IMG/VR virus record: IMGVR_UViG_3300037840_000216
Coordinates: 20,468 to 84,467 of that record
Source of the DNA: a virus
DNA: 64,000 bases
Reading direction: 5' to 3' (one strand)
The position numbers were made by a program, and so were the translations under genes. Position 1 is the stretch's first letter; each line of letters begins with the position of its first letter. Under the pieces are notes generated by a model. That model had not been told where the DNA came from. It did not search any database and saw only the letters and a program-made list of their open reading frames with translations. This document shows, piece after piece, positions 1 to 64,000 of this stretch.

Positions 1-1336
1 CGATCACGTACTGGTGCTTCCACTTACCATCGGTGCTGTCTAGGAAGCGCCGCTTGTAAGCTACGCAGAAGATAGGCTCGGCGGAGGTCGTTGTCTCTCC
101 GATGATGCCGATCGTTCCGTTCGGAGCAATCGCACGAGTCTTGACGGGCCGACTGAGCTTGTGCTTGTCCGCCCATTCACCTGCGAGGTCTGTGGACTCC
201 GCGTATGCCTCCAACCAGTCGCGTAGCTCGGGCACCATTTCGTATCGGTAGCCACGCACAAGTAGCCACTCGTGCAGACCCATCAAGCCGAGCCCGAGAC
301 GACGGTTCTTCGCGCGGATCTCCTTCACCCTCTCGTATGGCACGTCTGAGTAGACGGTACCGGCGAGCAAGAAGAGAGTCGCTAGACGCACGACCTCTGC
401 GAACTCCTCGCGGCTGTGAATGCGGGCCATGTTGATCGAGCCGAGGTTGCATACGTCCGAGTCGTCTTCCGATGTGATCTCGGTGCAAGCGTTTCGCAAG
501 TTCTCGTTGACGTGCTCTCCGGTGTCGATGCTGAACCCAGGCTCGCCCGTCGCAACCATGTGCTCACAGGTGGTGTAGTAGACAGACTGGGCCAAGTCGT
601 GCTGCGGATGGTTGGGGTCCTCGAACGCGAGGAAGAAGTCATCGTTCAAGATGACGGAGATGTTTGTCATGTCGAGTGGCGCGGGTGCTTCATCACCTTT
701 CTCGACGGCTGCCTTCTTGGCTGCGACGATCTCCGGGGACCAGTCCTTGGCCTCGATCCATCTAAAGATGTCACCATGGTTCCAGTGAAGCCCAGCCCAG
801 ATGGCGGAGCGCCTGTGACCACCTTGCATAACGTGACGAGCGATCTCGTTGACCATCTTGGCAGGCGAGAGCGGTCCAGTTGCGAAGCCGCCAGTCTTCT
901 GAATCAAAGTGCCGTAGGGGCGCACGTCTGAGTAAACAGCCCCAATGCCGCCACCAGAAGAGAGTGACATGATAGCCTTGTGAACCAGGTCCGCCCAACC
1001 CTCGCGCGAATCTTCACAACGAAGGAGAAAACAGTTGTTGATCTGATGGATAGTGCGGCCAGAGGAGGCTAGGTAGCGACCGCCGGGAATGAACTTGCGC
1101 TGGATGATCAATCGGACTAGAGCCTGAAACTCGGGGTCCTTGTCGGTGTAGTTGAGTGCCCCCAGTACGTGACGCACTACGCGATAAGCGGTGTCGGGCC
1201 AGACCTCGATCGGCTCTTCGTCCTCGTCCTTCCATGAGTACTTGTCCATGTACTGCAACAAGGCCCACGGACCCATCTGTTCATCCTGCTCTTCAAAGTC
1301 GAAACCCGCCGTGGCGGGAAGTAGTGCTGCCTCCAT
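1..1336 (-). CDS. nrdJ: Class II (adenosylcobalamin-dependent) ribonucleotide reductase, 3' end outside window
   Basis: Manual translation from ATG 1336: MEAALLP...KFIPGGRYL...NNCFLL...GGGIGAVYS...QGGHRRSA...GEPGF...RNACTEI...CNLGSIN. These are RNR catalytic motifs. Missing from the ORF track because it runs off the edge. Confidence 0.9.
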   Translation of the reverse strand, partial: MEAALLPATAGFDFEEQDEQMGPWALLQYMDKYSWKDEDEEPIEVWPDTAYRVVRHVLGALNYTDKDPEFQALVRLIIQRKFIPGGRYLASSGRTIHQINNCFLLRCEDSREGWADLVHKAIMSLSSGGGIGAVYSDVRPYGTLIQKTGGFATGPLSPAKMVNEIARHVMQGGHRRSAIWAGLHWNHGDIFRWIEAKDWSPEIVAAKKAAVEKGDEAPAPLDMTNISVILNDDFFLAFEDPNHPQHDLAQSVYYTTCEHMVATGEPGFSIDTGEHVNENLRNACTEITSEDDSDVCNLGSINMARIHSREEFAEVVRLATLFLLAGTVYSDVPYERVKEIRAKNRRLGLGLMGLHEWLLVRGYRYEMVPELRDWLEAYAESTDLAGEWADKHKLSRPVKTRAIAPNGTIGIIGETTTSAEPIFCVAYKRRFLDSTDGKWKHQYVI

Positions 1337-1605
1337 GTGATCCTATCTTATCGTTGTGTGGGTTACTGTTCGCTCAGCTTATCAGAGGAGTGGCAACCCA
1401 AGCTACTCGCAACCAAATAAAAATTCCCCCTCCCCCTCCCCCTCCTCTCTCCTCTCGCGCTCTTCTCTCTCCGACCCCCTCCCCAGTATAGCGTACACAG
1501 ACAAACACTAAGTGTTTAGCAAAGGACTTGGGCCTGTTAGACACAGAAAACCGCCGAAGCACGCGCGAGCCCAAGTTGCTACCTCGCCGTGATAAACTTT
1601 CGCCG

Positions 1606-1917
1606 ATGTCGATCATCATGACTCAGCGATGTCTCTCTACCGAACCATGGTTCGAGATGTACGTGCCTTCCGCTACCGAACAGGGCAAGGAGTACCGTGT
1701 GTTGATGCCTTGGCCTGACGATGAAGTTGATGGTTTGGCCTGCGAATGTATGTCATTCGTCCATCGAGGGCACTGTCATCACCAGCAGATTGCCTTCGAC
1801 TTGTTGTGTCGCTGGACCTCTTTTGAGGGTCCCGAGAAGCAGACTCGCGAGCAACGTCGCAACCGCATCTGCCCTCGTTGCGAGGGTAAGACTGTGGCCG
1901 AGGCTGAGTTCGAGTGA
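1606..1917 (+). CDS. SWIM zinc-finger protein with C-terminal CxxC ribbon
   Basis: CECMSF..RGHCHH (CxC-xn-CxH SWIM pattern) plus CPRC. Confidence 0.65.
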   Translation: MSIIMTQRCLSTEPWFEMYVPSATEQGKEYRVLMPWPDDEVDGLACECMSFVHRGHCHHQQIAFDLLCRWTSFEGPEKQTREQRRNRICPRCEGKTVAEAEFE

Positions 1918-1941
1918 ACCTGAGTGATATGATGGACGATC

Positions 1942-2514
1942 ATGACTAACAACCTCACTCAGATCACCAAGACGCTTGGCAGCGCACACCGAGCAAAGTC
2001 CACTGCAGAAAAGGAACTCAAGGAGTCACGAACCAAGTTCTTCGATGCGGTCGATGAGGAGATCGTTGCCACCGAGACGCTCGCTCAGCAGACAGTTGAC
2101 ATCCCGGCCGATGTCGAGAGCGCAGAGGCGTACGTCACGCAGTTCTACCCAGGCTGGAGAATCGTCGGGGACGAGCTAAAGAAGGGCACAGATTCAGCCC
2201 TCATCGAAGAGGACCCGGCTTTCAAGAAGTTCGTCTACGTCAACCACGACGACGGGTATGTCTACCGGCGCAACGTCTCTCAGGGCGGACCGTCCTTGGA
2301 CAACGAGCGCCTCAAGGCAGAGAACCCGAAGCTCTGGAAGCGCATCACCGAAGAGAGGGTGCAACCGGCAACGAAAGTGCGCGTGCTCAAGGACCTAGAG
2401 GAAGTGGACAACAAGGATCTGGCAGCGATGCAAGAGTACTTCGTACCCGGCCCGATGACGGTCAAGCTCGACGCTCCTCGTAAAGCAAAGCCGGACGAGT
2501 TGGATGCGGCTTAG
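1942..2514 (+). CDS. Hypothetical phage protein
   Basis: 190-aa ORF with phage-like codon usage; abuts the next gene. Confidence 0.7.
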   Translation: MTNNLTQITKTLGSAHRAKSTAEKELKESRTKFFDAVDEEIVATETLAQQTVDIPADVESAEAYVTQFYPGWRIVGDELKKGTDSALIEEDPAFKKFVYVNHDDGYVYRRNVSQGGPSLDNERLKAENPKLWKRITEERVQPATKVRVLKDLEEVDNKDLAAMQEYFVPGPMTVKLDAPRKAKPDELDAA

Positions 2515-2805
2515 ATGCGAACCACCACCCGAGCCAATTGGAGATTTTCTTTCACAATCTCAGACTTGGGACGATTGCTTGGAAAGTCTCCGGTCACTCT
2601 CCGAGGCTGGGATGATCGAGGACTGGTCGATATCCCACGGGACCCTTCAGGGGACCGCAAGCTTGGATGTGCAGATATCCGTACGATTGCCGATCAAGCT
2701 TTCGAGCTTGGTCGTATCAATCGTCGCCGTGCCAATCTAGTGCATGCTACTATGACTCTCATAGAGCAGATCGAAGCAGAGAATAACTGGAGAGCAAAGG
2801 AATGA
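2515..2805 (+). CDS. MerR-like helix-turn-helix DNA-binding protein
   Basis: FTISDLGRLLGKSPVTLRGWDDRGL..PRDPSGDR matches the MerR/excisionase HTH pattern. Confidence 0.75.
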   Translation: MRTTTRANWRFSFTISDLGRLLGKSPVTLRGWDDRGLVDIPRDPSGDRKLGCADIRTIADQAFELGRINRRRANLVHATMTLIEQIEAENNWRAKE

Positions 2806-3014
2806 ACCCGCCTCGCATCAAGATCGTCAGCGACGGTCACGCTTCAGGTACAAAAGCGTACGTGGAAGACGATGACGGCAAAATCACCTACATTCCAAAT
2901 ATAGTTAGAGCGTATTGGCATGTTCATGCAGGGTCCCCGGCACAAGCAACGCTAGATCTCATCAACGTCGAGGTAGACATCCTTGGCGAGAAGAATGAAA
3001 CCAAAGATGACTGA
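2802..3014 (+). CDS. Hypothetical protein
   Basis: ATGA-coupled to the upstream gene; 70 aa. Confidence 0.6.
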   Translation: MNPPRIKIVSDGHASGTKAYVEDDDGKITYIPNIVRAYWHVHAGSPAQATLDLINVEVDILGEKNETKDD

Positions 3015-3651
3015 TCTGCGCATAGGAATTCTTGGAGCACCCGGAGCAGGCAAGAGCACTTTTGCCAAAGCTCTAGCCACCAAGCTACGGTCTGAGAAAG
3101 GCGGCGTCACACGTCAGACGGTCAAGGTCGTGGATGGCTACATGGATAGCCTCATCAAGCGTACCGGCTATGCCTTCGACATCTTTGCCACCTACCCGCA
3201 GAACTATCAGATCCTCTTCGAGCGCTGGACCAGGGAACAAGAGGCTGAACATGCCGGGTGCGAGATACTGATCACGACCGGCTCACTCTACGAAACGATC
3301 CTCTACACGGCGCTTCGCGTCAACTCGGATATCGTGCTTAAAGAGGACTCCACTGTGCAGCTACAGGGACGCGCCGCCATGGAAATGCTTGGGGTCACGC
3401 AGTCACTCATCGCCACACACGATCTGCTACTATTCTTGCCGTATGATGGCAATATACTCACTGAGAAGGGTCACTCGTACGATGTGGCCATCAATGAGAA
3501 GCTACCCGGCGTCGTCGCGGGGTACTTCCGCCCGCTCACAGAACTCACCGGCACAACGAAGAGGAAGGTAGCTGATGCCGTCCAAGCAATCCAAGCCATC
3601 GAACGTACCAAGTCCGCTCTCGCTGCGGCGGATCAACAATCGGCAGTTTGA
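3007..3651 (+). CDS. P-loop nucleotide kinase / AAA-type NTPase
   Basis: N-terminal Walker A GAPGAGKST with NMP-kinase-like layout. Confidence 0.7.
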   Translation: MTDLRIGILGAPGAGKSTFAKALATKLRSEKGGVTRQTVKVVDGYMDSLIKRTGYAFDIFATYPQNYQILFERWTREQEAEHAGCEILITTGSLYETILYTALRVNSDIVLKEDSTVQLQGRAAMEMLGVTQSLIATHDLLLFLPYDGNILTEKGHSYDVAINEKLPGVVAGYFRPLTELTGTTKRKVADAVQAIQAIERTKSALAAADQQSAV

Positions 3652-4429
3652 CGAGATCGAATCGCTGATCAGGAAGTCGTCCTTGATCAAGCTCGGTCAG
3701 TGCCCGACGTGTGAAGCCAAGGCCGAACATGTTGCGGAGGCTCTGATCTGGCCGACTGACAGCACCTATTTCTACGACGACAAGGATCACCCCTGCAACT
3801 GCGCAGAACAAGAGACGCTATTCCGTCACTACATGCTCGCGCGTATCCCTGAGGAGTACATGCGCCTCGGCGTAGATACCTATTGGGGGGATCCTGATGC
3901 AATGGCGGCGGCGCTCGCGTACATCGAGAACTGGCCTAAGCTACGCAGATACGGACTCGGCATCGGCTTCTATTCCAAGGCGCAAGGTACAGGTAAGACC
4001 TTCCTCGCGATGATGATTGCGCGCGAGCTAGTCAAGCAAGGCGAGTCGGTTCATTGTATCTTCTTCCGGCGCATGGTCGAAATCTACGATTTGGATGTGA
4101 AGGAACGCCGATTCGAAGAGGAGCGTATCCGCGACTGCACAGTGCTCGTGTTGGACGAGGTAGCGCGTCCGGTGTCCGAGGCTCAGCGTGCCCTTTTTGC
4201 GGAGAAGTTCGAGGAGTTGATTAGGCATCGGAGCAACTACAACAAAGTCACGATCCTGACGACCAATATGGAGCCCGACGAGCTTGACACTATTTACCCA
4301 CGTACATACTCACTACTCGCAGCCAAGGAGGAGTCGGTCTATGTCAACGGCACGGACGTACGCAAGGAGAACCTGAACAATCTCAACAAGGAACTCGCCC
4401 TGAACGGCGAAATCCGTACTATCATTTAG
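3575..4429 (+). CDS. DnaC/IstB-like helicase loader ATPase
   Basis: N-terminal CPTC..CNC, Walker A QGTGKT, Walker B VLVLDEV, TILTTN; lies upstream of DnaB. Confidence 0.85.
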   Translation: MPSKQSKPSNVPSPLSLRRINNRQFDEIESLIRKSSLIKLGQCPTCEAKAEHVAEALIWPTDSTYFYDDKDHPCNCAEQETLFRHYMLARIPEEYMRLGVDTYWGDPDAMAAALAYIENWPKLRRYGLGIGFYSKAQGTGKTFLAMMIARELVKQGESVHCIFFRRMVEIYDLDVKERRFEEERIRDCTVLVLDEVARPVSEAQRALFAEKFEELIRHRSNYNKVTILTTNMEPDELDTIYPRTYSLLAAKEESVYVNGTDVRKENLNNLNKELALNGEIRTII

Positions 4430-4437
4430 GAGGCATC

Positions 4438-4965
4438 ATGTGGTTCGTAGTCAGTAAGAAACGTTATTACGAGCATCTTAACCAATGGGGTCTTGCAGAA
4501 CGCAAACGACAAGCGAAAATAGGTGAGCTAGAAAAGACGATCGAAGACCAAGACGCACGCCCGCGCAGCACGGAACGAGAGAAGGTCTTGCAAGATCTGC
4601 AAGAAGCGTTCAACTTGATCCTTGGGTACCAGCGGGCGCTTACCATCGTCGGAGGGGCCGATCCTCAGATCTCCAAGGCTAACGCTCTGCTGGAGCGATA
4701 CGGATTGCAAGGCGAGGCTAGCGCCTCATATTTGGGGTTCAAGCGCGTAGAGGGATTCAAAGAGCCGCGCGCTGAGGAGTCGCCGAAGCGACTTTCACCC
4801 GAGTGGTGGGCGCAAGAAGAGAAGCGCTGGGGCACAGAGGCATACGGCAACGCCAACGTACGTATCGAGGCTGAGGCTATCGATGACGGCGATGACAAGG
4901 AGCCCGGTTATACCCGCGCGGTGGTGCGATTCGTGGACCTCGACGCAGAGCCCGACGCATCTTGA
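4438..4965 (+). CDS. Hypothetical protein
   Basis: AGGAGG RBS; 175-aa ORF. Confidence 0.7.
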   Translation: MWFVVSKKRYYEHLNQWGLAERKRQAKIGELEKTIEDQDARPRSTEREKVLQDLQEAFNLILGYQRALTIVGGADPQISKANALLERYGLQGEASASYLGFKRVEGFKEPRAEESPKRLSPEWWAQEEKRWGTEAYGNANVRIEAEAIDDGDDKEPGYTRAVVRFVDLDAEPDAS

Positions 4966-4986
4966 CCTGCTACGATCAAGACCGCA

Positions 4987-5049
4987 ATGGCTGTTGACCT
5001 AGACATAGAGCTTCTAAGTCACCTCGATGTTGTTCTAGTTGAGGTCTAA
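4987..5049 (+). pseudogene. Orphan recoded duplicate of the DnaB N-terminus (MAVDLDIELLSHL...)
   Basis: 20-codon ORF whose first 13 aa are 12/13 identical to the start of the helicase at 5051. Confidence 0.75.
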
Positions 5050-5050
5050 T

Positions 5051-6268
5051 ATGGCCGTAGATCTCGATGTCGAGTTGCTATCACATTTGCCAGATCCAGA
5101 GGCATGGGTTGTGCTCCGTGGTGAGAAATTCCGCGATGTCTTGATTGAGGATGATGCTGTTCGCACGATCTACCAGTGGGCGGACCAGCACTACCGGGAG
5201 CACAAACAGATAGCAACCTCGGCCGTTCTGGATGAGGAGTTTGAGATCGATTTCACCACGCCGGAGACGGCCATTGGTGATCTGATCGATCGTATGCGCG
5301 AACGCTACATGAAAAACCAAGGCCGCGAGTCTGTGCGCGCCATTGGGGAGCAGTTCAAAGAGGACCCATCCGGCGTTCCCAAGCTGCTGCTCCAGAAGGG
5401 TAAGGAGCTAACCGATCTGCTCACTCGGCACGGGGAAATGTACGGCACCGGGGATTTTGACCGTACGCTTAAGGGATATTTGGACAAGGCAACCAAAGGA
5501 CCAGGGCCAAGCCTTGGGTTTAAGACCTTGGATGATTATTTTCATGGTCAAAGAGGAATTACCATTTATGCAGGTCCCCCAAAGCATTGGAAGTCGTGGT
5601 GTATGGTCAAGGGTGTAATTGAAAACGTCTTTCAAGGTACCTATCCGTGGCTTTACCCGCTAGAGCTTCCCGCTGAGGAAACGAACATGCGCCTGATCTG
5701 TATGATCTCGGACATCCCGTGGCACAAGTACATCCACAACACCATCACGCGCGACGAGCAGAAGATGATGAGAGAGATAGCTAAAAACCTGGACGAAATG
5801 GGTATATATAAGATTGTCCAGCCACCACAGGGCGAACGTTCACCTGACGAGTTGATTGGGAAAGCGCAAGATGCCGGGGCAGGTTCAATTTGGGTCGATC
5901 AACTTCAGTACGTAGAGATCGGTGGTAAGTCGCTAGGGGCATGGAATGAGACGGGCAAGTATTGGGAGGTACTTGATCGTTCGCGTAATCTTACAGATGA
6001 CATTTGTTTTGCTCATCAATTTAATCGCTCTGTAATAAATGCAGATAAAATGCCTTCGATTCAGCAACTAAAGGGCTCGTCCGCTATAGAGGAGACGGCA
6101 ACTTTGGTTCTCGGTCTATGGGCTAGTAAAGAGATGCGCAAGTCTAAGCGTTTTGAAATCGGTACTCTTGCCTCGCGTAACCATGACTTCTGTAACTGGG
6201 AAGTCGAAGTGGATCTGACGCGCCGCTGCAACTTCGAGATCGTCGGCGTGGTAGAGGACGATGAATGA
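5051..6268 (+). CDS. dnaB: Replicative DnaB-like helicase
   Basis: Walker A-like GPPKHWKS, LELP, Walker B WVDQLQ, HQFNR, KGSSAIEETA. Confidence 0.85.
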   Translation: MAVDLDVELLSHLPDPEAWVVLRGEKFRDVLIEDDAVRTIYQWADQHYREHKQIATSAVLDEEFEIDFTTPETAIGDLIDRMRERYMKNQGRESVRAIGEQFKEDPSGVPKLLLQKGKELTDLLTRHGEMYGTGDFDRTLKGYLDKATKGPGPSLGFKTLDDYFHGQRGITIYAGPPKHWKSWCMVKGVIENVFQGTYPWLYPLELPAEETNMRLICMISDIPWHKYIHNTITRDEQKMMREIAKNLDEMGIYKIVQPPQGERSPDELIGKAQDAGAGSIWVDQLQYVEIGGKSLGAWNETGKYWEVLDRSRNLTDDICFAHQFNRSVINADKMPSIQQLKGSSAIEETATLVLGLWASKEMRKSKRFEIGTLASRNHDFCNWEVEVDLTRRCNFEIVGVVEDDE

Positions 6269-6542
6269 GGTCAGGATCACACGACGCAGGAGAGCGGTGG
6301 AAGACCCGTCTCCTATCCCTAGCTGGCTAGACAACCCTGAGGAGATTGGGCCGTGTCCGTGTGGCAACCCTCCCGACGACGCCTGTATGTTGATCGAGGG
6401 CGACGCTCCGCTCAGTAGGTGGTTCCACATGGGGTGTTTGGACTTCCTGGAGAAAGAGATGGACGAGGAGGAAATCGAGGAAAAGCGCGCCTGGGAACAC
6501 CATGTGAAACGCATGCAAGAAGGAGAGGACGACGATGAGTAG
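6261..6542 (+). CDS. Hypothetical Cys/His-containing protein
   Basis: Overlaps the flanking genes; CPCG..C..H..C. Confidence 0.6.
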   Translation: MNEVRITRRRRAVEDPSPIPSWLDNPEEIGPCPCGNPPDDACMLIEGDAPLSRWFHMGCLDFLEKEMDEEEIEEKRAWEHHVKRMQEGEDDDE

Positions 6543-7635
6543 GCATAAACTGGAGTACCGAGACTTCGTAGATGCCATCGATCTTGACGTTTTCGAGGAG
6601 GCGATCGGATTTGAACCTCTAGAACATCGTAACGGCGAGGATATCGGCTACTGTCCAGACTTTTGGGGCTTGCATAAGCATGGAGATACAACAGGCAAGT
6701 TCGCCATCAATCGCGAGAAGCGCGTCTACCATTGTTTTGTTTGTTCGGGAGGAACGCTTCTTTCATTGGCTATGGAGCATAACCAGATGGATGAAGAGAC
6801 AGCGACCGAGTGGCTCTATCAGTTTGCCCATGGTGACACTCGTACCGACACTGAATTCGTGGATGACTTTATGAAACTGCTCGATGACTACGCGGAGAAG
6901 AAGGGTGACAGGATGCCCTACTTCAACGAGCACGTTCTGAAACAGTTCGACGCGGCCTACCATGCGCTCGACCTGGATGGTGAGCCTATTTCTTGGTACG
7001 AGGAGCGTGGCATCTCCGAAGAGATTCAGCAGGCGTATCGTCTCTGTTACGGCGCGAACCACAAGAAGGTCGCTCCCATCCGGGGAGGAGAGAAGATCGC
7101 TGAGGACTACTTCGGGCCGTGCATTGCCTTCCCGCACTTCTGGGAGGGCCGACTGGTCGGATGGCAACATCGCTGGCTCAACCATGGCAAAGACACGCCC
7201 AAGTGGCTCCCCAAGTACACAAACACCAGCGACTTCCCCAAAAAACAGACCCTCTACAACTACGATCGGGCGATCAAACATCCTGCTAGCCGAGTGGTGG
7301 TGGTGGAGTCATGCCCAACAGCAGGCTTCCTCGAAAGCATGAAAATCCCTGCCGTGGGTGCCTTCGGATCGGGGATTACCGAGGGACAGCTACGTCTCTT
7401 GCGCCGCTTTACGGAGGGAGTGATCTTCGCACCCGACAACGACAAGCCTGGTGTCAAGTTCGCCAACATCGGTCGCGCCTACCTAGAGCGCTACATTGAC
7501 GTGACTGTGCTGAAGCCCGTGGAGCTAGGCGAGGGTGCCGATCTGGGCGACTATATGAAAACCGATGACCCCGTGGGCAATCTGTACGACCACTTGGAAA
7601 CAGCCGTAGAGGACGATGTTTTCGGGATCTTCTGA
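6535..7635 (+). CDS. dnaG: DNA primase (CHC2 zinc finger + Toprim)
   Basis: CP..H......F.IN......CFVC zinc finger; KYTN; VVVES; PDNDKPG Toprim motif. Confidence 0.9.
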   Translation: MSRHKLEYRDFVDAIDLDVFEEAIGFEPLEHRNGEDIGYCPDFWGLHKHGDTTGKFAINREKRVYHCFVCSGGTLLSLAMEHNQMDEETATEWLYQFAHGDTRTDTEFVDDFMKLLDDYAEKKGDRMPYFNEHVLKQFDAAYHALDLDGEPISWYEERGISEEIQQAYRLCYGANHKKVAPIRGGEKIAEDYFGPCIAFPHFWEGRLVGWQHRWLNHGKDTPKWLPKYTNTSDFPKKQTLYNYDRAIKHPASRVVVVESCPTAGFLESMKIPAVGAFGSGITEGQLRLLRRFTEGVIFAPDNDKPGVKFANIGRAYLERYIDVTVLKPVELGEGADLGDYMKTDDPVGNLYDHLETAVEDDVFGIF

Positions 7636-7648
7636 GAGCTAATAGGTG

Positions 7649-7807
7649 ATGGGATTTACGAAGACACAGAGTGTTGAGAAGGCGGAGGTCTTGACCCCCG
7701 ATGAACATCAACATATCTTCCAGGGTCTTCGTAAACTGGGCAAGACCTCAGTAAAAGACCTTACTGAGGTCGAGCGTAAGCGTCTGCTAGACTCTCCATC
7801 AGAGTAA
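7649..7807 (+). CDS. Small hypothetical protein (52 aa, MGFTKTQSVEK...)
   Basis: Manual translation; AGGTG RBS; fills the gap between primase and SSB. Confidence 0.55.
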   Translation: MGFTKTQSVEKAEVLTPDEHQHIFQGLRKLGKTSVKDLTEVERKRLLDSPSE

Positions 7808-7889
7808 TCTAGTTCGGTCCAGAAGGATCCTGCTACACTCATAACGACAACGGCAATCGGGCTATGCCCGGCCAAAGGAGAAAGACTAG

Positions 7890-8975
7890 ATGTCTGAAAT
7901 TCGACGAGGTTCCGCAGCAATCCAGGACGCAGCTAAATCGTCCGACGGCGGTGAGTTCCGCCCCTTCCTTCCGTCGATCTACTGGAAGGATGACCAAGAG
8001 GAGCATTACGTCCTCTTCCTCAATGAGGTAGATGACATGCCGCTCTTCGACATGATCCAGTATATTCCGACGGACAGCGGCTTCTTCCAGGAAACTGTGT
8101 CGAAGACCGACCCGTTCTTCGGAGAGCGCGGCGATGGATTCGTGGACGATTGGGATGCCACCGTGCGCAAAACCAACGTCGCCATCGCAGTCGAGCTTGA
8201 GCCCATCGTGGAGATCGTGAACAAACGTCGCAAGCCGCGTGGCTTCGAGGTCAAGACAATCGAGTACGAGCGTCGTATCTTCGATGATGACGGCGAGGCT
8301 ACTGGCGAGACAGAAGAAGTGACCGCTCCGGCTATTGGGTATGTAGCCCAGAGCCCGAACAACTTCTTCAACCAGATCAGCAACTATGATGTCAACGAGT
8401 ATCCGGTCACCGCGACGGCGCTGAAGATTACCCGCATTGGCAAGGACAAGTCCACGACCTACCAGCTTGTCGGTTATGACGAACTGCCGATCGATCTGTC
8501 CAATCTCGTCGGGTACATCGACGGCATCAGCTACCTGGGCGACGAGCTAACCCCTCTCCTGGATGAGATCGAGGATCTTTCCCCGGAGGATGCGGCTCTT
8601 GCCATCGGCAAGAAGCTCCTTGACAAACGCGAAGAGGAGTTGATCGATGACGAGCGTTACCAGGAGTTGCTTGGTGGCGTCACGGAGTCGATGGACAAGT
8701 TCGGCAACAAGAAAAAGAAAAACAAGAAGGACAAAGACCCCCCGAGGAGCCGCGCTGCTTCGCGTCGTACGACGAAAGCGAAGGAGGCGGAGCCAGAGGA
8801 CGCATCAGGAGATGAGCCGGGCGAGCCTGCATCTGACTCTGAGCCGACCGAGGAGGCGGAGTCTGCTCGCAAAGCGAAAGCGGCCAAAAAAGCAGCTTCG
8901 ACTAAACAGACTCCTGAGACGCGCATGGCAGAGTTGCGCGCCAAGGCAGCCGAGAGAGCAGCAGCGCGAAAGTAA
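7890..8975 (+). CDS. Probable single-stranded DNA-binding protein
   Basis: Position in the replication cluster; KITRIGKDKSTTY pattern typical of phage gp32-like SSBs; charged low-complexity tail. Confidence 0.55.
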   Translation: MSEIRRGSAAIQDAAKSSDGGEFRPFLPSIYWKDDQEEHYVLFLNEVDDMPLFDMIQYIPTDSGFFQETVSKTDPFFGERGDGFVDDWDATVRKTNVAIAVELEPIVEIVNKRRKPRGFEVKTIEYERRIFDDDGEATGETEEVTAPAIGYVAQSPNNFFNQISNYDVNEYPVTATALKITRIGKDKSTTYQLVGYDELPIDLSNLVGYIDGISYLGDELTPLLDEIEDLSPEDAALAIGKKLLDKREEELIDDERYQELLGGVTESMDKFGNKKKKNKKDKDPPRSRAASRRTTKAKEAEPEDASGDEPGEPASDSEPTEEAESARKAKAAKKAASTKQTPETRMAELRAKAAERAAARK

Positions 8976-8980
8976 CGCGC

Positions 8981-9427
8981 GTGCTTGATCCGCAAGGACC
9001 ATATGCCCTATTCACCGATGGGTCGGCCTATTACAAAGACGGCTCCGGTGGATGGGCATATGTAATCATCGATCGTTTCGGAAACGAGGAGATTGGCTCT
9101 GGCTATGTCTCTGATACAACGAACAATCGTATGGAGATGCAGGCGTGGATCGAGGGCTTGAATCATTTGGTCGAGACTCTTGGTCCGTGCAGTGTCCTTG
9201 TCTACAGTGACAGCCAATACGTAGGAAACGGAGCTTTGCGTCTATATCCGTCGCCCGATATGGGACGATCAAAAAACCAGGATCTATGGATTGAGATCGA
9301 TGAGGCCATTGACCAACACCAATCGGTAGAGTTCGTATGGGTCAAGGGACATCACGAGAGCCGTTACAATCAACTAGTTGATGAGCTAGCCGGAAACGCG
9401 AGACGTAATGGTATTCAAGAGATTTAG
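8981..9427 (+). CDS. rnhA: Ribonuclease HI
   Basis: FTDGS, GGWA, TNNRME, SDSQYV, NQDLW, WVKGH, N..VDELA. Confidence 0.93.
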   Translation: MLDPQGPYALFTDGSAYYKDGSGGWAYVIIDRFGNEEIGSGYVSDTTNNRMEMQAWIEGLNHLVETLGPCSVLVYSDSQYVGNGALRLYPSPDMGRSKNQDLWIEIDEAIDQHQSVEFVWVKGHHESRYNQLVDELAGNARRNGIQEI

Positions 9428-9563
9428 ACGCAGACGCATCGAACGAAAACTCTATTGGCTTAGGTGGGAGCAGGATCATTTTGAGTGGTACTGGCCTCCT
9501 TCTCGTATGCATACGGAATTGAAAATTCGCTCACTCGAAGAACGATTGCTGCGATTTATATGA
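9408..9563 (+). CDS. Small basic hypothetical protein (51 aa, MVFKRFRRRR...)
   Basis: Manual translation; stop overlaps the dnaE start (ATGA). Confidence 0.5.
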   Translation: MVFKRFRRRRIERKLYWLRWEQDHFEWYWPPSRMHTELKIRSLEERLLRFI

Positions 9564-12500
9564 GCCTCCATGTACATAGCGAGTACTCCTCTCTTGATGG
9601 ATGGTCCACGGTCGATGAGATCGCGGAGCGCATGCTTGAGATCAAGTGCCCGTTCTGCGGATTGACCGATCACGGCGTAGTCGCGGGTCACATCGAGTTC
9701 GACAAAGCCATGCGCAGCCGTGGCCTCAACCCTGTGTTCGGGGCGGAGCTATACCACGGTGTGAAATTCGATGACCTCAAGAAAAACGAGCGCGACCAGG
9801 CGCACCTAATCGCCCTGGCCATGACCGACGAAGGTCTGCGCAACCTCTGGCGGCTGACCAACGCAACCTCTGATCGGGATCACTTCCATCACGTTGGGCG
9901 AGTCACCAACGATGACATCGTGAAGTACAAGGAGGGGATCATCTTCACGTCGGCGTGCCCGCTGGGGCTTGTGCCACAAGGTCTGCTCAAAGGCGACAGC
10001 ACGATGCTCAACTGGTACCTCGACAATCTGGGAGACAATTTCCGCATGGAGATCACCACGTACCCCGGCGATGTCGAGTGGCGCGACTCAGACTCGGAGG
10101 ACGATGAGGATGTGATTGTCACCCCGCGCCTCATCAACGAACTTGTCGTGGATGCTGCGCAGGAGCGCGGTGTCAAGATCACATATGGAGACGACGGCCA
10201 CTATGCCCGCCCGGACCAGTACGAGGAGCACGATATGTACATCGCTGCGCAGACACGGCAGTCGATCTACACGCCGGTCGAGGATCGCAAGATGTGGCAC
10301 CCGCCTGGAGCCCTGTGCATCAAGGACGAGAAGACCGTACGCGAGAACCTTGGCTATCTGCCTGAGTCCGTGGTCGATGAGGCTATCGCTAACACGTACG
10401 AGATCGGCGAAGCCGCTGACGCCCACCTACCAGACGTAGGTAAAGCGCACATGCCGCTCTTCGTGCCGGGCGACTGCCCGTGGCTCGATGACCCAGAGGA
10501 GGACGTAGCTGCGCTCTTCACACGGCTCGTGTCGGAAGGCATCGAACGGATCTACGCTGGTACGGAGCACGAGGCAGAGGCCGTGGAGAAAGCCATCCAC
10601 GAGATGGAAGTCCTCATGGAGGACCACCTGGAGCACTACTTCCTCCTGGCATGGGACGTGATCCAGTTCTGCAAAATGGAAGGGATCAACGTCGGGCCGG
10701 GACGAGGGTCGTCTGCCGGTGCGATCGTAGCCTACGCGCTCGGTATCACCGACGTGGACCCCCTGCACTACGACTTGTACTTCGAGCGTTTCTGGAACAA
10801 GGGGCGCACCGACGGTTTCCCCGACATCGATACTGACTTCGCCAAGTCACGACGCGGCGAGATCCTTGACTACCTGATCGATCGCATCGGCTATGAGCGC
10901 GTGTGCTCCATCGGCACCATCACTCGCATGAAGCCTGTGGCTGTCATCGAGAAGCTAGCGATGGCATGCGAGATCGATCATGTGGAAATGGAGCAACTGA
11001 AGAAGATCGTCAAGCAAACCAAGGACATCGAAATCCACGGCCACGAACAGATCGGTTGGAGCCCTGAGTTCGAGCCTGACAAGGTGATCTACGTCAATAG
11101 CTCCACGGAGATGAACCCCGAGGGTGACAAAGTAGGAGAAGAAATCGATGAGTGGATCGGCTTTGATCAACATCAAGCTCGATCAAAGCGTGCCAAGTTC
11201 GTGGCGATGTGTGAACACGCCTGCTCCCGCAACAGCAACTACGGCATCCACGCATCGGGCATCGTGGTTGCAGACATCGATCTTTCCGACTACGCTCCAG
11301 CTTACCGTCGCGGAGGCAAGGACGGTATCCCGGCCACGCAGTTCCCCATGTCCACAGTCGAGAAGCGCATGCTCCTCAAGCTTGATGTCCTGGGGCTCAA
11401 GACGCTCGATACGCTAGCCGAGTGGGACAAACTCATGAAGGCCAAAGGCGTCGAGACTGAGTGGTCGGGCCTCGACCTTCAGGACCACCCCGAGGAGATG
11501 TGGGACCTACTAGAGGAAGGGTTTGTCTCCGGCGTCTTCCAGGTCGAGACACCATTGGGTAAGAAACTCGCCGAAAAACTGAAACCACGCTCCATCGAGG
11601 AGCTAGCAGTCCTGGGCTCCTTGAACCGACCTGGCCCGCAGCGCGATGGTGTGCCGAACCGTTACATCGCCCGCATGGAGGGGCGCAGCGAGATCACCTA
11701 TCCGCACCCGATGCTGGAACAGATCCTCAAACCGACATACGGACTCTTTGTGTACCAGGAGCAGATCATCAGGTTCATGGGTGCCCTTGGGTACTCGCTA
11801 GGCGACGCGGATGCCGTGCGAAAGATCCTGGGAAAGAAGCACCCGGAGAAGCTGAGTGAAATCTTCGACGGCTTCAACGAGTGGGATAAAAAGGGCTTCC
11901 TCGCTGTCGCGATGGAGAAAGGATTCACCAAGGAGTCAGCGACAGAGGTCTGGAAAGGCATCGAAGGGTTCGCTAGCTACTCGTTCAACAAGAGTCACGC
12001 CGTCGCCTACGCGATCATTGGGTTCCGTTGCCTATACGCTAAGTACTACGGACCTCAAGAGTTCTACATCGCCTGCATACGCACCGTGGACAAGCAGAAG
12101 CGCGCGGAACTCACCCCCGAATACATCAAGGAGGCTAGGCGTGCCGGAATCAAGGTGCTGCCGCCCGACATCCGTTACTCTCAGGCTCAGGTGGACGTGC
12201 ATGACGGCAATATCTACTTCGGATTCGGGGATGTCAAGGGCGTTGGCACAAGCGGAGAGTACTTGGTCACGCTGCGCGACGAGGAGCAGTTCGAGATCGA
12301 ATCACCCGATGAGTTCGAGGAGATGTTGAAGTGCTACAACGACATCGAACTGGCCCGCAAGAAGCAAGCACAGGCAAAGGGCGAACCCTTCCCCGCAACC
12401 TGGAAGTCACCGAAACAACTACTCAACGAGAAAAAGCTCTCGCTGATCCACGCCGCCGGGGCCTGGGACGAACTGGAAGAAACCGCTGTAGACCTCAAGA

Positions 12501-12964
12501 CCAAGCAGAAATGCGAGCTTGAGCTACTGAGCGTGATCCTCACCGACAACACAGAGGAGATATTGGCTGATCACGAGGAAGAGCTTGAACAGTGCTCGTC
12601 GTGGGATCAGGCGGTCATGTCGTGGGAGGACAAAGAGGATGACCCTGACCAGCACATCGATTGGACATACGAGGACACTGGCGAGGAGGTTCCTATGGCC
12701 AAGCGCTACAGGGACTATCGTCTACCTGGTATCATCACAGGAGTCAAACCGACGAAGGTCAGGGCTACCGGAAAGGCGATGGGCATCATCACTATCGAGC
12801 ACGGCAGGCACGAGTTGTCGTTCGCTTGCTTCTCCAACAAGTGGCCCTCTAACAAGTTCATGTTCAAGCCACACAACGTCGGGATCTTCACGATCCGGCA
12901 ATCCGCCCCCACCGACAAGCGTGGCGACGGTTATCACTTTGAGGCCGGGCGACTGCTAACATGA
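9560..12964 (+). CDS. dnaE: DNA polymerase III alpha subunit
   Basis: PHP domain LHVHSEYSSLDG/LTDHG, GPGRGSSAG, FERF, PDIDTDF, KLDVLGLKTL, FNKSHA, C-terminal OB fold. Confidence 0.96.
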   Translation: MSLHVHSEYSSLDGWSTVDEIAERMLEIKCPFCGLTDHGVVAGHIEFDKAMRSRGLNPVFGAELYHGVKFDDLKKNERDQAHLIALAMTDEGLRNLWRLTNATSDRDHFHHVGRVTNDDIVKYKEGIIFTSACPLGLVPQGLLKGDSTMLNWYLDNLGDNFRMEITTYPGDVEWRDSDSEDDEDVIVTPRLINELVVDAAQERGVKITYGDDGHYARPDQYEEHDMYIAAQTRQSIYTPVEDRKMWHPPGALCIKDEKTVRENLGYLPESVVDEAIANTYEIGEAADAHLPDVGKAHMPLFVPGDCPWLDDPEEDVAALFTRLVSEGIERIYAGTEHEAEAVEKAIHEMEVLMEDHLEHYFLLAWDVIQFCKMEGINVGPGRGSSAGAIVAYALGITDVDPLHYDLYFERFWNKGRTDGFPDIDTDFAKSRRGEILDYLIDRIGYERVCSIGTITRMKPVAVIEKLAMACEIDHVEMEQLKKIVKQTKDIEIHGHEQIGWSPEFEPDKVIYVNSSTEMNPEGDKVGEEIDEWIGFDQHQARSKRAKFVAMCEHACSRNSNYGIHASGIVVADIDLSDYAPAYRRGGKDGIPATQFPMSTVEKRMLLKLDVLGLKTLDTLAEWDKLMKAKGVETEWSGLDLQDHPEEMWDLLEEGFVSGVFQVETPLGKKLAEKLKPRSIEELAVLGSLNRPGPQRDGVPNRYIARMEGRSEITYPHPMLEQILKPTYGLFVYQEQIIRFMGALGYSLGDADAVRKILGKKHPEKLSEIFDGFNEWDKKGFLAVAMEKGFTKESATEVWKGIEGFASYSFNKSHAVAYAIIGFRCLYAKYYGPQEFYIACIRTVDKQKRAELTPEYIKEARRAGIKVLPPDIRYSQAQVDVHDGNIYFGFGDVKGVGTSGEYLVTLRDEEQFEIESPDEFEEMLKCYNDIELARKKQAQAKGEPFPATWKSPKQLLNEKKLSLIHAAGAWDELEETAVDLKTKQKCELELLSVILTDNTEEILADHEEELEQCSSWDQAVMSWEDKEDDPDQHIDWTYEDTGEEVPMAKRYRDYRLPGIITGVKPTKVRATGKAMGIITIEHGRHELSFACFSNKWPSNKFMFKPHNVGIFTIRQSAPTDKRGDGYHFEAGRLLT

Positions 12965-13194
12965 AGGATATGTTGAGGATATTCGTATTGCACTCAAACG
13001 GTACATGGACAGTTGATCATCCGCGCCTAAGCGATGTACAGACGCCCCCCGAGGTCGTTGAAAAGAAAGAGCTTGATCAAGTGTTGGATGTTTTGTATCA
13101 AATGCAACACACGGCTAACTGGACCTTTTCGCCTAAAAGTAAACTCGTCGAGCGCGCTGAAGCTATTCTTCGAAAGTACAAAAGACTCAAATGA
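12961..13194 (+). CDS. Hypothetical protein
   Basis: Coupled between dnaE and recA. Confidence 0.6.
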   Translation: MKDMLRIFVLHSNGTWTVDHPRLSDVQTPPEVVEKKELDQVLDVLYQMQHTANWTFSPKSKLVERAEAILRKYKRLK

Positions 13195-14282
13195 GTAAGC
13201 AAACGCAACGAAAAAAGCTAGATGCAATGAAGACGAGCGCCATCAGAAACTACGGGCCACGCTCTGCCGCCTTTGGAAGCGAGCACTATGTCTTCAACGC
13301 TGTGTCCACGGGCTCCCTCATGCTGGACTACAAGCTCGGCACCGGGGGCGTCATCTATGGCGGTCTGGTTGAGGTCTTTGGAGCCAACGGACTCGGTAAG
13401 AGTAGCGCCCTTCTCTACGGCACGCTCGCCAATGTACAGAAGGAAGAAAAGCTCGCGGCCTTGATCGCAACGGAGCCTATCTTCGACAAGAAGTGGGCAG
13501 CCAAGCTCGGGCTCGATCCCGACTTCCTCCTCATCCTCAGGCCGGAAAACGCGCAAGAGGCATTCGACATGATGCGCGATCTGACGTTCAACACCGATAT
13601 CGACTTCATCGGTATGGACTCGCTCGGCGCGATGGGTAATGAATCGAGCCAGAAAGAGGGCGGTAGGCCAAAGGCGTACGGCATCTCTGGCGAGGTCACG
13701 TCTGGGCTCAACGACATCATGCCTCGGGTGTACAAGGCCAACAAGGGGATCATGGTCATCAACCAGCAACGCCAGGCTGGGTCCGCGAACGGCAACACCT
13801 TCTACGAGTCACCCGGTGGAGAGGCCCTGAAGCACCACGCCTGGGTGCGCATCCAGGTCAAGCCTGGGGCGAAGAAATACCAGGTCAAGATAGATGGTGA
13901 GGACGTGCTTGCCGGTCGAGAACTGAAGTGTACCTTCAAGAAGCCAAGCAAGGTGTCACACCTACTTGGCAAGGCGGCGGAGTTTGACTTCTACACGGTC
14001 GAACACCCAGACTTCGAAAACCTGATCGGCATCGACCAGGTGGGCGACTATGTGAAAGTGGCCAAGGTCACAGGTGTCTTCAAATCACAGGGCTCGTGGC
14101 TCGAACATCCCGTGTTCCCCAAAGGGAAAATCCAGGGCATTCCCAAGGCACGCAAATTCTTCACCAAAGAGCCCGAGGCGATGGAGGCTGTGCGCAAAGA
14201 TGTGATGAGCGTTATGGTTCAGCAAGAGCTTGAGGCTCAAGAGAAGTCTGGTCCTCCAACTGACGAGGAGCAGAGCGACTGA
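13191..14282 (+). CDS. recA: RecA-like recombinase
   Basis: STGSLMLD..LG.GG...G..VEVFG....GKS, DSLGA, INQ.R, PGGEALKH, GSW. Confidence 0.92.
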   Translation: MSKQTQRKKLDAMKTSAIRNYGPRSAAFGSEHYVFNAVSTGSLMLDYKLGTGGVIYGGLVEVFGANGLGKSSALLYGTLANVQKEEKLAALIATEPIFDKKWAAKLGLDPDFLLILRPENAQEAFDMMRDLTFNTDIDFIGMDSLGAMGNESSQKEGGRPKAYGISGEVTSGLNDIMPRVYKANKGIMVINQQRQAGSANGNTFYESPGGEALKHHAWVRIQVKPGAKKYQVKIDGEDVLAGRELKCTFKKPSKVSHLLGKAAEFDFYTVEHPDFENLIGIDQVGDYVKVAKVTGVFKSQGSWLEHPVFPKGKIQGIPKARKFFTKEPEAMEAVRKDVMSVMVQQELEAQEKSGPPTDEEQSD

Positions 14283-14425
14283 TGCTGGGAATCAAGCTTT
14301 GGTATACGCCTGGCCCTAACGGTTGCATGCGATGCGGTGCCCAAACGCGGCTGGCATCACCGGGCTTCTTTACGATGCAACTGTGGTGCGAAAAATGCTT
14401 GCTCGAAACGGGGCGAGCGCGATAG
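14282..14425 (+). CDS. Small zinc-finger protein (47 aa)
   Basis: Manual translation MLGIKLW...CMRC...CEKC; TGATG coupling to recA. Confidence 0.5.
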   Translation: MLGIKLWYTPGPNGCMRCGAQTRLASPGFFTMQLWCEKCLLETGRAR

Positions 14426-14778
14426 CACGTCGAGGATCGAGCAAGCGCCTCTCCGTAGAACAAGAGCACGCCATTGCTCATATCTACGGAGGCACTGTAT
14501 CTCCTTCCTCGGGCGGGGCCGCTCATGACTACGGCGATGTAAGGTGTCCGGGGCTCCTGATAGAGTGTAAGGTCACGATGCAAGAGAAACGCCCCAAGAT
14601 CCTGAAAGAGTTCGAGAAGATCGCTGCCGAGGCATGGGCGGAGGGACGGGACCCTGCGCTCGCGCTGCGTTACTTCGCTCCCGAGAGCATCCTCGCCAAC
14701 ACCGATGGCTGGGTAGACCTCATAGTCCGACGTGTAGCTGATGATCATCCGCTTGCGCCAGGAGGTGAAGTCGAATGA
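14395..14778 (+). CDS. PD-(D/E)xK nuclease, Holliday-junction-resolvase-like
   Basis: E..IA..YGG..SP.SG......GDV.....IECK. Confidence 0.75.
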   Translation: MLARNGASAIARRGSSKRLSVEQEHAIAHIYGGTVSPSSGGAAHDYGDVRCPGLLIECKVTMQEKRPKILKEFEKIAAEAWAEGRDPALALRYFAPESILANTDGWVDLIVRRVADDHPLAPGGEVE

Positions 14779-15569
14779 TGAAGCTTGACAAAACTCAGAT
14801 CACCAAAAACCTCAGCAAGAAGTATAAGTACGTTCCCTATCTGGAGAAGGCGATTGCCACCTTCGAAGATGATTGGCAGTTCGTCTACACCGAAAAGGAA
14901 CACGACCTATACTGGCACCCTTCCGGTCACTGCATGCCACCTGCGACGGAGCTATACGCCATTGCGCAGGAGCAAGCAGAGCGCGAGAACATCTCGGGGT
15001 CGGTGCGCAAGGCTTTCCAGGTCGGCCACTTCTGGCATCAGTGGCTCCAGTACATTACCCTGCACAAGCTGGAGTTCTGCACCCCAGAGGCTATCGAGCG
15101 CCGCGTCCTGCGTAGCTGGGGAGGCAAGGAAGTTGCCAAGGTAGAAATCACCGAGGCAGGTCTGTCGGCAGGTGACTGGAAGCCTGCTCCCTTCCACGCT
15201 GTGGCAGGATCGGGTGATGTGGCTCCGCTGGAAGCTCCCGGCTGGACTGGCATTGTGGACTACAAGACCATGAACGCCAATAGCTTTGCGCAACAGAGGA
15301 TTCCCGAGCGCTTCAACGCTAAGTATGAGTGTCAGATCAACATCTACATGGACCTCTTTGATCAGGCGCAGGCGATCATCTTGCCGATCAATAAGGACAC
15401 AGGTGATTTCAAGGAGTTTTTGTACGAGCGCAACCAAGACTTGATCGACACTATCTACGAGAAGTGGGAATTCGTGAGCGCATGCATTTCGGCTGAATCT
15501 GCACCTACAATAGATGATGACGGATTCTTCGATATCGATTCTCTCCTCACAGGACCAGTCTCAACGTGA
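14775..15569 (+). CDS. Cas4/RecB-like PD-(D/E)xK exonuclease
   Basis: HPSGHC, G..WH, GSGD, IVDYKT, QINIYM. Confidence 0.75.
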   Translation: MMKLDKTQITKNLSKKYKYVPYLEKAIATFEDDWQFVYTEKEHDLYWHPSGHCMPPATELYAIAQEQAERENISGSVRKAFQVGHFWHQWLQYITLHKLEFCTPEAIERRVLRSWGGKEVAKVEITEAGLSAGDWKPAPFHAVAGSGDVAPLEAPGWTGIVDYKTMNANSFAQQRIPERFNAKYECQINIYMDLFDQAQAIILPINKDTGDFKEFLYERNQDLIDTIYEKWEFVSACISAESAPTIDDDGFFDIDSLLTGPVST

Positions 15570-16059
15570 GTGTCTGATCAAAGATTGTCCGCGCCCTGCC
15601 GTTGCTAAAGGATATTGTGGATCGCATTATGCACGTCTACGGCAGGGACGTAATCTTGAGAATCCTCCGTTGCCCTCTTACGAGCCTCGAACATGTTCGG
15701 TCGAGGATTGTGAGTGGCCTTGTTACTGCCGGGACCTATGTCAACGCCATCATCGCAAATGGCTGACCTACGGTGATCCGTGCGGCGGAAAGCAATATCG
15801 CCAACGTGGCACGGGTAGCTACTACAGTGGTGGATATATTCGTATCGGCCAGCGCGGTCAACATCAACTCATCATGGAAGAAATACTAGGCCGCGCCCTG
15901 TATCCCGGTGAGACCGTTCATCACAAAAATGGCATCAAGGATGATAACGATCCTGATAATCTAGAGCTACGGGCAAAAAATCATGGTCAAGGACAGACTA
16001 TTCCTGATTTGCTAAAATGGGCACGTACAATCATTGAACGTTACGAGGCGACAACGTGA
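15514..16059 (+). CDS. HNH homing endonuclease
   Basis: Two C..C/C..H zinc repeats; H...ME..LGR.L...ETVHHKNG.KDDN...NLE. Confidence 0.9.
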   Translation: MMTDSSISILSSQDQSQRECLIKDCPRPAVAKGYCGSHYARLRQGRNLENPPLPSYEPRTCSVEDCEWPCYCRDLCQRHHRKWLTYGDPCGGKQYRQRGTGSYYSGGYIRIGQRGQHQLIMEEILGRALYPGETVHHKNGIKDDNDPDNLELRAKNHGQGQTIPDLLKWARTIIERYEATT

Positions 16060-16191
16060 AAACGCATATCGATTATCTCAGCAAAGACGAAGAGAGCTAC
16101 CTTCAAAAGTTGAAGGCTATCGCATACTTTTCTGTCAATCTAAAGGCTTTCGGTCGGGCATGTCGCACTCTTGCCGACATGATCGAGATTC

Positions 16192-16737
16192 ATGAACGTA
16201 TTGGCCATTGATCCCGGTGCCACGCGGGCCGGATGGGCTGTTCTCGGCATTCCCGGCACAGATGGTCAAGCCACGTACGTGGCCTCCGGCGTGGTACATC
16301 ACCCTCGCCTACCCAAGCAGGCGTTCCAGGACTACCGAATGGAACTGACGGAGCACTGGATAGAAGAGTCCTTCAGCCTGATGGAGGAGTACAAACCTAG
16401 CGTATTGATCTCTGAGACAGTACCCTCTCGTGGCCCGGAGATCATGGATCAGTTGTACCTAGCCAATGTGCAGATCACCGTGCTTCACACAATCGCTCTG
16501 TCGTATGGGGTAAAAGTTGAGCAGGTGTCGGCTCGCACAGTGCAATCCAAAATGGCGCTGCGCAAGAAAGATGTGAAAGTGACTAAACCTCAGGTGCGCA
16601 ACGGTGTACTCTCTTACTTCCCCGAGTTGGAGCCGCGCCTAAAGACCAAGGGTAAGCAGGTATTTGAGGAGTCAGATGCCTTGGCTATCGGCCTGTGGTT
16701 TTGTAACTGCTATAATGTCACAGTGAAATGGTCGTAG
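16192..16737 (+). CDS. ruvC: RuvC-like Holliday junction resolvase
   Basis: VLAIDPG...GWA, E, ESDALAIG. Confidence 0.85.
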   Translation: MNVLAIDPGATRAGWAVLGIPGTDGQATYVASGVVHHPRLPKQAFQDYRMELTEHWIEESFSLMEEYKPSVLISETVPSRGPEIMDQLYLANVQITVLHTIALSYGVKVEQVSARTVQSKMALRKKDVKVTKPQVRNGVLSYFPELEPRLKTKGKQVFEESDALAIGLWFCNCYNVTVKWS

Positions 16738-17120
16738 CAACCAAAAAGACAAACAAACCGACAGCGCCAATTCCGCTGCATCGTATCCTGCGTGAGGTCC
16801 TAAGACACTACACGGAGTACCGTGAACTAGTAAATCAGGACGGGCGGGCGCATATTATCGATTACGGCTACTGGGTCTATAACGAGGACGGGACTAGGAA
16901 GCAAAAAGAGGAAGTATCGATCTCGTTCTGGGATCTACATGAGGGACTCAAAGAGTTGGCTCCCCGCAAGCGCGAGGCGATCTTCTACAACGTCATCCTT
17001 GACATGAAGCAAAAGGATGTTGCGAAGATCATGGGCATAACCACTGTGAGTGTTGGTCAGTACGTGGAGGCAGGCACCATACAGCTAGCAAAGCAGTACT
17101 TTGCGGAGCGGGCGGGCTAA
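16728..17120 (+). CDS. Sigma-70 region-4 / ECF-sigma-like transcription factor
   Basis: L..L.PRKREAI......MKQKDVAKIMGITTVSV region-4 HTH. Confidence 0.7.
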   Translation: MVVATKKTNKPTAPIPLHRILREVLRHYTEYRELVNQDGRAHIIDYGYWVYNEDGTRKQKEEVSISFWDLHEGLKELAPRKREAIFYNVILDMKQKDVAKIMGITTVSVGQYVEAGTIQLAKQYFAERAG

Positions 17121-17698
17121 TGGGATATGACGACGCTGATCCAGAGCCGGCCGAGGAGGACGAAGACCTCCTGCTGGAAGAGGAGGGAGAGCAACAGTTT
17201 CGACCCGATGGCAAATACGCATCGGAAGAGCTAGTGGCCTTCGCCGACAAGATCCTGCGCGAGGACTCGAACCGCGAGCTTTGCCGCAAATGCAAAGAGA
17301 AAGACAAACGCGACGACTTTCTGCCATATGGGGAGGAGACAGGCATGATTGAGTCGGCCCCTCAGTACATGTCTGATGGCGAGCCACTTCTTGATGATGA
17401 GGGGAACCAGTTGTATCTCGACTTCCCCGAACTCAAGTGCGAGAAAGGGCATCGGTGGTTCCAAGGGGAGGGACAGCGACGAGACATCCGGGGGCCTAAT
17501 CCAATCCTCTTCGAGAGCCATCTGTACAACCGCAAACGTCGAGAGATCTACGTGGAGAGCGGCGTACCAGATCCGGCATTTACTATGGATCGACACGGAC
17601 GACCTACACACGGACTATACAACAGATCGCACCCAGATGGTAGAAAGATTAACACAAAAGATCAACGGGCTCGGAATGGCGCATCATATTATAGATAA
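17120..17698 (+). CDS. Hypothetical zinc-binding protein
   Basis: CRKC...CEKGH; TAATG coupling. Confidence 0.65.
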   Translation: MGYDDADPEPAEEDEDLLLEEEGEQQFRPDGKYASEELVAFADKILREDSNRELCRKCKEKDKRDDFLPYGEETGMIESAPQYMSDGEPLLDDEGNQLYLDFPELKCEKGHRWFQGEGQRRDIRGPNPILFESHLYNRKRREIYVESGVPDPAFTMDRHGRPTHGLYNRSHPDGRKINTKDQRARNGASYYR

Positions 17699-17776
17699 AG
17701 GTTATCATAATGGACGGTATCGAGGAGCGCACGGTGCTATCATGGGATGTTATCGAAGAACTGAAACGAGAAGCCG

Positions 17777-18262
17777 ATGAGTAAACAAGCTACTACCGAT
17801 AGTCCGTTTACCATGACACCGCAACGGTGGTATGACCTGATGGTTGAGGTGGGTATTACCCGCGAGGATGTCGAGCCAACTTGGGAAAACCACACAGAGA
17901 GAATTGTCGCTGCTCATCTCGTTGGGCCGACGATCATTCCCCCTCAAGAGAGGGATGATTTCCTGATCATCCTGCCTCCGGGTTTCGAGTTGCCCGAGGA
18001 TGAATGGCTTGAGATCGAGAAGCTGTTTGGAGTCGAACGCATTCTAAAGGGATCAACGGTCGTAGGTTGGGTTAACTTGATCAGAGATGATGGCGACGAG
18101 CATCCGAACACTCTACGTATCGGCCAGTTGGTCGGTACGCGCGCTTGCCACAAAGCGAATGTGGACTATGATGGCATCGTGAATGACTACAACATCAATT
18201 GGGATCGTCTGGATAACGATCGCGTCCTGGACGAACAACCGTGGGGTGTTGAGCCCAGATGA
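17777..18262 (+). CDS. Hypothetical protein
   Basis: 161-aa ORF within the operon. Confidence 0.6.
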   Translation: MSKQATTDSPFTMTPQRWYDLMVEVGITREDVEPTWENHTERIVAAHLVGPTIIPPQERDDFLIILPPGFELPEDEWLEIEKLFGVERILKGSTVVGWVNLIRDDGDEHPNTLRIGQLVGTRACHKANVDYDGIVNDYNINWDRLDNDRVLDEQPWGVEPR

Positions 18263-18275
18263 ACGCAGGCTAGTC

Positions 18276-19052
18276 ATGGATGAGATCGAAGCTCAAGAAT
18301 TGGGGGTGTCTGATGAGGAGCGCAGGAAGCGCAAACGCATCCTGGATAAGCGCTCGGGCGCTGATCTCAAGAAGCGCTGGGAGCAAGGTGACCGCGCCGA
18401 ATTGGAGGAGAGGCAGAAGGACGCGGCCCCTCCAGTTATCGTTGAGCCTCGGTGTCACGTATGCCAGAGTCCGTATCGCGAATTCATTGAGGAATCCCTG
18501 GTCAAAGGGCATGCCTACTCGCGCATCGCGAGGCAGATCCCGGCCGATGAGAACGGGCAGCAGATCGACAGACGCTCGATCTCCAACCATCTCAAGGAAC
18601 ACATGGATCTCCAGCGCACGGCGATCCGCGAGGAGCTTGAGGAGGAGGCCAGGGCTATCCAGCAGAATGTAGAAGAGGGCTCGCTAGGTGCGAAAACCGA
18701 TCGCGGGATCTTGAAGGTCCTGGTGGCCAAAGGATTCGATGATGTCCTCAACGGCGTCTCGACTGTCGAACCTAAGGATCTCATCCAGATCATCAAGCTT
18801 CTGAATGAACTGAACAGCGATGCCTCCAACACGCGCGCTGAGGAGAACGAGATTGCCCTACGTACCTTCGTGCGCGCGATTGAAAACGTCTGCTCAGTCG
18901 AGATGATCAAGCAGATCGTGGCCGAGGCAGAACGTATCCGCAACATGGACGATGTTGAGTTCGCCATGGAAGGCATCATCATCCGAGACGATCGTGCGGT
19001 GGTCAAAGCACCGCCGTTGGAACTAGAGGCCAGCGTTGCCGAGGTTGTCTGA
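18276..19052 (+). CDS. Zinc-finger/HTH DNA-binding protein (possibly terminase small subunit)
   Basis: CHVCQ...YSRIARQ...SISNH..EH followed by a helical region. Confidence 0.55.
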   Translation: MDEIEAQELGVSDEERRKRKRILDKRSGADLKKRWEQGDRAELEERQKDAAPPVIVEPRCHVCQSPYREFIEESLVKGHAYSRIARQIPADENGQQIDRRSISNHLKEHMDLQRTAIREELEEEARAIQQNVEEGSLGAKTDRGILKVLVAKGFDDVLNGVSTVEPKDLIQIIKLLNELNSDASNTRAEENEIALRTFVRAIENVCSVEMIKQIVAEAERIRNMDDVEFAMEGIIIRDDRAVVKAPPLELEASVAEVV

Positions 19053-19070
19053 TCGTCTATACTGTAGAGT

Positions 19071-19175
19071 ATGGCCTCGAAAAGAGCTTTTCAGGAAGGC
19101 GAACGGTTTGGTAGTTGGACCTTTTTGCGAGAATTTGAAATTTACCTTGGTCGGGTGGCAAAGTATCGATCATGA
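19071..19175 (+). pseudogene. Internally deleted HNH-type endonuclease stub
   Basis: GERFGSWTFLRE resembles the G..FG.LTV N-terminus of HNH/AP2 endonucleases (cf. 55019); TATACT at 19058 upstream; ATGA-coupled to the helicase. Confidence 0.55.
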
Positions 19176-21115
19176 AATATCACCTCCTTACTGATGGGCT
19201 ACTTGATAAAATCGAAATGCTTTCTCGGGATGAGCAAGAGCGATGGCTTTTCTTGTCCGAGAGCGAGGAGTTCAAAGGCCGTTGGGAAGTAAAAGGAATT
19301 TGGCCAACTTGGTTTTTTGACCTGGAGTCTATTGTGGGCCATTTCCGTACGGTTTCGCCCGCCCGTCTAAAGGATTTCATTGAGGCGTGTGACGATTATT
19401 ATCAAATAGTTTTTGAGACCCCACCAGAGTCAATTTTGACAATATATGAAGATCTACAGAACCCACCGCCTTTTGCGTTGAACTCAAATCTACCCAACAC
19501 CATTCACGGGATGTTTCCGTGGCAAGTAGAAGGCTTCAATCGGCTGATCAAAGATGAATCACTCGGGGCCGGTCTAGCGATCTGGGCCACGGGGGCTGGA
19601 AAGACTGCGTTTCTTGCTTCAGCTATCAAGTGGCATGAAACCGAGGGTCATCCATATGATCTCGCCTTGGTGGTAGTGAAGAAGAATAACAAGATTGATA
19701 TGCAGCGAAAGCTCAAAGCGCTTGCTAATCTCGATTCGTTTGTAGTGATAGGAACACCCACTAAACGCAATGCTGTCTATGACGAAATGTCTGCTCGTCT
19801 AGAGGCAAAGGAAAAAGTCATCCTCGTTACCAATTATGAGAACTTTCGTCAAGACGACGAGGCATTCAAGTGGCTGATGGAAGATCGGGACTGCTTGATC
19901 CTGTGGGATGAGATGCCTACGCGCCTGAGCAACCGTACCACACAAGTTTACGAGGCTGTGCAAAAGTGCCTTTGGAAGACCTTCCAGCCGCGCACAGGGC
20001 TCCCGACGCCTAGACCTAGCTGGATGCGTCAATGGATGCTAACAGCCACTCCGATCGAGAATAGTCCTGAAGGTCTTTTCAACCAAATTAGATTGCTAGA
20101 TCCGACGCTTCTCGGTACTGTTGGGCAATTTGAGTCCAATTACGTAGTCAATCGCAATCCCATTTCACACAAGCCGGAACGATGGGGACGGCTTGATAAG
20201 CTAGAGGGAAAGATTGAGTTCATGACACATCGCGTAAGTTTGGCCGATCCAGAAGTGGCTAAGTTGTTCCCCGAGGTCATGGAGGACACACTGATCATCG
20301 ATTGGGACCCACGGGATCGCGCCATCTACGACATGCTTGCCACAAATGCTGTCAAGATCCTCGAAGAAGAATCAGAGTCAGAAGAATTCAACGTGTTGGC
20401 GCTCATTCAAGTAATGCAGATGATGTGTGATGCGCCTTCAATGATCGGAAAGTCGGCAGAGAACCACAAAGAGTTCAAGAAAGTCCTCGCAGAGCTAGGG
20501 GGAGAAGAAGATGACATGCCGCGTCTTATGAAGGGATCGGAGATTGCTGTACGCCTGGTCGAAACGCTGCGGAAAGCGCCAACCGATGAGCGACACACTA
20601 AGTTTGAGACACTCAAAGAAATCCTCACCGAGAAACATCCCGATGACAAGGTGCTTGTATACATGACTTGGGCCTCTTATGGTTTTGAGCCGATGGAAAA
20701 GAAGCTCAACGAGTGGGGCATCAGCTATGTCGCTTACGCGGGCACAGACAAACAACGCCAGGCGGCTAAGGATGCCTTTCGTGCCGACCCTGACATTCGG
20801 GTCTTCCTATCCAGCGATAAGGGTTCGGATAGCATCGACCTCCCCGAGGCGGCTGTAGGCGTGCATTTCAATCAGCCCTGGACCTGGACTCGAAAGCAGC
20901 AGAGGGAGGGCAGGAACAACCGGGTCGATAGCTTGCTCCCGACTACGTTTTGGTACTCGTTGACGATGGCAGGCTCAGTGGAGGATCGCAAGCAGGAAAT
21001 ACTAGCGACTAAGCGTGGCTATCACGAGGCTCTCTTCGATGGCAAAGCCGCAGAGGACGCGATGGCCTCTAAGCTTTCACGCGAGGATTTGGTCTGGATT
21101 TTGACCGGCTCTTGA
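19172..21115 (+). CDS. SNF2-family (SF2) helicase
   Basis: WATGAGKT, TNYE, WDEM, LTATPIEN, SSDKGSDSIDL, QREGRNNR. Confidence 0.9.
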   Translation: MKYHLLTDGLLDKIEMLSRDEQERWLFLSESEEFKGRWEVKGIWPTWFFDLESIVGHFRTVSPARLKDFIEACDDYYQIVFETPPESILTIYEDLQNPPPFALNSNLPNTIHGMFPWQVEGFNRLIKDESLGAGLAIWATGAGKTAFLASAIKWHETEGHPYDLALVVVKKNNKIDMQRKLKALANLDSFVVIGTPTKRNAVYDEMSARLEAKEKVILVTNYENFRQDDEAFKWLMEDRDCLILWDEMPTRLSNRTTQVYEAVQKCLWKTFQPRTGLPTPRPSWMRQWMLTATPIENSPEGLFNQIRLLDPTLLGTVGQFESNYVVNRNPISHKPERWGRLDKLEGKIEFMTHRVSLADPEVAKLFPEVMEDTLIIDWDPRDRAIYDMLATNAVKILEEESESEEFNVLALIQVMQMMCDAPSMIGKSAENHKEFKKVLAELGGEEDDMPRLMKGSEIAVRLVETLRKAPTDERHTKFETLKEILTEKHPDDKVLVYMTWASYGFEPMEKKLNEWGISYVAYAGTDKQRQAAKDAFRADPDIRVFLSSDKGSDSIDLPEAAVGVHFNQPWTWTRKQQREGRNNRVDSLLPTTFWYSLTMAGSVEDRKQEILATKRGYHEALFDGKAAEDAMASKLSREDLVWILTGS

Positions 21116-21129
21116 TAGCCTGCTATACT
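21101..21129 (+). promoter_or_regulatory. Consensus sigma70-type promoter upstream of the pentamer array
   Basis: TTGACC (21101-06), 17-bp spacer, extended -10 TGnTATACT (21121-29). Confidence 0.75.
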
Positions 21130-21305
21130 CAAACTTCGTAGACGAGAGCTAGGAGATGTGCGCTGACTCTGGAAGTCGGCAGCATCCAAAGCCAAACATA
21201 CAGACAAGAGGTATCGTAATGAATATCGTTCTAGAGATAAAGGGGACCCCTGGGGTCTAAATCCGGGACGCCACCTTGGCGCTTCCCCTTCCGTGAAGCA
21301 ACTGG

Positions 21306-21358
21306 CCACGAGCCGCGCTACCAGCCGCAAAGCAAGGGAGCGCGGCTCGTGGGGTTTT
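21306..21358 (+). terminator. 14-bp perfect hairpin followed by GGTTTT (terminator or RNA-processing stem)
   Basis: CCACGAGCCGCGCT (21306-19) / AGCGCGGCTCGTGG (21339-52). Confidence 0.6.
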
Positions 21359-21381
21359 ACGTCGTCCCCAGCCCCAGCTAC

Positions 21382-21610
21382 GGCATGCAGGGCTCGGTTT
21401 GGCAGGCAGGGCGGAGCAGGGTTCGGTTGGGTCTGGTGAGGCTTGGCGGGCTTGGCTGGGCTGAGTAGGGTTGGGCTCGGTAGGGTTTGGCAGGCTTGGT
21501 TGGCGTGGTAAGGTCTGGTTAGGCACGGCGCGGTTCGGCATAGTTAGGCAGGCGAGGCAAAGCGGTGTTCGGTGAGGCTCGGTATGGCGAGGCTTGGTTT
21601 AGTGAGGCGA
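21382..21610 (+). repeat. GGY-NN pentamer array segmented by GGCA/GGCG; candidate non-coding guide-RNA array
   Basis: About 42 pentamers with constant (G/A/T)G(C/T) and variable NN; 4-nt separators at 21382, 21401, 21445, 21489, 21547. Confidence 0.9.
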
Positions 21611-22573
21611 TTTGCCAAGAAGACCGAGAAGAGCTTCAATGAGGCGTCGATAGTGCCACGTTGGTCTTGCATCGCTAGAGACAGACATCTCGGTTGCGTG
21701 AGCAAAGCGGTGTGTGATTCGAGTTGCTTTATCGACCTCATAGAAGGGCGAAGGTTCCGGGTAAGGCATTGCGGGTCCAATCGTAGCCAATAGTCGTTGA
21801 CGCGATTGCCCTTCACTAACGACTTCGACGGGCAGCGATGGGGCTCGGACCAAGGATCGATTAGGATCGGTAGCGTGGCGCACCATGTTGCGAGTGCGGA
21901 TGGGGACATCGTCTGAGAGGCTCGTGTCTGTAGTCGAGCGGAAGAAGTGGGTGAGGATTGTCGCCCGGTCTGCGGACAGAGCTTTCTCTTCCTCTTCGCG
22001 TATGGGCTCCCCCGCACGAGCGATCCAGACGCGCGTCGGCGTGCCCTCCACGGTCAGTGCGAAGTCCCCCGACGCCTCAGCTTCTTTCCGTTTCGGAGGC
22101 GTTTCGGTGTTGACTCCACGGATGCGTGGGTAGGTGTAGCCGAAGTCCACGAAGACGAGGCTGAGCGTCTTCGAGGTTGACCACTCCCGCCCGAGGGAAT
22201 CGAGCACAGTCAGGCTGATCTCTGTATCCGGGTCGGCGACCTCGTAGGTGTGCGTGACGGTCGGTCCGTGTCCGACATGTCCGTCCCCGAAGTCCCAACG
22301 GTACTCCAGGATGGTGACGCCCGGAGGCGGCTGAACGTGGGGCTGGACTTTGGATTCGACTTCGAATGGTTCCGCGTGGAACTCGACAGCGAGGAACACC
22401 GGGGTCGTGCCCCAGGCGTAGCGGTAGTCGCTGCCTTTGTCACTCGGCAGTGGAGGGTACGGATAGGTGTCGCCGTCGTACGTGGCGCTGCCTAGAGGGC
22501 CTGCCTGTTCGAAGTAGAAGTCTACGGTGACCGGAAGGGCGGGGCGGTTTGGATCGTTGACAATGGAGGTCAT
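21599..22573 (-). CDS. PKD-domain virion protein
   Basis: YRWDFGDG....GPTVTHTY......ISLTV.D PKD motif. Confidence 0.75.
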   Translation of the reverse strand: MTSIVNDPNRPALPVTVDFYFEQAGPLGSATYDGDTYPYPPLPSDKGSDYRYAWGTTPVFLAVEFHAEPFEVESKVQPHVQPPPGVTILEYRWDFGDGHVGHGPTVTHTYEVADPDTEISLTVLDSLGREWSTSKTLSLVFVDFGYTYPRIRGVNTETPPKRKEAEASGDFALTVEGTPTRVWIARAGEPIREEEEKALSADRATILTHFFRSTTDTSLSDDVPIRTRNMVRHATDPNRSLVRAPSLPVEVVSEGQSRQRLLATIGPAMPYPEPSPFYEVDKATRITHRFAHATEMSVSSDARPTWHYRRLIEALLGLLGKSPH

Positions 22574-25089
22574 TAGAACACCGCGATGTTGTGGGTGGCG
22601 TGGTTGCGTAGGCCGTTGCGGTCAATCGTAATCAGCGTGACGGCGTATTCGCCGGGGAGCGAGTAGGTGTGTTCTTCCTGAAGGCTGTTGCCCACCGAAA
22701 ACGCACCATCGCCAAAGTTCCATTCGCGTGTGACGATGGCTCCGGTGCCAGGGGTCGATTCGTCGGTGAACTTGAAGGACCTCGCTTCGATCCCTTTCGA
22801 TTTGAATTGCGCATCCGGGGGAATCAGATCCTCAAGACGTTCCTCTGGCCACACGAGCCGCCCAAGGGAGGCGTAGCGAGGTACGATCTTTGGTGTCTTG
22901 ATGGTGGCGTTCTGGCGCAGCGCTCGGGCGCGTAGCTGAAGTTCCTTGCCACGAGGCTGGAGCAGGATGCCCTTGCGGTTGACGTTGACGATCTCGCGGA
23001 AGTCCGTCCACGGTGCGTAGTTGCTGTCCCATGGGTCGCTGACGGTCGAGCGAGCGCTCCACTGCACGACACGCTCAAAGATGGACACGCTGTCGATCCA
23101 CCAGGTAGAAGCGATCTCGGTGGGCTGAAGGATCTGAACCTGGTAGTTGCCTGTCTGGAGGATCTCTTCTTCCGGCACTCGAATGATGATCTCCTGCCAC
23201 TGGTTCGTTTCGAGTTCTGGCGTCGGCAGCGGGATGATGGTGCCTTCGCTGCTCACGAGGCGCACCGCTATGTTTGGGAACTGTCTCTGGTCGAAGGTGG
23301 TGAAGCCTTTGCTCGGGAAGGTGCCTTTGCTCGGGAAGGTGCGGTGGCGGCTTGGGAAAGTCGGGCGGTGTTTGTCTTCGATGGTTTCCACGGTGCGTGG
23401 TTCGCCCGCGTACCAGATGAAGAACTTGATCTCTGCCTGCTCGAAGTTGCTGAAGTTGATAAAGTCGGTCGTGAGCCCGACGTTGTGTTCAGTGCCATTG
23501 GTGTCCACCCGGAAGCTTTCAGCGGTGAGCGCGCGCGACTTGTCGCGCGAGAGCGTGATGCCTTTAGCCGACGCCGGGGTGATCTTGAAGCCCTGGTTCC
23601 AGAGTTCTTCGTTGCCGGTGTAGCTCGCGAAGAGTTGGGCTCCATCCACGGGCGTAAAGCTGGTGAGAGGAGCGGACTGATACTCGGCGAAGACGACACC
23701 GCGCGGTCGGATCGAGCCGACGTAGGCATCGGGGTCAGGTAGGTATGCCTTCCAGCCAACGCGCCCCTGGCGGCGGCGGAAGACACCATCGTCGTTGACC
23801 AGCGTCGTGTCGAAGATCGGTGTCTGTTCTACGGACTTGTCGGGGGCAAGCTTATAGATGCGCACGCGGGCTCCCGAATCTTCGAGCGAGCAGGTCATGA
23901 GGTATTCGGTGTTGTCGAGCAGTTCAGGGAGAGCATTCGGGCCGTGGTCGGGGAAGACGTAGCCGGGGCTCACCGAGTTGTTCATGATCAGCTTTCGTTT
24001 GCCTTCGCCCCATTGTAGAGTGAAGGTGATCCAACTCTCCTCAATGGGGTTGGCCACAGGTAGACGCTCTAGGTCTTTCATCTTCTCCAGGTGGTCGAAG
24101 CGCGACATGGGCTGTTTGTCGAATTCGCCTACGGTGCGGGGGACGAACTCTTCGGTGCCGAGGTCAGGCTGCGGGTGCCCATCAAGCTCGGACTGTGTGG
24201 TCCCGATGAGGTCAAGCTGCGTCTGGAAGATTAGCGGCTCCTCGCGCATGTAGAAGACGAGTTCGTTCAGGTGTAGCTGTGAGCCAGGGTTGAAGACGAG
24301 GCCGAACTCGGCATCGACCGGCTTGGGGTCGTTGTAGCCAGGTAGGAGGTCTGACTTCCACATGATGCCCTGTTCGAGCAGCGGGCCGCTCGTCACGTCT
24401 CCGTCGAGCGGGTTGGGCTGGCGCAGCATGCCGTTGAAATTGTCGTAGTCCACCGTGGACACCACCCATCCAGGATTGCCTGGCGTGGGAGCGAGGATGA
24501 GCTTAATGCCCATGACGCCCATGTCGGTTTCTTCCCCTTCGTTGCACACGATGGTGAAGCGCACTCCGGTGATGGCTTCGAGGTCGATTTCGTTCTGCTG
24601 CAACGCCGCGCGTTCGATGACGAACTGACTGTCTCCTTCGATCAGCGCTTTGAGGCTCTCCGAGAACGAGAGGGTCGCGGTGACTGCGGTGTTCGAGCAG
24701 TGGCCTGCCGGGTCGGACGTGATTTTGATCCTGCTCTGGACGATGTTGATCGCCGGGAGGTTGAAATCGGGGAGCGCGAATGTGAAGAGGTCCGTGTCCG
24801 CAAAGCCGGTGAGCAGATCGACTGGGTGGTCCGGCGTGGCTGATTCTGTTTCCGTCGTGCCCTTGCATTCCAGAACGAGCGTTGGGAAGTAGTGGAGCGA
24901 CGAGCGGTAGGTGAATGTGCCCTCGGTCCAAGCCTCGCCCGAGGTCGGCACGAACGTGCGCAGATCAACGTGCCGCTGGAACGGCAACTGATCTTTGGTT
25001 TCCACTTCGAACGAGTCGTAGTACATCCACGCTCGCTCTGTGAACTCCTCGCCTAGAGGAACATTGGATCTTTCGCGTTCAAGTGCCAT
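22573..25089 (-). CDS. Minor tail/baseplate protein with C-terminal PKD domain
   Basis: WNFGDG.....HTY..PG.Y.VTL; CBM-like region; TFPS repeats; tail-module context. Confidence 0.75.
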   Translation of the reverse strand: MALERERSNVPLGEEFTERAWMYYDSFEVETKDQLPFQRHVDLRTFVPTSGEAWTEGTFTYRSSLHYFPTLVLECKGTTETESATPDHPVDLLTGFADTDLFTFALPDFNLPAINIVQSRIKITSDPAGHCSNTAVTATLSFSESLKALIEGDSQFVIERAALQQNEIDLEAITGVRFTIVCNEGEETDMGVMGIKLILAPTPGNPGWVVSTVDYDNFNGMLRQPNPLDGDVTSGPLLEQGIMWKSDLLPGYNDPKPVDAEFGLVFNPGSQLHLNELVFYMREEPLIFQTQLDLIGTTQSELDGHPQPDLGTEEFVPRTVGEFDKQPMSRFDHLEKMKDLERLPVANPIEESWITFTLQWGEGKRKLIMNNSVSPGYVFPDHGPNALPELLDNTEYLMTCSLEDSGARVRIYKLAPDKSVEQTPIFDTTLVNDDGVFRRRQGRVGWKAYLPDPDAYVGSIRPRGVVFAEYQSAPLTSFTPVDGAQLFASYTGNEELWNQGFKITPASAKGITLSRDKSRALTAESFRVDTNGTEHNVGLTTDFINFSNFEQAEIKFFIWYAGEPRTVETIEDKHRPTFPSRHRTFPSKGTFPSKGFTTFDQRQFPNIAVRLVSSEGTIIPLPTPELETNQWQEIIIRVPEEEILQTGNYQVQILQPTEIASTWWIDSVSIFERVVQWSARSTVSDPWDSNYAPWTDFREIVNVNRKGILLQPRGKELQLRARALRQNATIKTPKIVPRYASLGRLVWPEERLEDLIPPDAQFKSKGIEARSFKFTDESTPGTGAIVTREWNFGDGAFSVGNSLQEEHTYSLPGEYAVTLITIDRNGLRNHATHNIAVF

Positions 25090-25090
25090 C

Positions 25091-27481
25091 TTAGTATGCG
25101 AACCAGGTGCTTTCTTCGCCGTAGACAATTCCGTTATTTTCGACCGGGTAAGTTTCGACGTTGAAGTCGCTTAGCAACGTATTGGTATCGTCCGTGCCAG
25201 TCTCCTCGTAGATGCTAGTGTCAGCCGCGACCGAGAACTGGCTGCGCAGGAAGGCCAGTTCTTTGAGGCCTGCGAAATACGCGCGGTCGGATTCGAACTT
25301 GGCTTTCGCTTCCTTGTATTCGTGGCGGCAAGTAACCCAGAAGTACATGACCGGCGTCGATTCATCCAGCACGAGAGCCTGCCGGTTGAGGCCGGAGACG
25401 GCGATGCTCGTGTTGCCTCGGAACTGAGGTTCTCCCTCGACCGGGTAGCTAACTGCGTTTTCAGCATTCTGGGCGGCGCGCGCCCCGAGGAGCGTGGTGG
25501 GGCTGGAGCGAGCAGCCGGTGGCTTGAGGAAGGTGTTGATCTGGAGTTCGATCTGACGTAGCGTTTCCGGGTCCACGCGGTTGGCCGCAGGCGGGGCGAC
25601 GGTTGGCGTCGGGGTTGGATGTTCTGGCGTGGACGGTCCCTGGATCAGGTCGTTGAGGATCGGCTGGTATGCCAGTTCGAGCGCGTCGTAGATGACACCG
25701 ACTCGCTTGGCCGTGAAGGACGGCACGGAGATTTCCGCGAGGAAGGGCAGCGCCACCCAGTCCGGGAAGAGCTTGTAGCTCGTCGGCTTCTGGTAGTCGC
25801 CTGGTTCGTACGGGCGAGCCTGAAGGTGGCTGAACTCGATCTTGACGAACTTAGCAGTGATCGGTTCCGGCAACACGTAGGTCGTCTTGACGCTAGTGAT
25901 GTAGGATTGCGGAACGTGGATCCAGAGCTTCTGTTCCCACTCTTCTTCGGTCATCGGTTCCGTGCCTTCGCTGCCGGTCAGGTCGTTGGTGTAGTAGATG
26001 TTGAACGCCACGCCAGGAGTGAGCGGGTCGATGATGATGCTGTCGATGACCACGGCGTTGTCTTCGATTTCGGGTTCGATCAGTTCGACGGAGCCAGAAC
26101 GGCCCTTCTGGTTTTCCCACTTGGCGCTTGCCTCGTCCCCATCGACGTAGGCTGTCGTTTTGGTGCCGGACTGAGCCTGAGCCCCATCGATGTAGAAGAT
26201 CCGTGCGTGTGTCTCGTTGGCCAGCGTACGAACGGCGACGGTGGACTGGCCGGTGGAGATGGGGCTTGCGAGCGTCACAGAGAACCGCTGCCATTCGGCA
26301 GTGAGCGTGACGACTTCTTCCGCTTTACCCACGGTGTCGTCGCCGACTTCCAGAACGACATCGTAGGTGCCCGTGTTGCTCCGTGCCCACACGGAGAAGG
26401 TGGTTGGTTTCGCGACGGCGATGTTGACCTGAGCGTACACGCCTTCGGGGTAGTGGAAGCGGTCGCTACCGTGTTCGGCGGTGTGGACTTCGAGAGAGTT
26501 GACACCCTTCTCGGCGGTCGGCGTGTTGACGACTTTGATGACGCACTGGCTTTCGAACTCTACGTCGAAGCGCAGCACGGCCTCCAACTTCTGAACGAAG
26601 GAACCTGAGGATGGTTCTTCCACGGCGGGCTGTTCGGGCTCCACGAACTCTTCGAAGTCTGATGAAGTCTGCCACCCGAACGGCTGACCTCCCACGATGT
26701 CGTACTCGAAGCTCGGATTGAGCAGTTGGTTGACGACTCCGTAGGTCGGCGTCTCGGGGAACTGGCGCAGGTCGGAGTAGTGGCTGGTGACCGCGAACTG
26801 GGACGGTTGTGGTGCTGAGAGCCAGTATCCGACGTTGGTGTTCGCTCCGACCGGAGCTTCCGCATCCGAGTGAACAGTGACCGCGCGGTAGGGATTACCC
26901 AGGAAGTCCGTGCCGCCGTCTGCTACGAGCCCCAGGAGCCGGAAGGCCAGGGACGCAGGCGCAGCTTCTTTGCCCGCGAGAGGGGTGCTGCCATCGCTCT
27001 GGACGGCTTCTACGAACCCAGGCAGCGGGTTAGGCTGAGCATAGTAAAGCTTCTCCACGCCGGACACCACGGTAATGCCGATGCGTAGCTCGGAGACGTT
27101 CGTGGTCATGCTCACGTCCACCGGGATTTCCTCGTCCAGGATGGCATCGATCCAGATGCGTTCGCCTTCGGCCTGAGCCCCTACTGCGGTGCCCTTGGCG
27201 AGGATCTCCCAGGCGGTGTCCCCGAAGTTGTGTTGTTCGATGGTGAAGTTGATTGTGACGGGCGCTTCGGCGCTCGGGAAAGCGGCGTCTTCCGTGACCT
27301 CCACTAGAAGCTGGAAGCCCGAGATGCCAGGGAAGCGAGTTTGTCCCGCTTTGACTCCACGCAGGTAGTCTTCCGGTAGGCGGAACTGTTGGTAGTAGGT
27401 TTCGTCAGGCGTGAGCGAGGCAGTGACGACATTCTGGTCGATCACTACTCCGCTGTATTCGGCGCATACGTTGCTCATCAC
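25091..27481 (-). CDS. Minor tail protein with carbohydrate-binding-like domain
   Basis: NQLLNPSFE, TFSVW, LT.EWQRF, YIDGAQ, YVDGD (CBM4/9-like pattern). Confidence 0.7.
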   Translation of the reverse strand: MMSNVCAEYSGVVIDQNVVTASLTPDETYYQQFRLPEDYLRGVKAGQTRFPGISGFQLLVEVTEDAAFPSAEAPVTINFTIEQHNFGDTAWEILAKGTAVGAQAEGERIWIDAILDEEIPVDVSMTTNVSELRIGITVVSGVEKLYYAQPNPLPGFVEAVQSDGSTPLAGKEAAPASLAFRLLGLVADGGTDFLGNPYRAVTVHSDAEAPVGANTNVGYWLSAPQPSQFAVTSHYSDLRQFPETPTYGVVNQLLNPSFEYDIVGGQPFGWQTSSDFEEFVEPEQPAVEEPSSGSFVQKLEAVLRFDVEFESQCVIKVVNTPTAEKGVNSLEVHTAEHGSDRFHYPEGVYAQVNIAVAKPTTFSVWARSNTGTYDVVLEVGDDTVGKAEEVVTLTAEWQRFSVTLASPISTGQSTVAVRTLANETHARIFYIDGAQAQSGTKTTAYVDGDEASAKWENQKGRSGSVELIEPEIEDNAVVIDSIIIDPLTPGVAFNIYYTNDLTGSEGTEPMTEEEWEQKLWIHVPQSYITSVKTTYVLPEPITAKFVKIEFSHLQARPYEPGDYQKPTSYKLFPDWVALPFLAEISVPSFTAKRVGVIYDALELAYQPILNDLIQGPSTPEHPTPTPTVAPPAANRVDPETLRQIELQINTFLKPPAARSSPTTLLGARAAQNAENAVSYPVEGEPQFRGNTSIAVSGLNRQALVLDESTPVMYFWVTCRHEYKEAKAKFESDRAYFAGLKELAFLRSQFSVAADTSIYEETGTDDTNTLLSDFNVETYPVENNGIVYGEESTWFAY

Positions 27482-27502
27482 AAGTTACCGTGCCGAAGTT
27501 GC

Positions 27503-29437
27503 CTAAGGCGCTACGTTCCGCCCGATGCGCAGGTTCCTAACCTCGATGCTGTAAGGAAACGTCAAGCCCCCCGGTTTGCGCGCGAATTCGAAGCGCAAGA
27601 AGCGCGTGTAGATCATGGCTCCCAGAGACGTGCCGACGTTGAGCGTGACCAGGGTCCACTGGTTGACGTTGTGGGCGTCGTAGGACAGGCTGAGGGTAGA
27701 TGGAGCATCCACTTCGCTCTGGATGGTGACGGGAATGAAGCGCTTGTCGGGAGCCGCGTCGAGCAGGTCGTAGTCCACGCCGATGGTGAACGGCTTTTGG
27801 GTCGCTTCGAACGTGATGAAGTTGACAGCCTGGACCGTACCGAAGTCGATCTCCAGGAAGTCGGTACCTTCGAGGCGCTCGTTCGAGGACCAGAACGGAG
27901 CCGTTTCCGGTGGGGCTCCATGGATCTCGGTGAGCGTCTGATAGACCGCAGGGTAGACAGAGTTGACCAGCGGTTCTGGTCCGACCTTGGTGGTCAAGAG
28001 TTCTGGTGGGTTGACCGCCGCGTCGAGCGCGGTGAATTCCTCCAACGGGCTCTGGAAGGTGGCGAGGAACGGGTACTGTGCCTGCTGTTCCTTCGAGAAC
28101 GGGCCGACGTGTTCGTCCGGTGCGTTATCTTCGGTGTAGGCGGTGGCTGCTGGAATGTTGTGGAAGTTAACGTAGTTGGCATGCCCACCGTCAAGCGCCA
28201 TCGGTGCCTCGTTCTCGACGCCTGGTTCGATCCAGGTGGTCGAGCTAACCGGAGGCCACGGGAGCCCTCGCTTGCCAGTGACGTAGCGTAGAACCTGAAT
28301 GAATTCGGAGTCGGCGAAAACTTCGCTCGGGATCTGACGTTTGGTCGTGCCAGGTGCTTTGCCTGGTGTCAGGATCGCGGTAACCGGCTTGATATTGTCG
28401 ATGGCGACCTGAGCGAAGTACCAGTCTTCGGTCGGGATCACCGCGTCCTCGCCGTCTGCGCTCACGCCGACTTGTTCGACGGTCACTTCGACCTCGCACA
28501 GTTTTTCTTCATCGTCGGCGAGGAGGTTCTTCGTGACAAGGAACTGCGGCATGGGCCTGTCGGCCAGTTCACCAGTGAAGCTGATAACCAATGGGTTGCC
28601 AGGGAAGGGTCCACCTGTAACCGATACGTTGCGATCCCCTATGACCGGAACGAGTTCGAGCGCTTCGGTCAGTTGGCCAAAGTCTACGTCGAAGGGTAGC
28701 GGCGCGGTAGTAGTGGTGTTCTGGACTTCTTCTTTGCCGCCGCCCGGACCCAACGGCATTGTGAGTTGGAAGGTCCCTTCGATGGGGTTACCTTCCTCTA
28801 CGGAGATCGTCTGCTGTGCGCTCTGAGGGTGCTCCTGGCGAGGCAGGAGGATGATCTCCTCGGTGGAGTGGGTCAGGCCGATGCGCTGGATGCCCTGCGG
28901 GTCGTCGGAGTACTGGTCGTATAGCGCGTGATAGTTCTCCACGATTTCGACATCCCGGTTGAGTGCGGACTTGGCAGCAAGCTCGATCCCGAGGATCGTA
29001 CCTCCGGCACGGACGGCCTTAAGGTAGTTGATCGCGCGGTTCTTGTAGGACGAGTCGGATTCACGGATGGCCTCTGCTTGTTCGTGATCGAGCAGTCCTT
29101 CCGTGTCATCAGTGTATGTCTCGAACGCCAGGCGGGCGAAGGAGAACGGTTCCGCGTAGAAAGAATCAAGTTCAGTTGTGCGTAGGCCGTTGTTTTCCAC
29201 GTTCAGGCGAGCGATGAGGTAGTTCTGCTTGAGGGTGCCGAGGCCAGCCGGACCAAGCAGAGCGTACATGAGCGCGACCAGGTTCGAGTCGAGCGACTTG
29301 TTGTACAGCGATTCCGGGAAGGCATCGAGGTAGCTGACGGGATGTTTCGGTCCGCCCAGAGGCTCAATGAATACCTGCTGGTTGATGACCGTCGTAATGT
29401 CAGGTGTTTCAACTGTTGTGCCGATGGGTTCAGCCAT
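27503..29437 (-). CDS. Baseplate wedge protein
   Basis: Follows baseplate J; LD.FY, GGT..GI..A motif. Confidence 0.7.
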   Translation of the reverse strand: MAEPIGTTVETPDITTVINQQVFIEPLGGPKHPVSYLDAFPESLYNKSLDSNLVALMYALLGPAGLGTLKQNYLIARLNVENNGLRTTELDSFYAEPFSFARLAFETYTDDTEGLLDHEQAEAIRESDSSYKNRAINYLKAVRAGGTILGIELAAKSALNRDVEIVENYHALYDQYSDDPQGIQRIGLTHSTEEIILLPRQEHPQSAQQTISVEEGNPIEGTFQLTMPLGPGGGKEEVQNTTTTAPLPFDVDFGQLTEALELVPVIGDRNVSVTGGPFPGNPLVISFTGELADRPMPQFLVTKNLLADDEEKLCEVEVTVEQVGVSADGEDAVIPTEDWYFAQVAIDNIKPVTAILTPGKAPGTTKRQIPSEVFADSEFIQVLRYVTGKRGLPWPPVSSTTWIEPGVENEAPMALDGGHANYVNFHNIPAATAYTEDNAPDEHVGPFSKEQQAQYPFLATFQSPLEEFTALDAAVNPPELLTTKVGPEPLVNSVYPAVYQTLTEIHGAPPETAPFWSSNERLEGTDFLEIDFGTVQAVNFITFEATQKPFTIGVDYDLLDAAPDKRFIPVTIQSEVDAPSTLSLSYDAHNVNQWTLVTLNVGTSLGAMIYTRFLRFEFARKPGGLTFPYSIEVRNLRIGRNVAP

Positions 29438-29481
29438 TACGTTCCCCTTTGTTCCAGATCTGCTGCACTTCCTTGTTTCAT

Positions 29482-32166
29482 TTAGCTCTTCTCCCACACG
29501 TTCTGGGCGCGAGACTTGATGATCAGGCCCGGGACGGTATCTCCTTCCTGCATCCCAGTCGGCAGCGCAGGAAGCTCGTCGTCGCGCAGGAAGAAGTCAG
29601 AGTCGAAGGTGTATTCTCCACCGGCCAGCGGTTTGTCCAACGGGTCAGCCGGGTAGATCACGGTCGGGAGAACTCGTTTGCCGGTGGCTGCGTACGTAAT
29701 GCGGAAGGAGCGGATCGGTTCGGTGACGCCCACGTTCGAGCGTTTGTCCTCGGTGACGGTGACGGTCGCAGCGCCCAAGACTTTGTTGATTTCTTCCTCC
29801 AGCTTAGCTGCCGTTGTGCCTTCTTCGATGGGCTCAATTTCTTCCGTTTTTTCGGAGCCCCCTTTTCCGTACACAAGCTGGTAGGCTCCACGTTCCGGGT
29901 TGCCGACAACGTAGAGAGCTTGGATCTCTTCGTTGGGGGTGTTGCCCCACTGCACGCGGTCGAGGAAGACCCCCTCCAACGGCTTGCCGTGGATGTCAGT
30001 CTGCTGCACGCGAACGAGGTTGGGATCGTTTGGTACATCGTTGGACCAACGCACATTCTGCACGCCTGCGACGTTGTGGATCTGCGCGAGCAGATCGGAG
30101 AGGCGTACGACGTTGCCGAAGGACTGGTTGGCGAAGAACTGCGAGATCGCTTCCTGGATGGCATTGTTCACCGTGGACGGCGTAGCCTGCGGTGAGTAGA
30201 CTACGGTGATGTTGAGCTTGAAGTAGCGGATCTTGGCACGGTGGGCGAGCACGTCGGTGGTGACCTGACGGTTGGCCTCTAGCGCAGCTTGGAGGTCTTC
30301 GATGTTCTGGTCGTAGAAGTACGGTTCGACTTCAACGAGTTCCGGGCTTTCGTGTTCGGCGAACGTTTTGCCGGTGTACACAGGCTCTTCTTTTTCAGGT
30401 GTCGGCACGCCTTCTCCGGCTCCGCCTTTGTCTCCCTTGATGGTGGCGCTCCACTCGATGCCATCGCGTGCTCGCACGGTGCCGAAGTAGGTTGACGTGT
30501 CATGTACAAGCCAGTAGTGGACCCCGAGATAGTATTTGTCCGACCCGATGTTGATCTGGCCAGGGATCTTCAGGACGGGCTCGGCAAAGAGGGTGGTAAG
30601 AATGTTGCCTTCGAGCGGGCGCTTGGTCGGGTTCCCGTCGCGGCGGTAGTTCTCGTAGTAGTACATGCTCGTCGGGTCGTCCACGAACTCTTGGGCGCTA
30701 CCCGAGAGCAGGCAAGAGAAGATCGTGCTCGTGGACTGTTCGTTTGTACCGTCGATGTAGATATCGACTGCGTTGGTGACGTTGTGCAGAATGCTATTGC
30801 GTGAGGCCGCTGATGTGTAGGCGTATTCGAAGAGCACGATGTCTTCTGGTGAGAGGGCGGCGATAGCCCCTGGTTCTGCACCGAGGAAGACGTTGATGAA
30901 GGTGACGTTTGGCTGGTTTTTGCCGGTGATGCTCGTGCGGGGGTCCGGGCCTACACCGTCGATCATCGCGCGTAGGGTGTCGCCCTGTAGCAGCGGCGGG
31001 TAATTGAAGTTGAAGTCCACGTCTTCGCGAAAGAAGAATTTACTGATGCCCGACGTGATGTCCGAGACAAAGACCGGCAGCCCTTTCCAAATTTCCTTAG
31101 CGAACGGATTGGTCGAGAGAGCGGTCGTCCACTTGTTGTGGAGCGTTTCGCGTACCGCTTCGGGGTCGCCGATAAAGACCCATCCGTCTACGACTTCGCT
31201 CGACAGCGCTTTCGAGATTTCGATTTCGGTCGGGGACAGGATGCCGATGACCGTGCCGGATGAGGCTAGGGTCGGGCTGTCTTCTGATTTGTAGACCTCG
31301 ACCGGGACGCCCGTTTCGATCCCGATGGTGGACGGGATCGTTACGATTTTGCTGAAGTTCGCGCCAGAGCCACGCACCATGAACGGGGATGGATAGCCGG
31401 GGTAGGATTCGCCGCCGCCGAAGGGGTAGAGGGTCGTGTCGTCCTGGAAGGGGACCTGGATATACTCCTGGTATTTGGAGATCGGCCCGATGACGTTCGC
31501 CTTGGTGCTAAAGGCGGTCGCCACAGAGAGTGCGAGGAACTGATCTTCAGTGCCCGCAAGGTTCCTGAAGACGGTGTTCTTGAAGCGCGTCTTGAGACTG
31601 TTGTCGTCTTCCTGGTCGGTACCCCCGGTCGTCGCAGCGGGGTTGGTGACGGCGGTGATACCGAGGACCGGCGCAAAGGACATGATCGTAACGGCTTCAG
31701 CTGGGACGTTGCCGATGGAGCCAGGGCTTTTTGCCTTGATCGGGACGAGTTCCGTTTCGGTTTCGCCAGCGTGCAACGTGATGGATGAGGTCGTGACGAA
31801 TTCAGGCAGAATGCCATCGGTTGCCGTCGAGACGTGGGACTTGAGAATAATTCCTGAGGGAATGACGATATTCGTGGGTGACGGTGTGTTGCGCGAGAAC
31901 TTGACGAAGCCTGTGGCGTTTGTGGCCACCTGGCGTTCGAAGCCGAAGAGCGCCATGAAGTTAGTCAGGTTCGCCCCGAACTTGCTGTCCACGTTCAGCG
32001 CTTCGGCGAGGCCGATCAGGTCGATGGAGCTTTCCGCTAGCGCTCCGGCCACGGTGTCCAGGATGAGACGCTCCGGCGTACCGACTTCAGCGGAGATCGT
32101 AGGCTTGAGCAGCCGAAGCTGCGCCACCATCTGTTCCGCGATCTGGGTCTGACTGAGGGCTGCCAT
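29482..32166 (-). CDS. Baseplate J-like protein
   Basis: G..L.....FG..R..AT.ATG.V.F, G..GNVPA, VTNP....GG.D.E.D..L..R. Confidence 0.9.
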   Translation of the reverse strand: MAALSQTQIAEQMVAQLRLLKPTISAEVGTPERLILDTVAGALAESSIDLIGLAEALNVDSKFGANLTNFMALFGFERQVATNATGFVKFSRNTPSPTNIVIPSGIILKSHVSTATDGILPEFVTTSSITLHAGETETELVPIKAKSPGSIGNVPAEAVTIMSFAPVLGITAVTNPAATTGGTDQEDDNSLKTRFKNTVFRNLAGTEDQFLALSVATAFSTKANVIGPISKYQEYIQVPFQDDTTLYPFGGGESYPGYPSPFMVRGSGANFSKIVTIPSTIGIETGVPVEVYKSEDSPTLASSGTVIGILSPTEIEISKALSSEVVDGWVFIGDPEAVRETLHNKWTTALSTNPFAKEIWKGLPVFVSDITSGISKFFFREDVDFNFNYPPLLQGDTLRAMIDGVGPDPRTSITGKNQPNVTFINVFLGAEPGAIAALSPEDIVLFEYAYTSAASRNSILHNVTNAVDIYIDGTNEQSTSTIFSCLLSGSAQEFVDDPTSMYYYENYRRDGNPTKRPLEGNILTTLFAEPVLKIPGQINIGSDKYYLGVHYWLVHDTSTYFGTVRARDGIEWSATIKGDKGGAGEGVPTPEKEEPVYTGKTFAEHESPELVEVEPYFYDQNIEDLQAALEANRQVTTDVLAHRAKIRYFKLNITVVYSPQATPSTVNNAIQEAISQFFANQSFGNVVRLSDLLAQIHNVAGVQNVRWSNDVPNDPNLVRVQQTDIHGKPLEGVFLDRVQWGNTPNEEIQALYVVGNPERGAYQLVYGKGGSEKTEEIEPIEEGTTAAKLEEEINKVLGAATVTVTEDKRSNVGVTEPIRSFRITYAATGKRVLPTVIYPADPLDKPLAGGEYTFDSDFFLRDDELPALPTGMQEGDTVPGLIIKSRAQNVWEKS

Positions 32167-32618
32167 TAGGTGCTCATCGGGATGTTGAGTTCGATGCTAT
32201 CATTGCCGATTTCAAGTTGGAGCGTGCAGAGCAGGTGGTCTTCTGCCTGCACGAACTTGATGCTCAAGACCTGGAGCAAGATCTCTCCGGGAGTGAGCGT
32301 TGGCTTGCCGAATCGTACGGCGTCAGATTCGTTACGTGCAATCTGCTGCGCCTGGTAGTTCTGGCACAAGCGCGTAAGCTCTGAGCGGATGAGGGCGGCG
32401 GCATGCTGGAAGTCTTTCGACCCAATGATCTGGACCTCCGGGTTGATTAGGTCTTCCTCCAGGATCGAGCCGAATTCAGGATGCAGTTCCTCGAACCCAA
32501 GGGGGGTCAGAATGGCGCACACAAGGTCCTGCTGGAGCTTCGCAGCGTCCACCACGGTACCGAGGGAAGTTCCGCTCAGCCCCAGGTCGCCGTTCTTGAG
32601 TGCAAGTGAGAAGCTCAT
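32166..32618 (-). CDS. Baseplate wedge subunit, gp25/GPW-like
   Basis: GDL, QDL...LTP.G....HPEFGS.L. Confidence 0.75.
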   Translation of the reverse strand: MSFSLALKNGDLGLSGTSLGTVVDAAKLQQDLVCAILTPLGFEELHPEFGSILEEDLINPEVQIIGSKDFQHAAALIRSELTRLCQNYQAQQIARNESDAVRFGKPTLTPGEILLQVLSIKFVQAEDHLLCTLQLEIGNDSIELNIPMST

Positions 32619-32689
32619 CGCCTTAGTCGTCCAGGTATTCGATTTCGCACTGTGAGCAAATATTCATCGCCTATTACCCCATCGTTTGC

Positions 32690-33535
32690 CTATAGCAACT
32701 TCGCCTGTTGACGTAGCTCTTGATGCCACTCGGGCTCTTGTTTGGGATTCGATCCAGTTTCGAGCCACTCGCGGTAGTCGTCCATGCGGTCCCGCTGATC
32801 AAGGCGCACACCAAAGTAGCTCTGACCATTGAACTCCTGCCAGTGAAACCCGCCCAGAGCCAGCACTCGCTGCGCGTGGGCATCTTCTGGCTCCGCCGTG
32901 ATGATCTTGACCCCGAGGGTACGCCACCAGGACGGCCTGCGGATCAGCGCTTGGTAGAAGCCTTGGCCTCGGTACTCGGGTTCCACTTCCAGCTTGTCAT
33001 AGTGGGCGCGTTCAGCATCAAGGTGCAGCCGGAGTCCAGCGACTCTCTTGCCTTGGTTCGTCCAGACGGTTTCAACCACGGTAGATCCCTCCGGGTGGAT
33101 GCGTTCTGCTACCGCCGCCTTCGTACCAGGAAAGGCGGTACTAAGATCCATGCGGTCGGCAAAAGCCGTTGCAGTGCCAGGTCCATGCAAAGCGTCGAGA
33201 TGCTCGCCGGTCCTCACATGAAAGTGGGCTTCGGGATCAACTTCTTCCTTGGCTTCTACCATGTTGAAGGCAAAGACTGTATTGCGGACCTCGTTGATGA
33301 TCGAGGCAAGCATCGATAGTGCTTCTTCTATTTCTTTAGTGCTTTTGGCTTTGCCCGCACTAGCCTGCGGAAACCATGGCACGCGCAGCCCGTTGGGTAC
33401 TTCGGTGACGGTGCCCTCCTTGTTCTGAAGGATGCGACCCGAGGACGCGGAGATAACAGCATCCCCTGGTTTCACCTGAGGGACTTTGACAAGGTTCCAA
33501 GGACCTTCGCCACCTGGTTCAGGGTTATTCGACAT
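32690..33535 (-). CDS. Hypothetical protein with C-terminal GNAT-like motif
   Basis: LEVEPEYRGQGFY resembles acetyl-CoA-binding motif A. Confidence 0.6.
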   Translation of the reverse strand: MSNNPEPGGEGPWNLVKVPQVKPGDAVISASSGRILQNKEGTVTEVPNGLRVPWFPQASAGKAKSTKEIEEALSMLASIINEVRNTVFAFNMVEAKEEVDPEAHFHVRTGEHLDALHGPGTATAFADRMDLSTAFPGTKAAVAERIHPEGSTVVETVWTNQGKRVAGLRLHLDAERAHYDKLEVEPEYRGQGFYQALIRRPSWWRTLGVKIITAEPEDAHAQRVLALGGFHWQEFNGQSYFGVRLDQRDRMDDYREWLETGSNPKQEPEWHQELRQQAKLL

Positions 33536-33543
33536 TAGCTGAT

Positions 33544-33858
33544 TTATTCTTGTAGTTCATAGTACTTACCCTTGTGTTTCACTATAGCGCCTGCAAGGTA
33601 TTCACCATCGGGTTTCCAGTCTTCGATGGCAGGGTCCTTCTGCTCGTAGACACCAGTGAGGTACCACGAACCGTTTTCTTCGGTAACCATCCACCGCTCG
33701 CCCGGCACGGGCCAACGAAACGTGGGCGAGTAGTGGTAGGAGTTGATGGAGATAACCTCGCCGTTACGTGTTTCCGCTTCGATGGTGTTCGTGATCGGTT
33801 CGCAGGTAAGGATCTTGACACCCTGTTTCAACTGCATGTTCATGTGGTCAGTGAGCAT
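33544..33858 (-). CDS. Small baseplate (spike-like) protein with C-terminal CBM5/12-like motif
   Basis: P.PGERW.V OB-fold-like motif; WKPDGEYLAGAIVKHKGKYYE. Confidence 0.6.
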   Translation of the reverse strand: MLTDHMNMQLKQGVKILTCEPITNTIEAETRNGEVISINSYHYSPTFRWPVPGERWMVTEENGSWYLTGVYEQKDPAIEDWKPDGEYLAGAIVKHKGKYYELQE

Positions 33859-33880
33859 TAGTGGGCCTGTCCGGTCGGCG

Positions 33881-36730
33881 TTAGGTGGACTTTGGTGGGT
33901 GGGCCGGTCGCGGTTTCGGAGCAGCAACGTTCTTGGCTCCTTCTTCTCGGACGGGCTCGATAAGAGCGTCCACCATGTTCGGCGGAAGCTGATCGTAGCC
34001 ACTGACGACGGGAGCTTTGCTGTTCGGATGCAGCACCGATGGCGCGATGAGCTTGGCCACCGTTGTGTAGCCGTTCGTGGTGTCCCAGTTGTGAACCACT
34101 TCTTCGATGAACATCTGGAGCCCGTGCTCAGGGAAGCCGACCTTGCCGCCAGGGAACAACTCGGGCATAAAGGTGAAGGTGAACGGAGTTTCGAACTGGC
34201 GGGACCAGCCGAGGAGGAACTGTTGGTAGGCGAGCAGGCACTCGTAGATTGTGCTGGTGACCAGAGGGTATTCTTCGCGTAGCACGCGAGGTCCGTAGCG
34301 CTTGAGGAATTCGACTGCCTCCTTGCTGTTCATGAGCGCAGAGACGCCGGGGCGCTTCAGGTTAATGCCTTCCTGTTCGAGGTTGAAGAGAATCCCTTCG
34401 GAGTCCATGGCTTCGAAGATCGTCATGACCCCGGCCTTTTGCTCGATCACCAACGGGTTGCTCTGCGGACTCGCCGGGTAGATCGGGTTGCCGAGGGAGA
34501 AGACGTGCGTGACGAGGTTTTCGTCGTTGAGATCGATGCCGCCATCGAGAACCTCGATGTCGTAGATCAGCCAGTAGGCGTCGTGGTGTCCGAATTCGCC
34601 GAAGTAGTCCGGGTAGAAGGCAAAGAAGTCACCGTTCGGTAGGGACTGGAAACTGCGCAGCGATGCCTGACAGACTTGCTGTACGAAGTTCATGAGTGGC
34701 TTCGCATTCATGAGCGCCTTCTGCCCGCCAAAGAGGAACGCCTCGGCTCGTTCCTCGGCGCTCGGGAGACTGATGTTGGAAGCAAATGCCGCCGCCGTGG
34801 CCTGGCTCAGGATCGATCCTTCAGGCGAGCCCTTGCCCACGTTGCCCGGTCCTCCGGTTTCTCCTTCGGTACCTGCGAGCGCCGGAGCAGGTTCACCCGT
34901 GTAGGGTTCTTCGAGTTCGGCAGTCTTTAGGTGCAGTGATTCGTACTGGCCTTCTGCTGACGGCCACTTCGTCGGGTCTTCGCTGCCCCATCCTGCGCCG
35001 CCCTTCGGATTATTGTTCCAGCCCGTGCTGAAGTAGCGCCCGTTGATCGTCATCCACTCGTGCGATGAGTTCCAGTAGACCGAGACGCCGTTGCCTTTGG
35101 CAGGCGCAGGACCCGGTTCACCGATGCGCCCGTAGACGTGGCCCATTTCGCCGGAGGTCCCGAAAGACGAGCCGGTCGGTACGAAGCCTCCTGCTGCAAG
35201 GACGGCCATGACGGAGCCGGAGCAGTCGAAACCGTTGACCAGCGCACCGCCTGACTCGGTTTCTGTGCCCATACTCGGGGTACCGACGTGGGGGTGCCCG
35301 CCACCGAACGAGTAGGGGTAGTTCTTATTGCTGATTTCAGAAGCGCGGGTGATCATCGCTTCAAGGCGGGAGGTCTGTCCGCTACCGGACTTGCCTTTAC
35401 CTTCGGTCGAGTTGCGCTGTGTTTCTTCTGGTTCTTCTGGGCCGCCCTTGAGCGGAGCACCACCTTCCTTCGGCGGATACTGCGTCACGAGGCGCTTGGC
35501 CTTGGCGAGGTTGGTGGTCCAGTTCGCCTTGTAGGCTTCCTTACCAGGCTGCTGCGTCGTGGTCGCCCATTCTTCCCAGTTACCTTCAGTCTTCAGGTTC
35601 GGTTTTTCGACAGCGCGCATGACCGCTGCCTTGCAGAACGCTTCCGTCGCCTTGCCCGTGTCGCGAGCGTCTTCTGGGTAGTTCACTTTGATGCCGGGGT
35701 ACGGTTCGTCCGACGTGAACTGGAACCAGCCCGTGGCGTTAGCACTGTTGGTTCCTTCGATCTCACTCTGGTTGAAACCCTCCTCGCACAGAGCCGTGCA
35801 GATGACGAACTCGGGCGGTAGGTTCTGCCGGGTCGCACAGCGCGTCATCGTTTCCACGATTTCCTTGACGTTGCTCAGGTTGCCAGTCGGTTCGCCTTTG
35901 CCTTCACCACCGCCTGGTCCTCCGCCCTGGCCGTGCGAGCTAGTGCCAATGGCTGCGGCCCAGAACTTATTGATGCCTTCCTGTGCCGCTTTGTCGTTCT
36001 GTTCGAAATCATTCCACAGCTTGTTGATCAGCTTGGGCACCGATGCTGGGACGTTCTCGATCCAAATCTTCTCGTCCTGCCAGTCGCCGACGAAGAAGAG
36101 GATGGCCCAGAGTAGGTTGGCAAACGACCCGTCGTTGGACGAGTACTTGCCATCTTTTTCGAGTCCAAAGGGAACGCCGTTAGAGCTTTTCTGGAAACCT
36201 TCCTGTCCGGCCTTCGCCTTCCATTCGACCTCTTCCACGCCTTCTTCTTGGGCCGCCTGTCCACCGATGCCAGCCGTCTCTCCTAGCGGGCCGATACCAG
36301 CTTCGCCGGTCCCCGTGGGGATACCCTGAATCCACCCGAAGTGCTTGAGTAGCGCGAGCGTGTACGGCTGTGCAAGCTGGTACCAGGTGTAGAGCAGTTT
36401 CTTGAGCGTGCAGGACGCTTCAAGCGTGATCGGGCCAGGGCGGAACTGGTAGTACGGTGTCTTGTCGAGGAAGCCCGTGAAGACCTGGACCGGGTGGCCA
36501 GGGGTGCGCTCCAGGAAGATGGTAATCGGGTCCATCGGATGAAAGGCGGCTTCGCCCGGTCGCGTGAAGATGCGGTCGGGGTTGCGCAGCGTAAGTTTTG
36601 CCGTGGACACCTGGTTGAGCAAACGCTTGACTTCTCCGGCCACTACGTATTCGGAGATGTCCATGATTTCTTCGCGCGTGTTCTTGATGTACACGTATGC
36701 CTTCGGGCTATATACGAGGCGCTCTGCCAT
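33881..36730 (-). CDS. Baseplate hub / tail-associated cell-wall hydrolase (NlpC/P60 domain)
   Basis: N-terminal hub fold; YSFGGG...GFDCSGSV...HEW NlpC/P60; lysozyme-like segment; C-terminal FMPELFPG. Confidence 0.85.
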   Translation of the reverse strand: MAERLVYSPKAYVYIKNTREEIMDISEYVVAGEVKRLLNQVSTAKLTLRNPDRIFTRPGEAAFHPMDPITIFLERTPGHPVQVFTGFLDKTPYYQFRPGPITLEASCTLKKLLYTWYQLAQPYTLALLKHFGWIQGIPTGTGEAGIGPLGETAGIGGQAAQEEGVEEVEWKAKAGQEGFQKSSNGVPFGLEKDGKYSSNDGSFANLLWAILFFVGDWQDEKIWIENVPASVPKLINKLWNDFEQNDKAAQEGINKFWAAAIGTSSHGQGGGPGGGEGKGEPTGNLSNVKEIVETMTRCATRQNLPPEFVICTALCEEGFNQSEIEGTNSANATGWFQFTSDEPYPGIKVNYPEDARDTGKATEAFCKAAVMRAVEKPNLKTEGNWEEWATTTQQPGKEAYKANWTTNLAKAKRLVTQYPPKEGGAPLKGGPEEPEETQRNSTEGKGKSGSGQTSRLEAMITRASEISNKNYPYSFGGGHPHVGTPSMGTETESGGALVNGFDCSGSVMAVLAAGGFVPTGSSFGTSGEMGHVYGRIGEPGPAPAKGNGVSVYWNSSHEWMTINGRYFSTGWNNNPKGGAGWGSEDPTKWPSAEGQYESLHLKTAELEEPYTGEPAPALAGTEGETGGPGNVGKGSPEGSILSQATAAAFASNISLPSAEERAEAFLFGGQKALMNAKPLMNFVQQVCQASLRSFQSLPNGDFFAFYPDYFGEFGHHDAYWLIYDIEVLDGGIDLNDENLVTHVFSLGNPIYPASPQSNPLVIEQKAGVMTIFEAMDSEGILFNLEQEGINLKRPGVSALMNSKEAVEFLKRYGPRVLREEYPLVTSTIYECLLAYQQFLLGWSRQFETPFTFTFMPELFPGGKVGFPEHGLQMFIEEVVHNWDTTNGYTTVAKLIAPSVLHPNSKAPVVSGYDQLPPNMVDALIEPVREEGAKNVAAPKPRPAHPPKST

Positions 36731-37503
36731 TAGCCAAACGGACCTCCTCCGGGGAGTGGCGGGATGAGTTCGTTGGGTTCTTCAGGTTCGCTCGGCTGTG
36801 CCGGAGGTGTGCTGGTTGGCTTAGAGTTCTTGGCCGTTTCTTCTTGGAAGACCGGCACGAACGGAGTCGTGAGTCCCTGAAGGATGCTGATCCAGCTTGC
36901 CTGCTCGTTTTCGTAGACGCTCGCTTCGACATCTTCGTAGAGGCCCTCGAAGGAGCGCGCGACCGTGAACGGAAATTCGAAGATCGGTGCGTATTCTCCT
37001 GCCTTGTACCGGCGCTGGATGCGCGGCGCGAATCCCTGCACACAGGTTCGTTTGTGCGGACCTCTCATGATCGGATTGTTGAGTTTAAAGCCTCCACCCT
37101 TGACCTCTAGCTGCGTCGTGTTGTTCGCTGCGTTCTTGACGGCTCGCACTTGTGCCTGGTGAATGAACTCAACAAGCACTCCGTAGTCCCCCTGGTCAAG
37201 GCATTGAGCTTTGATTTTGAGCGACGGCAAGATGATGTTGTTGGCGTAGAAGTCGCGCGTTAGACGGCCCTGCGATGTGTTACCGCTAAGTCCGAGATCG
37301 AGGGTCATCTCCGATACGAAGAATTCGACCTTGTGCTCGCCATCGCAGAGGATCGCGTTGGCGCGTTCGAACGCGGCTTTGCGTCGAGCTTCGCTAATGC
37401 GCGTAGCCCGAATGTCGTACGCTTGCTGCGTCTCGGGAACGACCCCGGCTTCCGACGTAGGCACGTAAACTGGAAGCGCAGCGCTGTTGTATTCAGATGG
37501 CAT
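36730..37503 (-). CDS. Tail/baseplate protein
   Basis: TAATG coupling within the tail operon. Confidence 0.65.
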   Translation of the reverse strand: MPSEYNSAALPVYVPTSEAGVVPETQQAYDIRATRISEARRKAAFERANAILCDGEHKVEFFVSEMTLDLGLSGNTSQGRLTRDFYANNIILPSLKIKAQCLDQGDYGVLVEFIHQAQVRAVKNAANNTTQLEVKGGGFKLNNPIMRGPHKRTCVQGFAPRIQRRYKAGEYAPIFEFPFTVARSFEGLYEDVEASVYENEQASWISILQGLTTPFVPVFQEETAKNSKPTSTPPAQPSEPEEPNELIPPLPGGGPFG

Positions 37504-38288
37504 TACGCCTTCTTCGTTTCGTTGGTCTTGACCGTGGAGCCCGGTAGCGTTTCTTCACTCTCTTTGCCGCCACCTTCGTTGCCGAAGTTCGGCTTGGCTC
37601 CTATGGCTGTCTCGGTTTCGAAGAAGCTGTCGTTGAGGTACGACGGCAACAGTGAGTTGTAGTAGTCGCCGATCTTGGTGACACCTTCCGCTGCTTGCTT
37701 GGCTGTCGCCGCCACGAATTCGTCGCCAAGGAACGTGCCGGGGGCGATGAACGGGTTCTGTCCGGGGTCGCCGGACTCCGGGGAGATGAGCCCTTTGAGA
37801 CTGAACTGTTCTTTGTTGACCAGTTCTTGTGTGATGAGATCCTTCAGCTTGGACACGTCCGGCGTTTTGTCAACGACGTGCGCCTTTAGGCTCCATTTTG
37901 GAGCAACCAACTCGGTAGCGTATGTGAAGCCAGGCGCTTCCTTTGGCTGGATTTCGAAGACCCATCCTCGGTGACCGTATTCCATGATCATCGGGATCTG
38001 TGTGTATTTGTCCTGGTCGGCTGCCTCGCTGCCCTGTGTGGCTACGGTGAAGTACTTCATGAAGAACGAGTAGATCGCCTCCGTCTCTTCGTACGTGTGC
38101 GCGGTGCCTTCGACTTCAAGGTCATCGATGTAGACGCTGAGGATCTGCACGACTTCGCCGCCGTAGGTCGGGAACGACGCGGTGTTGAGCGCGTACGCCC
38201 AGGCGATTTCATCGATGCCCGTCGTGACGATCAACGGCACACCGTTGTTCACTAGCTCGTGGTGGAAGAGAAGCTGTGTTGCAGACAT
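37503..38288 (-). CDS. Tail tube initiator-like / minor tail protein
   Basis: TYGGEVVQILS motif; position after the tape measure gene. Confidence 0.6.
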   Translation of the reverse strand: MSATQLLFHHELVNNGVPLIVTTGIDEIAWAYALNTASFPTYGGEVVQILSVYIDDLEVEGTAHTYEETEAIYSFFMKYFTVATQGSEAADQDKYTQIPMIMEYGHRGWVFEIQPKEAPGFTYATELVAPKWSLKAHVVDKTPDVSKLKDLITQELVNKEQFSLKGLISPESGDPGQNPFIAPGTFLGDEFVAATAKQAAEGVTKIGDYYNSLLPSYLNDSFFETETAIGAKPNFGNEGGGKESEETLPGSTVKTNETKKA

Positions 38289-38290
38289 CT

Positions 38291-40537
38291 CTAACCTTTA
38301 GAAGGAGGGAAATAGGCTTCATTTCTGTGAGCCTGTTCAAATAGCTTCTTATTTGCTTGGACTTCTCCTGGCAGACCCGTACTTGGTTGCGCCGCCTGGC
38401 TGGCCGTAGACTTGCCTCCCGCATTGGCTTCTTCCTTAGGAGACTTTGCATTCGGGAATTGAAGTTTGAACCACTTTTCGGCATTAGGACTTAGCACGAT
38501 TTCAGCCTTTGCTTCTTCTGACCTTTCCGGTTTCACTTCGGCGATCTTGGAGAGAGCTGCGGTGATGTTCTTGACCTGCTTTTCAGGCGATTCCATCATC
38601 CACTGCTTGAGTTCTCCGTGCTTCTCTAGGCCAGCTTCTTTGGCTCGTTCATAGAGGCCGCCCTTACCCGCTAGTGCTTCAACAACATGATCTTCCTGGT
38701 TGACGTTGAGAGTTCCTTCACCCGCCGCCCCGCGCTTTGCCTTTATCAAGGCTGTTTCTTTGCGGCCAAGGTCTTCCATCTGACCTTCGTTTAGCTTTCC
38801 ATATTCACCTTCGCCTTGTTTTTCACCTTCCTTTTTGAGTTTTTGTAGATGCGCAATTTCTGGCTCAAGCTTGAAAACCGCATGGGTATTTTTTCCATAT
38901 GCCTCATTTTCATGACGCTTCTGTGAAATAAATGCGCTCAGTTGATTGGCTTTGTGCTGTGCGCTCGCGGCGGCTTCCATGTGCGGCCCGATCTGGAGCA
39001 TGCGCTTCATGTATTCCGTCGTCAGGTTCGGTTCAAGCTGGTGCATCATCGCGAGCTTGGCCGCTTCGGCGGAGATCGTTTCCGTTTCACCGTATTTGTT
39101 TGTCGTCGTGACTGCTTTGCCTGGGCCTGCGATTTCCGCAAGCTGCCTGACGGCGGCGTAGGCGTTAGTCGATGACTGATTACCGGTCATAGATGTGATC
39201 TGCCACGGCAGCACGCCTTTCTGTGCGGCCTGTACTTTGCCGAACGTACCTTCGTTCGCAGCCTGGGTGAGAAGCGGGTTGATGCCCGTGTTCTTCCAGA
39301 TTTCGTTGTAGGCATGCGCGCCGTGGATCATGGTCGAGCCGCCCTCAACGGTCTTGGCCGCGAAGTCTTCCATGCCCTGCGTCACTTCTTCGAGCGTTTT
39401 GTGCAAGACCTTCACCGCTTCAGGAAGCTGTTCGAGCGTCTTCGTGAGTTCTTGCGGTGTCGCCTGACCTAGCTTGAGCGCGTTTGTCCACGAGCCAAGT
39501 TGCTCAATGGAAGTTGGGCTGTTAAAGCCCATCTTGACGAGCGGTTCGAGTGTCTGCGCGAGTGTCTCTTGCTGGCCACCAACGGTGAAGCCAAGCGCGC
39601 CCCCGCTGCGCTGGTTGGTCCAGCCCTGTGAGGCCAACGCCTGGCGTAGGTTGCTGGCTTCTCCGAGCCCGATGCCCGTGCCACCAAACGCCGCTTCGGC
39701 GGCATTCACGACGGTGCCAAGACCTTGTTTGGCGGCAGGGCTTGTGAATGCAGCGATCGGGTTCGGAATGCCAAGGATGTGGCTCGCGCCAAAGACACCT
39801 TCGCCCTGTGGCGTGTAACCCAAAGAGGCTCCCATGTGGGACGCGCCAAAGCCGATGTCGAGCATGGGCTGGAATATCTTTTTGTGAAGCAGGCTGGCTT
39901 CGGCGATCCTAGATGCTCCGCCTTCAAATCTCTGAGCTAGGTTGCTCGCCGCGAGCGGTCCCTGCTGCTGCTGCCATTCCTCGGGGCTCAGTGGTTCTTC
40001 TTCGTTCGAGAGCGCTTCAGAGGCGTAGCTACCGTACTGTTTCGTTGCCCTTCGTCCTGCTGCCCGTGCGGCCTCACGAAGGAGCGTGTCAACCTGCCAC
40101 TCACCGAATTGGGGGATCTTGAAGCCTTCCTTGGCAATTGTGGACGCTTCTTGGTTTGTCCGTCCGGCAATCGGGCTCCCTGCGTCGGGCGCTAGGCCTT
40201 CGTATCCCGGACGTGCTGCTCCCTGCTGACCCAAGAATCGTTTCCACGCTGAGTCGGCCTTTTCCGGCGTCGAGCTATCCGGGCTCAACTGGCCTGGCTC
40301 GGCAGTCCCGATGGTCGCTCCCGGTCCCGCCTGCGAGATGAACTTTCTAAGGAGGTCAGAGGGGTCGCGTTCTTCAAGGCCAAGATCGCTAGCTCGTTTC
40401 TTCTGGATGAGCGCAAGCTCCATCGTGGGAGCAGTAAGTGCCTGGATATGTTCGTCCAGTTGGAGCATCACAACCCGCAACTGATCATTTGCGCGTCGTT
40501 GTGACTGTGCGGGGTCGAGATCGTCGTTGGTTGCCAT
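38291..40537 (-). CDS. Tape measure protein (probable)
   Basis: Ala/Gly/Gln-rich helical ORF directly after the tail chaperones. Confidence 0.7.
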   Translation of the reverse strand: MATNDDLDPAQSQRRANDQLRVVMLQLDEHIQALTAPTMELALIQKKRASDLGLEERDPSDLLRKFISQAGPGATIGTAEPGQLSPDSSTPEKADSAWKRFLGQQGAARPGYEGLAPDAGSPIAGRTNQEASTIAKEGFKIPQFGEWQVDTLLREAARAAGRRATKQYGSYASEALSNEEEPLSPEEWQQQQGPLAASNLAQRFEGGASRIAEASLLHKKIFQPMLDIGFGASHMGASLGYTPQGEGVFGASHILGIPNPIAAFTSPAAKQGLGTVVNAAEAAFGGTGIGLGEASNLRQALASQGWTNQRSGGALGFTVGGQQETLAQTLEPLVKMGFNSPTSIEQLGSWTNALKLGQATPQELTKTLEQLPEAVKVLHKTLEEVTQGMEDFAAKTVEGGSTMIHGAHAYNEIWKNTGINPLLTQAANEGTFGKVQAAQKGVLPWQITSMTGNQSSTNAYAAVRQLAEIAGPGKAVTTTNKYGETETISAEAAKLAMMHQLEPNLTTEYMKRMLQIGPHMEAAASAQHKANQLSAFISQKRHENEAYGKNTHAVFKLEPEIAHLQKLKKEGEKQGEGEYGKLNEGQMEDLGRKETALIKAKRGAAGEGTLNVNQEDHVVEALAGKGGLYERAKEAGLEKHGELKQWMMESPEKQVKNITAALSKIAEVKPERSEEAKAEIVLSPNAEKWFKLQFPNAKSPKEEANAGGKSTASQAAQPSTGLPGEVQANKKLFEQAHRNEAYFPPSKG

Positions 40538-40569
40538 CGACAATTACGCTGCGTTCGACGCTATTTCGC

Positions 40570-40598
40570 TTGACTGGAGGCGGTTGATGCCGTATACT
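40570..40598 (+). promoter_or_regulatory. Sigma70 promoter of a leaderless moron
   Basis: TTGACT-17-TATACT, ATG 6 nt after the -10. Confidence 0.75.
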
Positions 40599-40604
40599 AC
40601 AGGT

Positions 40605-40844
40605 ATGGGACAAGTCGCCATCGTCATCTTCTTCCTCGGATGCATCGCTTGTGTCGCGTGCGCGGGATGGCTAACCTGGATGTTCGTGTCGCAGACCATC
40701 GCCGAACTAAAAGACCCCGGCTGCTTCTCGTTGTTCCCGGTCGGTACCTCGCAGCACTCACGACCGATTCACCCGATTGGTCAGACGTACCAAGAACGCC
40801 AGGAATGGGACGGCCCTCGGGCCGAAGGCAAGAACTGGCTCTAG
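40605..40844 (+). CDS. Small membrane protein (moron, antisense to tail operon)
   Basis: N-terminal hydrophobic helix VAIVIFFLGCIACVACAGWLTW; own promoter. Confidence 0.6.
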   Translation: MGQVAIVIFFLGCIACVACAGWLTWMFVSQTIAELKDPGCFSLFPVGTSQHSRPIHPIGQTYQERQEWDGPRAEGKNWL

Positions 40845-40937
40845 CCGACTCACGCAGAGCGTATGGATACAATTTGATCGACTCGGAGGAGAGGGAGCAC
40901 AAGGTTCATCGCACGTATCAACAGAGCAGGGCACCCT

Positions 40938-41300
40938 TTATCCCTTGGGAGCATACTGATTTGTCCAACCGTCCTCCTCCCATTCGCGGATCATCTCCTC
41001 GAACTCCTCCTCCGTCGTCGGCATCTTGATGACGACGCCAGGGCTCTCTTCGACCATCTGGTCCTCTCCGTAGACCTTCTTCCACATCTCGGGGTTGGTG
41101 ATGAACATCGACCGTTCGAGATCGACCTGATCGTTGTCTTCCGCGATTCGGTTTTCCTCCTTGTGCAGGCACAGGAGAAGCTCGGCTTGAAAGTCGCTTA
41201 GGGCTGGATAACCGAATCGGTCGGCGCGCCCAAAGTATCCGGCTCTGTCAAGGAATCGGGCGAGGGCTGCGAAGGGACCCGGTTCCTCTCTGAGAAATCC
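40938..41300 (-). CDS. Tail assembly chaperone, frameshifted (gpT-like) portion
   Basis: Open -1 frame overlapping the end of 41198-41728, with no convincing start of its own. Confidence 0.55.
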   Translation of the reverse strand, partial: GFLREEPGPFAALARFLDRAGYFGRADRFGYPALSDFQAELLLCLHKEENRIAEDNDQVDLERSMFITNPEMWKKVYGEDQMVEESPGVVIKMPTTEEEFEEMIREWEEDGWTNQYAPKG

Positions 41301-41728
41301 TGCAATTCTCGAATCCCATCGAGGGCCTCCCTCTCTAGCTCCAAGTACCGCGCGTAGAGGAACGCGAGCGTGGGCTGGTACCACTGCTTGGTGACCCAGT
41401 TGAGCCGGGTGCGGGCGAAGTCGTTCAAATCAGGTCCGACCGGGGGACAGAAGTCGTCCACGGTATCCACGGACTGGAGCGCGAGGGCGACCTGAGCGTT
41501 GGCCCAGACCTCTCCCTCGGAGATGGACCCGCGCCAGGGCTGGACCACCATCGAGACAGCCGCCTTCTCGGACGGATAGAGGGTGCGCATGCGGAACGTG
41601 TGACCGCAAAACTCGACCTCCTTTTCCAGGTGGCCGATATATGTGAGCCCGCGCACGGCGAACCGGACTTGCTCTGTGAACAGGGCGAACGGATCGGTCT
41701 GCTTGGGTGCTGCCTCCTGCTCTGCCAT
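41198..41728 (-). CDS. Tail assembly chaperone (gpG-like)
   Basis: Lies between tail tube and tape measure; AGGAGG RBS. Confidence 0.75.
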   Translation of the reverse strand: MAEQEAAPKQTDPFALFTEQVRFAVRGLTYIGHLEKEVEFCGHTFRMRTLYPSEKAAVSMVVQPWRGSISEGEVWANAQVALALQSVDTVDDFCPPVGPDLNDFARTRLNWVTKQWYQPTLAFLYARYLELEREALDGIRELQDFSERNRVPSQPSPDSLTEPDTLGAPTDSVIQP

Positions 41729-41769
41729 GATACCTCCTATGCCCGGTCAAGGGCCTTGACTGACTTGGG

Positions 41770-42441
41770 TTACAGCGGGTTGTCGCGGATCTTGAACCCG
41801 AGGCTAGGGTTACCGTTACGGGTCATGTAGCGGTAGTTGATCGTGATCTGCTTCAGGACTTCCATGGTGCCGATGGCGATCTGCTCGCCGTCCTGTACGT
41901 TCGTGATAACGCAGCCATGGTACTCCTCCGTGTACGGCGTGACCGGGGAGCCCGCAGGACCCGACGCGCCGAGGGGACGGATGATCTTGACGACTTCGGT
42001 CTGGGATGGGCTGGCCTGCGCCTGGCGGATGAAGATGTCCACAATGTCCACCGCGCCCATGAAGAGTCCGCCGTTGTTCGGGCCGGTGAGTTTGAAGTTG
42101 GTGCTCTGGTTTTCAGGCGTTTCAGATCCGAACGGGCCGTTCTTCGCGCCGAGGCTGAGCCCCAGTCGGTCCCAGACCTTGGAGGCGACTCCGCCTGAGC
42201 CGAACAACTCGAACATGTTCAGGACGATCTGTCCCGGTCCTGCTGCGGCTGGCGTGATGATCTCGATGGGGTACGGCTCATCCAACGGCTGGATGGCTGA
42301 CATGCCTCCGCCGACCGGCTGCGGTGACGTGTGACTTGCCTGCTGGCAGAAGGTAATCGGCTGACCTCCGAACGTGAAGATCGTGAAGCCGGAACCGCCT
42401 ACGCGGACTCTTGAAGTAAATGTGGGATCTGTACCTGCCAT
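41770..42441 (-). CDS. Tail tube protein
   Basis: Follows the sheath gene; RVGGSG, YHGCVIT...DGE motifs. Confidence 0.7.
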   Translation of the reverse strand: MAGTDPTFTSRVRVGGSGFTIFTFGGQPITFCQQASHTSPQPVGGGMSAIQPLDEPYPIEIITPAAAGPGQIVLNMFELFGSGGVASKVWDRLGLSLGAKNGPFGSETPENQSTNFKLTGPNNGGLFMGAVDIVDIFIRQAQASPSQTEVVKIIRPLGASGPAGSPVTPYTEEYHGCVITNVQDGEQIAIGTMEVLKQITINYRYMTRNGNPSLGFKIRDNPL

Positions 42442-42533
42442 TAGATTGTATTCCACCCATAGGTTTCATTGCGCTCTTCGTTATGACACTTCCAGCGTTG
42501 CTGTGCTTTTGTAGTTGAGAGTGCCATCGACTA

Positions 42534-44321
42534 TTACCCAAGCGTTTCGCTCTGTGAGTTTTCTGCAATCGAGACGGTCTGTGACGAGAGGTCCAGGCTG
42601 AACGCGATGTCGATGTTGTTAAGGGTGAAGGCCGGGCGGTAACTGAAGCTTGCCGTGATCGTGGTCGGTTCGGTAGTGGCCAGAGCAACGACCGGGGTCG
42701 CAAAGTCCACGATGTTGCCCGCTGACTGGAGGGCGCTGAGCACTCCGACGATGGCAGAGCGCACGATGATCGGTGAGTTGCCATCTGCGATGATCTGACC
42801 GATGATCTGGTTTTCGAGAGTTTCCTTGACCGATTCGATCATCAGGAACTTCGCACGAATCACAGATACCTCGGAGCGCGAGGCACCGTGATTCGTGTCT
42901 AGCGTGATCGCGTGATTGCAGCGAATCTGGCCATTCTGGATCTGTTCGATGACCATGAGTCCTTCTTCAGCATCTTCGTTCTTCTGCGTGGTGGTCTTGA
43001 GCGTTTTGACCTTGGTGAATCCAGTGATACCCTTGCGTGTAAGTGACGAAGCGACCGGGCGAGAGGCCATAGCCCCGGCAACGGCAGCTGCGAGGTACTG
43101 AGCCCCGACCGATGATTCGCTACCTTCGATGAGCGAGATGCCGACGTTGTTGATGTTGAGCAGGACGTTGTGAGATGCCAATGCACCACCCGCGTATGAG
43201 CGGATTTCCTGAGCGTGTTTGTAGATTTTCGCTGTGAGCGCTTCGCCGGTTGTGCCGTCCTCACCAAAGACACCGAAAATGAACTTCTCTTCGACTTCTC
43301 GTTTCTGCTCGTAGCCAAGGAATTCTTTGAAGATCGCGGTGATGATGCCGTCGTTGACTTTACCTTCGGCGTTACCCTGGCCAATGATAGGCACGATCAG
43401 ATCGATGGCCTGCACGATGTCGAGGCCTTTGAGGGTCTTGCCCCAGGTGGTCGGTTCTGCGACCGCGAGAGGCATTGGCTGTTCCGCGTTGATGATGAAA
43501 CCGTTTTCGTCATATTCCGGTTCTGTGCCGCTGCTCAGCTTGAAGAGAGGCTGAAGGATAACATTGCTCGCGCCAGCTTCGAATGCCTTCTGTGCGGCGA
43601 GGCTTAGCGGTGACGTGAGTTCGCCCAATTCGTTCCTGCCTTCGGGGCTACCGAAGCGGTTGACGACTTCGCTGACACCGAAGAGACGAATCGGATTGTA
43701 GTAGCCAGCCGGGACGTATTCATAGGTAACGTTGACAAGCTGGTTGGCACCAATCAGACCGCCGTTGATACGCACAACAGCGTTCGCTGATTTGTCTTCT
43801 TTCCAAGCGCCCGTGCCGCTTTCATACTTTTTGAAGCCCTTGCCTTCGTTTTCGCCTTCGGCCGGATCAGTCGCACTGTAAACAGAGATGACTTTCTCAA
43901 GCGTCGATCCCGGTAGCGCGGCGAGAAACGGTAGTGCAGTCGGTTCGAATTCGAACGTCAGTACTGCTTCTTCGAAGGTCGCTTCTGCGTTAGCGCTAAG
44001 TTCGACTTCGGTTTCCGAAAGGACCGCGACAACGGTCGTGGCCGCAGGAATGTGGAGGCCCGTGACTGAAGAGCCCACCTGGATTAGGTTTTTGGCTTCT
44101 TTCAGTTTTTTGACAACCTTGTTGTTTTCGGTGATCTTGACTTTTTCAGCTGCACCCGTAACAAATGCACCACCGCCCAGGCGTACCTGGTCTGTGCGCG
44201 TCTGGTGGCCGAGAGTCAGGCCGACGAGCACGACTTCAGAAGCAGAGGCGATAAGCGGCACGACCTGCGGAGCAACGACCTCCGTAATGGTGACGCCAGG
44301 TGAGACGTAGGAATGGGCCAT
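42534..44321 (-). CDS. Tail sheath protein
   Basis: Y.SPGV...E N-terminus, A..AF.AGA, AAAVAG.......LT.K.I.GF, GL.VIE, Y.PAF.LN.I. Confidence 0.9.
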   Translation of the reverse strand: MAHSYVSPGVTITEVVAPQVVPLIASASEVVLVGLTLGHQTRTDQVRLGGGAFVTGAAEKVKITENNKVVKKLKEAKNLIQVGSSVTGLHIPAATTVVAVLSETEVELSANAEATFEEAVLTFEFEPTALPFLAALPGSTLEKVISVYSATDPAEGENEGKGFKKYESGTGAWKEDKSANAVVRINGGLIGANQLVNVTYEYVPAGYYNPIRLFGVSEVVNRFGSPEGRNELGELTSPLSLAAQKAFEAGASNVILQPLFKLSSGTEPEYDENGFIINAEQPMPLAVAEPTTWGKTLKGLDIVQAIDLIVPIIGQGNAEGKVNDGIITAIFKEFLGYEQKREVEEKFIFGVFGEDGTTGEALTAKIYKHAQEIRSYAGGALASHNVLLNINNVGISLIEGSESSVGAQYLAAAVAGAMASRPVASSLTRKGITGFTKVKTLKTTTQKNEDAEEGLMVIEQIQNGQIRCNHAITLDTNHGASRSEVSVIRAKFLMIESVKETLENQIIGQIIADGNSPIIVRSAIVGVLSALQSAGNIVDFATPVVALATTEPTTITASFSYRPAFTLNNIDIAFSLDLSSQTVSIAENSQSETLG

Positions 44322-44480
44322 TCTACCTCTTACCTTCGCGGATCAGGGCCTTTGTAAGTCCGTGCTGTCTTGAGCTTTAGAGCAAGCTTATCGATCCGCG
44401 CAAAGTCCTTGAGCGATTTTGCATGTACGGCTTCCTTCCAGATGCCATAATCGTTAGCCCTACGGGCACGCATCGGAAAT

Positions 44481-45581
44481 CTACAACAGCTTGCGGGGAA
44501 CGAGGGAGGCGCTGAGCCCCATCTGTCCATCGAAGGCGCGCTCGCGGTTGCCGAGGATCGGCGGGATGTTGTAGTAGTCTTCCTCCGGTACTTTGCCTTC
44601 GGGGAATTCGTCGGGTTCCACTTCGCCAAAGTGGCCGCTTGGATCGTCCGAAATCCCGGCATCGGCTTCGAGCCACGGGTACAGCTTGACGCGCTTGACC
44701 AGATTGAGAGTGCCCTCGCCGCCTTTCGGTGTAATGCTGTAGAACTCGCCGATGATCGGGACGCGGTACTCGCATCGGTAGACCCAAGTATCCTCGGCCA
44801 TCCATGGTGCCATTTCCTCACGATCCCCATAGCCGGAGAGCAGGTCTGTGTTGACGGCGATGAAGTGCCAGTCCGAGTAGGGGCTAAGGCCGATCGTGTC
44901 GTAGATGCGTTCCTGGAAGGTCTTACCCTCTTCTCCGACAACACCCATCTGCACGACTTCGACCAGGGCGTCGGCAATCTTGTCACGGTCGGGTGAGCTA
45001 AGTCCGTAGACCTCTAGAGCTATGTCACCGTGGTAAATGCTGTGGTGGTACTCAATGAACTTTTCGTTAATGTCTAGTTCGCCCCTGATCGAGAGTGTGG
45101 TTTCACGAGTTTCGAACGCCTCCTTGTTGACCAGCACGCTCGACTCACCAGTGACCCTGATGACGATGGCGTTTTTCGGGATGCCGTCGGCTTTGATTTC
45201 AGTAATGCCAGGGAACAGGTCTTGAGTCGTGGCGAGGCCAGTGATTTCCCCAGAGCCTTCCGTGATGTGCCCGACACCCGTGAGAATGATCACATCGGCT
45301 TCTGGACCCCACTCTATGTGGCCTACGCCCGCGTTCTTTAGCTGCTGCTCGTAGAACTTGACAACAACCGATGGGAAGTTGGCGCGCGTGGTCTGGTAGT
45401 CAGGGCCGATTTTCGTTTTCTGCAAAGTCTTATCTTCGTAGAGGCCAAAGGCGTTCTGGAGCGCCTCCGTCATCGTGCGCTTCAAGAACGTGCGATATTG
45501 AAGAGTTTGTTGTGCGAGATATTTTGGAGCAATTGGTCTAGGATTGGGTACGACTGACTGTTGGTCTTTCTGGGCAGCCAT
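44481..45581 (-). CDS. Tail terminator / neck protein
   Basis: Position upstream of the sheath; FPSVVV, LSSPDRD.IAD. Confidence 0.6.
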   Translation of the reverse strand: MAAQKDQQSVVPNPRPIAPKYLAQQTLQYRTFLKRTMTEALQNAFGLYEDKTLQKTKIGPDYQTTRANFPSVVVKFYEQQLKNAGVGHIEWGPEADVIILTGVGHITEGSGEITGLATTQDLFPGITEIKADGIPKNAIVIRVTGESSVLVNKEAFETRETTLSIRGELDINEKFIEYHHSIYHGDIALEVYGLSSPDRDKIADALVEVVQMGVVGEEGKTFQERIYDTIGLSPYSDWHFIAVNTDLLSGYGDREEMAPWMAEDTWVYRCEYRVPIIGEFYSITPKGGEGTLNLVKRVKLYPWLEADAGISDDPSGHFGEVEPDEFPEGKVPEEDYYNIPPILGNRERAFDGQMGLSASLVPRKLL

Positions 45582-45865
45582 TAGACTTTTCTCCAATCTC
45601 CGTGCTCCAGATATCCGTGCCACAACTCGTGCTCACCGTCGTCGCGGCGTTCGGTGATCAGGATGGAAGGAGCAACTGTGATCGCGCCATCCTCATGCTC
45701 GGTAACATCGTGGGCGTCTAGGTTGCCGACATGACCGTTGGGTGTGACGCACCACCACTGCCAGCGGTGTTGCTCGCCGCCCACATCGACACGTCCGTAA
45801 GCTCCCGGTCGAAACGGGTTATCTCTCAATTCGTTATCCGCTACCCGGGTTCCGCGAATGATCAT
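45581..45865 (-). CDS. Small hypothetical protein
   Basis: TVAPSI...WHGYL..G.W motif; coupled on both sides. Confidence 0.6.
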   Translation of the reverse strand: MIIRGTRVADNELRDNPFRPGAYGRVDVGGEQHRWQWWCVTPNGHVGNLDAHDVTEHEDGAITVAPSILITERRDDGEHELWHGYLEHGDWRKV

Positions 45866-46665
45866 CTGTCCCACTCCACACCAGTTTGTGCAGCGCCGGT
45901 TCCATTTGGGTTTCCGCCATAAATCGGATCAGTTTCCGGTACCTTGGAAGCTTCCGATTGCTGACCCACTAGGTGACGGTTACCGCCCGCCGTCAAGTTG
46001 ACGGTGTCCTTCTCGCGGCGTCCTAGTCCATCTCGCTGGAGCGCTGCTGCACCGCGCATTGTGATTGGAGCTACCTGCTTGAGTTGGTAGCGCTCGAAGG
46101 TCTGGACGATTCTCTCTGCGGAGTCGATTTCACAAGGGATCAGGAGATCGTTGTCGCTCACCTGTGGGAACCACGGCAACTGGAGACGTGCCTGCTGGGT
46201 GCGGATCAGCGCACCCTCTTCTGTGAGCTTGTATCGATCTTCTGGTGCATCGGGCAGGATCGCGTAGGTGAGATAGCCCGCACCAAACCCACGGTAGAGC
46301 GGAGCAGCTTCCCATTCTGGTTCTGGTTCTTCCTGGACGATCAGTTCTGCCACTTCCGTTTCGGTAGCTGGCTTGATCCACTCACCACGCGGGGCACGCT
46401 CGACTGACACATACCCAATGCCATAGGACAACTGATCGTCGTGGATCGGTTGCTGGTAGACAGTATCTAGTCCTACGCTTGCTTCTGCGATGCCCTGTTC
46501 CACGTCCTGGATCGTGTACATGGGCTTGATCAACACGGGTGTACCCATTCGGCGCATCGTTTCCAGTGAAAGGCGTCGGCGGCGCAAGATGTCTTGGCTT
46601 ATTCCTGCATCGCCTGTATAGCGAATTACATTTTTGTAAATAGGTTTGAGGAGGGCCGTTGGCAT
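45862..46665 (-). CDS. Head-to-tail connector/stopper-like protein
   Basis: Neck-region position; W.P.V.DNDLL motif. Confidence 0.55.
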   Translation of the reverse strand: MPTALLKPIYKNVIRYTGDAGISQDILRRRRLSLETMRRMGTPVLIKPMYTIQDVEQGIAEASVGLDTVYQQPIHDDQLSYGIGYVSVERAPRGEWIKPATETEVAELIVQEEPEPEWEAAPLYRGFGAGYLTYAILPDAPEDRYKLTEEGALIRTQQARLQLPWFPQVSDNDLLIPCEIDSAERIVQTFERYQLKQVAPITMRGAAALQRDGLGRREKDTVNLTAGGNRHLVGQQSEASKVPETDPIYGGNPNGTGAAQTGVEWDR

Positions 46666-46685
46666 AGTTAGAACAATTCTAATTA

Positions 46686-47801
46686 TCAAAAGAAGCCGCG
46701 ACCTACATTTTGCGTCCTCCATGTTCCGTTGAAGAAAAGGCGTCCAGCCTTACTTCCCACGAGCAACGCCGAGTGGCCAAGGTTGAGTTCCTGACGCTTG
46801 TAAAGGCGCACCATTGAGATCCAGTCTTCGCGCTCGACCGTGTACGAAGACTGCCATGCCTGCGCGTAGCGCGTACGATCCTCGTAGGCGATCTGTGCGC
46901 CCTGTGGGACCGGCTGCTCAATGTAAGAACGGACCATGTGCAAGAGCACCTTGCACATAACGCCCTTGGAGAGCAGAGGCATGAGCGGGTTGATTTCACC
47001 ATTACCAAGTGGGCGAGCGAAGTATGAGATCGAGTACTGCGTAGGCGGCATCTGAACGTTGATATCAAGTAGGGCTTCAGGGATGAAGTGTTCGATTTTC
47101 CTTACGTCGAAGTGAGCTAGCGTGTAGTCGCGGAGGATTGGTCCACCCTCTACGGAGTCGAACATATCCTCGAAGCGCAGCCACACTTCTTCGGCGACAA
47201 GCTGTGATTCGGTCGGAGGCGGAATGTTGAAGGGATCTACTACGGCGAAGTTCACCATGACTGATTTTATCTCTTGTGTCGTTAGGGTGAATTGAGCTTG
47301 TACTAGATATTGCCCTGATTCTTCTGTGTTCGTCCACTGTAGGTAACCTTCGCCATTTTCTTCAATTTCACCTGGCCATTGGGCACTTTCATATTCAATT
47401 TCTATTTCTTCTGAAGTTGCATTAGGTTCAGCGATCAGCGATTCATAATCCATCAGGATGGCCGAACTACTTAGGATCTTGGCTACCGTCGCTCCCGGCT
47501 TGATGTTATGACCTCGAAGCAGCGTCTTGCCAGGCGCGAGCCCAGTGGTAGACGACAATCCACTGATTTCAAATCCTTTGTTTTCTGATGAACCGGGTTC
47601 GCCTCGATGGATCGTGCCTTTGTTACCCGTTTTGGTGGTAGCCGGATTACCGATCAAAATTCCATTAGGTCCTTGAACTGTGAATTCGACGCCTGCGATG
47701 TCTTCCTGGGGTACGATACCTTCACGTTCTCGAAGGGCAGCGCGAAGCTCAGCCGTATCGCTTCGATTGATTGGGTTCAGCTGGTATCTGACGCCTAGCA
47801 T
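46686..47801 (-). CDS. Head-to-tail adaptor / neck protein
   Basis: Ig-like N-terminus; FED.FDS..GGP, SYIEQP motifs; neck context. Confidence 0.6.
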   Translation of the reverse strand: MLGVRYQLNPINRSDTAELRAALREREGIVPQEDIAGVEFTVQGPNGILIGNPATTKTGNKGTIHRGEPGSSENKGFEISGLSSTTGLAPGKTLLRGHNIKPGATVAKILSSSAILMDYESLIAEPNATSEEIEIEYESAQWPGEIEENGEGYLQWTNTEESGQYLVQAQFTLTTQEIKSVMVNFAVVDPFNIPPPTESQLVAEEVWLRFEDMFDSVEGGPILRDYTLAHFDVRKIEHFIPEALLDINVQMPPTQYSISYFARPLGNGEINPLMPLLSKGVMCKVLLHMVRSYIEQPVPQGAQIAYEDRTRYAQAWQSSYTVEREDWISMVRLYKRQELNLGHSALLVGSKAGRLFFNGTWRTQNVGRGFF

Positions 47802-47875
47802 GCCTACTCTTTATGGCGCGGATCGGACTCTTTCTGGAGCCGCCATTGGCGGCTCTTTGTGTTATACTGGTCCGC

Positions 47876-48313
47876 ATGTATAGGCATCTGGCCGTTTTTG
47901 AGATGGACGGGACCTTTGTTGGCTACGTTGTCAAGGAGGCCAATAACCGCACCCTCCAATCCACCCATCTATATAGCGAGGAGGAGGGCGAGGATCTTGC
48001 CAAGCGCATCGCCGAGTTGAACGAGTCGCAGAACGTGCTCGCAGCTTGGCCAGATGCTCGGGACCCGGACGTACAGTGTCTTGTCGATGACCCGGCCTTC
48101 GAGCCGATCGAGATGGCCAACGAGGAGGTCGTTGACGAGGAGAACAGCTACATCGTCTACCTCAAAGACGCCGACGGCGAGGACACCTTCGAGATCGACC
48201 GGGATGCGTCGGTGCTCAAGTACAAGGTCATCGCAGTCCCCGTCCGCTCATCCGACGTGATGAAGCGCACGAAGACCGCTTGCGAAGTAGTTGCGCGCAG
48301 GCGTGCGGCCTGA
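47876..48313 (+). CDS. Hypothetical protein (leaderless)
   Basis: TGnTATACT 7 nt before ATG. Confidence 0.65.
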   Translation: MYRHLAVFEMDGTFVGYVVKEANNRTLQSTHLYSEEEGEDLAKRIAELNESQNVLAAWPDARDPDVQCLVDDPAFEPIEMANEEVVDEENSYIVYLKDADGEDTFEIDRDASVLKYKVIAVPVRSSDVMKRTKTACEVVARRRAA

Positions 48314-48327
48314 TACACTATCTACTG

Positions 48328-48576
48328 ATGCCCGAGACAGATCCAGCTATTATCGGTATAGAGCCATGCGGTTGCATAACGTATGCAGATGCACGCCCAG
48401 ATGCACCTCAACCAAAGTATATGCAACGCGAACAAGACGAAGCATTGATAGCCATTGTGCGCAGAGGGGGCAGCGTAGAGCGCACCACGGTAGGTGAGGC
48501 TAGATCAATGCCGAATTTTCTTGTTGCCAGATGTCCGCATCAAGTGAGCGCAGAAATAAACGACGAACTAACATGA
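48328..48576 (+). CDS. Hypothetical protein
   Basis: CGC..C.H; TACACT upstream. Confidence 0.55.
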   Translation: MPETDPAIIGIEPCGCITYADARPDAPQPKYMQREQDEALIAIVRRGGSVERTTVGEARSMPNFLVARCPHQVSAEINDELT

Positions 48577-48583
48577 GAGGCGG

Positions 48584-49471
48584 GTGGTATCGATATCTAA
48601 ATCAGACCGCAGATGTCTAGTTGTGGGGGATTGCCATGGGCACCTAGATCGCTTGGAGGCTCTGCTGCGGCAAGAGGGCATTCTTGACGACTGCCCGGAC
48701 AGCGGCGTGGTGCGCCGCAACTACGACGTAGAGGTCGTGCAACTTGGAGATCTCGGTCACTTCGGCCAGGACACGCAGGCAAAGGACCGCTCCATGTGGA
48801 TGGCCGCGCCTTCCTGGCTCGACGTGATCCTTTGGGGCAACCACGACCGCGCCGTCTGGGATGGACGCCACCACTTCGGAGGCTACTCCAAGCCCTTCCC
48901 CGAGACGTACGACTTGATCAAGCAGTACCAGGGTGAGGGCAAGCTGCGTCTCGCCCACGAGGCCCACGGGTTCCTACTAACGCACGCAGGCCTGCACTCC
49001 GCCTACAAGCACAACAAGGCGCCGCAGACCGGCGCTGCTGACACAGTGAAGTGGCTGTTGGCCCACGAGGCGGAAGACAGTCAGGACCCTGAATTCTTGG
49101 CCATCAGGGACAACATCGGAGCGCGCAGGGGCGGTCGGGCGACGGCGGGGGGCATCCTGTGGCGCGACGCCTCGGAGAGCCTCTACCCGGCCTACAGGCA
49201 GGTCTTCGGTCACTCGGCCAAGGACGAGAGCGCTACCCGCGCCTATCAGTCCAAAGGGGTCGGCGACTCCTACTGCATCGACGTAGGCAACAAATACAAC
49301 GGCAGGCTCAAGGGCATCTGGCTCCCGGAGTGCCGCGTGGTCGAGATCAAACTGGAGCGGGATCAGGCCACGCAGGACTTCGAAGATGCAGTCCGCAAGC
49401 GACTCGCTGCACGGTGGGGCGAGGACGACTTCTGGAGCGAGGACGGTCCCTGGCGTCAACTCATTACCTAA
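48584..49471 (+). CDS. Calcineurin-like metallophosphoesterase
   Basis: GDCHG, LGD, GNHD, THAG, GHS motifs. Confidence 0.9.
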   Translation: MVSISKSDRRCLVVGDCHGHLDRLEALLRQEGILDDCPDSGVVRRNYDVEVVQLGDLGHFGQDTQAKDRSMWMAAPSWLDVILWGNHDRAVWDGRHHFGGYSKPFPETYDLIKQYQGEGKLRLAHEAHGFLLTHAGLHSAYKHNKAPQTGAADTVKWLLAHEAEDSQDPEFLAIRDNIGARRGGRATAGGILWRDASESLYPAYRQVFGHSAKDESATRAYQSKGVGDSYCIDVGNKYNGRLKGIWLPECRVVEIKLERDQATQDFEDAVRKRLAARWGEDDFWSEDGPWRQLIT

Positions 49472-49734
49472 TGCCCCTCTACGAGTACCGCTGCAAGGAC
49501 GGCCACGAGACTCAGGTCTTCCGCCAGCGCAAATGGGTGCGCTGCCCGAGTTGCGGGAAACGCGCAAATCGGGTATACTCCGCACCAGCCATCAGCTTCA
49601 AGGGCACCGGATTTTACAATACCGACTATCGGCAGAAGAAGCATCACGGAGCCAAAGAGGACCATTCTACCCCGCAGGAAACTAAGGATAAAGCCGATGC
49701 AGGTCAAAGCAGTACTCTCAACAAATCTACTTGA
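49471..49734 (+). CDS. FmdB-family zinc-ribbon protein
   Basis: MPLYEYRC..GH...CPSCG....R.YS...I.FKG.GFY.TDY. Confidence 0.85.
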   Translation: MPLYEYRCKDGHETQVFRQRKWVRCPSCGKRANRVYSAPAISFKGTGFYNTDYRQKKHHGAKEDHSTPQETKDKADAGQSSTLNKST

Positions 49735-50020
49735 CGGCGAGGTTCAGCTTGTACGCTGGAAGATTCCCAAGCGCGCCATGTTCCCTCTCGTCCTGCTGCT
49801 GGTCGCTTTGGGCGGGATCTTCTCCCCGCTGTTCAACTTCAACGACATCCACGGCATTCCGTCCGCTCGGCTCTACGCTCAGCACATCTACTTCGACGGC
49901 ATCGCCGACGCCGGAGGGTTCTACGCTGCGACCTTCTGCCGCCATTGGTATCATCGCATCCCGATCGCGATCGGGATCGCGCTCGTATCTACCTTGGCGC
50001 TCGTGACGCTGGTCGGATGA
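49697..50020 (+). CDS. Membrane protein
   Basis: Two hydrophobic helices. Confidence 0.55.
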   Translation: MQVKAVLSTNLLDGEVQLVRWKIPKRAMFPLVLLLVALGGIFSPLFNFNDIHGIPSARLYAQHIYFDGIADAGGFYAATFCRHWYHRIPIAIGIALVSTLALVTLVG

Positions 50021-50427
50021 ACCGCCTGGCGAACATCTTCATTGGCTTCGGCCTCTTCGTTGGTATGATCGCGATGTACACGCTGGGGATCATCCTGACG
50101 ATGGTGTTCGGGCTATCAGTCATACCCTTCTTCGTGATCGTCGTCCTGATCGAGATCGTCGGGGTAGTCTTTGCCGTCCTCTTCTGCTTGGCATGGCTAC
50201 TAGTGGGACTCGTGGGACTACTCACTACTGGCTCGACATCATGGCTCAAACATCTACGCATCAGCAACGTGGAAGACAAGGTTGATAAAGGCTTTAACGC
50301 TACCTTTGAGCCTATGTGCTGGTGGCTAGACCGCACGTTGGAGCCCATAGCTTTTGACGGTTGCATAGAGGCAGGCGAGTACTGCCGCAAGCGCCTCATC
50401 AGGAACGGCGATTTCACTAATGGGTGA
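50017..50427 (+). CDS. Membrane protein
   Basis: Long hydrophobic N-terminal half; ATGA coupling. Confidence 0.6.
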   Translation: MNRLANIFIGFGLFVGMIAMYTLGIILTMVFGLSVIPFFVIVVLIEIVGVVFAVLFCLAWLLVGLVGLLTTGSTSWLKHLRISNVEDKVDKGFNATFEPMCWWLDRTLEPIAFDGCIEAGEYCRKRLIRNGDFTNG

Positions 50428-50608
50428 TACCCTGATCATCCTACTATCTCTTACTTCTAGTACTCTTGGTAGCCTGATCGCATTGGCTATTTGGTTTCAT
50501 TGGGACATCGAGGGTTTTTGGGAGCAGCGTAGACTAGAGCATGGCAAGAAGCTTGATCAACGACAGCTAGAAGCTGCTAGGAAACATGGCTATAAAACAG
50601 ATTACTAG
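50420..50608 (+). CDS. Small membrane protein
   Basis: N-terminal TM helix. Confidence 0.55.
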   Translation: MGDTLIILLSLTSSTLGSLIALAIWFHWDIEGFWEQRRLEHGKKLDQRQLEAARKHGYKTDY

Positions 50609-50868
50609 AGGAAAAGCTGTGAATCCTTGCGCCAGCGCTTCTTTGAAAATTTCATAGGTTTCCAGGGTTTATATGGATGTTCGCAAGGCTCCTCGCATTG
50701 GTAGCGTAGAAGTTCCTCCCTCTCTTTGCGCAAGACCTTCAAAGCCTCGACGGGACCTTCGTATCTTACCAAAGATTTTGGACCAAGACGATGCTCCTCT
50801 AGTTTACCTAGAAGAGCATGGCCCAATTCCACCCTCGTAAGGGTGCTCAAGCGTCGCAAGAATTGCAT
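50605..50868 (-). CDS. Hypothetical protein
   Basis: TAATG-coupled to 50868-51761. Confidence 0.5.
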   Translation of the reverse strand: MQFLRRLSTLTRVELGHALLGKLEEHRLGPKSLVRYEGPVEALKVLRKEREELLRYQCEEPCEHPYKPWKPMKFSKKRWRKDSQLFL

Positions 50869-51761
50869 TATGCGCTCCTAGTCGGCTCAACTGATACCGT
50901 GAGCCCAAGGATGTCCTCGGGACGACCCTGCCTGCCTTTGATGCGAGCGAGCTTGTCTGCCACGGCTGCCCTAGCGTTGTCAGTCAGAGGACCCTGAGAA
51001 ACGATGGCCGGGTTGCCTCCAGTCGGAACGAAGTGCGAGACGAGATCCGGCTGTTGCCGGGTCAGGTCGCCTAGTGGGCTTTTCGACCTACCGAATTCGC
51101 CCTGCTCCAGTTTCGCGTGCTGGTTCGGATCGACATAGGCAACCGTGACGCCCTGCTGGTTGTACTCCGTCTCGACGGTGAGCTTCTGAATCGGCTCACC
51201 AAGCTCGTTGGTAATCATCGCTAGCGTGGTGTTCGTCTTCTGAATGTTGTGGGTCTGTCCCTGCTGTACCTTCTGTGCCGTGCCGAACCCGATGATCTCG
51301 ACGTAGCCGAGGCTGCCTGAGAGGGTGGGGTCGTTTTCGTCACCAGGCTCCAACGGGTGCATGTCGCCACGCACGCCACGAGGTTTCAACTCGATGCGGC
51401 GGATGCCGTCCTTCTGATTTTGGCGCTGGAGGCGTAGGTGGAAAGGCGAGAACAGGAGGTTGCGGACGTATTTAGGTCCTTCGGCGTCGGCCTTGGCGAC
51501 GGCCTCCGCTTCCGCCTCACCTGCCTCTAGGGCAGCTTCTTCCACTGCGACCTGCTTCTCGATCCACTCCTCAACGGGACGGGCAAGATCATCCGGGATG
51601 GGTAGTCCCAAGTCCTTGAGGCTGACGTACGTCTCTACGAGCTTTGCCCATTGCGGGCTGTTATAGTCCGGTGTTTCAGCCGTTACCTTCAGTGCTGCTG
51701 GTTTGCGAGCGCGTGTTTTCGTTGCTTTGCGCTTCGCGGGTGCTTCCTTTGCTGTTGCCAT
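50868..51761 (-). CDS. Hypothetical head-region protein
   Basis: AGGAG RBS; 297 aa; downstream of capsid. Confidence 0.7.
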   Translation of the reverse strand: MATAKEAPAKRKATKTRARKPAALKVTAETPDYNSPQWAKLVETYVSLKDLGLPIPDDLARPVEEWIEKQVAVEEAALEAGEAEAEAVAKADAEGPKYVRNLLFSPFHLRLQRQNQKDGIRRIELKPRGVRGDMHPLEPGDENDPTLSGSLGYVEIIGFGTAQKVQQGQTHNIQKTNTTLAMITNELGEPIQKLTVETEYNQQGVTVAYVDPNQHAKLEQGEFGRSKSPLGDLTRQQPDLVSHFVPTGGNPAIVSQGPLTDNARAAVADKLARIKGRQGRPEDILGLTVSVEPTRSA

Positions 51762-51869
51762 GGGTGGCTCCTATCTATATTTGAACTAATCTTGGACTGC
51801 GTACTGCTCTCCCTTTTTATCTCACAGAGGTCACCCGAAAATAGGTGATCTTCTGTGAGGTAATGGACA

Positions 51870-52631
51870 ATGACTACTCTTCTCCCTTATAAGACTGGAC
51901 GTTTGAAAGCAACTCGATCTGTGGCCTTCAAGGATCTCAGTGTCTACGCCACAGCGCCCATCCCGACACCCCCTCCGACCTGGGAAGTCCCGTTGCAGAA
52001 ACAGGTCAGCGCAGGACAGGCAGTTTACCCGATTGACGGCAACGCCACTTACGGTGACTGTACCATCGCAGGCGTCGATCATCTTCAGCGCGCCTTCAGC
52101 GCTCTCTTCAACGAGCCGTACATACCGCCGACTGAAAAGGATCTCGTCGCTAAGTACTTCCAACTCGGCAACGGCCAGGACAATGGCCTCAACGAGGAAT
52201 TCGTACTCAAGACATGGTATGAAAAGGGACTCTTTGGGACGAAAATTGCAGGCTTTGCTCCGGTATCCACAACAAGCCTCTTGCAACAGCATCAGGCCAT
52301 CAGCTTGTATGGCGGCTGCTACCTGGGCATCAAGTGCCCGGAATCAGCACAGCGTGCCTTCCAGAAGGAACAGGAAACCGGACAGGTAGTCCCGTGGGTC
52401 TACGAAGGAGAACAGACTGAAGATGGACATTGTGTTGTCGCTCTTGGATACGGTCCGAACGGTGGTTTGCACTGCGCGACTTGGGGAGGTATTGCGGTAC
52501 TTGAGCCTAGCTTCCTGGCTCACTACCTTGACGAGGCATTCGTCGTTTTGAGTCAACAATTGGTTGAGGCTAAGGGCGACACATTCGGTCTAAATCTACA
52601 GATGTTGCAAGAAGACCTAGCTAAACTGTGA
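51870..52631 (+). CDS. Papain-like cysteine peptidase
   Basis: GN..YGDCTIAG (Cys), GHCVV (His), TWG. Confidence 0.7.
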   Translation: MTTLLPYKTGRLKATRSVAFKDLSVYATAPIPTPPPTWEVPLQKQVSAGQAVYPIDGNATYGDCTIAGVDHLQRAFSALFNEPYIPPTEKDLVAKYFQLGNGQDNGLNEEFVLKTWYEKGLFGTKIAGFAPVSTTSLLQQHQAISLYGGCYLGIKCPESAQRAFQKEQETGQVVPWVYEGEQTEDGHCVVALGYGPNGGLHCATWGGIAVLEPSFLAHYLDEAFVVLSQQLVEAKGDTFGLNLQMLQEDLAKL

Positions 52632-52644
52632 TACACTTTAGATC

Positions 52645-52908
52645 ATGAAATGGTGCCCTGGTTGCAAAACAGAAAAGCATCTTCGTGAGTTCCATCGCAA
52701 TCGCAAGATGCCGGACGGTCGGCACAGGCTTTGCAAAGACTGCCGTAAAGGAGAGGGCAACACTGAGCGGCGGAAAGCAACCTCGAAAGCCTGGCGTGAA
52801 AAGAACGCTGAGGGAATCGCTGCGGTGCAAAAGGTCTGGAACGAAACGCATCGTGAGCATCGCCGTGAATACATGATGGTCAAGCATTACGGCATCACGC
52901 TTGCTTAG
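52645..52908 (+). pseudogene. Truncated endonuclease VII-type homing endonuclease
   Basis: C..C...K...F......DG....CK.C plus HYGIT, then stop before the nuclease domain. Confidence 0.75.
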
Positions 52909-53062
52909 CTCGATATTCCCTTTCCTGACGACGTACCTTCGCCAAATTCTTTTCACGGTATTCTTTTTGCTCTTCAAGACACTTTGCTTTATGACGTTCA
53001 TAATACTTTCTTGAACCTCTTCGTCCTGCGGCGCGTTTAGCCTCAATGTTCTTATAGGGCAT
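52895..53062 (-). pseudogene. Truncated HNH endonuclease N-terminus (MPYKNIEAKR...YYERHK...YREKN)
   Basis: Manual translation, 55 aa; TGCTATAAT 6 nt upstream of ATG; converges on the 52645 stub. Confidence 0.65.
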
Positions 53063-53078
53063 AGGTCAATTATAGCAC

Positions 53079-53105
53079 AAAAAAGACCCTCCGAAGAGGG
53101 CCTTT
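53079..53105 (-). terminator. Intrinsic terminator after major capsid gene
   Basis: On -: GGCCCTC-TTCG-GAGGGTC-TTTTTT. Confidence 0.85.
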
Positions 53106-53132
53106 GATGAACTCAATAAAGAGTTTTGGAGA

Positions 53133-54251
53133 CTAAATTCTCCATTCACCTGTACCGGAGGTAACGCCCGACCCAGTTCCAAGGCCAGAAATGTTGAGCT
53201 TTGCGGGAGCCGCATTTGAAGAAGCCTTGACGATCCTTGACAGACCTCGGGGATTCAAAATTAGCATTCCAATCAACTCGTCCATGACCCAACCCTTCCA
53301 GAACTGCTCGACCTGGTGGTTCTCCTCGACATCGAGAGAGTACATGACAGGGAAGACCCCGATGAACTCCGGCTCGGCTGCGAGGAAGACCTCACCCTGA
53401 GGGATGATGATCGAACGCTGGATCTGGAACTCACCGAAGCTCGTGATGCGGCCTCCTGCGAATACCTCGTCCTTGAAACGGAATCCCGTTACGTTGAGGT
53501 CCCAGTTGTAGAGATCGCGGATGTCTGCCGGGTGGGCTAGCACGCGACGTGCCTCTAGCTGGTTGATTTCGATCTGCGAAACAGCGTTGTAGAAGTCGGC
53601 AGGCTCAAGCGGGTTACCTTCGCCAAGGAGCACGGTGTGTTCGTTGACGTTGGCTTCCGGTCCTGATGCTACTCCTACTGCGCGACCGCCGGTAGGTGCA
53701 AGTCCTACCGGACCTTCACCAGCCTGTGATTTCGTGATTGCTTCGCCGAGTCCGACGATGGCCTGCTCCAGGAGCAGAACGAGACGTGCGTCCTCCTGCT
53801 TCTGAATGGCCTGACGTGACTCGTCCTGGGCGTATTCGACTGCGTTCACGCGGAGGTAGTACAGATCCTCCTTGCGGATGCGTGGGAAGGTGGCGAGCCT
53901 GAAGAGGCTCGGGAATGCCTGCCTACCCTCGAACGGTGTGATCTTGACCTCTGCGTCAGTGCTGTTCAGCACGTACGCGCGGCCGAGGTCGTCCAGAATG
54001 TCGTACGGCATGAGGGGTCCTCGCTCCAGCGTGTCCTCGACAAGGACGTTGCGGACGATTCCCTCATAGCGCAGGCGGATCTGGATGGGACCGATCATGC
54101 CCTGGCCGATGCGGCGCATAGCGTTACCCTTGTCAGCAAGGATAGCTTCTAGACGGCCGATCTTCTGTTTCTTGGAGAGCTTCGGAAGGTCTTTCAGCTT
54201 CTCCTCGTAGTCAGCGGATGCCACTACTTGTCGTTGAAAGTTTTCGTACAT
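53133..54251 (-). CDS. Major capsid protein (HK97 fold)
   Basis: MIGPIQ.RL.YEG..RNVL.ED, F.....P.IRKEDL, I.KQED, GWV.DE..G; strong terminator downstream. Confidence 0.85.
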   Translation of the reverse strand: MYENFQRQVVASADYEEKLKDLPKLSKKQKIGRLEAILADKGNAMRRIGQGMIGPIQIRLRYEGIVRNVLVEDTLERGPLMPYDILDDLGRAYVLNSTDAEVKITPFEGRQAFPSLFRLATFPRIRKEDLYYLRVNAVEYAQDESRQAIQKQEDARLVLLLEQAIVGLGEAITKSQAGEGPVGLAPTGGRAVGVASGPEANVNEHTVLLGEGNPLEPADFYNAVSQIEINQLEARRVLAHPADIRDLYNWDLNVTGFRFKDEVFAGGRITSFGEFQIQRSIIIPQGEVFLAAEPEFIGVFPVMYSLDVEENHQVEQFWKGWVMDELIGMLILNPRGLSRIVKASSNAAPAKLNISGLGTGSGVTSGTGEWRI

Positions 54252-54263
54252 TTCAGTGGCTCC

Positions 54264-54911
54264 TTAGATCAGTACCCTGATACGCAGGACCGATGGGTTG
54301 TATTCAATTACTTCTGCGACTTTTTGTGTATTTTTGGTAGGTCCACCGACAACACAAAGGCGACCATCTAGTCCCGAAGTCAAATATACTGGCACGCCTT
54401 CTTTTCCCTTTTCTGATACTTCAGTTGATAGTTTCTGAGAATTGAATCCCGGTGCAAGTAGGTCGTAGATTGAGTCAGGTCCCTGCCACGCAGAGATGTT
54501 GCTGGTGTTTTTGACACCATCAAACGTTCCACCGACCCACTGACCGAGAAGACCGAAGACATTCTCATTTGCTGAACCAGCGGCAATAGCGTAATTTTCT
54601 CCGGCCGTCTTGACGAGACATAGCCCTGGTGTCAAAGAACCTTCGTAGGTAAACGCTGTTCCTGTCGTGCTTTCTTTTGTTTCGTTATTACGTGAGAATG
54701 GAGAAGCTGCGGCTGCCCCTGTTGCGACTGCCGCCTTTTCATCCGTCTCTAGCGGAACCCGAATTCCACCGCTTGTGTTTCGTAGTGACGGGTCCAGATA
54801 GCCCGATGTCGGAGTTGCCTGGGTCTGACCCTGAACAACACGAAGAAGCCTTTTTTGGCTTGTAACGTTTATATTACTCGCATCACTGCCAACTGGATAA
54901 ATAATCTCCAT
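54264..54911 (-). CDS. Capsid decoration / head protein
   Basis: Gly-rich ORF immediately upstream of MCP. Confidence 0.65.
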   Translation of the reverse strand: MEIIYPVGSDASNINVTSQKRLLRVVQGQTQATPTSGYLDPSLRNTSGGIRVPLETDEKAAVATGAAAASPFSRNNETKESTTGTAFTYEGSLTPGLCLVKTAGENYAIAAGSANENVFGLLGQWVGGTFDGVKNTSNISAWQGPDSIYDLLAPGFNSQKLSTEVSEKGKEGVPVYLTSGLDGRLCVVGGPTKNTQKVAEVIEYNPSVLRIRVLI

Positions 54912-55018
54912 TTAGTCTAATTCCTTGTGATGTTGAAGCGACTAGGATTAGGCGCTTCTCGCCTATTCTTGTGATGGGCTGTAGGTAAAATATAGTAAGG
55001 GTGTGCTAAAATATACAT

Positions 55019-55474
55019 ATGCGCGCATTGGATTTGACAGGACATGTATATGGACGATTGACCGTGTTACGGCGGGCTCCGAATCAAGGACAATTTACAG
55101 TTTGGATGTGTCAATGCGATTGCGGAAACGAGACCGTTGTGCGCTCTAACGATCTCCGTACTGGTAACACAAAGAGTTGTGGCTGCAAACAATACGATGG
55201 TCTTCGTAATGACAACGGTTATAGACATGGTTGGTATGGAACGCCCACTTGCGTTACTTGGAAAGCTATGAAGCAACGTTGTAATTATCCCAATCACCGT
55301 AGTTATTCGCACTATGGAGGACGCGACATCAAAGTCTGCGAACGTTGGAACGACTTCGAGAACTTTTTGACCGACATGGGCGAGCGTCCAGAGGGTCATT
55401 CGATTAGTCGAGCCGACCACGACGGGGACTACTGCCCTGAGAACTGTTCGTGGGCTTTAGAAGGCACCCATTAG
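55019..55474 (+). CDS. HNH homing endonuclease (AP2-associated family)
   Basis: DLTG..YGRLTV, WMCQCDCG, SCGC, W.AMKQRC, YGGR.I.VC.RW..F.NF..DMG.RP, Y.P.NC.W. Confidence 0.88.
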   Translation: MRALDLTGHVYGRLTVLRRAPNQGQFTVWMCQCDCGNETVVRSNDLRTGNTKSCGCKQYDGLRNDNGYRHGWYGTPTCVTWKAMKQRCNYPNHRSYSHYGGRDIKVCERWNDFENFLTDMGERPEGHSISRADHDGDYCPENCSWALEGTH

Positions 55475-55529
55475 ACGAACGTATGTTCGGGTCTTGACAT
55501 ACGCTACGCGATGCCGTAGACTACGGAGC

Positions 55530-55924
55530 ATGAAAAAATACTGAAGTTCTTTGCCTGGTGGTTCATTGGAGGCGTGGTACTGATCGTAATCATCGCCATC
55601 GTCGCATCCAGCGGAAGTAGTTCAAGCAGCACCAGCACAACCGTCGTGCCAGAAACATCGCCGCAAACATCATCAAATCATGTCTCTACGCCAGTAACAC
55701 CTAAACACTACAGCGGTAATGGTGGAGAGAACCTTGGCACCATCACGATATCTTCGTCCGCCACGTTGAAATGGACGAACGACGGTGGGTTGTTCTCTAT
55801 CATCACGAGCGAAGGCGTTTCCGTCAATTCACAAGCGAGTAGCGGTTCGTCAGTTCTCGAAGCGGGGACTTACCACGAATTCCAAGTCAACGCAGTAGGC
55901 AACTGGACAATCACTATCGAATAG
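55530..55924 (+). pseudogene. Membrane-anchored/secreted protein, out of frame at an A6 tract just after ATG
   Basis: TTGACA-17-TAGACT-7-ATG; ATG AAA AAA TAC TGA; one extra A gives MKKILKFFAWWFIGG fused to ORF 55574-55924. Confidence 0.6.
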
Positions 55925-55962
55925 CGTCCATCTACCACCCGCAGAGAAGAGCCCGCCAAGGC

Positions 55963-55998
55963 AAAAGGAAAGGCCCGCATTCGCGGGCCTTTCTCTTT
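55963..55998. terminator. Bidirectional intrinsic terminator
   Basis: GAAAGGCCCGC-ATTC-GCGGGCCTTTC flanked by A- and T-rich runs, between convergent genes. Confidence 0.85.
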
Positions 55999-56018
55999 GG
56001 TAAGGTCTATATTACCTG

Positions 56019-58364
56019 TTACGCAAAGAGGGCAGAATCAGCAACATCCTCGGTTACTGACTCGGACTCCGACTCATCACTGGCGATTACGCTATCGAAT
56101 CGCTTGGTCGAAGCAGTGACCTTGCCAAACGCGCCCGGCATGCGTGTTACGCCTGCTGTACGCTGAGCAGCAAGCTTCTTGGTGCCCGCTGTCTTGACGC
56201 GAGAGAGCATGTCCATCTGGGCCTGAATCTCCTCGTCACTCTGCGGCGATAGCTCTGCTAGGCGCTCGTACTTGGCATCTTTCTCGATTAGACCGAGATC
56301 AACTTCCATATCAGCAAGCTTGAGCGAGGCGACGAAGTGCGAAGTGAACCCATCGAACTGCATGTCGCTGACCTCGCGGGTAACCGGCTCCTGCTGGCGA
56401 TAGATCTTGTTGCCATCTGTGCCAGTCCACTGACTCGTCGGCCCAGAGTTGTTCTCCGGTGTGCTTGCAGGTGAAAGGACATCGACGCGATCCTGAGCTT
56501 TCCCTACCGGGTCAGAAGGCTCCGTGCCTTTGTTAGCAGACCCGCCAGAGAGTCCCGGCTGGTCGTAGAACGGCTTCGAGTCGTACGCCTGGCGGACAGA
56601 TGAATCCTTGTTCTGGTTGCCTTCAAGGCTCTCCGTCGTAACCTCATCCGTGAGCCCTTTCTGGGTACCGTCTGAATCACCGAAGGTCTTGGTCGGTCCG
56701 CTGTCCTCTGTCGTTTTGGTCGCGTCAAATCCTGAGTCGTCAGATGTCTCCGATGCCGTAGGTAGACTCTCCGTTTTGTCAGCGCCTACGTCTGTGACGC
56801 CGGTTGAACCTACGCCGGTAACGTCTACTTGTGCGTCGGCTGTTGATGCTGCCTCGTTACTTGGCTCAATGACCCCACCGACGCCAGTAACATCGACTCG
56901 CGCGTCAGGCGAAGCCTCCGGGCCAGTAGGACCATCAGCGGTATGTGTGGTGCCCATGGTGTCTCCTGTTTGGTTGTGCTTGGCTGCCTCGATGAGGTCT
57001 TGCGCTGTCCGCATGGCTGCGGTGACCGGCTTCTTGGGGCTCTTGGTCACAACTACCTCCTGCGGATCGTTGGACGCAGGCGTCGATCCGGGTAGCAACG
57101 GCTTTTCAAATTGCTTGATTCGGGCCGCTACCTTTGGGTTTAGCTTTGGTTGCCAACGCATGTCACTAGTTATTTGCGCGGATGCACCCCGATTTCTAGT
57201 CTGTAGGAAGCTACCCGGTTGCTTAGCGTGTGCGGCCGGTCCTCCTGGAGGCGGCATCGGCTGTCCTTCACCGCCCGGTATAGGCTGCGGCTGTGCTCCC
57301 TGTGCCTCGGCGTTGTCCTGCTGGATCTGCTGCTCGCTGCCCTGGGCCATATCGCCCTGTAGCTCTTTGGCCTTGGTAAGGTCAGGATTGTCCATGCCCT
57401 TCGGTGGCTCAACATATCCACACACATCACATGTCTCGCCATCCATGTTCTCACCACAGATCGGGCATGAATGCTCTTGGCGCATAGTATCTATTTGTTC
57501 AGGGGCAGTCGTCTCAAAAGACTGAGGCAGCGGGTTCTCTGCTGTCTTGGTTAGACCCTCGTTCTCGACGCTGGCGCGGATTTCACGAGCAAGCGCTGTC
57601 TCGTCGGCGGGGTCAAACACGCCGCTGATCTCGAAGAAGTGAATGCCGTAGCAGTTCTCGTAGCTCTTGCGCGAGATGCGTTTGCCATCGGCGGTCTTGT
57701 AGTCGTGGTGCGCGCCCTTCATCAAGATGTGAGAGCAGTACTCGTCAGGGTTGGTTGCAATATGGCCGCAATGTGAACACTTGGACTCACGAACGTCGCA
57801 TCCCATCGAGAACCCATCTAGGTCGCCATTGCGCACAGCCTTGGCGTATTTGGGGAACTGCTTGGCGTCGATCTCAAGGAGCAACTCGATCTCGGTCGGC
57901 GGGGCGTGCTCTGGGTCTAGGCTCGCGCCAGTCCAGTAGTCATCTCCAGAGGCCGCAACCTTCTCGATCGGAAGCACGCGAAGCTTGCTGTCCACGACAA
58001 CGCCGCGTGAACGGCTAGGGTCCGAGTTGTTGTGGTCGATGAAGTTGGGCTTGCCCATGAAAGTGGCGAAGCCGAACCTCTGGTTGCCCTCCGCAGCCTC
58101 TACGGTGAAGCCTGATGATGATTGCCTGGCGTGGCGCTCGAAGATCTCGGGTCCGCCCGCAAGCTCCACAGACGGCCAGCCGTCGTTGTTCTTGTTGACG
58201 CGCGATGAGATCGCACGCAGACGGACGTACATATAGCCGTCGTCGGTGCGGTATTGATGAAAATCTGATAGGCTCTGGAGCGAAGCTGTATGTGATCTAG
58301 TCGGCGAGCCCTTGACCTCCAAGACCTGAGCGTCCTCAAACGTTGCGTACTTTGTGAAAGCCAT
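56019..58364 (-). CDS. Capsid maturation protease / scaffold fusion
   Basis: RAISSR.N.N.D, F.DH.N, SMGC, C..C, C.H, FFEIS.V.DPADETA; long acidic low-complexity C-terminal half. Confidence 0.75.
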   Translation of the reverse strand: MAFTKYATFEDAQVLEVKGSPTRSHTASLQSLSDFHQYRTDDGYMYVRLRAISSRVNKNNDGWPSVELAGGPEIFERHARQSSSGFTVEAAEGNQRFGFATFMGKPNFIDHNNSDPSRSRGVVVDSKLRVLPIEKVAASGDDYWTGASLDPEHAPPTEIELLLEIDAKQFPKYAKAVRNGDLDGFSMGCDVRESKCSHCGHIATNPDEYCSHILMKGAHHDYKTADGKRISRKSYENCYGIHFFEISGVFDPADETALAREIRASVENEGLTKTAENPLPQSFETTAPEQIDTMRQEHSCPICGENMDGETCDVCGYVEPPKGMDNPDLTKAKELQGDMAQGSEQQIQQDNAEAQGAQPQPIPGGEGQPMPPPGGPAAHAKQPGSFLQTRNRGASAQITSDMRWQPKLNPKVAARIKQFEKPLLPGSTPASNDPQEVVVTKSPKKPVTAAMRTAQDLIEAAKHNQTGDTMGTTHTADGPTGPEASPDARVDVTGVGGVIEPSNEAASTADAQVDVTGVGSTGVTDVGADKTESLPTASETSDDSGFDATKTTEDSGPTKTFGDSDGTQKGLTDEVTTESLEGNQNKDSSVRQAYDSKPFYDQPGLSGGSANKGTEPSDPVGKAQDRVDVLSPASTPENNSGPTSQWTGTDGNKIYRQQEPVTREVSDMQFDGFTSHFVASLKLADMEVDLGLIEKDAKYERLAELSPQSDEEIQAQMDMLSRVKTAGTKKLAAQRTAGVTRMPGAFGKVTASTKRFDSVIASDESESESVTEDVADSALFA

Positions 58365-58374
58365 CCTAACTCTT

Positions 58375-58974
58375 ATGCCGCAGAACCCTCTCACTTGCAA
58401 GCTATGCGATCAACCACGTAAGCCCCGTACAGCCGAACCCGGTCGGTTCTTTACGCTCTGCGTCGATCATTTTGCTGAATACAAAAAACAAAAGGATCGC
58501 GAATACTATCTTCGTACCAAAGCCAAGCGTATCCAAATAGCCTCTGATTGGAACAAAACGCACCCTGAAAGGCATCGGACTCATCAAAAGGCTTACGAGG
58601 CAAAGCCTGAGTACGAGGCATACCAACGACAATACTATCGCAACAACAAAGATCAAATCGTTACAAGGGTAGGGGAATGGGCGAAAGAAAATCGTGATAA
58701 GACGAGGGCCGGTAATCGTCGCTACGTTTCGCGCAAGCGATCATCGGGCGGCAGATATACCGAGGAGCAGCTACAGGCGCGCATCAACTTCTATGGGCGA
58801 CGCTGCTACTTGTGCGGGTGCGATTGGGACGCCCTGCCGCGCGAGCAGAAACACATAGATCATGTCATTCCGGTGAGCCTCGGTGGCACAAACTGGCCAG
58901 CCAATCTTCGGCCTGCGTGTCGTTCTTGCAACCAACGTAAGAGCGCTAGGATGCCGGATCAATTGACCGCCTAG
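58375..58974 (+). CDS. HNH endonuclease
   Basis: CYLCG...HIDHVIP...GG.N...NL.PAC..CN..K. Confidence 0.9.
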   Translation: MPQNPLTCKLCDQPRKPRTAEPGRFFTLCVDHFAEYKKQKDREYYLRTKAKRIQIASDWNKTHPERHRTHQKAYEAKPEYEAYQRQYYRNNKDQIVTRVGEWAKENRDKTRAGNRRYVSRKRSSGGRYTEEQLQARINFYGRRCYLCGCDWDALPREQKHIDHVIPVSLGGTNWPANLRPACRSCNQRKSARMPDQLTA

Positions 58975-58991
58975 AACAAACGTCCAGGCCC

Positions 58992-59020
58992 TTGACGTAG
59001 CTCCTCGGCTGGTGTATCAT
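58992..59020 (+). promoter_or_regulatory. Sigma70 promoter of a leaderless moron
   Basis: TTGACG-17-TATCAT, ATG 7 nt downstream. Confidence 0.7.
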
Positions 59021-59027
59021 ATGTAGT

Positions 59028-59582
59028 ATGAAAACTCTACGAAGCATCTCGACTGCCGTTCTGCTTTGTCTCGTCCTGGCGGTTCCCGCCTCAGCGGCTG
59101 AAGTCAACCTGTCCCTCTCAACCACCAGCGTCATCCTCGGAACGCCGGTCACGGCGACTGCATCTGGTGTTGCCACGACCAACTATGGCGTGGCGGTCAT
59201 CAAAGAAGCTCCCTGCACCAAAGACAACGCGACGACCATGGTGCTTGGCGTCAATGAACCAGGTCCTTTCGACCAGACCGTAACGCTCGGCTACTCAACC
59301 GTGGGGACCTACAACGTTTGCGCGGAGATTGATCACTGGACAACGGTCGTCGAGGCCACTCTCACAGTGCTCGCGGTGCCGCTGCCTCCTGCTCCGGCTC
59401 CCGTGGCAGTCGCCCCTGCGCCTACGGCGGTAGTCGCTCCTGTGATTGCGCCGAAGCCGGTCGTCAAACCGTTAACGACGGCACAGAAGCTTCACACGTC
59501 GCTCGTCAAGTGCAAGAAGCAGAAGAACAAGAAGAAGCGCGTGCAGTGCGAACGGTTGGCTAAGAAGAAGTTTCGTCGCTAG
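59028..59582 (+). CDS. Secreted Ig-like protein with Pro/Ala linker and basic Cys-containing C-terminal tail
   Basis: Signal peptide ending ASA-A; C-terminus LTTAQKL...CKK.K.KKKR.QCER.AKKKF. Confidence 0.8.
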   Translation: MKTLRSISTAVLLCLVLAVPASAAEVNLSLSTTSVILGTPVTATASGVATTNYGVAVIKEAPCTKDNATTMVLGVNEPGPFDQTVTLGYSTVGTYNVCAEIDHWTTVVEATLTVLAVPLPPAPAPVAVAPAPTAVVAPVIAPKPVVKPLTTAQKLHTSLVKCKKQKNKKKRVQCERLAKKKFRR

Positions 59583-59799
59583 TTAGATCAACCAATAGCT
59601 TCTCAGAATCATATGTAATAGCCTTGAGCGTTTGCTTGCAAGCGCTCTCGCGCCTTTCATCTAGACCCCACGACTCGATCAGGCCGCAAAGACGTCCGCG
59701 TAGACGATTTAGCTCAACATGGATCGCTTTCTCTACATCAAGAAGCCGCGATTCCTCAGAACTGCACTCGCCTTCCTCAAGCTCGTCACGCTTGGGCAT
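59560..59799 (-). CDS. Hypothetical protein
   Basis: AAGGAGG RBS before MPKRD. Confidence 0.55.
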   Translation of the reverse strand: MPKRDELEEGECSSEESRLLDVEKAIHVELNRLRGRLCGLIESWGLDERRESACKQTLKAITYDSEKLLVDLTSDETSS

Positions 59800-59812
59800 G
59801 ATATGACCCTCC

Positions 59813-60670
59813 TTAGTAGGCGCTGATGAGAGCTTTGGCAATGCGGTGGCCCGTGCGCTCGTCTGTGTAGACTTGCGCCTGCTTGACTTTGAAGCCAGTA
59901 CCGTATGCGACTTCCTGAAGTTCAGCGTCAACGTCGGCAGCCGAGTAGTGATCGGGGACCCGTTCCTCAACCTCGAAGGTGGCGGTAACGCCAATCAGTC
60001 CCTCCCACGGATGCTGTCCGCCGCGAGCGATGATCGGGTTGACGTGCGAGAAGGCAGGAGCGCCGACTGGAGTCTGTCCAGGAGGAACCTCGCCCGGCTT
60101 CAGTGACTTCTCGTGATGCACCTCTTCAGGTGCGGGGGGTGCGCCTGCCCCTGGAGGACTACCTTCAGGAGGACCCGCTGGAGGTTCTTCTCCCGGCACA
60201 GGACTTTCGCCACCTTCGGTATCAGGAATTCCAAGAGCTACAAGGATCTTCTGTACGGCGTCAAAGAGAGCGTCGATCTTGTGTGACTCTCCGCCCTTCT
60301 CCTTATGCTCACCATCCTTTGGAGGACCCTCGTCGCCGTCTGGCTCAGAGTGATCGCCCGGAGGCCCACCATCGTCAGAATCTCCATCGTCTGGCTTCAC
60401 ATCTTGTGTATCGTCAGGACCCTCACTCTTTGGACCAGGCGCATCATCCGTCTGATCAGCAGGACCTCCGAATGGGTTATCCGCTAGATGCAGAGTTTTA
60501 GATGAATCCGCTACATGGATAGCTGCGACCCAGTGGCCATCCAACTCTTCAACAGTGATATCATCAGCATTCTTGGGAAACTGCGGGCTTGTCTTAGCAG
60601 CCTCAACAGCCGCCTCACGGGTCATTGTTGTGACCTTTGGACCAGTGGCAAAGACTATACTCATGTTCAT
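59813..60670 (-). CDS. Hypothetical head-region protein (Pro/Gly/Asp-rich)
   Basis: AGGAG RBS; late-gene strand. Confidence 0.65.
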   Translation of the reverse strand: MNMSIVFATGPKVTTMTREAAVEAAKTSPQFPKNADDITVEELDGHWVAAIHVADSSKTLHLADNPFGGPADQTDDAPGPKSEGPDDTQDVKPDDGDSDDGGPPGDHSEPDGDEGPPKDGEHKEKGGESHKIDALFDAVQKILVALGIPDTEGGESPVPGEEPPAGPPEGSPPGAGAPPAPEEVHHEKSLKPGEVPPGQTPVGAPAFSHVNPIIARGGQHPWEGLIGVTATFEVEERVPDHYSAADVDAELQEVAYGTGFKVKQAQVYTDERTGHRIAKALISAY

Positions 60671-60699
60671 TATCTCCTAGAAGTCATTACTTTGTAAGC

Positions 60700-60930
60700 C
60701 TATCGACCAATAGGTGCAGATCCGGGGATCTGAACAATTGTTGGAGGTGCTCCAGATGCTCGCTCATCAGTAAATGATGGAGCCCGTCCTGAGCGAACCT
60801 CTGACAAAGTATACTGTCTGGGCTGTTCGATAGGACGATTGCAGTCTGGACATTTTGTTCCAAATCTGCCATTGATGCCGCAAATGCTGCACTCGTATTG
60901 TGGCTCTTTTGTTACTTGCTCATCTGACAT
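60700..60930 (-). CDS. Small zinc-ribbon protein
   Basis: CSIC...CPDC; AAGGAG RBS. Confidence 0.6.
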   Translation of the reverse strand: MSDEQVTKEPQYECSICGINGRFGTKCPDCNRPIEQPRQYTLSEVRSGRAPSFTDERASGAPPTIVQIPGSAPIGR

Positions 60931-60940
60931 ATCTATCTCC

Positions 60941-63900
60941 TTATACGCCAAGAAAGAGATCGCTATCTCTTACTCGATCTGGGTTTGTCTTACTATCATA
61001 ATTTTCTCGCACCTTATAATGTGTCCCTGCAAGGTCAAGCATATCACTATTACGCGCAACGCCGTCCTCGTCAATCAGTTCACGTTGTTCCCTCGGAGTA
61101 AAGTGCCGTCCTGAGAGGCGCTCTTGTCGAGCGGCACCCTCGCGGGCCAAATACTCGCGCGTAGCACGGAGCCTGTCATCCTTTTCAGCGATGTCTGCGA
61201 TGTTCTTGGACTGCACTGCTGCACGCTGCATGTCTGTGCGGCGCGGGCTTAGGAAGTCCTCGGCATCCCCGTCTTCCATCAGGTAGGAGAGGTCCACGCC
61301 AGCGGTGAACTCCATCGGCTCTTCCTCGGTCACCCAGTCATGGCCGCAGCGGAAGCAACTATGTTCCGTGGCCTCCGGCGTGATCATGGATGATGTGAAT
61401 TCGCGGTGTCCACAGCGCGGGCAGTCAGGATCGACACTCGACTGAGCAGCCATCTGCGGTTCGCTAGCGGCCTGCTCATCCGTGGTCTGGCCTGACGGCG
61501 GCACCTGGGCGTGTCCTGGAGCCGCTGAGCCCGGTGGTGGTTCGTTGTTCTGTTCGTCAGCGTTCTGACCGACAGGTTCGAAGGAGATGTGCTGCATTTC
61601 CATGTCCTGCCTAGACAGCGGTGTGCTTGACGTGAGCGTGTTCGGGTCGTGCTGGCCTGGGTCGTTGGCGTAGGTGCCGAGCAGGGTCAAGTCGATGCCA
61701 TCAGGCTTGACGCGCTCGACTCGAACAAGGTCAGGTAGCGCGAACGACGGGTTGACCATCTGGTACTGCTGGCCTGCCTTGAGCGGAGCGCCTGTGCTGT
61801 CCTTCCAGGTGAGAGATGAGTCTTCATCGCCGCCCTGGTTTGTCTGTCCTTCTTGCTCTGCTGCCGGTACACCGATCGGGTTCGCCTGCTCGCCGCCTCC
61901 GCCGTGCTGACGCTCATCGCGCAAAGCAGTCCTGGCGATGCTGGTCTGGCCATAGTTCTCGTCCGAAACGAGATCGCCGATTTTCCAGATATTGTGGCAA
62001 GAGTGACAGCGGGCATTGTGATCCTGATCGCCTACCAAGCCGGTCGTACCAGAACCACATTTCGGGCAACGTGGGGCGATGTTATCTGCGGCCGTTCTGG
62101 GACTCGTTGTACGAGATGGTGCGTAACCCGACCCTCCACATTGGTTACATTTCACATAGTTTCCAGCCCCATCAGTGTGTGATCCATATCCTGCACATTG
62201 AGAGCATACGTCTTTGTCTCCTTGATTCCACGGTGTATTTCGTTGCTGGCGTTCATCAGGCGTAGCATGCTCCCATGAAGGGAAATCGGCCGTAAAATCT
62301 GGCAAGAAAGATGACATTGGCTGCATTGGCTGACCACCTGCTTCGCCCGGAGCCATACCTGGCACAGGCATACCTCCCGGAGCCGAAGGCTGCGGTGGAG
62401 GCGGTTGTGTCTGCTCTTCGGGAGTGACGGTCGGCGGTACGTTCGGGTTACCCTGAACCTCTGCGAGGATCTTGGCGTATTCCGGGTTGCCTGGGTCGAG
62501 CGGTACGTTTGGTACCTCGTCTACACGGCCCTCTTGAATGAGGTACTGTTGGACGGCAGCGATCTGCTCCGGGGTCACTGGTCCCTGGTGGTTAGCTGAC
62601 TCCACGAGAGACGCAAGGAGGTCCATGTGCGAGAACATCTGTGGATTCTGAGCTACGCTCGGTCCTCCAGGTAGCTCACCTGCCCCTTCGGCCTGTTGAT
62701 TGTTGGCACCGCACTGTGGGCATGCGCCATTGGCCTGCGTGACAGAGCCGCAGTTCTTGCAGTGGCCTGCCTGTGCTCCTCCGCCGGGAGGCGTAGCAGA
62801 TGATGGCGCAAGCTGCTGACTTGGATTGAGCGAGGTCGGATCAAGTGCCATCTGCTCTGCTTGAAGATTGCCCTGCTGCATCGGCGGCATGATGGCCTCG
62901 TGGACCGTTGCGTGGACATGCTCTGGCTTTTTCTTGTTCTGCATAAAGCGCTCGGCTGCCTCGGGGTCTGCGCCATTGAGGTAACCAGGGACTTCTGCCT
63001 CCAGCATTTCGTGTAGTCCCTTCAACATAGGGTCACTCGCTCCCGACTCCTCTGAATGGTAGTACTTTTCTATCAATGGCATGAGCATCTCCATGCGTTG
63101 AATTGCGGGACTCTGCTCTGAGAACTGTCCCTGACTTGGCTTACCCATGTCCTTGCGAACTTCATCCTCGCCCGACGCTCCCGAATCCTGTAGGTTCGGG
63201 TTCATTGGGTTGGAAGGGTTTTTGTCCTGGTCGTTGAACTCCTTTTGATCAACGTCCTCGGGGTCGTCGTGCTTGACACCTACGTCTGGGTTGGATGCAG
63301 GCGTTTCGTAATCGCTCTCTACGAAAGCTGCAAGGACGTGCGTGAACTGCTGGAGCGGGCCAGAGTAACCAGCGCCTCCACCACCAGCTTCGCCACCACC
63401 GCCCATGCCAAGTGCCTTCTCGCCCATACCGACACCTTGACCGACCAAGTTACTGATTCCCTCGGCCTTCGCAACTCCTCCGGCTCCGCTCATAGCTTTG
63501 CTCATGAGTCCCCCGGCTGTTCCTGTAGCGCCATCTGCCGTTGCTCCCTCTGCGGCCCCCGCAGCACCCGCTCCAGCTGCCTCTCCACCCAACAGAGCCG
63601 CGCCCTCACCTGCATCGAGTGCAAGGGATGCTCCGCCCGTCTCTGGGGCTAGGGCAAGACCGGCGACTGGTAGCGCGGCCTCACCTAGAGTGGACCAGAA
63701 GCTTGCCATGCGCGCTGTGGCCGGGAAGGGGAAGGTGCCTGGTATTGGATCGAGAGTCTGAGGATCGATGCCTGGGGGCGCAGCCACTTCACCATTCTGG
63801 ATCTTCGGAACCAATTCGTTGATCAACGTAGAGTGCCCAGCGGGGTGCTGAAGTGACTCGACGGCAACAGGGAGATGCGCCGGATCATGAACTCCAACGA

Positions 63901-64000
63901 CAACTGGTTTGCCGAAGTCGGGCGATGAACGGAAGCCGTATTTGGTGATGAGTTCACCGCCGTGTCCCCTGACTGGCACGCCGTTGATATGTGCGTCAAG
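60941..64000 (-). CDS. Large multi-zinc-ribbon head-region protein, 5' end outside window
   Basis: Frame open to the window edge; four CxxC..CxxC pairs; Gly/Ala- and Pro/Gln-rich segments. Confidence 0.75.
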   Translation of the reverse strand, partial: LDAHINGVPVRGHGGELITKYGFRSSPDFGKPVVVGVHDPAHLPVAVESLQHPAGHSTLINELVPKIQNGEVAAPPGIDPQTLDPIPGTFPFPATARMASFWSTLGEAALPVAGLALAPETGGASLALDAGEGAALLGGEAAGAGAAGAAEGATADGATGTAGGLMSKAMSGAGGVAKAEGISNLVGQGVGMGEKALGMGGGGEAGGGGAGYSGPLQQFTHVLAAFVESDYETPASNPDVGVKHDDPEDVDQKEFNDQDKNPSNPMNPNLQDSGASGEDEVRKDMGKPSQGQFSEQSPAIQRMEMLMPLIEKYYHSEESGASDPMLKGLHEMLEAEVPGYLNGADPEAAERFMQNKKKPEHVHATVHEAIMPPMQQGNLQAEQMALDPTSLNPSQQLAPSSATPPGGGAQAGHCKNCGSVTQANGACPQCGANNQQAEGAGELPGGPSVAQNPQMFSHMDLLASLVESANHQGPVTPEQIAAVQQYLIQEGRVDEVPNVPLDPGNPEYAKILAEVQGNPNVPPTVTPEEQTQPPPPQPSAPGGMPVPGMAPGEAGGQPMQPMSSFLPDFTADFPSWEHATPDERQQRNTPWNQGDKDVCSQCAGYGSHTDGAGNYVKCNQCGGSGYAPSRTTSPRTAADNIAPRCPKCGSGTTGLVGDQDHNARCHSCHNIWKIGDLVSDENYGQTSIARTALRDERQHGGGGEQANPIGVPAAEQEGQTNQGGDEDSSLTWKDSTGAPLKAGQQYQMVNPSFALPDLVRVERVKPDGIDLTLLGTYANDPGQHDPNTLTSSTPLSRQDMEMQHISFEPVGQNADEQNNEPPPGSAAPGHAQVPPSGQTTDEQAASEPQMAAQSSVDPDCPRCGHREFTSSMITPEATEHSCFRCGHDWVTEEEPMEFTAGVDLSYLMEDGDAEDFLSPRRTDMQRAAVQSKNIADIAEKDDRLRATREYLAREGAARQERLSGRHFTPREQRELIDEDGVARNSDMLDLAGTHYKVRENYDSKTNPDRVRDSDLFLGV

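What the first reader, a model, noticed from the sequence alone, without database searches (positions are those of the whole stretch)
20816..21600. Array unit 4 encodes the adjacent helicase motif with wobble bases skipped; the phage's own copy escapes by Ser/Leu recoding
Seen: U4 NN = GA AA GG TC GA TC AT GA TT. Helicase codons at 20816-20842 = GAT AAG GGT TCG GAT AGC ATC GAC CTC (DKGSDSIDL). Seven of nine dinucleotides equal codon positions 1-2 exactly. The two mismatches are TC vs AGC (both Ser) and TT vs CTC (TTR and CTC both Leu), the rare synonymous changes that alter positions 1-2. Of the last three dinucleotides only the 11th (GA/GAG) matches. My rough estimate for 7/9 exact by chance is ~0.02 per unit over both strands of the window, before counting codon phase, adjacency and the synonymous mismatches. 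Inference: guides read DNA as NNx-NNx, are blind to third-position drift, and target a conserved essential motif of competing related phages while the carrier is protected by recoding. This would be phage-versus-phage interference or a homing drive for the helicase-linked locus.
Basis: partly seen in the sequence, partly recalled or inferred. Interest (0 to 1): 0.97.

Follow-up and report, generated by a model that had tools for sequence, protein, structure and literature searches.

The report
Solo VIPR guide beside helicase target
A soil phage carries a stand-alone array of VIPR guide RNAs (a CRISPR-like, wobble-skipping system published in 2026), and one guide spells a conserved helicase motif the way sister phages write it, while the phage's own helicase gene next door differs at a few codons.

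Summary
Unit 4 (21551-21605) matches helicase codons at 20816 in 7 of 9 dinucleotides (8 of 11 in the natural unit), and this is the best hit in the window.

At the nucleotide level it is only marginal: 34 of 2000 shuffles reach it. Counting Ser and Leu codon families as equal, it is 10/11, reached by 0 of 20,000 shuffles and by none of 114 foreign guides.

The tract is a VIPR vrRNA array of the "staggered" kind, a class published in three 2026 bioRxiv preprints. They describe GGY/NN guides, a 1-nt skip at the wobble base and inter-phage targeting.

No vipr gene lies on the 84-kb contig (53% complete), so it meets the papers' definition of a "solo" array.

The predicted TCN/TTR allele exists. 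Metagenome relative L148 matches 9/9 and 10/11 (20/22 bases), six other relatives' loci match 19/22, and the phage's own copy 17/22, under the papers' 80% cut-off.

"Escape by recoding" is only descriptive, because such codon-family swaps are common in this gene family. A homing drive has no support. Units 1-3 have no identifiable target.

This scan has noted the same "solo guide beside its own resistant target copy" pattern on other DNA. Verdict: a real, neat new member of a known kind.

The parts
19172..21115 (+). SNF2-family helicase gene (647 aa), a core replication gene syntenic in all relatives
   Evidence: ORF. Pfam Helicase_C E=6.2e-13, SNF2-rel_dom E=4.3e-08, ResIII E=1.9e-05. Homologs of 59-82% identity in 13 loci.
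20816..20848 (+). Target-like site: 11 codons DKGSDSIDLPE inside the Helicase_C domain. I recall this as SF2 motif V; that name comes from no call. It is the phage's own, mismatched copy of the protospacer of unit 4.
   Evidence: 8/11 dinucleotides and 17/22 bases equal to unit 4. 10/11 at amino-acid level, 0 of 20,000 shuffles. The peptide is invariant in all 13 relatives' loci.
21101..21129 (+). Sigma-70-like promoter match (TTGACC-17-TATACT with TG) overlapping the helicase stop
   Evidence: 10 of 12 matches, 1 found against 0.2 expected in shuffles. A consensus match only.
21219..21260 (+). 13-codon mini-ORF (MNIVLEIKGTPGV*) in the leader. Not shown to be a vipr remnant.
   Evidence: Translation. 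The Vipr HMM against the three + strand frames of 21116-21400 gives negative bit scores.
21306..21361 (+). Perfect 14-bp hairpin (arms 21306-21319 and 21339-21352, 19-nt loop) followed by GGTTTT. It looks like a terminator and lies between the promoter-like site and the array.
   Evidence: Sequence. The stem is present in both the MFE and the centroid fold. The simple scan missed it because its loop limit is 8.
21382..21609 (+). VIPR vrRNA array, G-rich strand is +. About 45 GGY-NN pentamers with 4-nt junction units (GGCA/GGCG) at 21401, 21445, 21489, 21547 and 21606, i.e. the 'staggered' architecture. The only such tract on the contig.
   Evidence: parse; unique in G000, none in G001-G003. 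GGCA junction spacing is 5k+4 nt in 79 of 84 intervals in other arrays.
21405..21448 (+). Unit 1: 8 NN (AG GG AG TC TG CT GA TT) plus junction GGCG
   Evidence: No significant target.
21449..21492 (+). Unit 2: 8 NN (TT TG TG AG TG TC AG TT) plus junction GGCA
   Evidence: No significant target.
21493..21550 (+). Unit 3: GGCTT, a 4-nt GGTT, then 9 NN (GT AA CT TA AC GC TC AT TA) plus junction GGCA
   Evidence: No significant target.
21551..21609 (+). Unit 4, the guide in question: 11 NN (GA AA GG TC GA TC AT GA TT TT GA) at 21551-21605, then GGCG. Three scaffold triplets are degenerate (AGC, TGT, AGT). Its last 11 bases overlap the 3' end of the convergent gene.
   Evidence: The junction-to-junction interval is 59 nt = 4 + 11x5, a spacing seen 8 times in other arrays.
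21599..22573 (-). Convergent PKD-domain protein gene (324 aa), the first of the minus-strand late or structural genes
   Evidence: ORF. Pfam PKD_4 E=2.7e-08. Syntenic homologs in relatives.

Best explanation
The tract at 21382-21609 is a stand-alone ('solo') staggered array of VIPR guide RNAs, transcribed from the + strand. It was inserted at the junction between the replication genes and the convergent structural genes of a roughly 170-kb soil phage. In VIPR (published), Vipr protomers hold each GGY and present each NN. The NN pairs with the target strand while every third target base, usually the codon wobble base, is skipped, and bound genes are silenced. Unit 4 is a guide of 11 NN whose protospacer is the invariant DKGSDSIDL(P)E motif of the SNF2 helicase as written in sister phages (both Ser as TCN; Leu as TTG in the L148 lineage). 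In a mixed infection it would direct a Vipr protein to silence the rival's helicase. That protein would come from the unassembled half of this genome or from another element. The carrier's own helicase, 566 nt upstream of the array, mismatches at three units (AGC, CTC, CCC). Shown here: the array and its unit structure, the non-random guide-to-motif relation, the better fit to relatives than to self, and the absence of vipr on the contig. Taken from the papers: the skip-code mechanism and silencing. Inferred: expression, the Vipr source, that 77% spares self, and any effect on fitness.
For: Class: the 8-unit GGYNN pattern finds at least 120 IMG/VR loci. 84 of these 120 carry an ORF matching my HMM of array-adjacent proteins. 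The profile of 30 such ORFs matches PDB 36pp_D 'SUSP1 Vipr protein' at E=1.6e-39. Staggered units: GGCA junction spacing is 5k+4 in 79 of 84 intervals elsewhere, and the window's intervals are 44, 44, 58 and 59 nt. Guide-target relation: 10/11 at amino-acid level, 0 of 20,000 shuffles, with 114 foreign guides reaching at most 8/11. The same 10/11 is reached by 0 of 1000 shuffles in each of G001, G002 and L139-L148. In 1.06 Mb of unrelated VIPR loci the best base-level hit of unit 4 is 16/22. Better fit to relatives: L148 20/22 (9/9, 10/11); L001, L139-141, L143 and L144 19/22; own 17/22. So 7 of 13 relatives' loci pass the papers' 80% rule and self does not. Register: the skipped base is the wobble base and the match is in frame, as published. 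Solo status: no Vipr by HMM (best E=0.061, a 57-residue stretch in a 264-aa ORF with no Pfam match), none by the genome search (0 of 4 records), and hhalign of 66 ORFs gives at most 3.5% probability. Paper 3 defines solo as no Vipr on the contig or none within 20 kb, and reports 346 VIPR-null phages with solo vrRNAs whose self-match scores are lower than their non-self scores.
Against: No vipr on the contig, and neither vipr nor an array in the complete 167,869-base relative G002, so the source of the effector is unknown. No RNA data. A terminator-like hairpin lies between the only promoter-like site and the array. Three of the 11 scaffold triplets of unit 4 are degenerate. At base level the self hit alone is weak (0.017 to 0.07 per unit). 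Units 1-3 have no target in the contig, the relatives, 1.06 Mb of VIPR loci or IMG/VR exact scans. Unit 10 (TT against CCN) mismatches in every relative. The exact 9-NN pattern has 0 hits in IMG/VR and only chance-level hits in prokaryote genomes (18 found, none in a helicase). The perfect 9/9 allele is seen in one lineage only. The relatives' better fit is not independent of the self hit, because the peptide is invariant. The own copy keeps 5 consecutive matched units, and paper 3 shows a six-unit footprint at work, so self-sparing is unproven. Guides of other VIPR loci show no such match to their own flanks: 155 guides scored no better than controls.
Confidence: 0.6

Rival explanations
1. 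Decaying relic. The array is what is left of a former VIPR locus whose vipr was lost. It is no longer expressed or used, and the unit 4 match is a fossil of past targeting.
For: No vipr on the contig. Degenerate scaffold triplets and irregular 4-nt units. A terminator-like hairpin upstream. Units 1-3 have no target. Paper 3 documents vipr-vap1 deletions that leave solo vrRNAs.
Against: Runs of up to 8 perfect GGY-NN units remain. The guide still fits living alleles at 19-20 of 22 bases. The Vipr HMM finds no gene remnant in the leader. The published view is that solo vrRNAs are functional, though for phage-borne ones the authors say a fitness benefit is still to be determined.
Confidence: 0.15
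2. Self-regulation. Unit 4 directs Vipr to the phage's own helicase gene (8 of 11 units paired) to turn down an early gene late in infection.
For: The site is 566 nt from the array, in frame, with 5 consecutive matched units plus 2 more. A six-unit footprint is functional in SUSP1. If G.U pairs are allowed, the own copy pairs at 10 of 11 units.
Against: Relatives fit better than self. The papers report no self hit at 80% or more and lower self than non-self scores for solo guides. Array-less relatives manage without it.
Confidence: 0.1
3. Decoy or sponge. The solo vrRNAs soak up or redirect a rival's Vipr complexes, as F5 satellite vrRNAs do. What they spell matters little, or they point to decoy sites.
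For: Paper 3 shows satellite solo vrRNAs redirecting phage Vipr to host decoy sites (abstract). Units 1-3 have no phage target.
Against: This does not explain why unit 4 spells an invariant helicase motif at 10/11. No host genome is known in which to look for decoy sites.
Confidence: 0.08
4. Coincidence. The match between unit 4 and the helicase is chance, picked out after scanning four units over 128,000 positions.
For: The base-level shuffle rate is 0.017 (9 NN), 0.052 (12 NN) and 0.07 (11 NN, whole contig) per unit. The amino-acid-level score was chosen after seeing the data. Another 18/22 hit in G002 (position 40445) looks like chance.
Against: 0 of 20,000 shuffles and 0 of 114 foreign guides reach the amino-acid-level score. 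The hit is in frame with the skip at the wobble base, in the adjacent gene. A natural allele fits at 20/22.
Confidence: 0.04

Closest known systems
Solo (orphan) vrRNAs of VIPR-null SUSP1-family phages and of F5 satellites (bioRxiv 10.64898/2026.10.15.759431; abstract and sections 6, 8, 9, 17, 25 read, plus term searches)
   Same: A GGY-NN array with no vipr on the contig, which is the paper's own definition of solo. It is carried by a phage. The guide fits non-self better than self. The skip base aligns with the wobble base of a conserved coding motif.
   Different: The published solo guides target vipr genes, other vrRNAs or satellites (plus a class left unassigned) in Enterobacteriaceae phages and carry pseudoknot tails. 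Here the host is unknown (soil), the array is tail-less and staggered, and the target is a core replication helicase of sister phages. The carrier's own, mismatched copy lies next to the array. A Vipr-bearing partner has not been found; the one complete relative has none.
VIPR systems with staggered vrRNA arrays (bioRxiv 10.64898/2026.04.26.720920, fig. S18 legend; mechanism in 10.64898/2026.04.26.720927, section 6 read)
   Same: Alternating GGY/NN units, 8-11 per guide here against 9-16 published. Units abut with a 1-nt overlap (4-nt junction GGCA) and have no 3' tail. The 1-nt skip rule fits in frame.
   Different: No adjacent vipr or vap gene. I could not see the figure itself, only its legend, so the match to 'staggered' rests on the legend and on my own spacing counts.
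CRISPR mini-arrays carried by viruses and aimed at related viruses (recalled from the literature; no call made)
   Same: A guide array without effector genes on a virus, aimed at close relatives, relying on an effector supplied in trans.
   Different: Contiguous spacers, repeats and PAM logic. VIPR uses a gapped code, and self is told from non-self only by mismatches.

Membership tests
VIPR vrRNA array | Tandem 5-nt units GG[C/T]NN, at least 4 units (the callers in papers 1 and 3) | tested here: met
   about 45 units at 21382-21609; runs of 6 or more perfect units at five starts, and nowhere else on the contig. Eight consecutive perfect units at 21502-21541.
VIPR vrRNA array | GGY conserved while NN is hypervariable | tested here: met
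   the scaffold is GGC or GGT in most units while the NN differ from unit to unit.
VIPR vrRNA array | Such arrays sit beside a Vipr (RAMP) gene as a class | tested here: met
   84 of 120 IMG/VR loci found by the repeat pattern carry a Vipr HMM hit. The profile hits PDB 36pp_D 'SUSP1 Vipr protein' at E=1.6e-39.
Complete VIPR system (vipr + vap + vrRNA) | A vipr gene next to the array in this genome | tested here: not met
   HMM best E=0.061, not credible. The genome search found 0 of 4 records. hhalign of 66 ORFs gave at most 3.5% probability. No remnant in the leader. The contig is only 53% complete.
Complete VIPR system (vipr + vap + vrRNA) | An accessory vap gene | not tested
   No vap models were at hand. 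The neighbouring helicase is a syntenic core gene in array-less relatives, so it is unlikely to be a vap.
Solo vrRNA (paper 3) | [quoted passage not shown] | tested here: met
   Definition. The array lies at contig position about 41.9 kb, with more than 41 kb on each side and no Vipr.
Staggered array architecture | Guides abut with a 1-nt overlap and have no tail | tested here: inconclusive
   There are 4-nt junction units at 21401, 21445, 21489, 21547 and 21606, with the same 5k+4 spacing in 79 of 84 intervals elsewhere. Only the legend of fig. S18 could be read, and there are no RNA ends.
VIPR guide with a natural target | At least 80% of NN bases match under the 1-nt skip rule, with the skip at the wobble base | tested here: met
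   Unit 4 against L148 is 20/22 (91%). Against L001, L139-141, L143 and L144 it is 19/22 (86%), in frame. Units 1-3 do not meet it.
VIPR guide with a natural target | No self hit at 80% or more | tested here: met
   The best self hit of unit 4 is 17/22 = 77%. It would be 15/18 = 83% if only the first nine NN counted.
VIPR vrRNA array | Expressed, processed and bound by Vipr; represses its target | not testable with these tools
   No listed holder run is on record as RNA.

The most novel reading that the evidence does not exclude
The solo guide and the mismatched copy of its own target, 566 nt apart, form a linked 'weapon plus antidote' cassette. In mixed infections the guide silences the helicase of sister phages that write the motif with TCN serines, while the linked AGC allele is immune. 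The pair would then spread as a unit, drive-like, through a phage population. If rU.dG pairs are tolerated, L148- and L001-type alleles pair at 11 of 11 units, and the single Ser554 TCN-to-AGC swap is all that protects the carrier. That would show that VIPR's published 'escape needs amino-acid change' logic has a synonymous loophole at six-fold degenerate codons. Notes of this scan describe similar guide-beside-resistant-copy pairs in at least 8 other genomes (unchecked leads).
Probability: 0.2. Interest if true: 0.7.

Novelty: new member of a known kind. Interest (0 to 1): 0.42.

Why it matters
The class and its code are already in print, so the finding does not open a new field. It does add three things.

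- **A new target class.** It is a clear natural case of a VIPR guide aimed at an invariant catalytic-core motif of a core replication gene of sister phages. In the main texts I read, targets are satellites, prophage regulators, vipr genes and other vrRNAs.
- **How self is spared.** With no PAM, only a few codon-level differences separate the carrier's own gene from the target. One of them is a Ser TCN/AGY family swap, which changes both read bases without changing the protein. The preprints argue that the skip code makes silent escape impossible. Six-fold degenerate codons are a testable exception.
- **Linkage.** The guide sits beside the resistant allele, which suggests selfish, linked inheritance.

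It also shows that solo VIPR arrays occur in large uncultured soil phages far from the Enterobacteriaceae systems studied so far.

Tried and rejected
- **RNA families and standard repeat tools.** Rfam at gathering thresholds gave 0 matches in the window. There are no tRNA genes. Tandem Repeats Finder did not report the array.
- **My first ideas.** I considered a TRAP-like ring-binding RNA, a rut site, or an ori or pac element. I dropped these once the repeat pattern turned out to flank Vipr genes in IMG/VR.
- **Coding tail.** The minus-strand ORF 21257-21541 (94 aa) is an artefact of the C-rich strand and has no homolog.
- **vipr remnant in the leader.** The 13-codon ORF looked to me like a Vipr N-terminus, but the HMM gives negative scores.
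- **Window-specific ORF 17777-18262 as a divergent Vipr.** hhalign probability is 0.2%.
- **Second 5-nt-periodic site.** The hit at window position ~1402 is a plain CT-rich tract.
- **DNA similarity to deposited phages.** None found.
- **Exact 9-NN pattern of unit 4.** There were 0 hits in viral contigs. The 18 hits in genome contigs are all outside helicases, about what I calculate for chance (17).
- **Exact scans for units 3, 1 and 2.** These gave 1, 6 and at least 120 hits, with no common gene. 87 of the 120 unit 2 hits have stop codons in both readings.
- **Units 1-4 against 1.06 Mb of VIPR loci, including vipr genes.** Nothing above shuffles.
- **Excess codon-family switching at the target serines.** Not significant: 6 of 15 invariant Ser columns are mixed, and I calculate about 0.14 for both target serines being mixed.
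- **Self-flank matches as a general habit of VIPR guides.** Not seen: 155 guides scored against their own flanks did no better than against 465 control pairings.
- **The 18/22 hit at G002:40445.** Only 7 of 11 units match, and I judged it chance.
- **Sequencing runs.** No RNA holder is listed. Two soil DNA runs hold the stretch, and one may be the source. Their contigs are identical to the window where they cover it. One run has no cover at 21412-21545.
- **Homing drive.** No nuclease is linked to the array. The HNH ORF at 15514-16059 is 5 kb away and was not examined further.
- **Limits.** Supplementary files of the three preprints are closed. Their target tables could already list helicase targets or guide-beside-target pairs.
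Full report
**What is there.** The window is the last 64 kb of an 84,467-base IMG/VR virus record that CheckV rates 53% complete. It carries a plus-strand replication block: DnaB-like gene, Pol III alpha, RecA, a sigma factor and an SNF2 helicase at 19172-21115. This block converges on minus-strand structural genes that begin with a PKD-domain protein at 21599-22573.

Between the two blocks lie 483 bases that the relatives lack. They hold four features:
- a sigma-70-like promoter match at 21101-21129;
- a leader with a 13-codon ORF;
- a perfect 14-bp hairpin followed by GGTTTT at 21306-21361;
- a G-rich tract of about 45 GGY-NN pentamers at 21382-21609.

The tract is the only one on the contig. 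Its 5-nt rhythm is broken by 4-nt units (GGCA or GGCG) at 21401, 21445, 21489, 21547 and 21606. These cut it into units of 8, 8, 9(+1) and 11 NN.

**Checking the observation.** The match is 7 of 9 and 8 of 12 dinucleotides, or 8 of 11 in the natural unit, which is 17 of 22 bases. It is the single best hit in the window.

34 of 2000 NN-order shuffles reach 7/9 somewhere in the window, and 104 of 2000 reach 8/12. For the 11-NN unit over the whole contig, 7% of 300 shuffles reach 17/22. With four units examined, that would not be convincing.

I scored each NN by the amino acids that its NNx codons encode. Unit 4 then fits DKGSDSIDLPE at 10 of 11 positions (9 of 9 for the first nine). That was reached by 0 of 20,000 shuffles (11 NN) and 1 of 20,000 (9 NN). 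114 real 11-NN guides from 65 other arrays reach at most 8 of 11 on this contig. The relation between unit 4 and this helicase motif is therefore not chance.

**What the tract is.** Many hold arrays of several hundred bases. In 84 of the 120 loci an ORF matches an HMM that I built from array-adjacent ~200-aa proteins ending in G-x-G-[DE]-[FWY]-R-P...G-x-F. A profile of 30 of them matches PDB chain 36pp_D, 'SUSP1 Vipr protein', at E=1.6e-39 over its whole length.

A full-text search then found the literature. VIPR systems are described in three 2026 bioRxiv preprints:
- 10.64898/2026.04.26.720920. I read the Results, Methods sections 18, 20, 26 and 27, and term searches.
- 10.64898/2026.04.26.720927. 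I read the abstract and section 6.
- 10.64898/2026.10.15.759431. I read the abstract, sections 6, 8, 9, 17 and 25, and term searches.

They establish the following:
- vrRNAs are 9-16 YNNGG repeats.
- Vipr holds the GGY and presents the NN.
- Targets are read NN-skip-NN, with the skipped base usually at the wobble position.
- Binding silences transcription.
- Natural targets are competing phages, satellites, prophage regulators, vipr genes and other vrRNAs.
- 'Staggered' arrays exist in which guides overlap by 1 nt.
- Hundreds of phages and satellites carry 'solo' vrRNAs without vipr.

The window's 4-nt junctions fit the staggered description. In other IMG/VR arrays, GGCA-to-GGCA distances are 5k+4 nt in 79 of 84 intervals. 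The unit 4 interval is 59 nt, which is 4 + 11x5.

**No effector here.** I found no Vipr on the contig by three methods:
- The HMM gave a best E of 0.061, for a 57-residue stretch in a 264-aa ORF. That ORF has no Pfam match and I do not consider it a Vipr.
- The genome search with the profile found a match in 0 of 4 records.
- hhalign of 66 non-overlapping ORFs gave at most 3.5% probability.

The leader holds no recognisable remnant. By paper 3's own rule (no Vipr on the contig, or none within 20 kb) this is a solo array. However, nearly half of the genome is unassembled. The complete 167,869-base relative G002 has neither a vipr nor any run of four GGY-NN units.

Helicase relatives of 59-82% identity were found in 3 IMG/VR loci and 10 metagenome loci. 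All are syntenic where enough flank is held, and none has an array. The peptide DKGSDSIDLPEA is invariant wherever the contig covers it; L146 ends after DKGSDSIDL. Only the Ser and Leu codon families vary.

| Loci | Match to unit 4 |
|---|---|
| L148 (the closest relative, 82% in the C-terminal half): GAT AAG GGC TCA GAT TCA ATT GAT TTG CCC GAG | 9/9, 10/11, 20/22 bases |
| L001, L139, L140, L141, L143, L144 | 19/22 |
| L002, L003, L142, L145, L147 | 17/22 |
| L146 | cut off after nine codons |
| The window's own copy | 17/22 |

So 7 of 13 relatives' loci pass the papers' 80% rule and the carrier's own copy (77%) does not. These better fits are not independent evidence, because the peptide is shared.

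**How far 'escape by recoding' holds.** On a helicase tree the deeper-branching sequences (L147, L144, L002, L143) carry TCN at Ser554 and CTN at Leu557. By parsimony the window's AGC is a derived change. Its CTC is simply the ancestral state, and the guide's TT follows a derived TTG of the L148 lineage.

AGC at Ser554 is also found in L142 and L146, which have no array in the flank held. Codon-family swaps are common at this divergence. 6 of 15 invariant Ser columns and 18 of 31 invariant Leu columns are mixed. There is therefore no statistical sign that the target codons were driven to change.

One further observation is my inference. Unit 9 of the own copy (TT against CT) and unit 10 everywhere (TT against CC) are differences that an RNA U could bridge with a G on the target strand. 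Allowing G.U pairs, L148 and L001 pair at 11 of 11 units. The own copy pairs at 10 of 11, and the Ser554 AGC codon is then the only block. The main texts I searched say nothing on mismatch or G.U tolerance.

**What remains open.**
- Units 1-3 have no significant match in the contig, the three relatives' records, the metagenome relatives, 1.06 Mb of VIPR loci or exact IMG/VR scans. Guides of 8-9 NN are too short for such searches.
- Expression could not be examined, because no RNA run is listed.
- The terminator-like hairpin upstream of the array leaves its promoter unknown.

**Comparison and verdict.** It works like, and by the tested features is, a solo staggered VIPR vrRNA array. It is not a complete VIPR system, since the vipr feature was tested and not met on this contig.

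Relative to the main texts I read, two things are new:
- the target class, a core replication helicase of sister phages at an invariant motif;
- the arrangement, in which the guide sits 566 nt from the carrier's own mismatched copy, with a silent Ser family swap among the differences.

Notes of this scan report VIPR arrays in at least 405 other genomes, and the same 'solo guide beside its resistant target copy' pattern in at least 8. These are unchecked leads and not support. I rate this a real and tidy new member of a known kind, of moderate interest, with a bolder linked weapon-and-antidote reading that is open to a simple reporter test.

Noticed in passing
L148:3913-4857: The closest relative's helicase is interrupted in frame by a ~315-aa insertion that starts with Cys after GLFN and ends with ...VINN before Cys. 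This is the look of an intein. The window's helicase has none.
   Followed up: partly
L148:5864-6532 and the window's 21116-21598: The junction between the helicase and the convergent PKD gene seems to be an insertion hot spot. In L002 the two genes abut. The window holds the 483-base leader plus array. L148 holds other DNA, including a 222-aa minus-strand ORF.
   Followed up: partly
window 1425-1485: A 60-base polypyrimidine (C/T-only) tract in the intergenic region after the ORF that ends at 1336. It came up as the second 5-nt-periodic site but is not a GGY-NN array.
   Followed up: no
window 15514-16059: An HNH endonuclease ORF (Pfam HNH_3, E=9.9e-10) inside the replication block. It has no syntenic counterpart in G001 and only a distant copy elsewhere in G002, so it is probably a mobile homing-type gene.
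   Followed up: no
window 19172-21115 against L148: The helicase is mosaic relative to L148: 72% identity over residues 2-306 but 82% over 304-646, the half that holds the target motif. This might reflect recombination near the array.
   Followed up: no
window 17777-18262: A 161-aa ORF with no homolog in G001-G003 or L148, in a gap that the relatives also have. It is not Vipr-like.
   Followed up: partly
window 23305-23342: An exact 18-base tandem duplication (2.1 copies) inside the 851-aa PKD-domain protein gene.
   Followed up: no
window 19000-23000: A second soil metagenome, from a different study, holds contigs identical to this phage over most of the stretch. The phage is therefore not a one-sample assembly product.
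   Followed up: partly
L006:490-2130 (minus strand): In this IMG/VR locus, blocks of about 12 GGC-NN units alternate with a conserved ~50-nt hairpin element. This is a different VIPR array architecture from the window's. Paper 1 mentions ribozyme-interspersed arrays, and I did not test whether this is one.
   Followed up: no

What the first reader, a model, noticed from the sequence alone, without database searches (positions are those of the whole stretch)
21101..21381. Promoter, structured leader and 13-codon stub where an effector gene would be expected
Seen: TTGACC-17-TATACT; hairpin GCTGACT/AGTCGGC near 21163-21180; RBS-like AAGAGGT followed by ATG 21219 giving MNIVLEIKGTPGV*; nested stems AAGGGG/CCCCTT (21240-21290) enclosing ACCC/GGGT and CGCCA/TGGCG; then a 14-bp perfect hairpin directly before the array. 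Inference: the alternating hydrophobic strand ending I-x-G-T resembles the first beta-strand of RAMP/Cas7-like proteins, so the effector may have been deleted. That would leave an orphan array served in trans, or a decaying system. Alternatively the whole stretch is a structured ncRNA leader or attenuator.
Basis: partly seen in the sequence, partly recalled or inferred. Interest (0 to 1): 0.7.

Follow-up and report, generated by a model that had tools for sequence, protein, structure and literature searches.

The report
Broken VIPR gene before guide array
This stretch is the leftover front end (promoter plus the first ~30 codons) of a phage gene for the CRISPR-like Vipr protein, whose loss left a guide-RNA array without its protein at this locus, a situation already described in 2026 preprints for other phages.

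Summary
The window is half of a ~170-kb uncultured soil phage. A 483-bp insert (21116-21598), absent from every sister phage examined, sits between the stop codons of an SNF2 helicase gene and a tail gene.

The insert holds four parts:
- a strong sigma-70-like promoter;
- a short ORF;
- a very stable 14-bp hairpin;
- a staggered GGY-NN array of the published VIPR kind.

The "13-codon stub" is the end of a longer frame (21153-21260). This frame carries the two best matches in the whole 84-kb record to the N-terminus of a large Vipr family. They lie in one frame, in the right order, six residues apart. The combined score is 28.2 bits; the next best place scores 6.7. The rest of the gene (about 180 codons) is gone, and no Vipr gene was found in the record or in two complete sister genomes.

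The last guide of the array spells a conserved helicase motif of sister phages. The phage's own copy differs by a serine codon swap.

Half the genome is unseen, and whether transcripts pass the hairpin is unknown. VIPR-null phages with solo guides are already published, and this scan has met orphan arrays before. This is a new member of a known kind.

The parts
21101..21129 (+). Sigma-70-like promoter: TTGACC, 17-nt spacer, TATACT, with an extended -10 TG. The -35 lies in the last helicase codons; the -10 lies in the insert.
   Evidence: 10 of 12 positions. It is one of only 9 such sites on both strands of the 84-kb record. It lies about 27 nt upstream of the relic's ATG at 21156.
21116..21598 (+). 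Lineage-specific 483-bp insert between the helicase stop (21113-21115) and the tail-gene stop (21599-21601).
   Evidence: In sisters L010/L112 and L013 the helicase stop abuts the sequence that follows 21598 here. L102 shares the helicase end up to the stop.
21153..21260 (+). Truncated vipr pseudogene: an open frame of 35 codons plus the stop, with an ATG at 21156. Block 'RQHPKPNIQT' lies at 21177-21206 and block 'IVLEIKGT' at 21225-21248. The frame ends after G-T-P-G-V.
   Evidence: PSSMs from 120 family members rank both blocks first of all six-frame positions. The combined score is 28.2 bits against 6.7 for the next place. 12 of 18 aligned residues are identical to P0244.
21219..21260 (+). 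It is preceded by AAGAGGT at 21206-21212. Its ATG lies in a 6-residue insertion relative to the Vipr family.
21261..21381 (+). 121-nt spacer of unassigned origin between the relic and the array.
   Evidence: No similarity to 161 Vipr loci by blastn or tblastx. Unique in the record. The weak block matches here are no more than other 304-nt windows show.
21306..21352 (.). Perfect 14-bp GC-rich hairpin with a 19-nt loop, followed by TTTT (21355-21358) on the + strand. It is equally stable on the - strand.
   Evidence: I1.: -35.7 kcal/mol (+ strand) and -39.1 kcal/mol (- strand), with 0 of 200 shuffles folding as well on either strand.
21382..21598 (+). Staggered VIPR guide (vrRNA) array of about 45 GGY-NN pentamers. 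4-nt GGCA/GGCG junctions divide it into units U0-U4.
   Evidence: The same GGCA punctuation is seen in the array beside a family-2 vipr (L139). The architecture is described in bioRxiv 10.64898/2026.04.26.720920 (legend of fig. S18).
21551..21595 (+). Guide U4. Its NN dinucleotides spell the helicase motif D-K-G-S-D-S-I-D-L with every third base skipped.
   Evidence: 18 of 18 in L113; the 16-base core is perfect in 12 of 23 sister loci; reversed-order control gives 0 hits; the phage's own gene matches 14 of 16.
20816..20841 (+). The phage's own helicase copy of the U4 target. The second serine is written AGC instead of TCN.

Best explanation
The stretch 21101-21381 is the beheaded front of a VIPR operon.

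Shown:
- A cassette of promoter, vipr gene and staggered guide array entered this phage between the stop codons of the helicase and tail genes.
- Most of vipr is now missing. What remains is the promoter, the first ~24-34 codons of a family-2-type Vipr (with a 6-residue insertion and a premature stop just after the G-T of the first beta-strand), 121 nt of unassignable sequence with a very stable hairpin, and an intact-looking array.

Inferred:
- In intact relatives the array starts at or within a few bases of the stop codon of vipr or of the accessory gene. It is therefore probably made from the vipr promoter. Here the retained promoter would still drive the array if RNA polymerase reads through the hairpin, which has a weak 4-U tract.
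- The resulting solo guides can only act if a Vipr protein comes from elsewhere. Possible sources are the unsequenced half of this genome, a resident prophage, or a co-infecting phage. This is the mechanism proposed for published VIPR-null phages.
- Guide U4 would then silence the helicase gene of sister phages, while the phage's own copy escapes through a serine codon swap.
For: What the array is:
- VIPR guides are GGY/NN pentamers that read DNA with one base skipped (bioRxiv 10.64898/2026.04.26.720920, Results read).
- A similar array lies next to gp19 of Gordonia phage Ecliptus. That protein matches the solved SUSP1 Vipr, 36pp_D, at E 2.7e-5.

The relic:
- A degenerate pattern for I-V-L-E-I-K-G-T-x-P had one hit in IMG/VR. 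The hit sits exactly on the first beta-strand of a 211-aa Vipr.
- That Vipr's family has 5560 relatives.
- The family is 99.7% probable as homologous to the Ecliptus family by profile-profile comparison. It also hits 36pp_D at E 9.7e-4.
- Family PSSMs rank the window's 'IVLEIKGT' (18.8 bits) and 'RQHPKPNIQT' (9.4 bits) first among all six-frame positions of the record. They share one frame and are 6 residues apart.
- The upstream block was not part of the search pattern, so it is an independent confirmation.

Operon anatomy:
- Arrays lie on the vipr strand in 80 of 81 loci of the Ecliptus family.
- In 48 of 53 loci of family 2 they lie downstream of vipr.
- In the 16 two-gene Ecliptus-family loci printed, the array starts within about 30 nt of the accessory gene's stop, with no terminator hairpin before it.
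- In single-gene loci the array starts 0-15 nt after the vipr stop.

Promoter.

The insert is lineage-specific.

No Vipr gene found:
- In the record: tblastn and four profile or protein searches. One search was also blank for the record and had a positive control at E 4e-121.
- In two complete sister genomes.

The guide looks live.
Against: - The record is only about 53% complete, so an intact vipr may lie in the missing half.
- No close relative with an intact vipr at this site was found. The deletion is inferred from the relic, not seen as a before/after pair.
- HMMER alone gives the relic no significant score (-1.1 bits over 10 residues). BLAST-type searches miss it as well.
- Family 2 was found with a pattern taken from the stub, so the score of the second block is partly circular.
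- The -35 hexamer belongs to the helicase coding sequence and also occurs in sister L007. The promoter is therefore partly fortuitous.
- The strong hairpin between promoter and array could stop transcription, and no RNA data exist.
- Three of the four full-length guides (U1, U2, U3b) have no target in anything I could search.
- The phage's own helicase still matches U4 at 15 of 18 positions. That is above the 80% cut-off the preprint used for calling targets.
Confidence: 0.7

Rival explanations
1. Dead locus. Loss of vipr inactivated the system. The promoter now makes only a short useless transcript that ends at the hairpin, and the array is a decaying remnant with no function.
For: - No Vipr gene in the 84 kb held or in two complete sister genomes.
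- A very stable hairpin with a T-run lies between promoter and array.
- Unit U0 has only 3 pentamers, against 8-11 in the other units.
- Three of the four full-length guides have no target found.
Against: - Guide U4 still matches sister helicase genes perfectly: 18 of 18 in L113, and the core 16 of 16 in 12 of 23 loci.
- 39 of 45 pentamers keep GGY (my count on the units printed).
- The promoter is intact.
- Solo guides that borrow Vipr are shown to work in E. coli satellites (bioRxiv 10.64898/2026.10.15.759431, section read).
Confidence: 0.2
2. The phage is VIPR-positive, with an intact vipr in the unsequenced half. This insert is then a satellite guide cassette placed beside its recoded target. 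It carries a partial duplicate of the vipr promoter and gene start, so that the guides are co-regulated with the protein.
For: - The record is 53% complete.
- The guide here sits directly beside the helicase gene it matches.
Against: - The two complete sister genomes (169,966 and 167,869 bp) have neither a Vipr gene nor GGY-NN arrays. A vipr elsewhere would therefore need a second acquisition.
- The relic carries an insertion and a stop, so it looks decayed and not like a fresh duplicate.
Confidence: 0.15
3. The short ORF resembles Vipr by chance. The stretch is a dedicated structured non-coding leader or a leader-peptide attenuator that controls read-through into the array.
For: - The leader as a whole folds better than shuffles (z -2.98).
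- A good Shine-Dalgarno-like site and an ATG precede a short ORF upstream of a terminator-like hairpin.
Against: - The two-block, in-frame, colinear match to the Vipr N-terminus is an extreme outlier in the record (28.2 against 6.7 bits).
- No Rfam family and no tRNA-like call on the three-way fold.
- The three-way fold is not better than chance.
- The leader has no counterpart in 161 Vipr loci or in any sister phage.
Confidence: 0.05

Closest known systems
VIPR-null, solo-vrRNA phages of the SUSP1 family (Lopez et al., bioRxiv 10.64898/2026.10.15.759431; sections read)
   Same: - A phage that keeps guide arrays at the VIPR locus but has lost the vipr coding sequence.
- The guides are presumed to borrow Vipr in trans.
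- The guides are aimed at competitors.
- No Vipr lies on the contig within 20 kb, which meets the authors' definition of 'solo'.
   Different: - A different Vipr clade: about 30% identity at profile level even to the Ecliptus clade, and only a distant match to SUSP1 Vipr.
- A staggered array without the pseudoknot tails of type II.
- A ~170-kb soil phage, not an Ounavirinae coliphage.
- The published deletion removes vipr and vap1 cleanly (1,114 or about 1,421 bp). Here a recognisable N-terminal pseudogene and its promoter remain.
- No VIPR-positive near-relative is available to define breakpoints.
- The target is a core replication gene of sister phages, not vipr, another guide RNA or a satellite.
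VIPR systems with staggered vrRNA arrays (bioRxiv 10.64898/2026.04.26.720920; Results and the legend of fig. S18 read)
   Same: - GGY-NN pentamers.
- Guide units that abut with a one-base overlap, seen here as 4-nt GGCA/GGCG junctions.
- The one-base-skip match falls on codon wobble positions.
- The element is phage-borne.
   Different: - No intact Vipr gene and no accessory (vap) gene at the locus.
- I could not assign the type number (I-VII), because the classification figures and data files are supplements that I could not open.
Gordonia phage Ecliptus gp19 locus (OP820472) and the two environmental Vipr families sampled here
   Same: - The array is of the same length class and composition (68.5% identity over 161 nt).
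- The array lies on the same strand downstream of vipr.
   Different: - Ecliptus has an intact 209-aa Vipr directly upstream of its array.
- The window has only the first ~30 codons, and these belong to the sister family (family 2), not the Ecliptus family.

Membership tests
VIPR system (Vipr + vrRNA) | Gene for a Vipr protein (minimal RAMP: RRM core, G-loop, thumb) | tested here: not met
   Only an N-terminal relic of about 24-34 codons remains. There is no Vipr in the 84-kb record by tblastn, three family profiles or the SUSP1 protein. Half of the genome is unseen.
VIPR system (Vipr + vrRNA) | Tandem GGY/NN (YNNGG) pentamers, at least four units | tested here: met
   About 45 units at 21382-21598 with lag-5 autocorrelation 0.50. 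A pattern of seven GGY-NN repeats matches 14 times in the record and 0 times in 4 sister records.
VIPR system (Vipr + vrRNA) | Guide NN dinucleotides match a natural target under the one-base-skip rule | tested here: met
   U4 matches 18 of 18 in L113, and the core matches 16 of 16 in 12 of 23 sister helicase loci. The skipped bases fall on codon third positions. The reversed-order control gives 0 hits. U1, U2 and U3b have no target found.
VIPR system (Vipr + vrRNA) | Accessory vap gene next to vipr | tested here: not met
   The insert has no room for one. Only 121 nt lie between the relic and the array.
VIPR system (Vipr + vrRNA) | vrRNAs are expressed and bound by Vipr | not testable with these tools
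   No RNA run holds the stretch. This needs small-RNA sequencing or a pull-down.
Staggered vrRNA array | Guide units abut with a one-base overlap and no tail or ribozyme between them | tested here: met
   4-nt GGCA/GGCG junctions at 21401, 21445, 21489 and 21547. The same punctuation occurs in the array beside a family-2 vipr, L139. No hammerhead or other Rfam match.
VIPR-null solo-vrRNA phage (Lopez et al. 2026) | [quoted passage not shown] | tested here: met
   The array lies at about 41.8 kb of an 84.5-kb record that has no Vipr hit.
VIPR-null solo-vrRNA phage (Lopez et al. 2026) | Deletion of vipr shown by alignment to a VIPR-positive near-relative | tested here: inconclusive
   The sister loci fetched (7 from IMG/VR, 17 from metagenomes) lack the whole insert. 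No VIPR-positive near-relative was found. The loss is inferred from the relic.
Vipr protein family (the ORF itself) | N-terminal strand with the I-x-G-T-x-P-L-x-x-H motif (the His contacts G1 of GGY) | tested here: inconclusive
   I-x-G-T and the preceding P-N-I-x-T block are present and top-ranked. The frame stops before the P-L-V-V-H part.
Vipr protein family (the ORF itself) | G-loop and thumb segments | tested here: not met
   Sliding family blocks beyond column 20 score no better in the leader than in many other 304-nt windows. The leader has 4 top-5 hits, and 23 of 556 windows have 6 or more.
Intrinsic (Rho-independent) terminator | GC-rich stem, short loop, run of at least 5 T in 8 | tested here: not met
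   The stem is excellent (14 bp, -35.7 kcal/mol). The loop is 19 nt and only 4 T follow, so the scan did not call it.

The most novel reading that the evidence does not exclude
The cassette may not be wreckage. It may be a streamlined 'guns for hire' module outside the enterobacterial systems where that idea was proposed. In this reading a large soil phage keeps only the promoter and a staggered guide array, welded to the 3' end of its own recoded helicase gene. Guide and immune allele are then inherited together. The phage uses Vipr made by a resident prophage or a rival to shut down the helicase of sister phages in mixed infections. The serine codon swaps (TCN to AGY) seen in several sister lineages would be the footprints of that arms race.
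Probability: 0.3. Interest if true: 0.55.

Novelty: new member of a known kind. Interest (0 to 1): 0.4.

Why it matters
- **Clade.** It shows that loss of vipr with retention of guides, so far reported for SUSP1-like coliphages, also occurs in a distant Vipr clade with staggered arrays, in a ~170-kb soil phage.
- **Gene scar.** In this case the scar of the gene is still readable.
- **Natural target.** The adjacent array offers a clean natural target pair. A conserved helicase motif is written TCN in sister phages and AGC in the carrier. This could be used to test how many mismatches the gapped code tolerates.
- **Annotation.** Short ORFs between a promoter and a GGY-NN array should be checked against Vipr N-termini before being called leader peptides.

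Tried and rejected
**CRISPR or Cas7 deletion in the strict sense.** Rejected. The repeats are 5-nt units, not spacer-repeat units, and no Rfam CRISPR family reached threshold.

**My first ideas for the array.** Before I found the VIPR preprints I considered a Rho loading site on the minus strand, a protein-binding DNA array, G-quadruplexes and a TRAP-like RNA sponge. I dropped them once the VIPR match was established.

**tRNA-like reading of the three-way fold 21240-21290.** ARAGORN finds nothing at normal or relaxed settings. The only calls, in relaxed mitochondrial mode, lie at other coordinates. The fold is not better than shuffles.

**Hammerhead or another ribozyme between promoter and array.** No Rfam match at E up to 10.

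**Remnants of the middle or end of vipr in 21261-21381.**
- 'ARLVGF' at 21340 and 'YVVPSPSY' at 21358 resemble family columns 90-96 and 142-149.
- The empirical null shows that such counts of top-5 block hits are common: 23 of 556 windows have 6 or more, and the leader has 4.
- I do not claim them.

**Similarity of the leader to 161 Vipr loci.** blastn and tblastx gave only short GC-rich chance matches.

**Leader as a repeated mobile element.** It is unique in the record.

**Search for an intact ancestor.**
- Two further degenerate patterns found nothing in IMG/VR.
- Seven IMG/VR sister loci and 15 of 17 metagenome sister loci were inspected at the junction. Two lack the helicase end. None holds a vipr or a GGY array.

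**Targets of guides U1, U2 and U3b.** None with 2-3 mismatches or fewer in the phage's own record, four sister records, 23 sister loci or 161 Vipr loci. The few 3-mismatch hits equal the reversed-order control.

**Expression.** No RNA holder is listed for this stretch. The array part had no cover in run X2. Neither says anything about expression or absence.

**Supplements.** Supplements of the three preprints were not opened. The type assignment of these Vipr clades and the authors' lists of solo arrays may bear on novelty.
Full report
**Setting.** The window is the right-hand 64 kb of an 84,467-bp IMG/VR virus record that CheckV rates about 53% complete. Two sister phages with complete records are 169,966 and 167,869 bp. 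The finding lies in the gap between two convergent genes. One is an SNF2-type helicase (19172-21115, + strand; Pfam SNF2-rel_dom and Helicase_C, PHROG 62). The other is the last gene of a tail/baseplate module on the minus strand (21599-22573, PKD domain; further upstream a Baseplate_J gene).

**Observation.**
- The promoter is TTGACC-17-TATACT at 21101-21129, 10 of 12 with an extended -10 TG. It is one of only nine sites of that quality on both strands of the record.
- The 5' hairpin (21158-21185) folds better than shuffles (z -2.63). So does the whole leader (z -2.98).
- The 14-bp perfect hairpin lies at 21306-21319/21339-21352. It is exceptional at -35.7 kcal/mol, and 0 of 200 shuffles fold as well.
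- That hairpin has a 19-nt loop and only four T behind it, so the terminator scan did not call it.
- The nested three-way fold at 21240-21290 is not better than chance (z -1.25; 24 of 200 shuffles).
- No Rfam family matches, and no tRNA or tmRNA is called.
- Contigs from a second soil metagenome of another study cover 21002-21206 and 21210-21360 without a single difference. The junctions are real.

**What the array is.** The 21382-21598 tract has strict 5-nt periodicity and gives the strongest such signal in the record.
- A blastn search found a similar unannotated tract in Gordonia phage Ecliptus, directly downstream of gp19.
- Earlier notes of this scan pointed me to three 2026 preprints on VIPR systems, which I then read.
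- In VIPR, a small Cas7-like protein (Vipr) polymerises on guide RNAs made of GGY/NN pentamers. The NN dinucleotides read double-stranded DNA with every third base skipped.
- Ecliptus gp19 matches the solved SUSP1 Vipr (36pp_D, E 2.7e-5) and has 4634 relatives.
- In 80 of 81 loci of that family, GGY arrays lie on the vipr strand.
- In the 16 two-gene loci printed, the array begins within about 30 nt of the accessory gene's stop. In single-gene loci it begins 0-15 nt after the vipr stop.
- The window's array is cut by 4-nt GGCA/GGCG junctions into units of 8-11 pentamers. This is the 'staggered' architecture of the first preprint (legend of fig. S18). It is also seen beside a family-2 vipr (L139).

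**The insert.** In sisters L010/L112 and L013 the helicase stop abuts the very sequence that follows position 21598 here. L102 shares the helicase end up to the stop.
- So 21116-21598 (483 bp) is an insertion between two stop codons.
- The -35 hexamer lies in the last helicase codons and the -10 in the insert.
- None of the 7 IMG/VR sister loci, and none of the 15 metagenome sister loci that include the helicase end, has a GGY array.
- Four sister records give 0 pattern matches against 14 in the phage's own record.

**The stub is a Vipr relic.**
- A degenerate DNA pattern for I-V-L-E-I-K-G-T-x-P had exactly one hit in IMG/VR. It fell on the first beta-strand of a 211-aa protein that follows a GGY array.
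- That protein heads a second large Vipr family (5560 relatives).
- The family is homologous to the Ecliptus family at 99.7% probability (E 1.4e-25). It also hits 36pp_D (E 9.7e-4).
- Family N-termini read V-Q-I-K-P-P-N-I-[KQ]-T-A-V-F-E-I-x-G-T-A-P-L-V-V-H.
- Read upstream in the stub's frame, the window gives E-M-C-A-D-S-G-S-R-Q-H-P-K-P-N-I-Q-T-R-G-I-V-M-N-I-V-L-E-I-K-G-T-P-G-V-stop.
- With PSSMs from 120 family members, 'IVLEIKGT' (18.8 bits) and 'RQHPKPNIQT' (9.4 bits) are each the best of all six-frame positions of the record.
- They lie in one frame, in the family's order, 6 residues apart. The combined score is 28.2 bits against 6.7 for the runner-up.
- The upstream block was not in my search pattern. 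The chance that the record's best match to it falls within the nine allowed offsets of the other block is roughly 5 in 100,000 (my estimate from the positions scanned).
- Twelve of 18 aligned residues equal P0244.
- Weak points remain.
- Nothing after G-T can be assigned to Vipr. The tempting 'ARLVGF' and 'YVVPSPSY' matches are within the noise of the record.
- At least about 180 codons, roughly 0.5 kb, are therefore missing. The loss is about 1 kb if an accessory gene was there.

**Is there a Vipr elsewhere?**
- Not in the 84 kb held: tblastn, profiles of both families, a merged profile and the SUSP1 protein all fail. One search was also blank for the record, and its positive control scored E 4e-121.
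- Not in the two complete sister genomes either.
- The missing half of this phage cannot be judged.

**Does the array look alive?**
- Guide U4 (21551-21595) spells the conserved helicase motif D-K-G-S-D-S-I-D-L with the skipped bases on wobble positions.
- It matches 18 of 18 in L113 and 17 of 18 in eleven other loci. The 16-base core is perfect in 12 of 23 sister loci. Several of these are copies of the same phages from different samples. The reversed-order control gives no hits.
- The phage's own helicase (20816-20841) writes the second serine AGC instead of TCN (14 of 16).
- Other sisters carry AGC or AGT at one or the other serine (L004/L109, L102, L106, L110, L115). This is as expected for escape alleles.
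- Guides U1, U2 and U3b have no target in anything I could search.

**Interpretation.** The best reading is a beheaded VIPR operon whose promoter and gene start survive in front of a solo staggered array.
- Shown: the identity of the array, the lineage-specific insertion, the Vipr ancestry of the short frame, and the absence of a Vipr gene in the sequence held.
- Inferred: that the promoter still feeds the array through the hairpin, and that the guides work with a borrowed Vipr.
- In the SUSP1 locus I see a GC-rich hairpin with a T-run between vap1 and the downstream guides, which are nevertheless expressed (sequence, sRNA-seq statement). Such a hairpin therefore need not silence an array.
- The hairpin is equally stable on the minus strand (-39.1 kcal/mol). 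It may also insulate the two converging operons.

**Comparison and novelty.** VIPR-null phages with solo guides and a vipr-vap1 deletion are published for 346 dereplicated enterobacterial phages (methods).
- This case differs in Vipr clade, array architecture, host environment and target class, and in retaining a readable pseudogene.
- It is the same kind of thing. Earlier follow-ups of this scan report other orphan arrays and 'guide beside recoded target' cases.
- I therefore rate it a new member of a known kind, of moderate interest.

Noticed in passing
L009 5442-5540 (same contig region as L107), sister phage with 73% identical helicase: At the same helicase/tail junction this sister has its own promoter-like site (TTGACT-17-TAGAAT, overlapping the helicase stop). 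About 20 nt downstream lie five perfect GGATA pentamers within a ~45-nt period-5 tract. This may be a short non-GGY guide or just a microsatellite. The junction looks like a hot spot for such cassettes.
   Followed up: partly
window 20816-20841 and the sister loci: The U4 target motif shows serine codon switching (TCN to AGC/AGT) at either of two serines in several sister lineages and in the carrier itself. The carrier's own site still matches 15 of 18 guide positions, above the 80% cut-off used in the preprint for calling targets.
   Followed up: partly
window 21386-21400: Unit U0 of the array has only 3 pentamers between two GGCA junctions, against 8-11 in the other units. It may be a truncated guide, and so possibly the right-hand edge of the rearrangement.
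   Followed up: no
helicase homologues P0137, P0145, P0204: Some sister helicases are about 980-990 aa long and carry LAGLIDADG or homing-endonuclease Pfam domains. They are intein-containing versions of the same gene that the guide targets.
   Followed up: no
L102 4945-6773: The closest sister by the helicase end (same I-L-T-G-S stop) has quite different minus-strand genes (175 aa and 428 aa) after the helicase, in place of the PKD tail gene. The module downstream of the helicase is exchangeable.
   Followed up: no
window 23305-23342: A perfect 18-bp tandem duplication (2.1 copies) lies inside the 851-aa tail protein gene.
   Followed up: no
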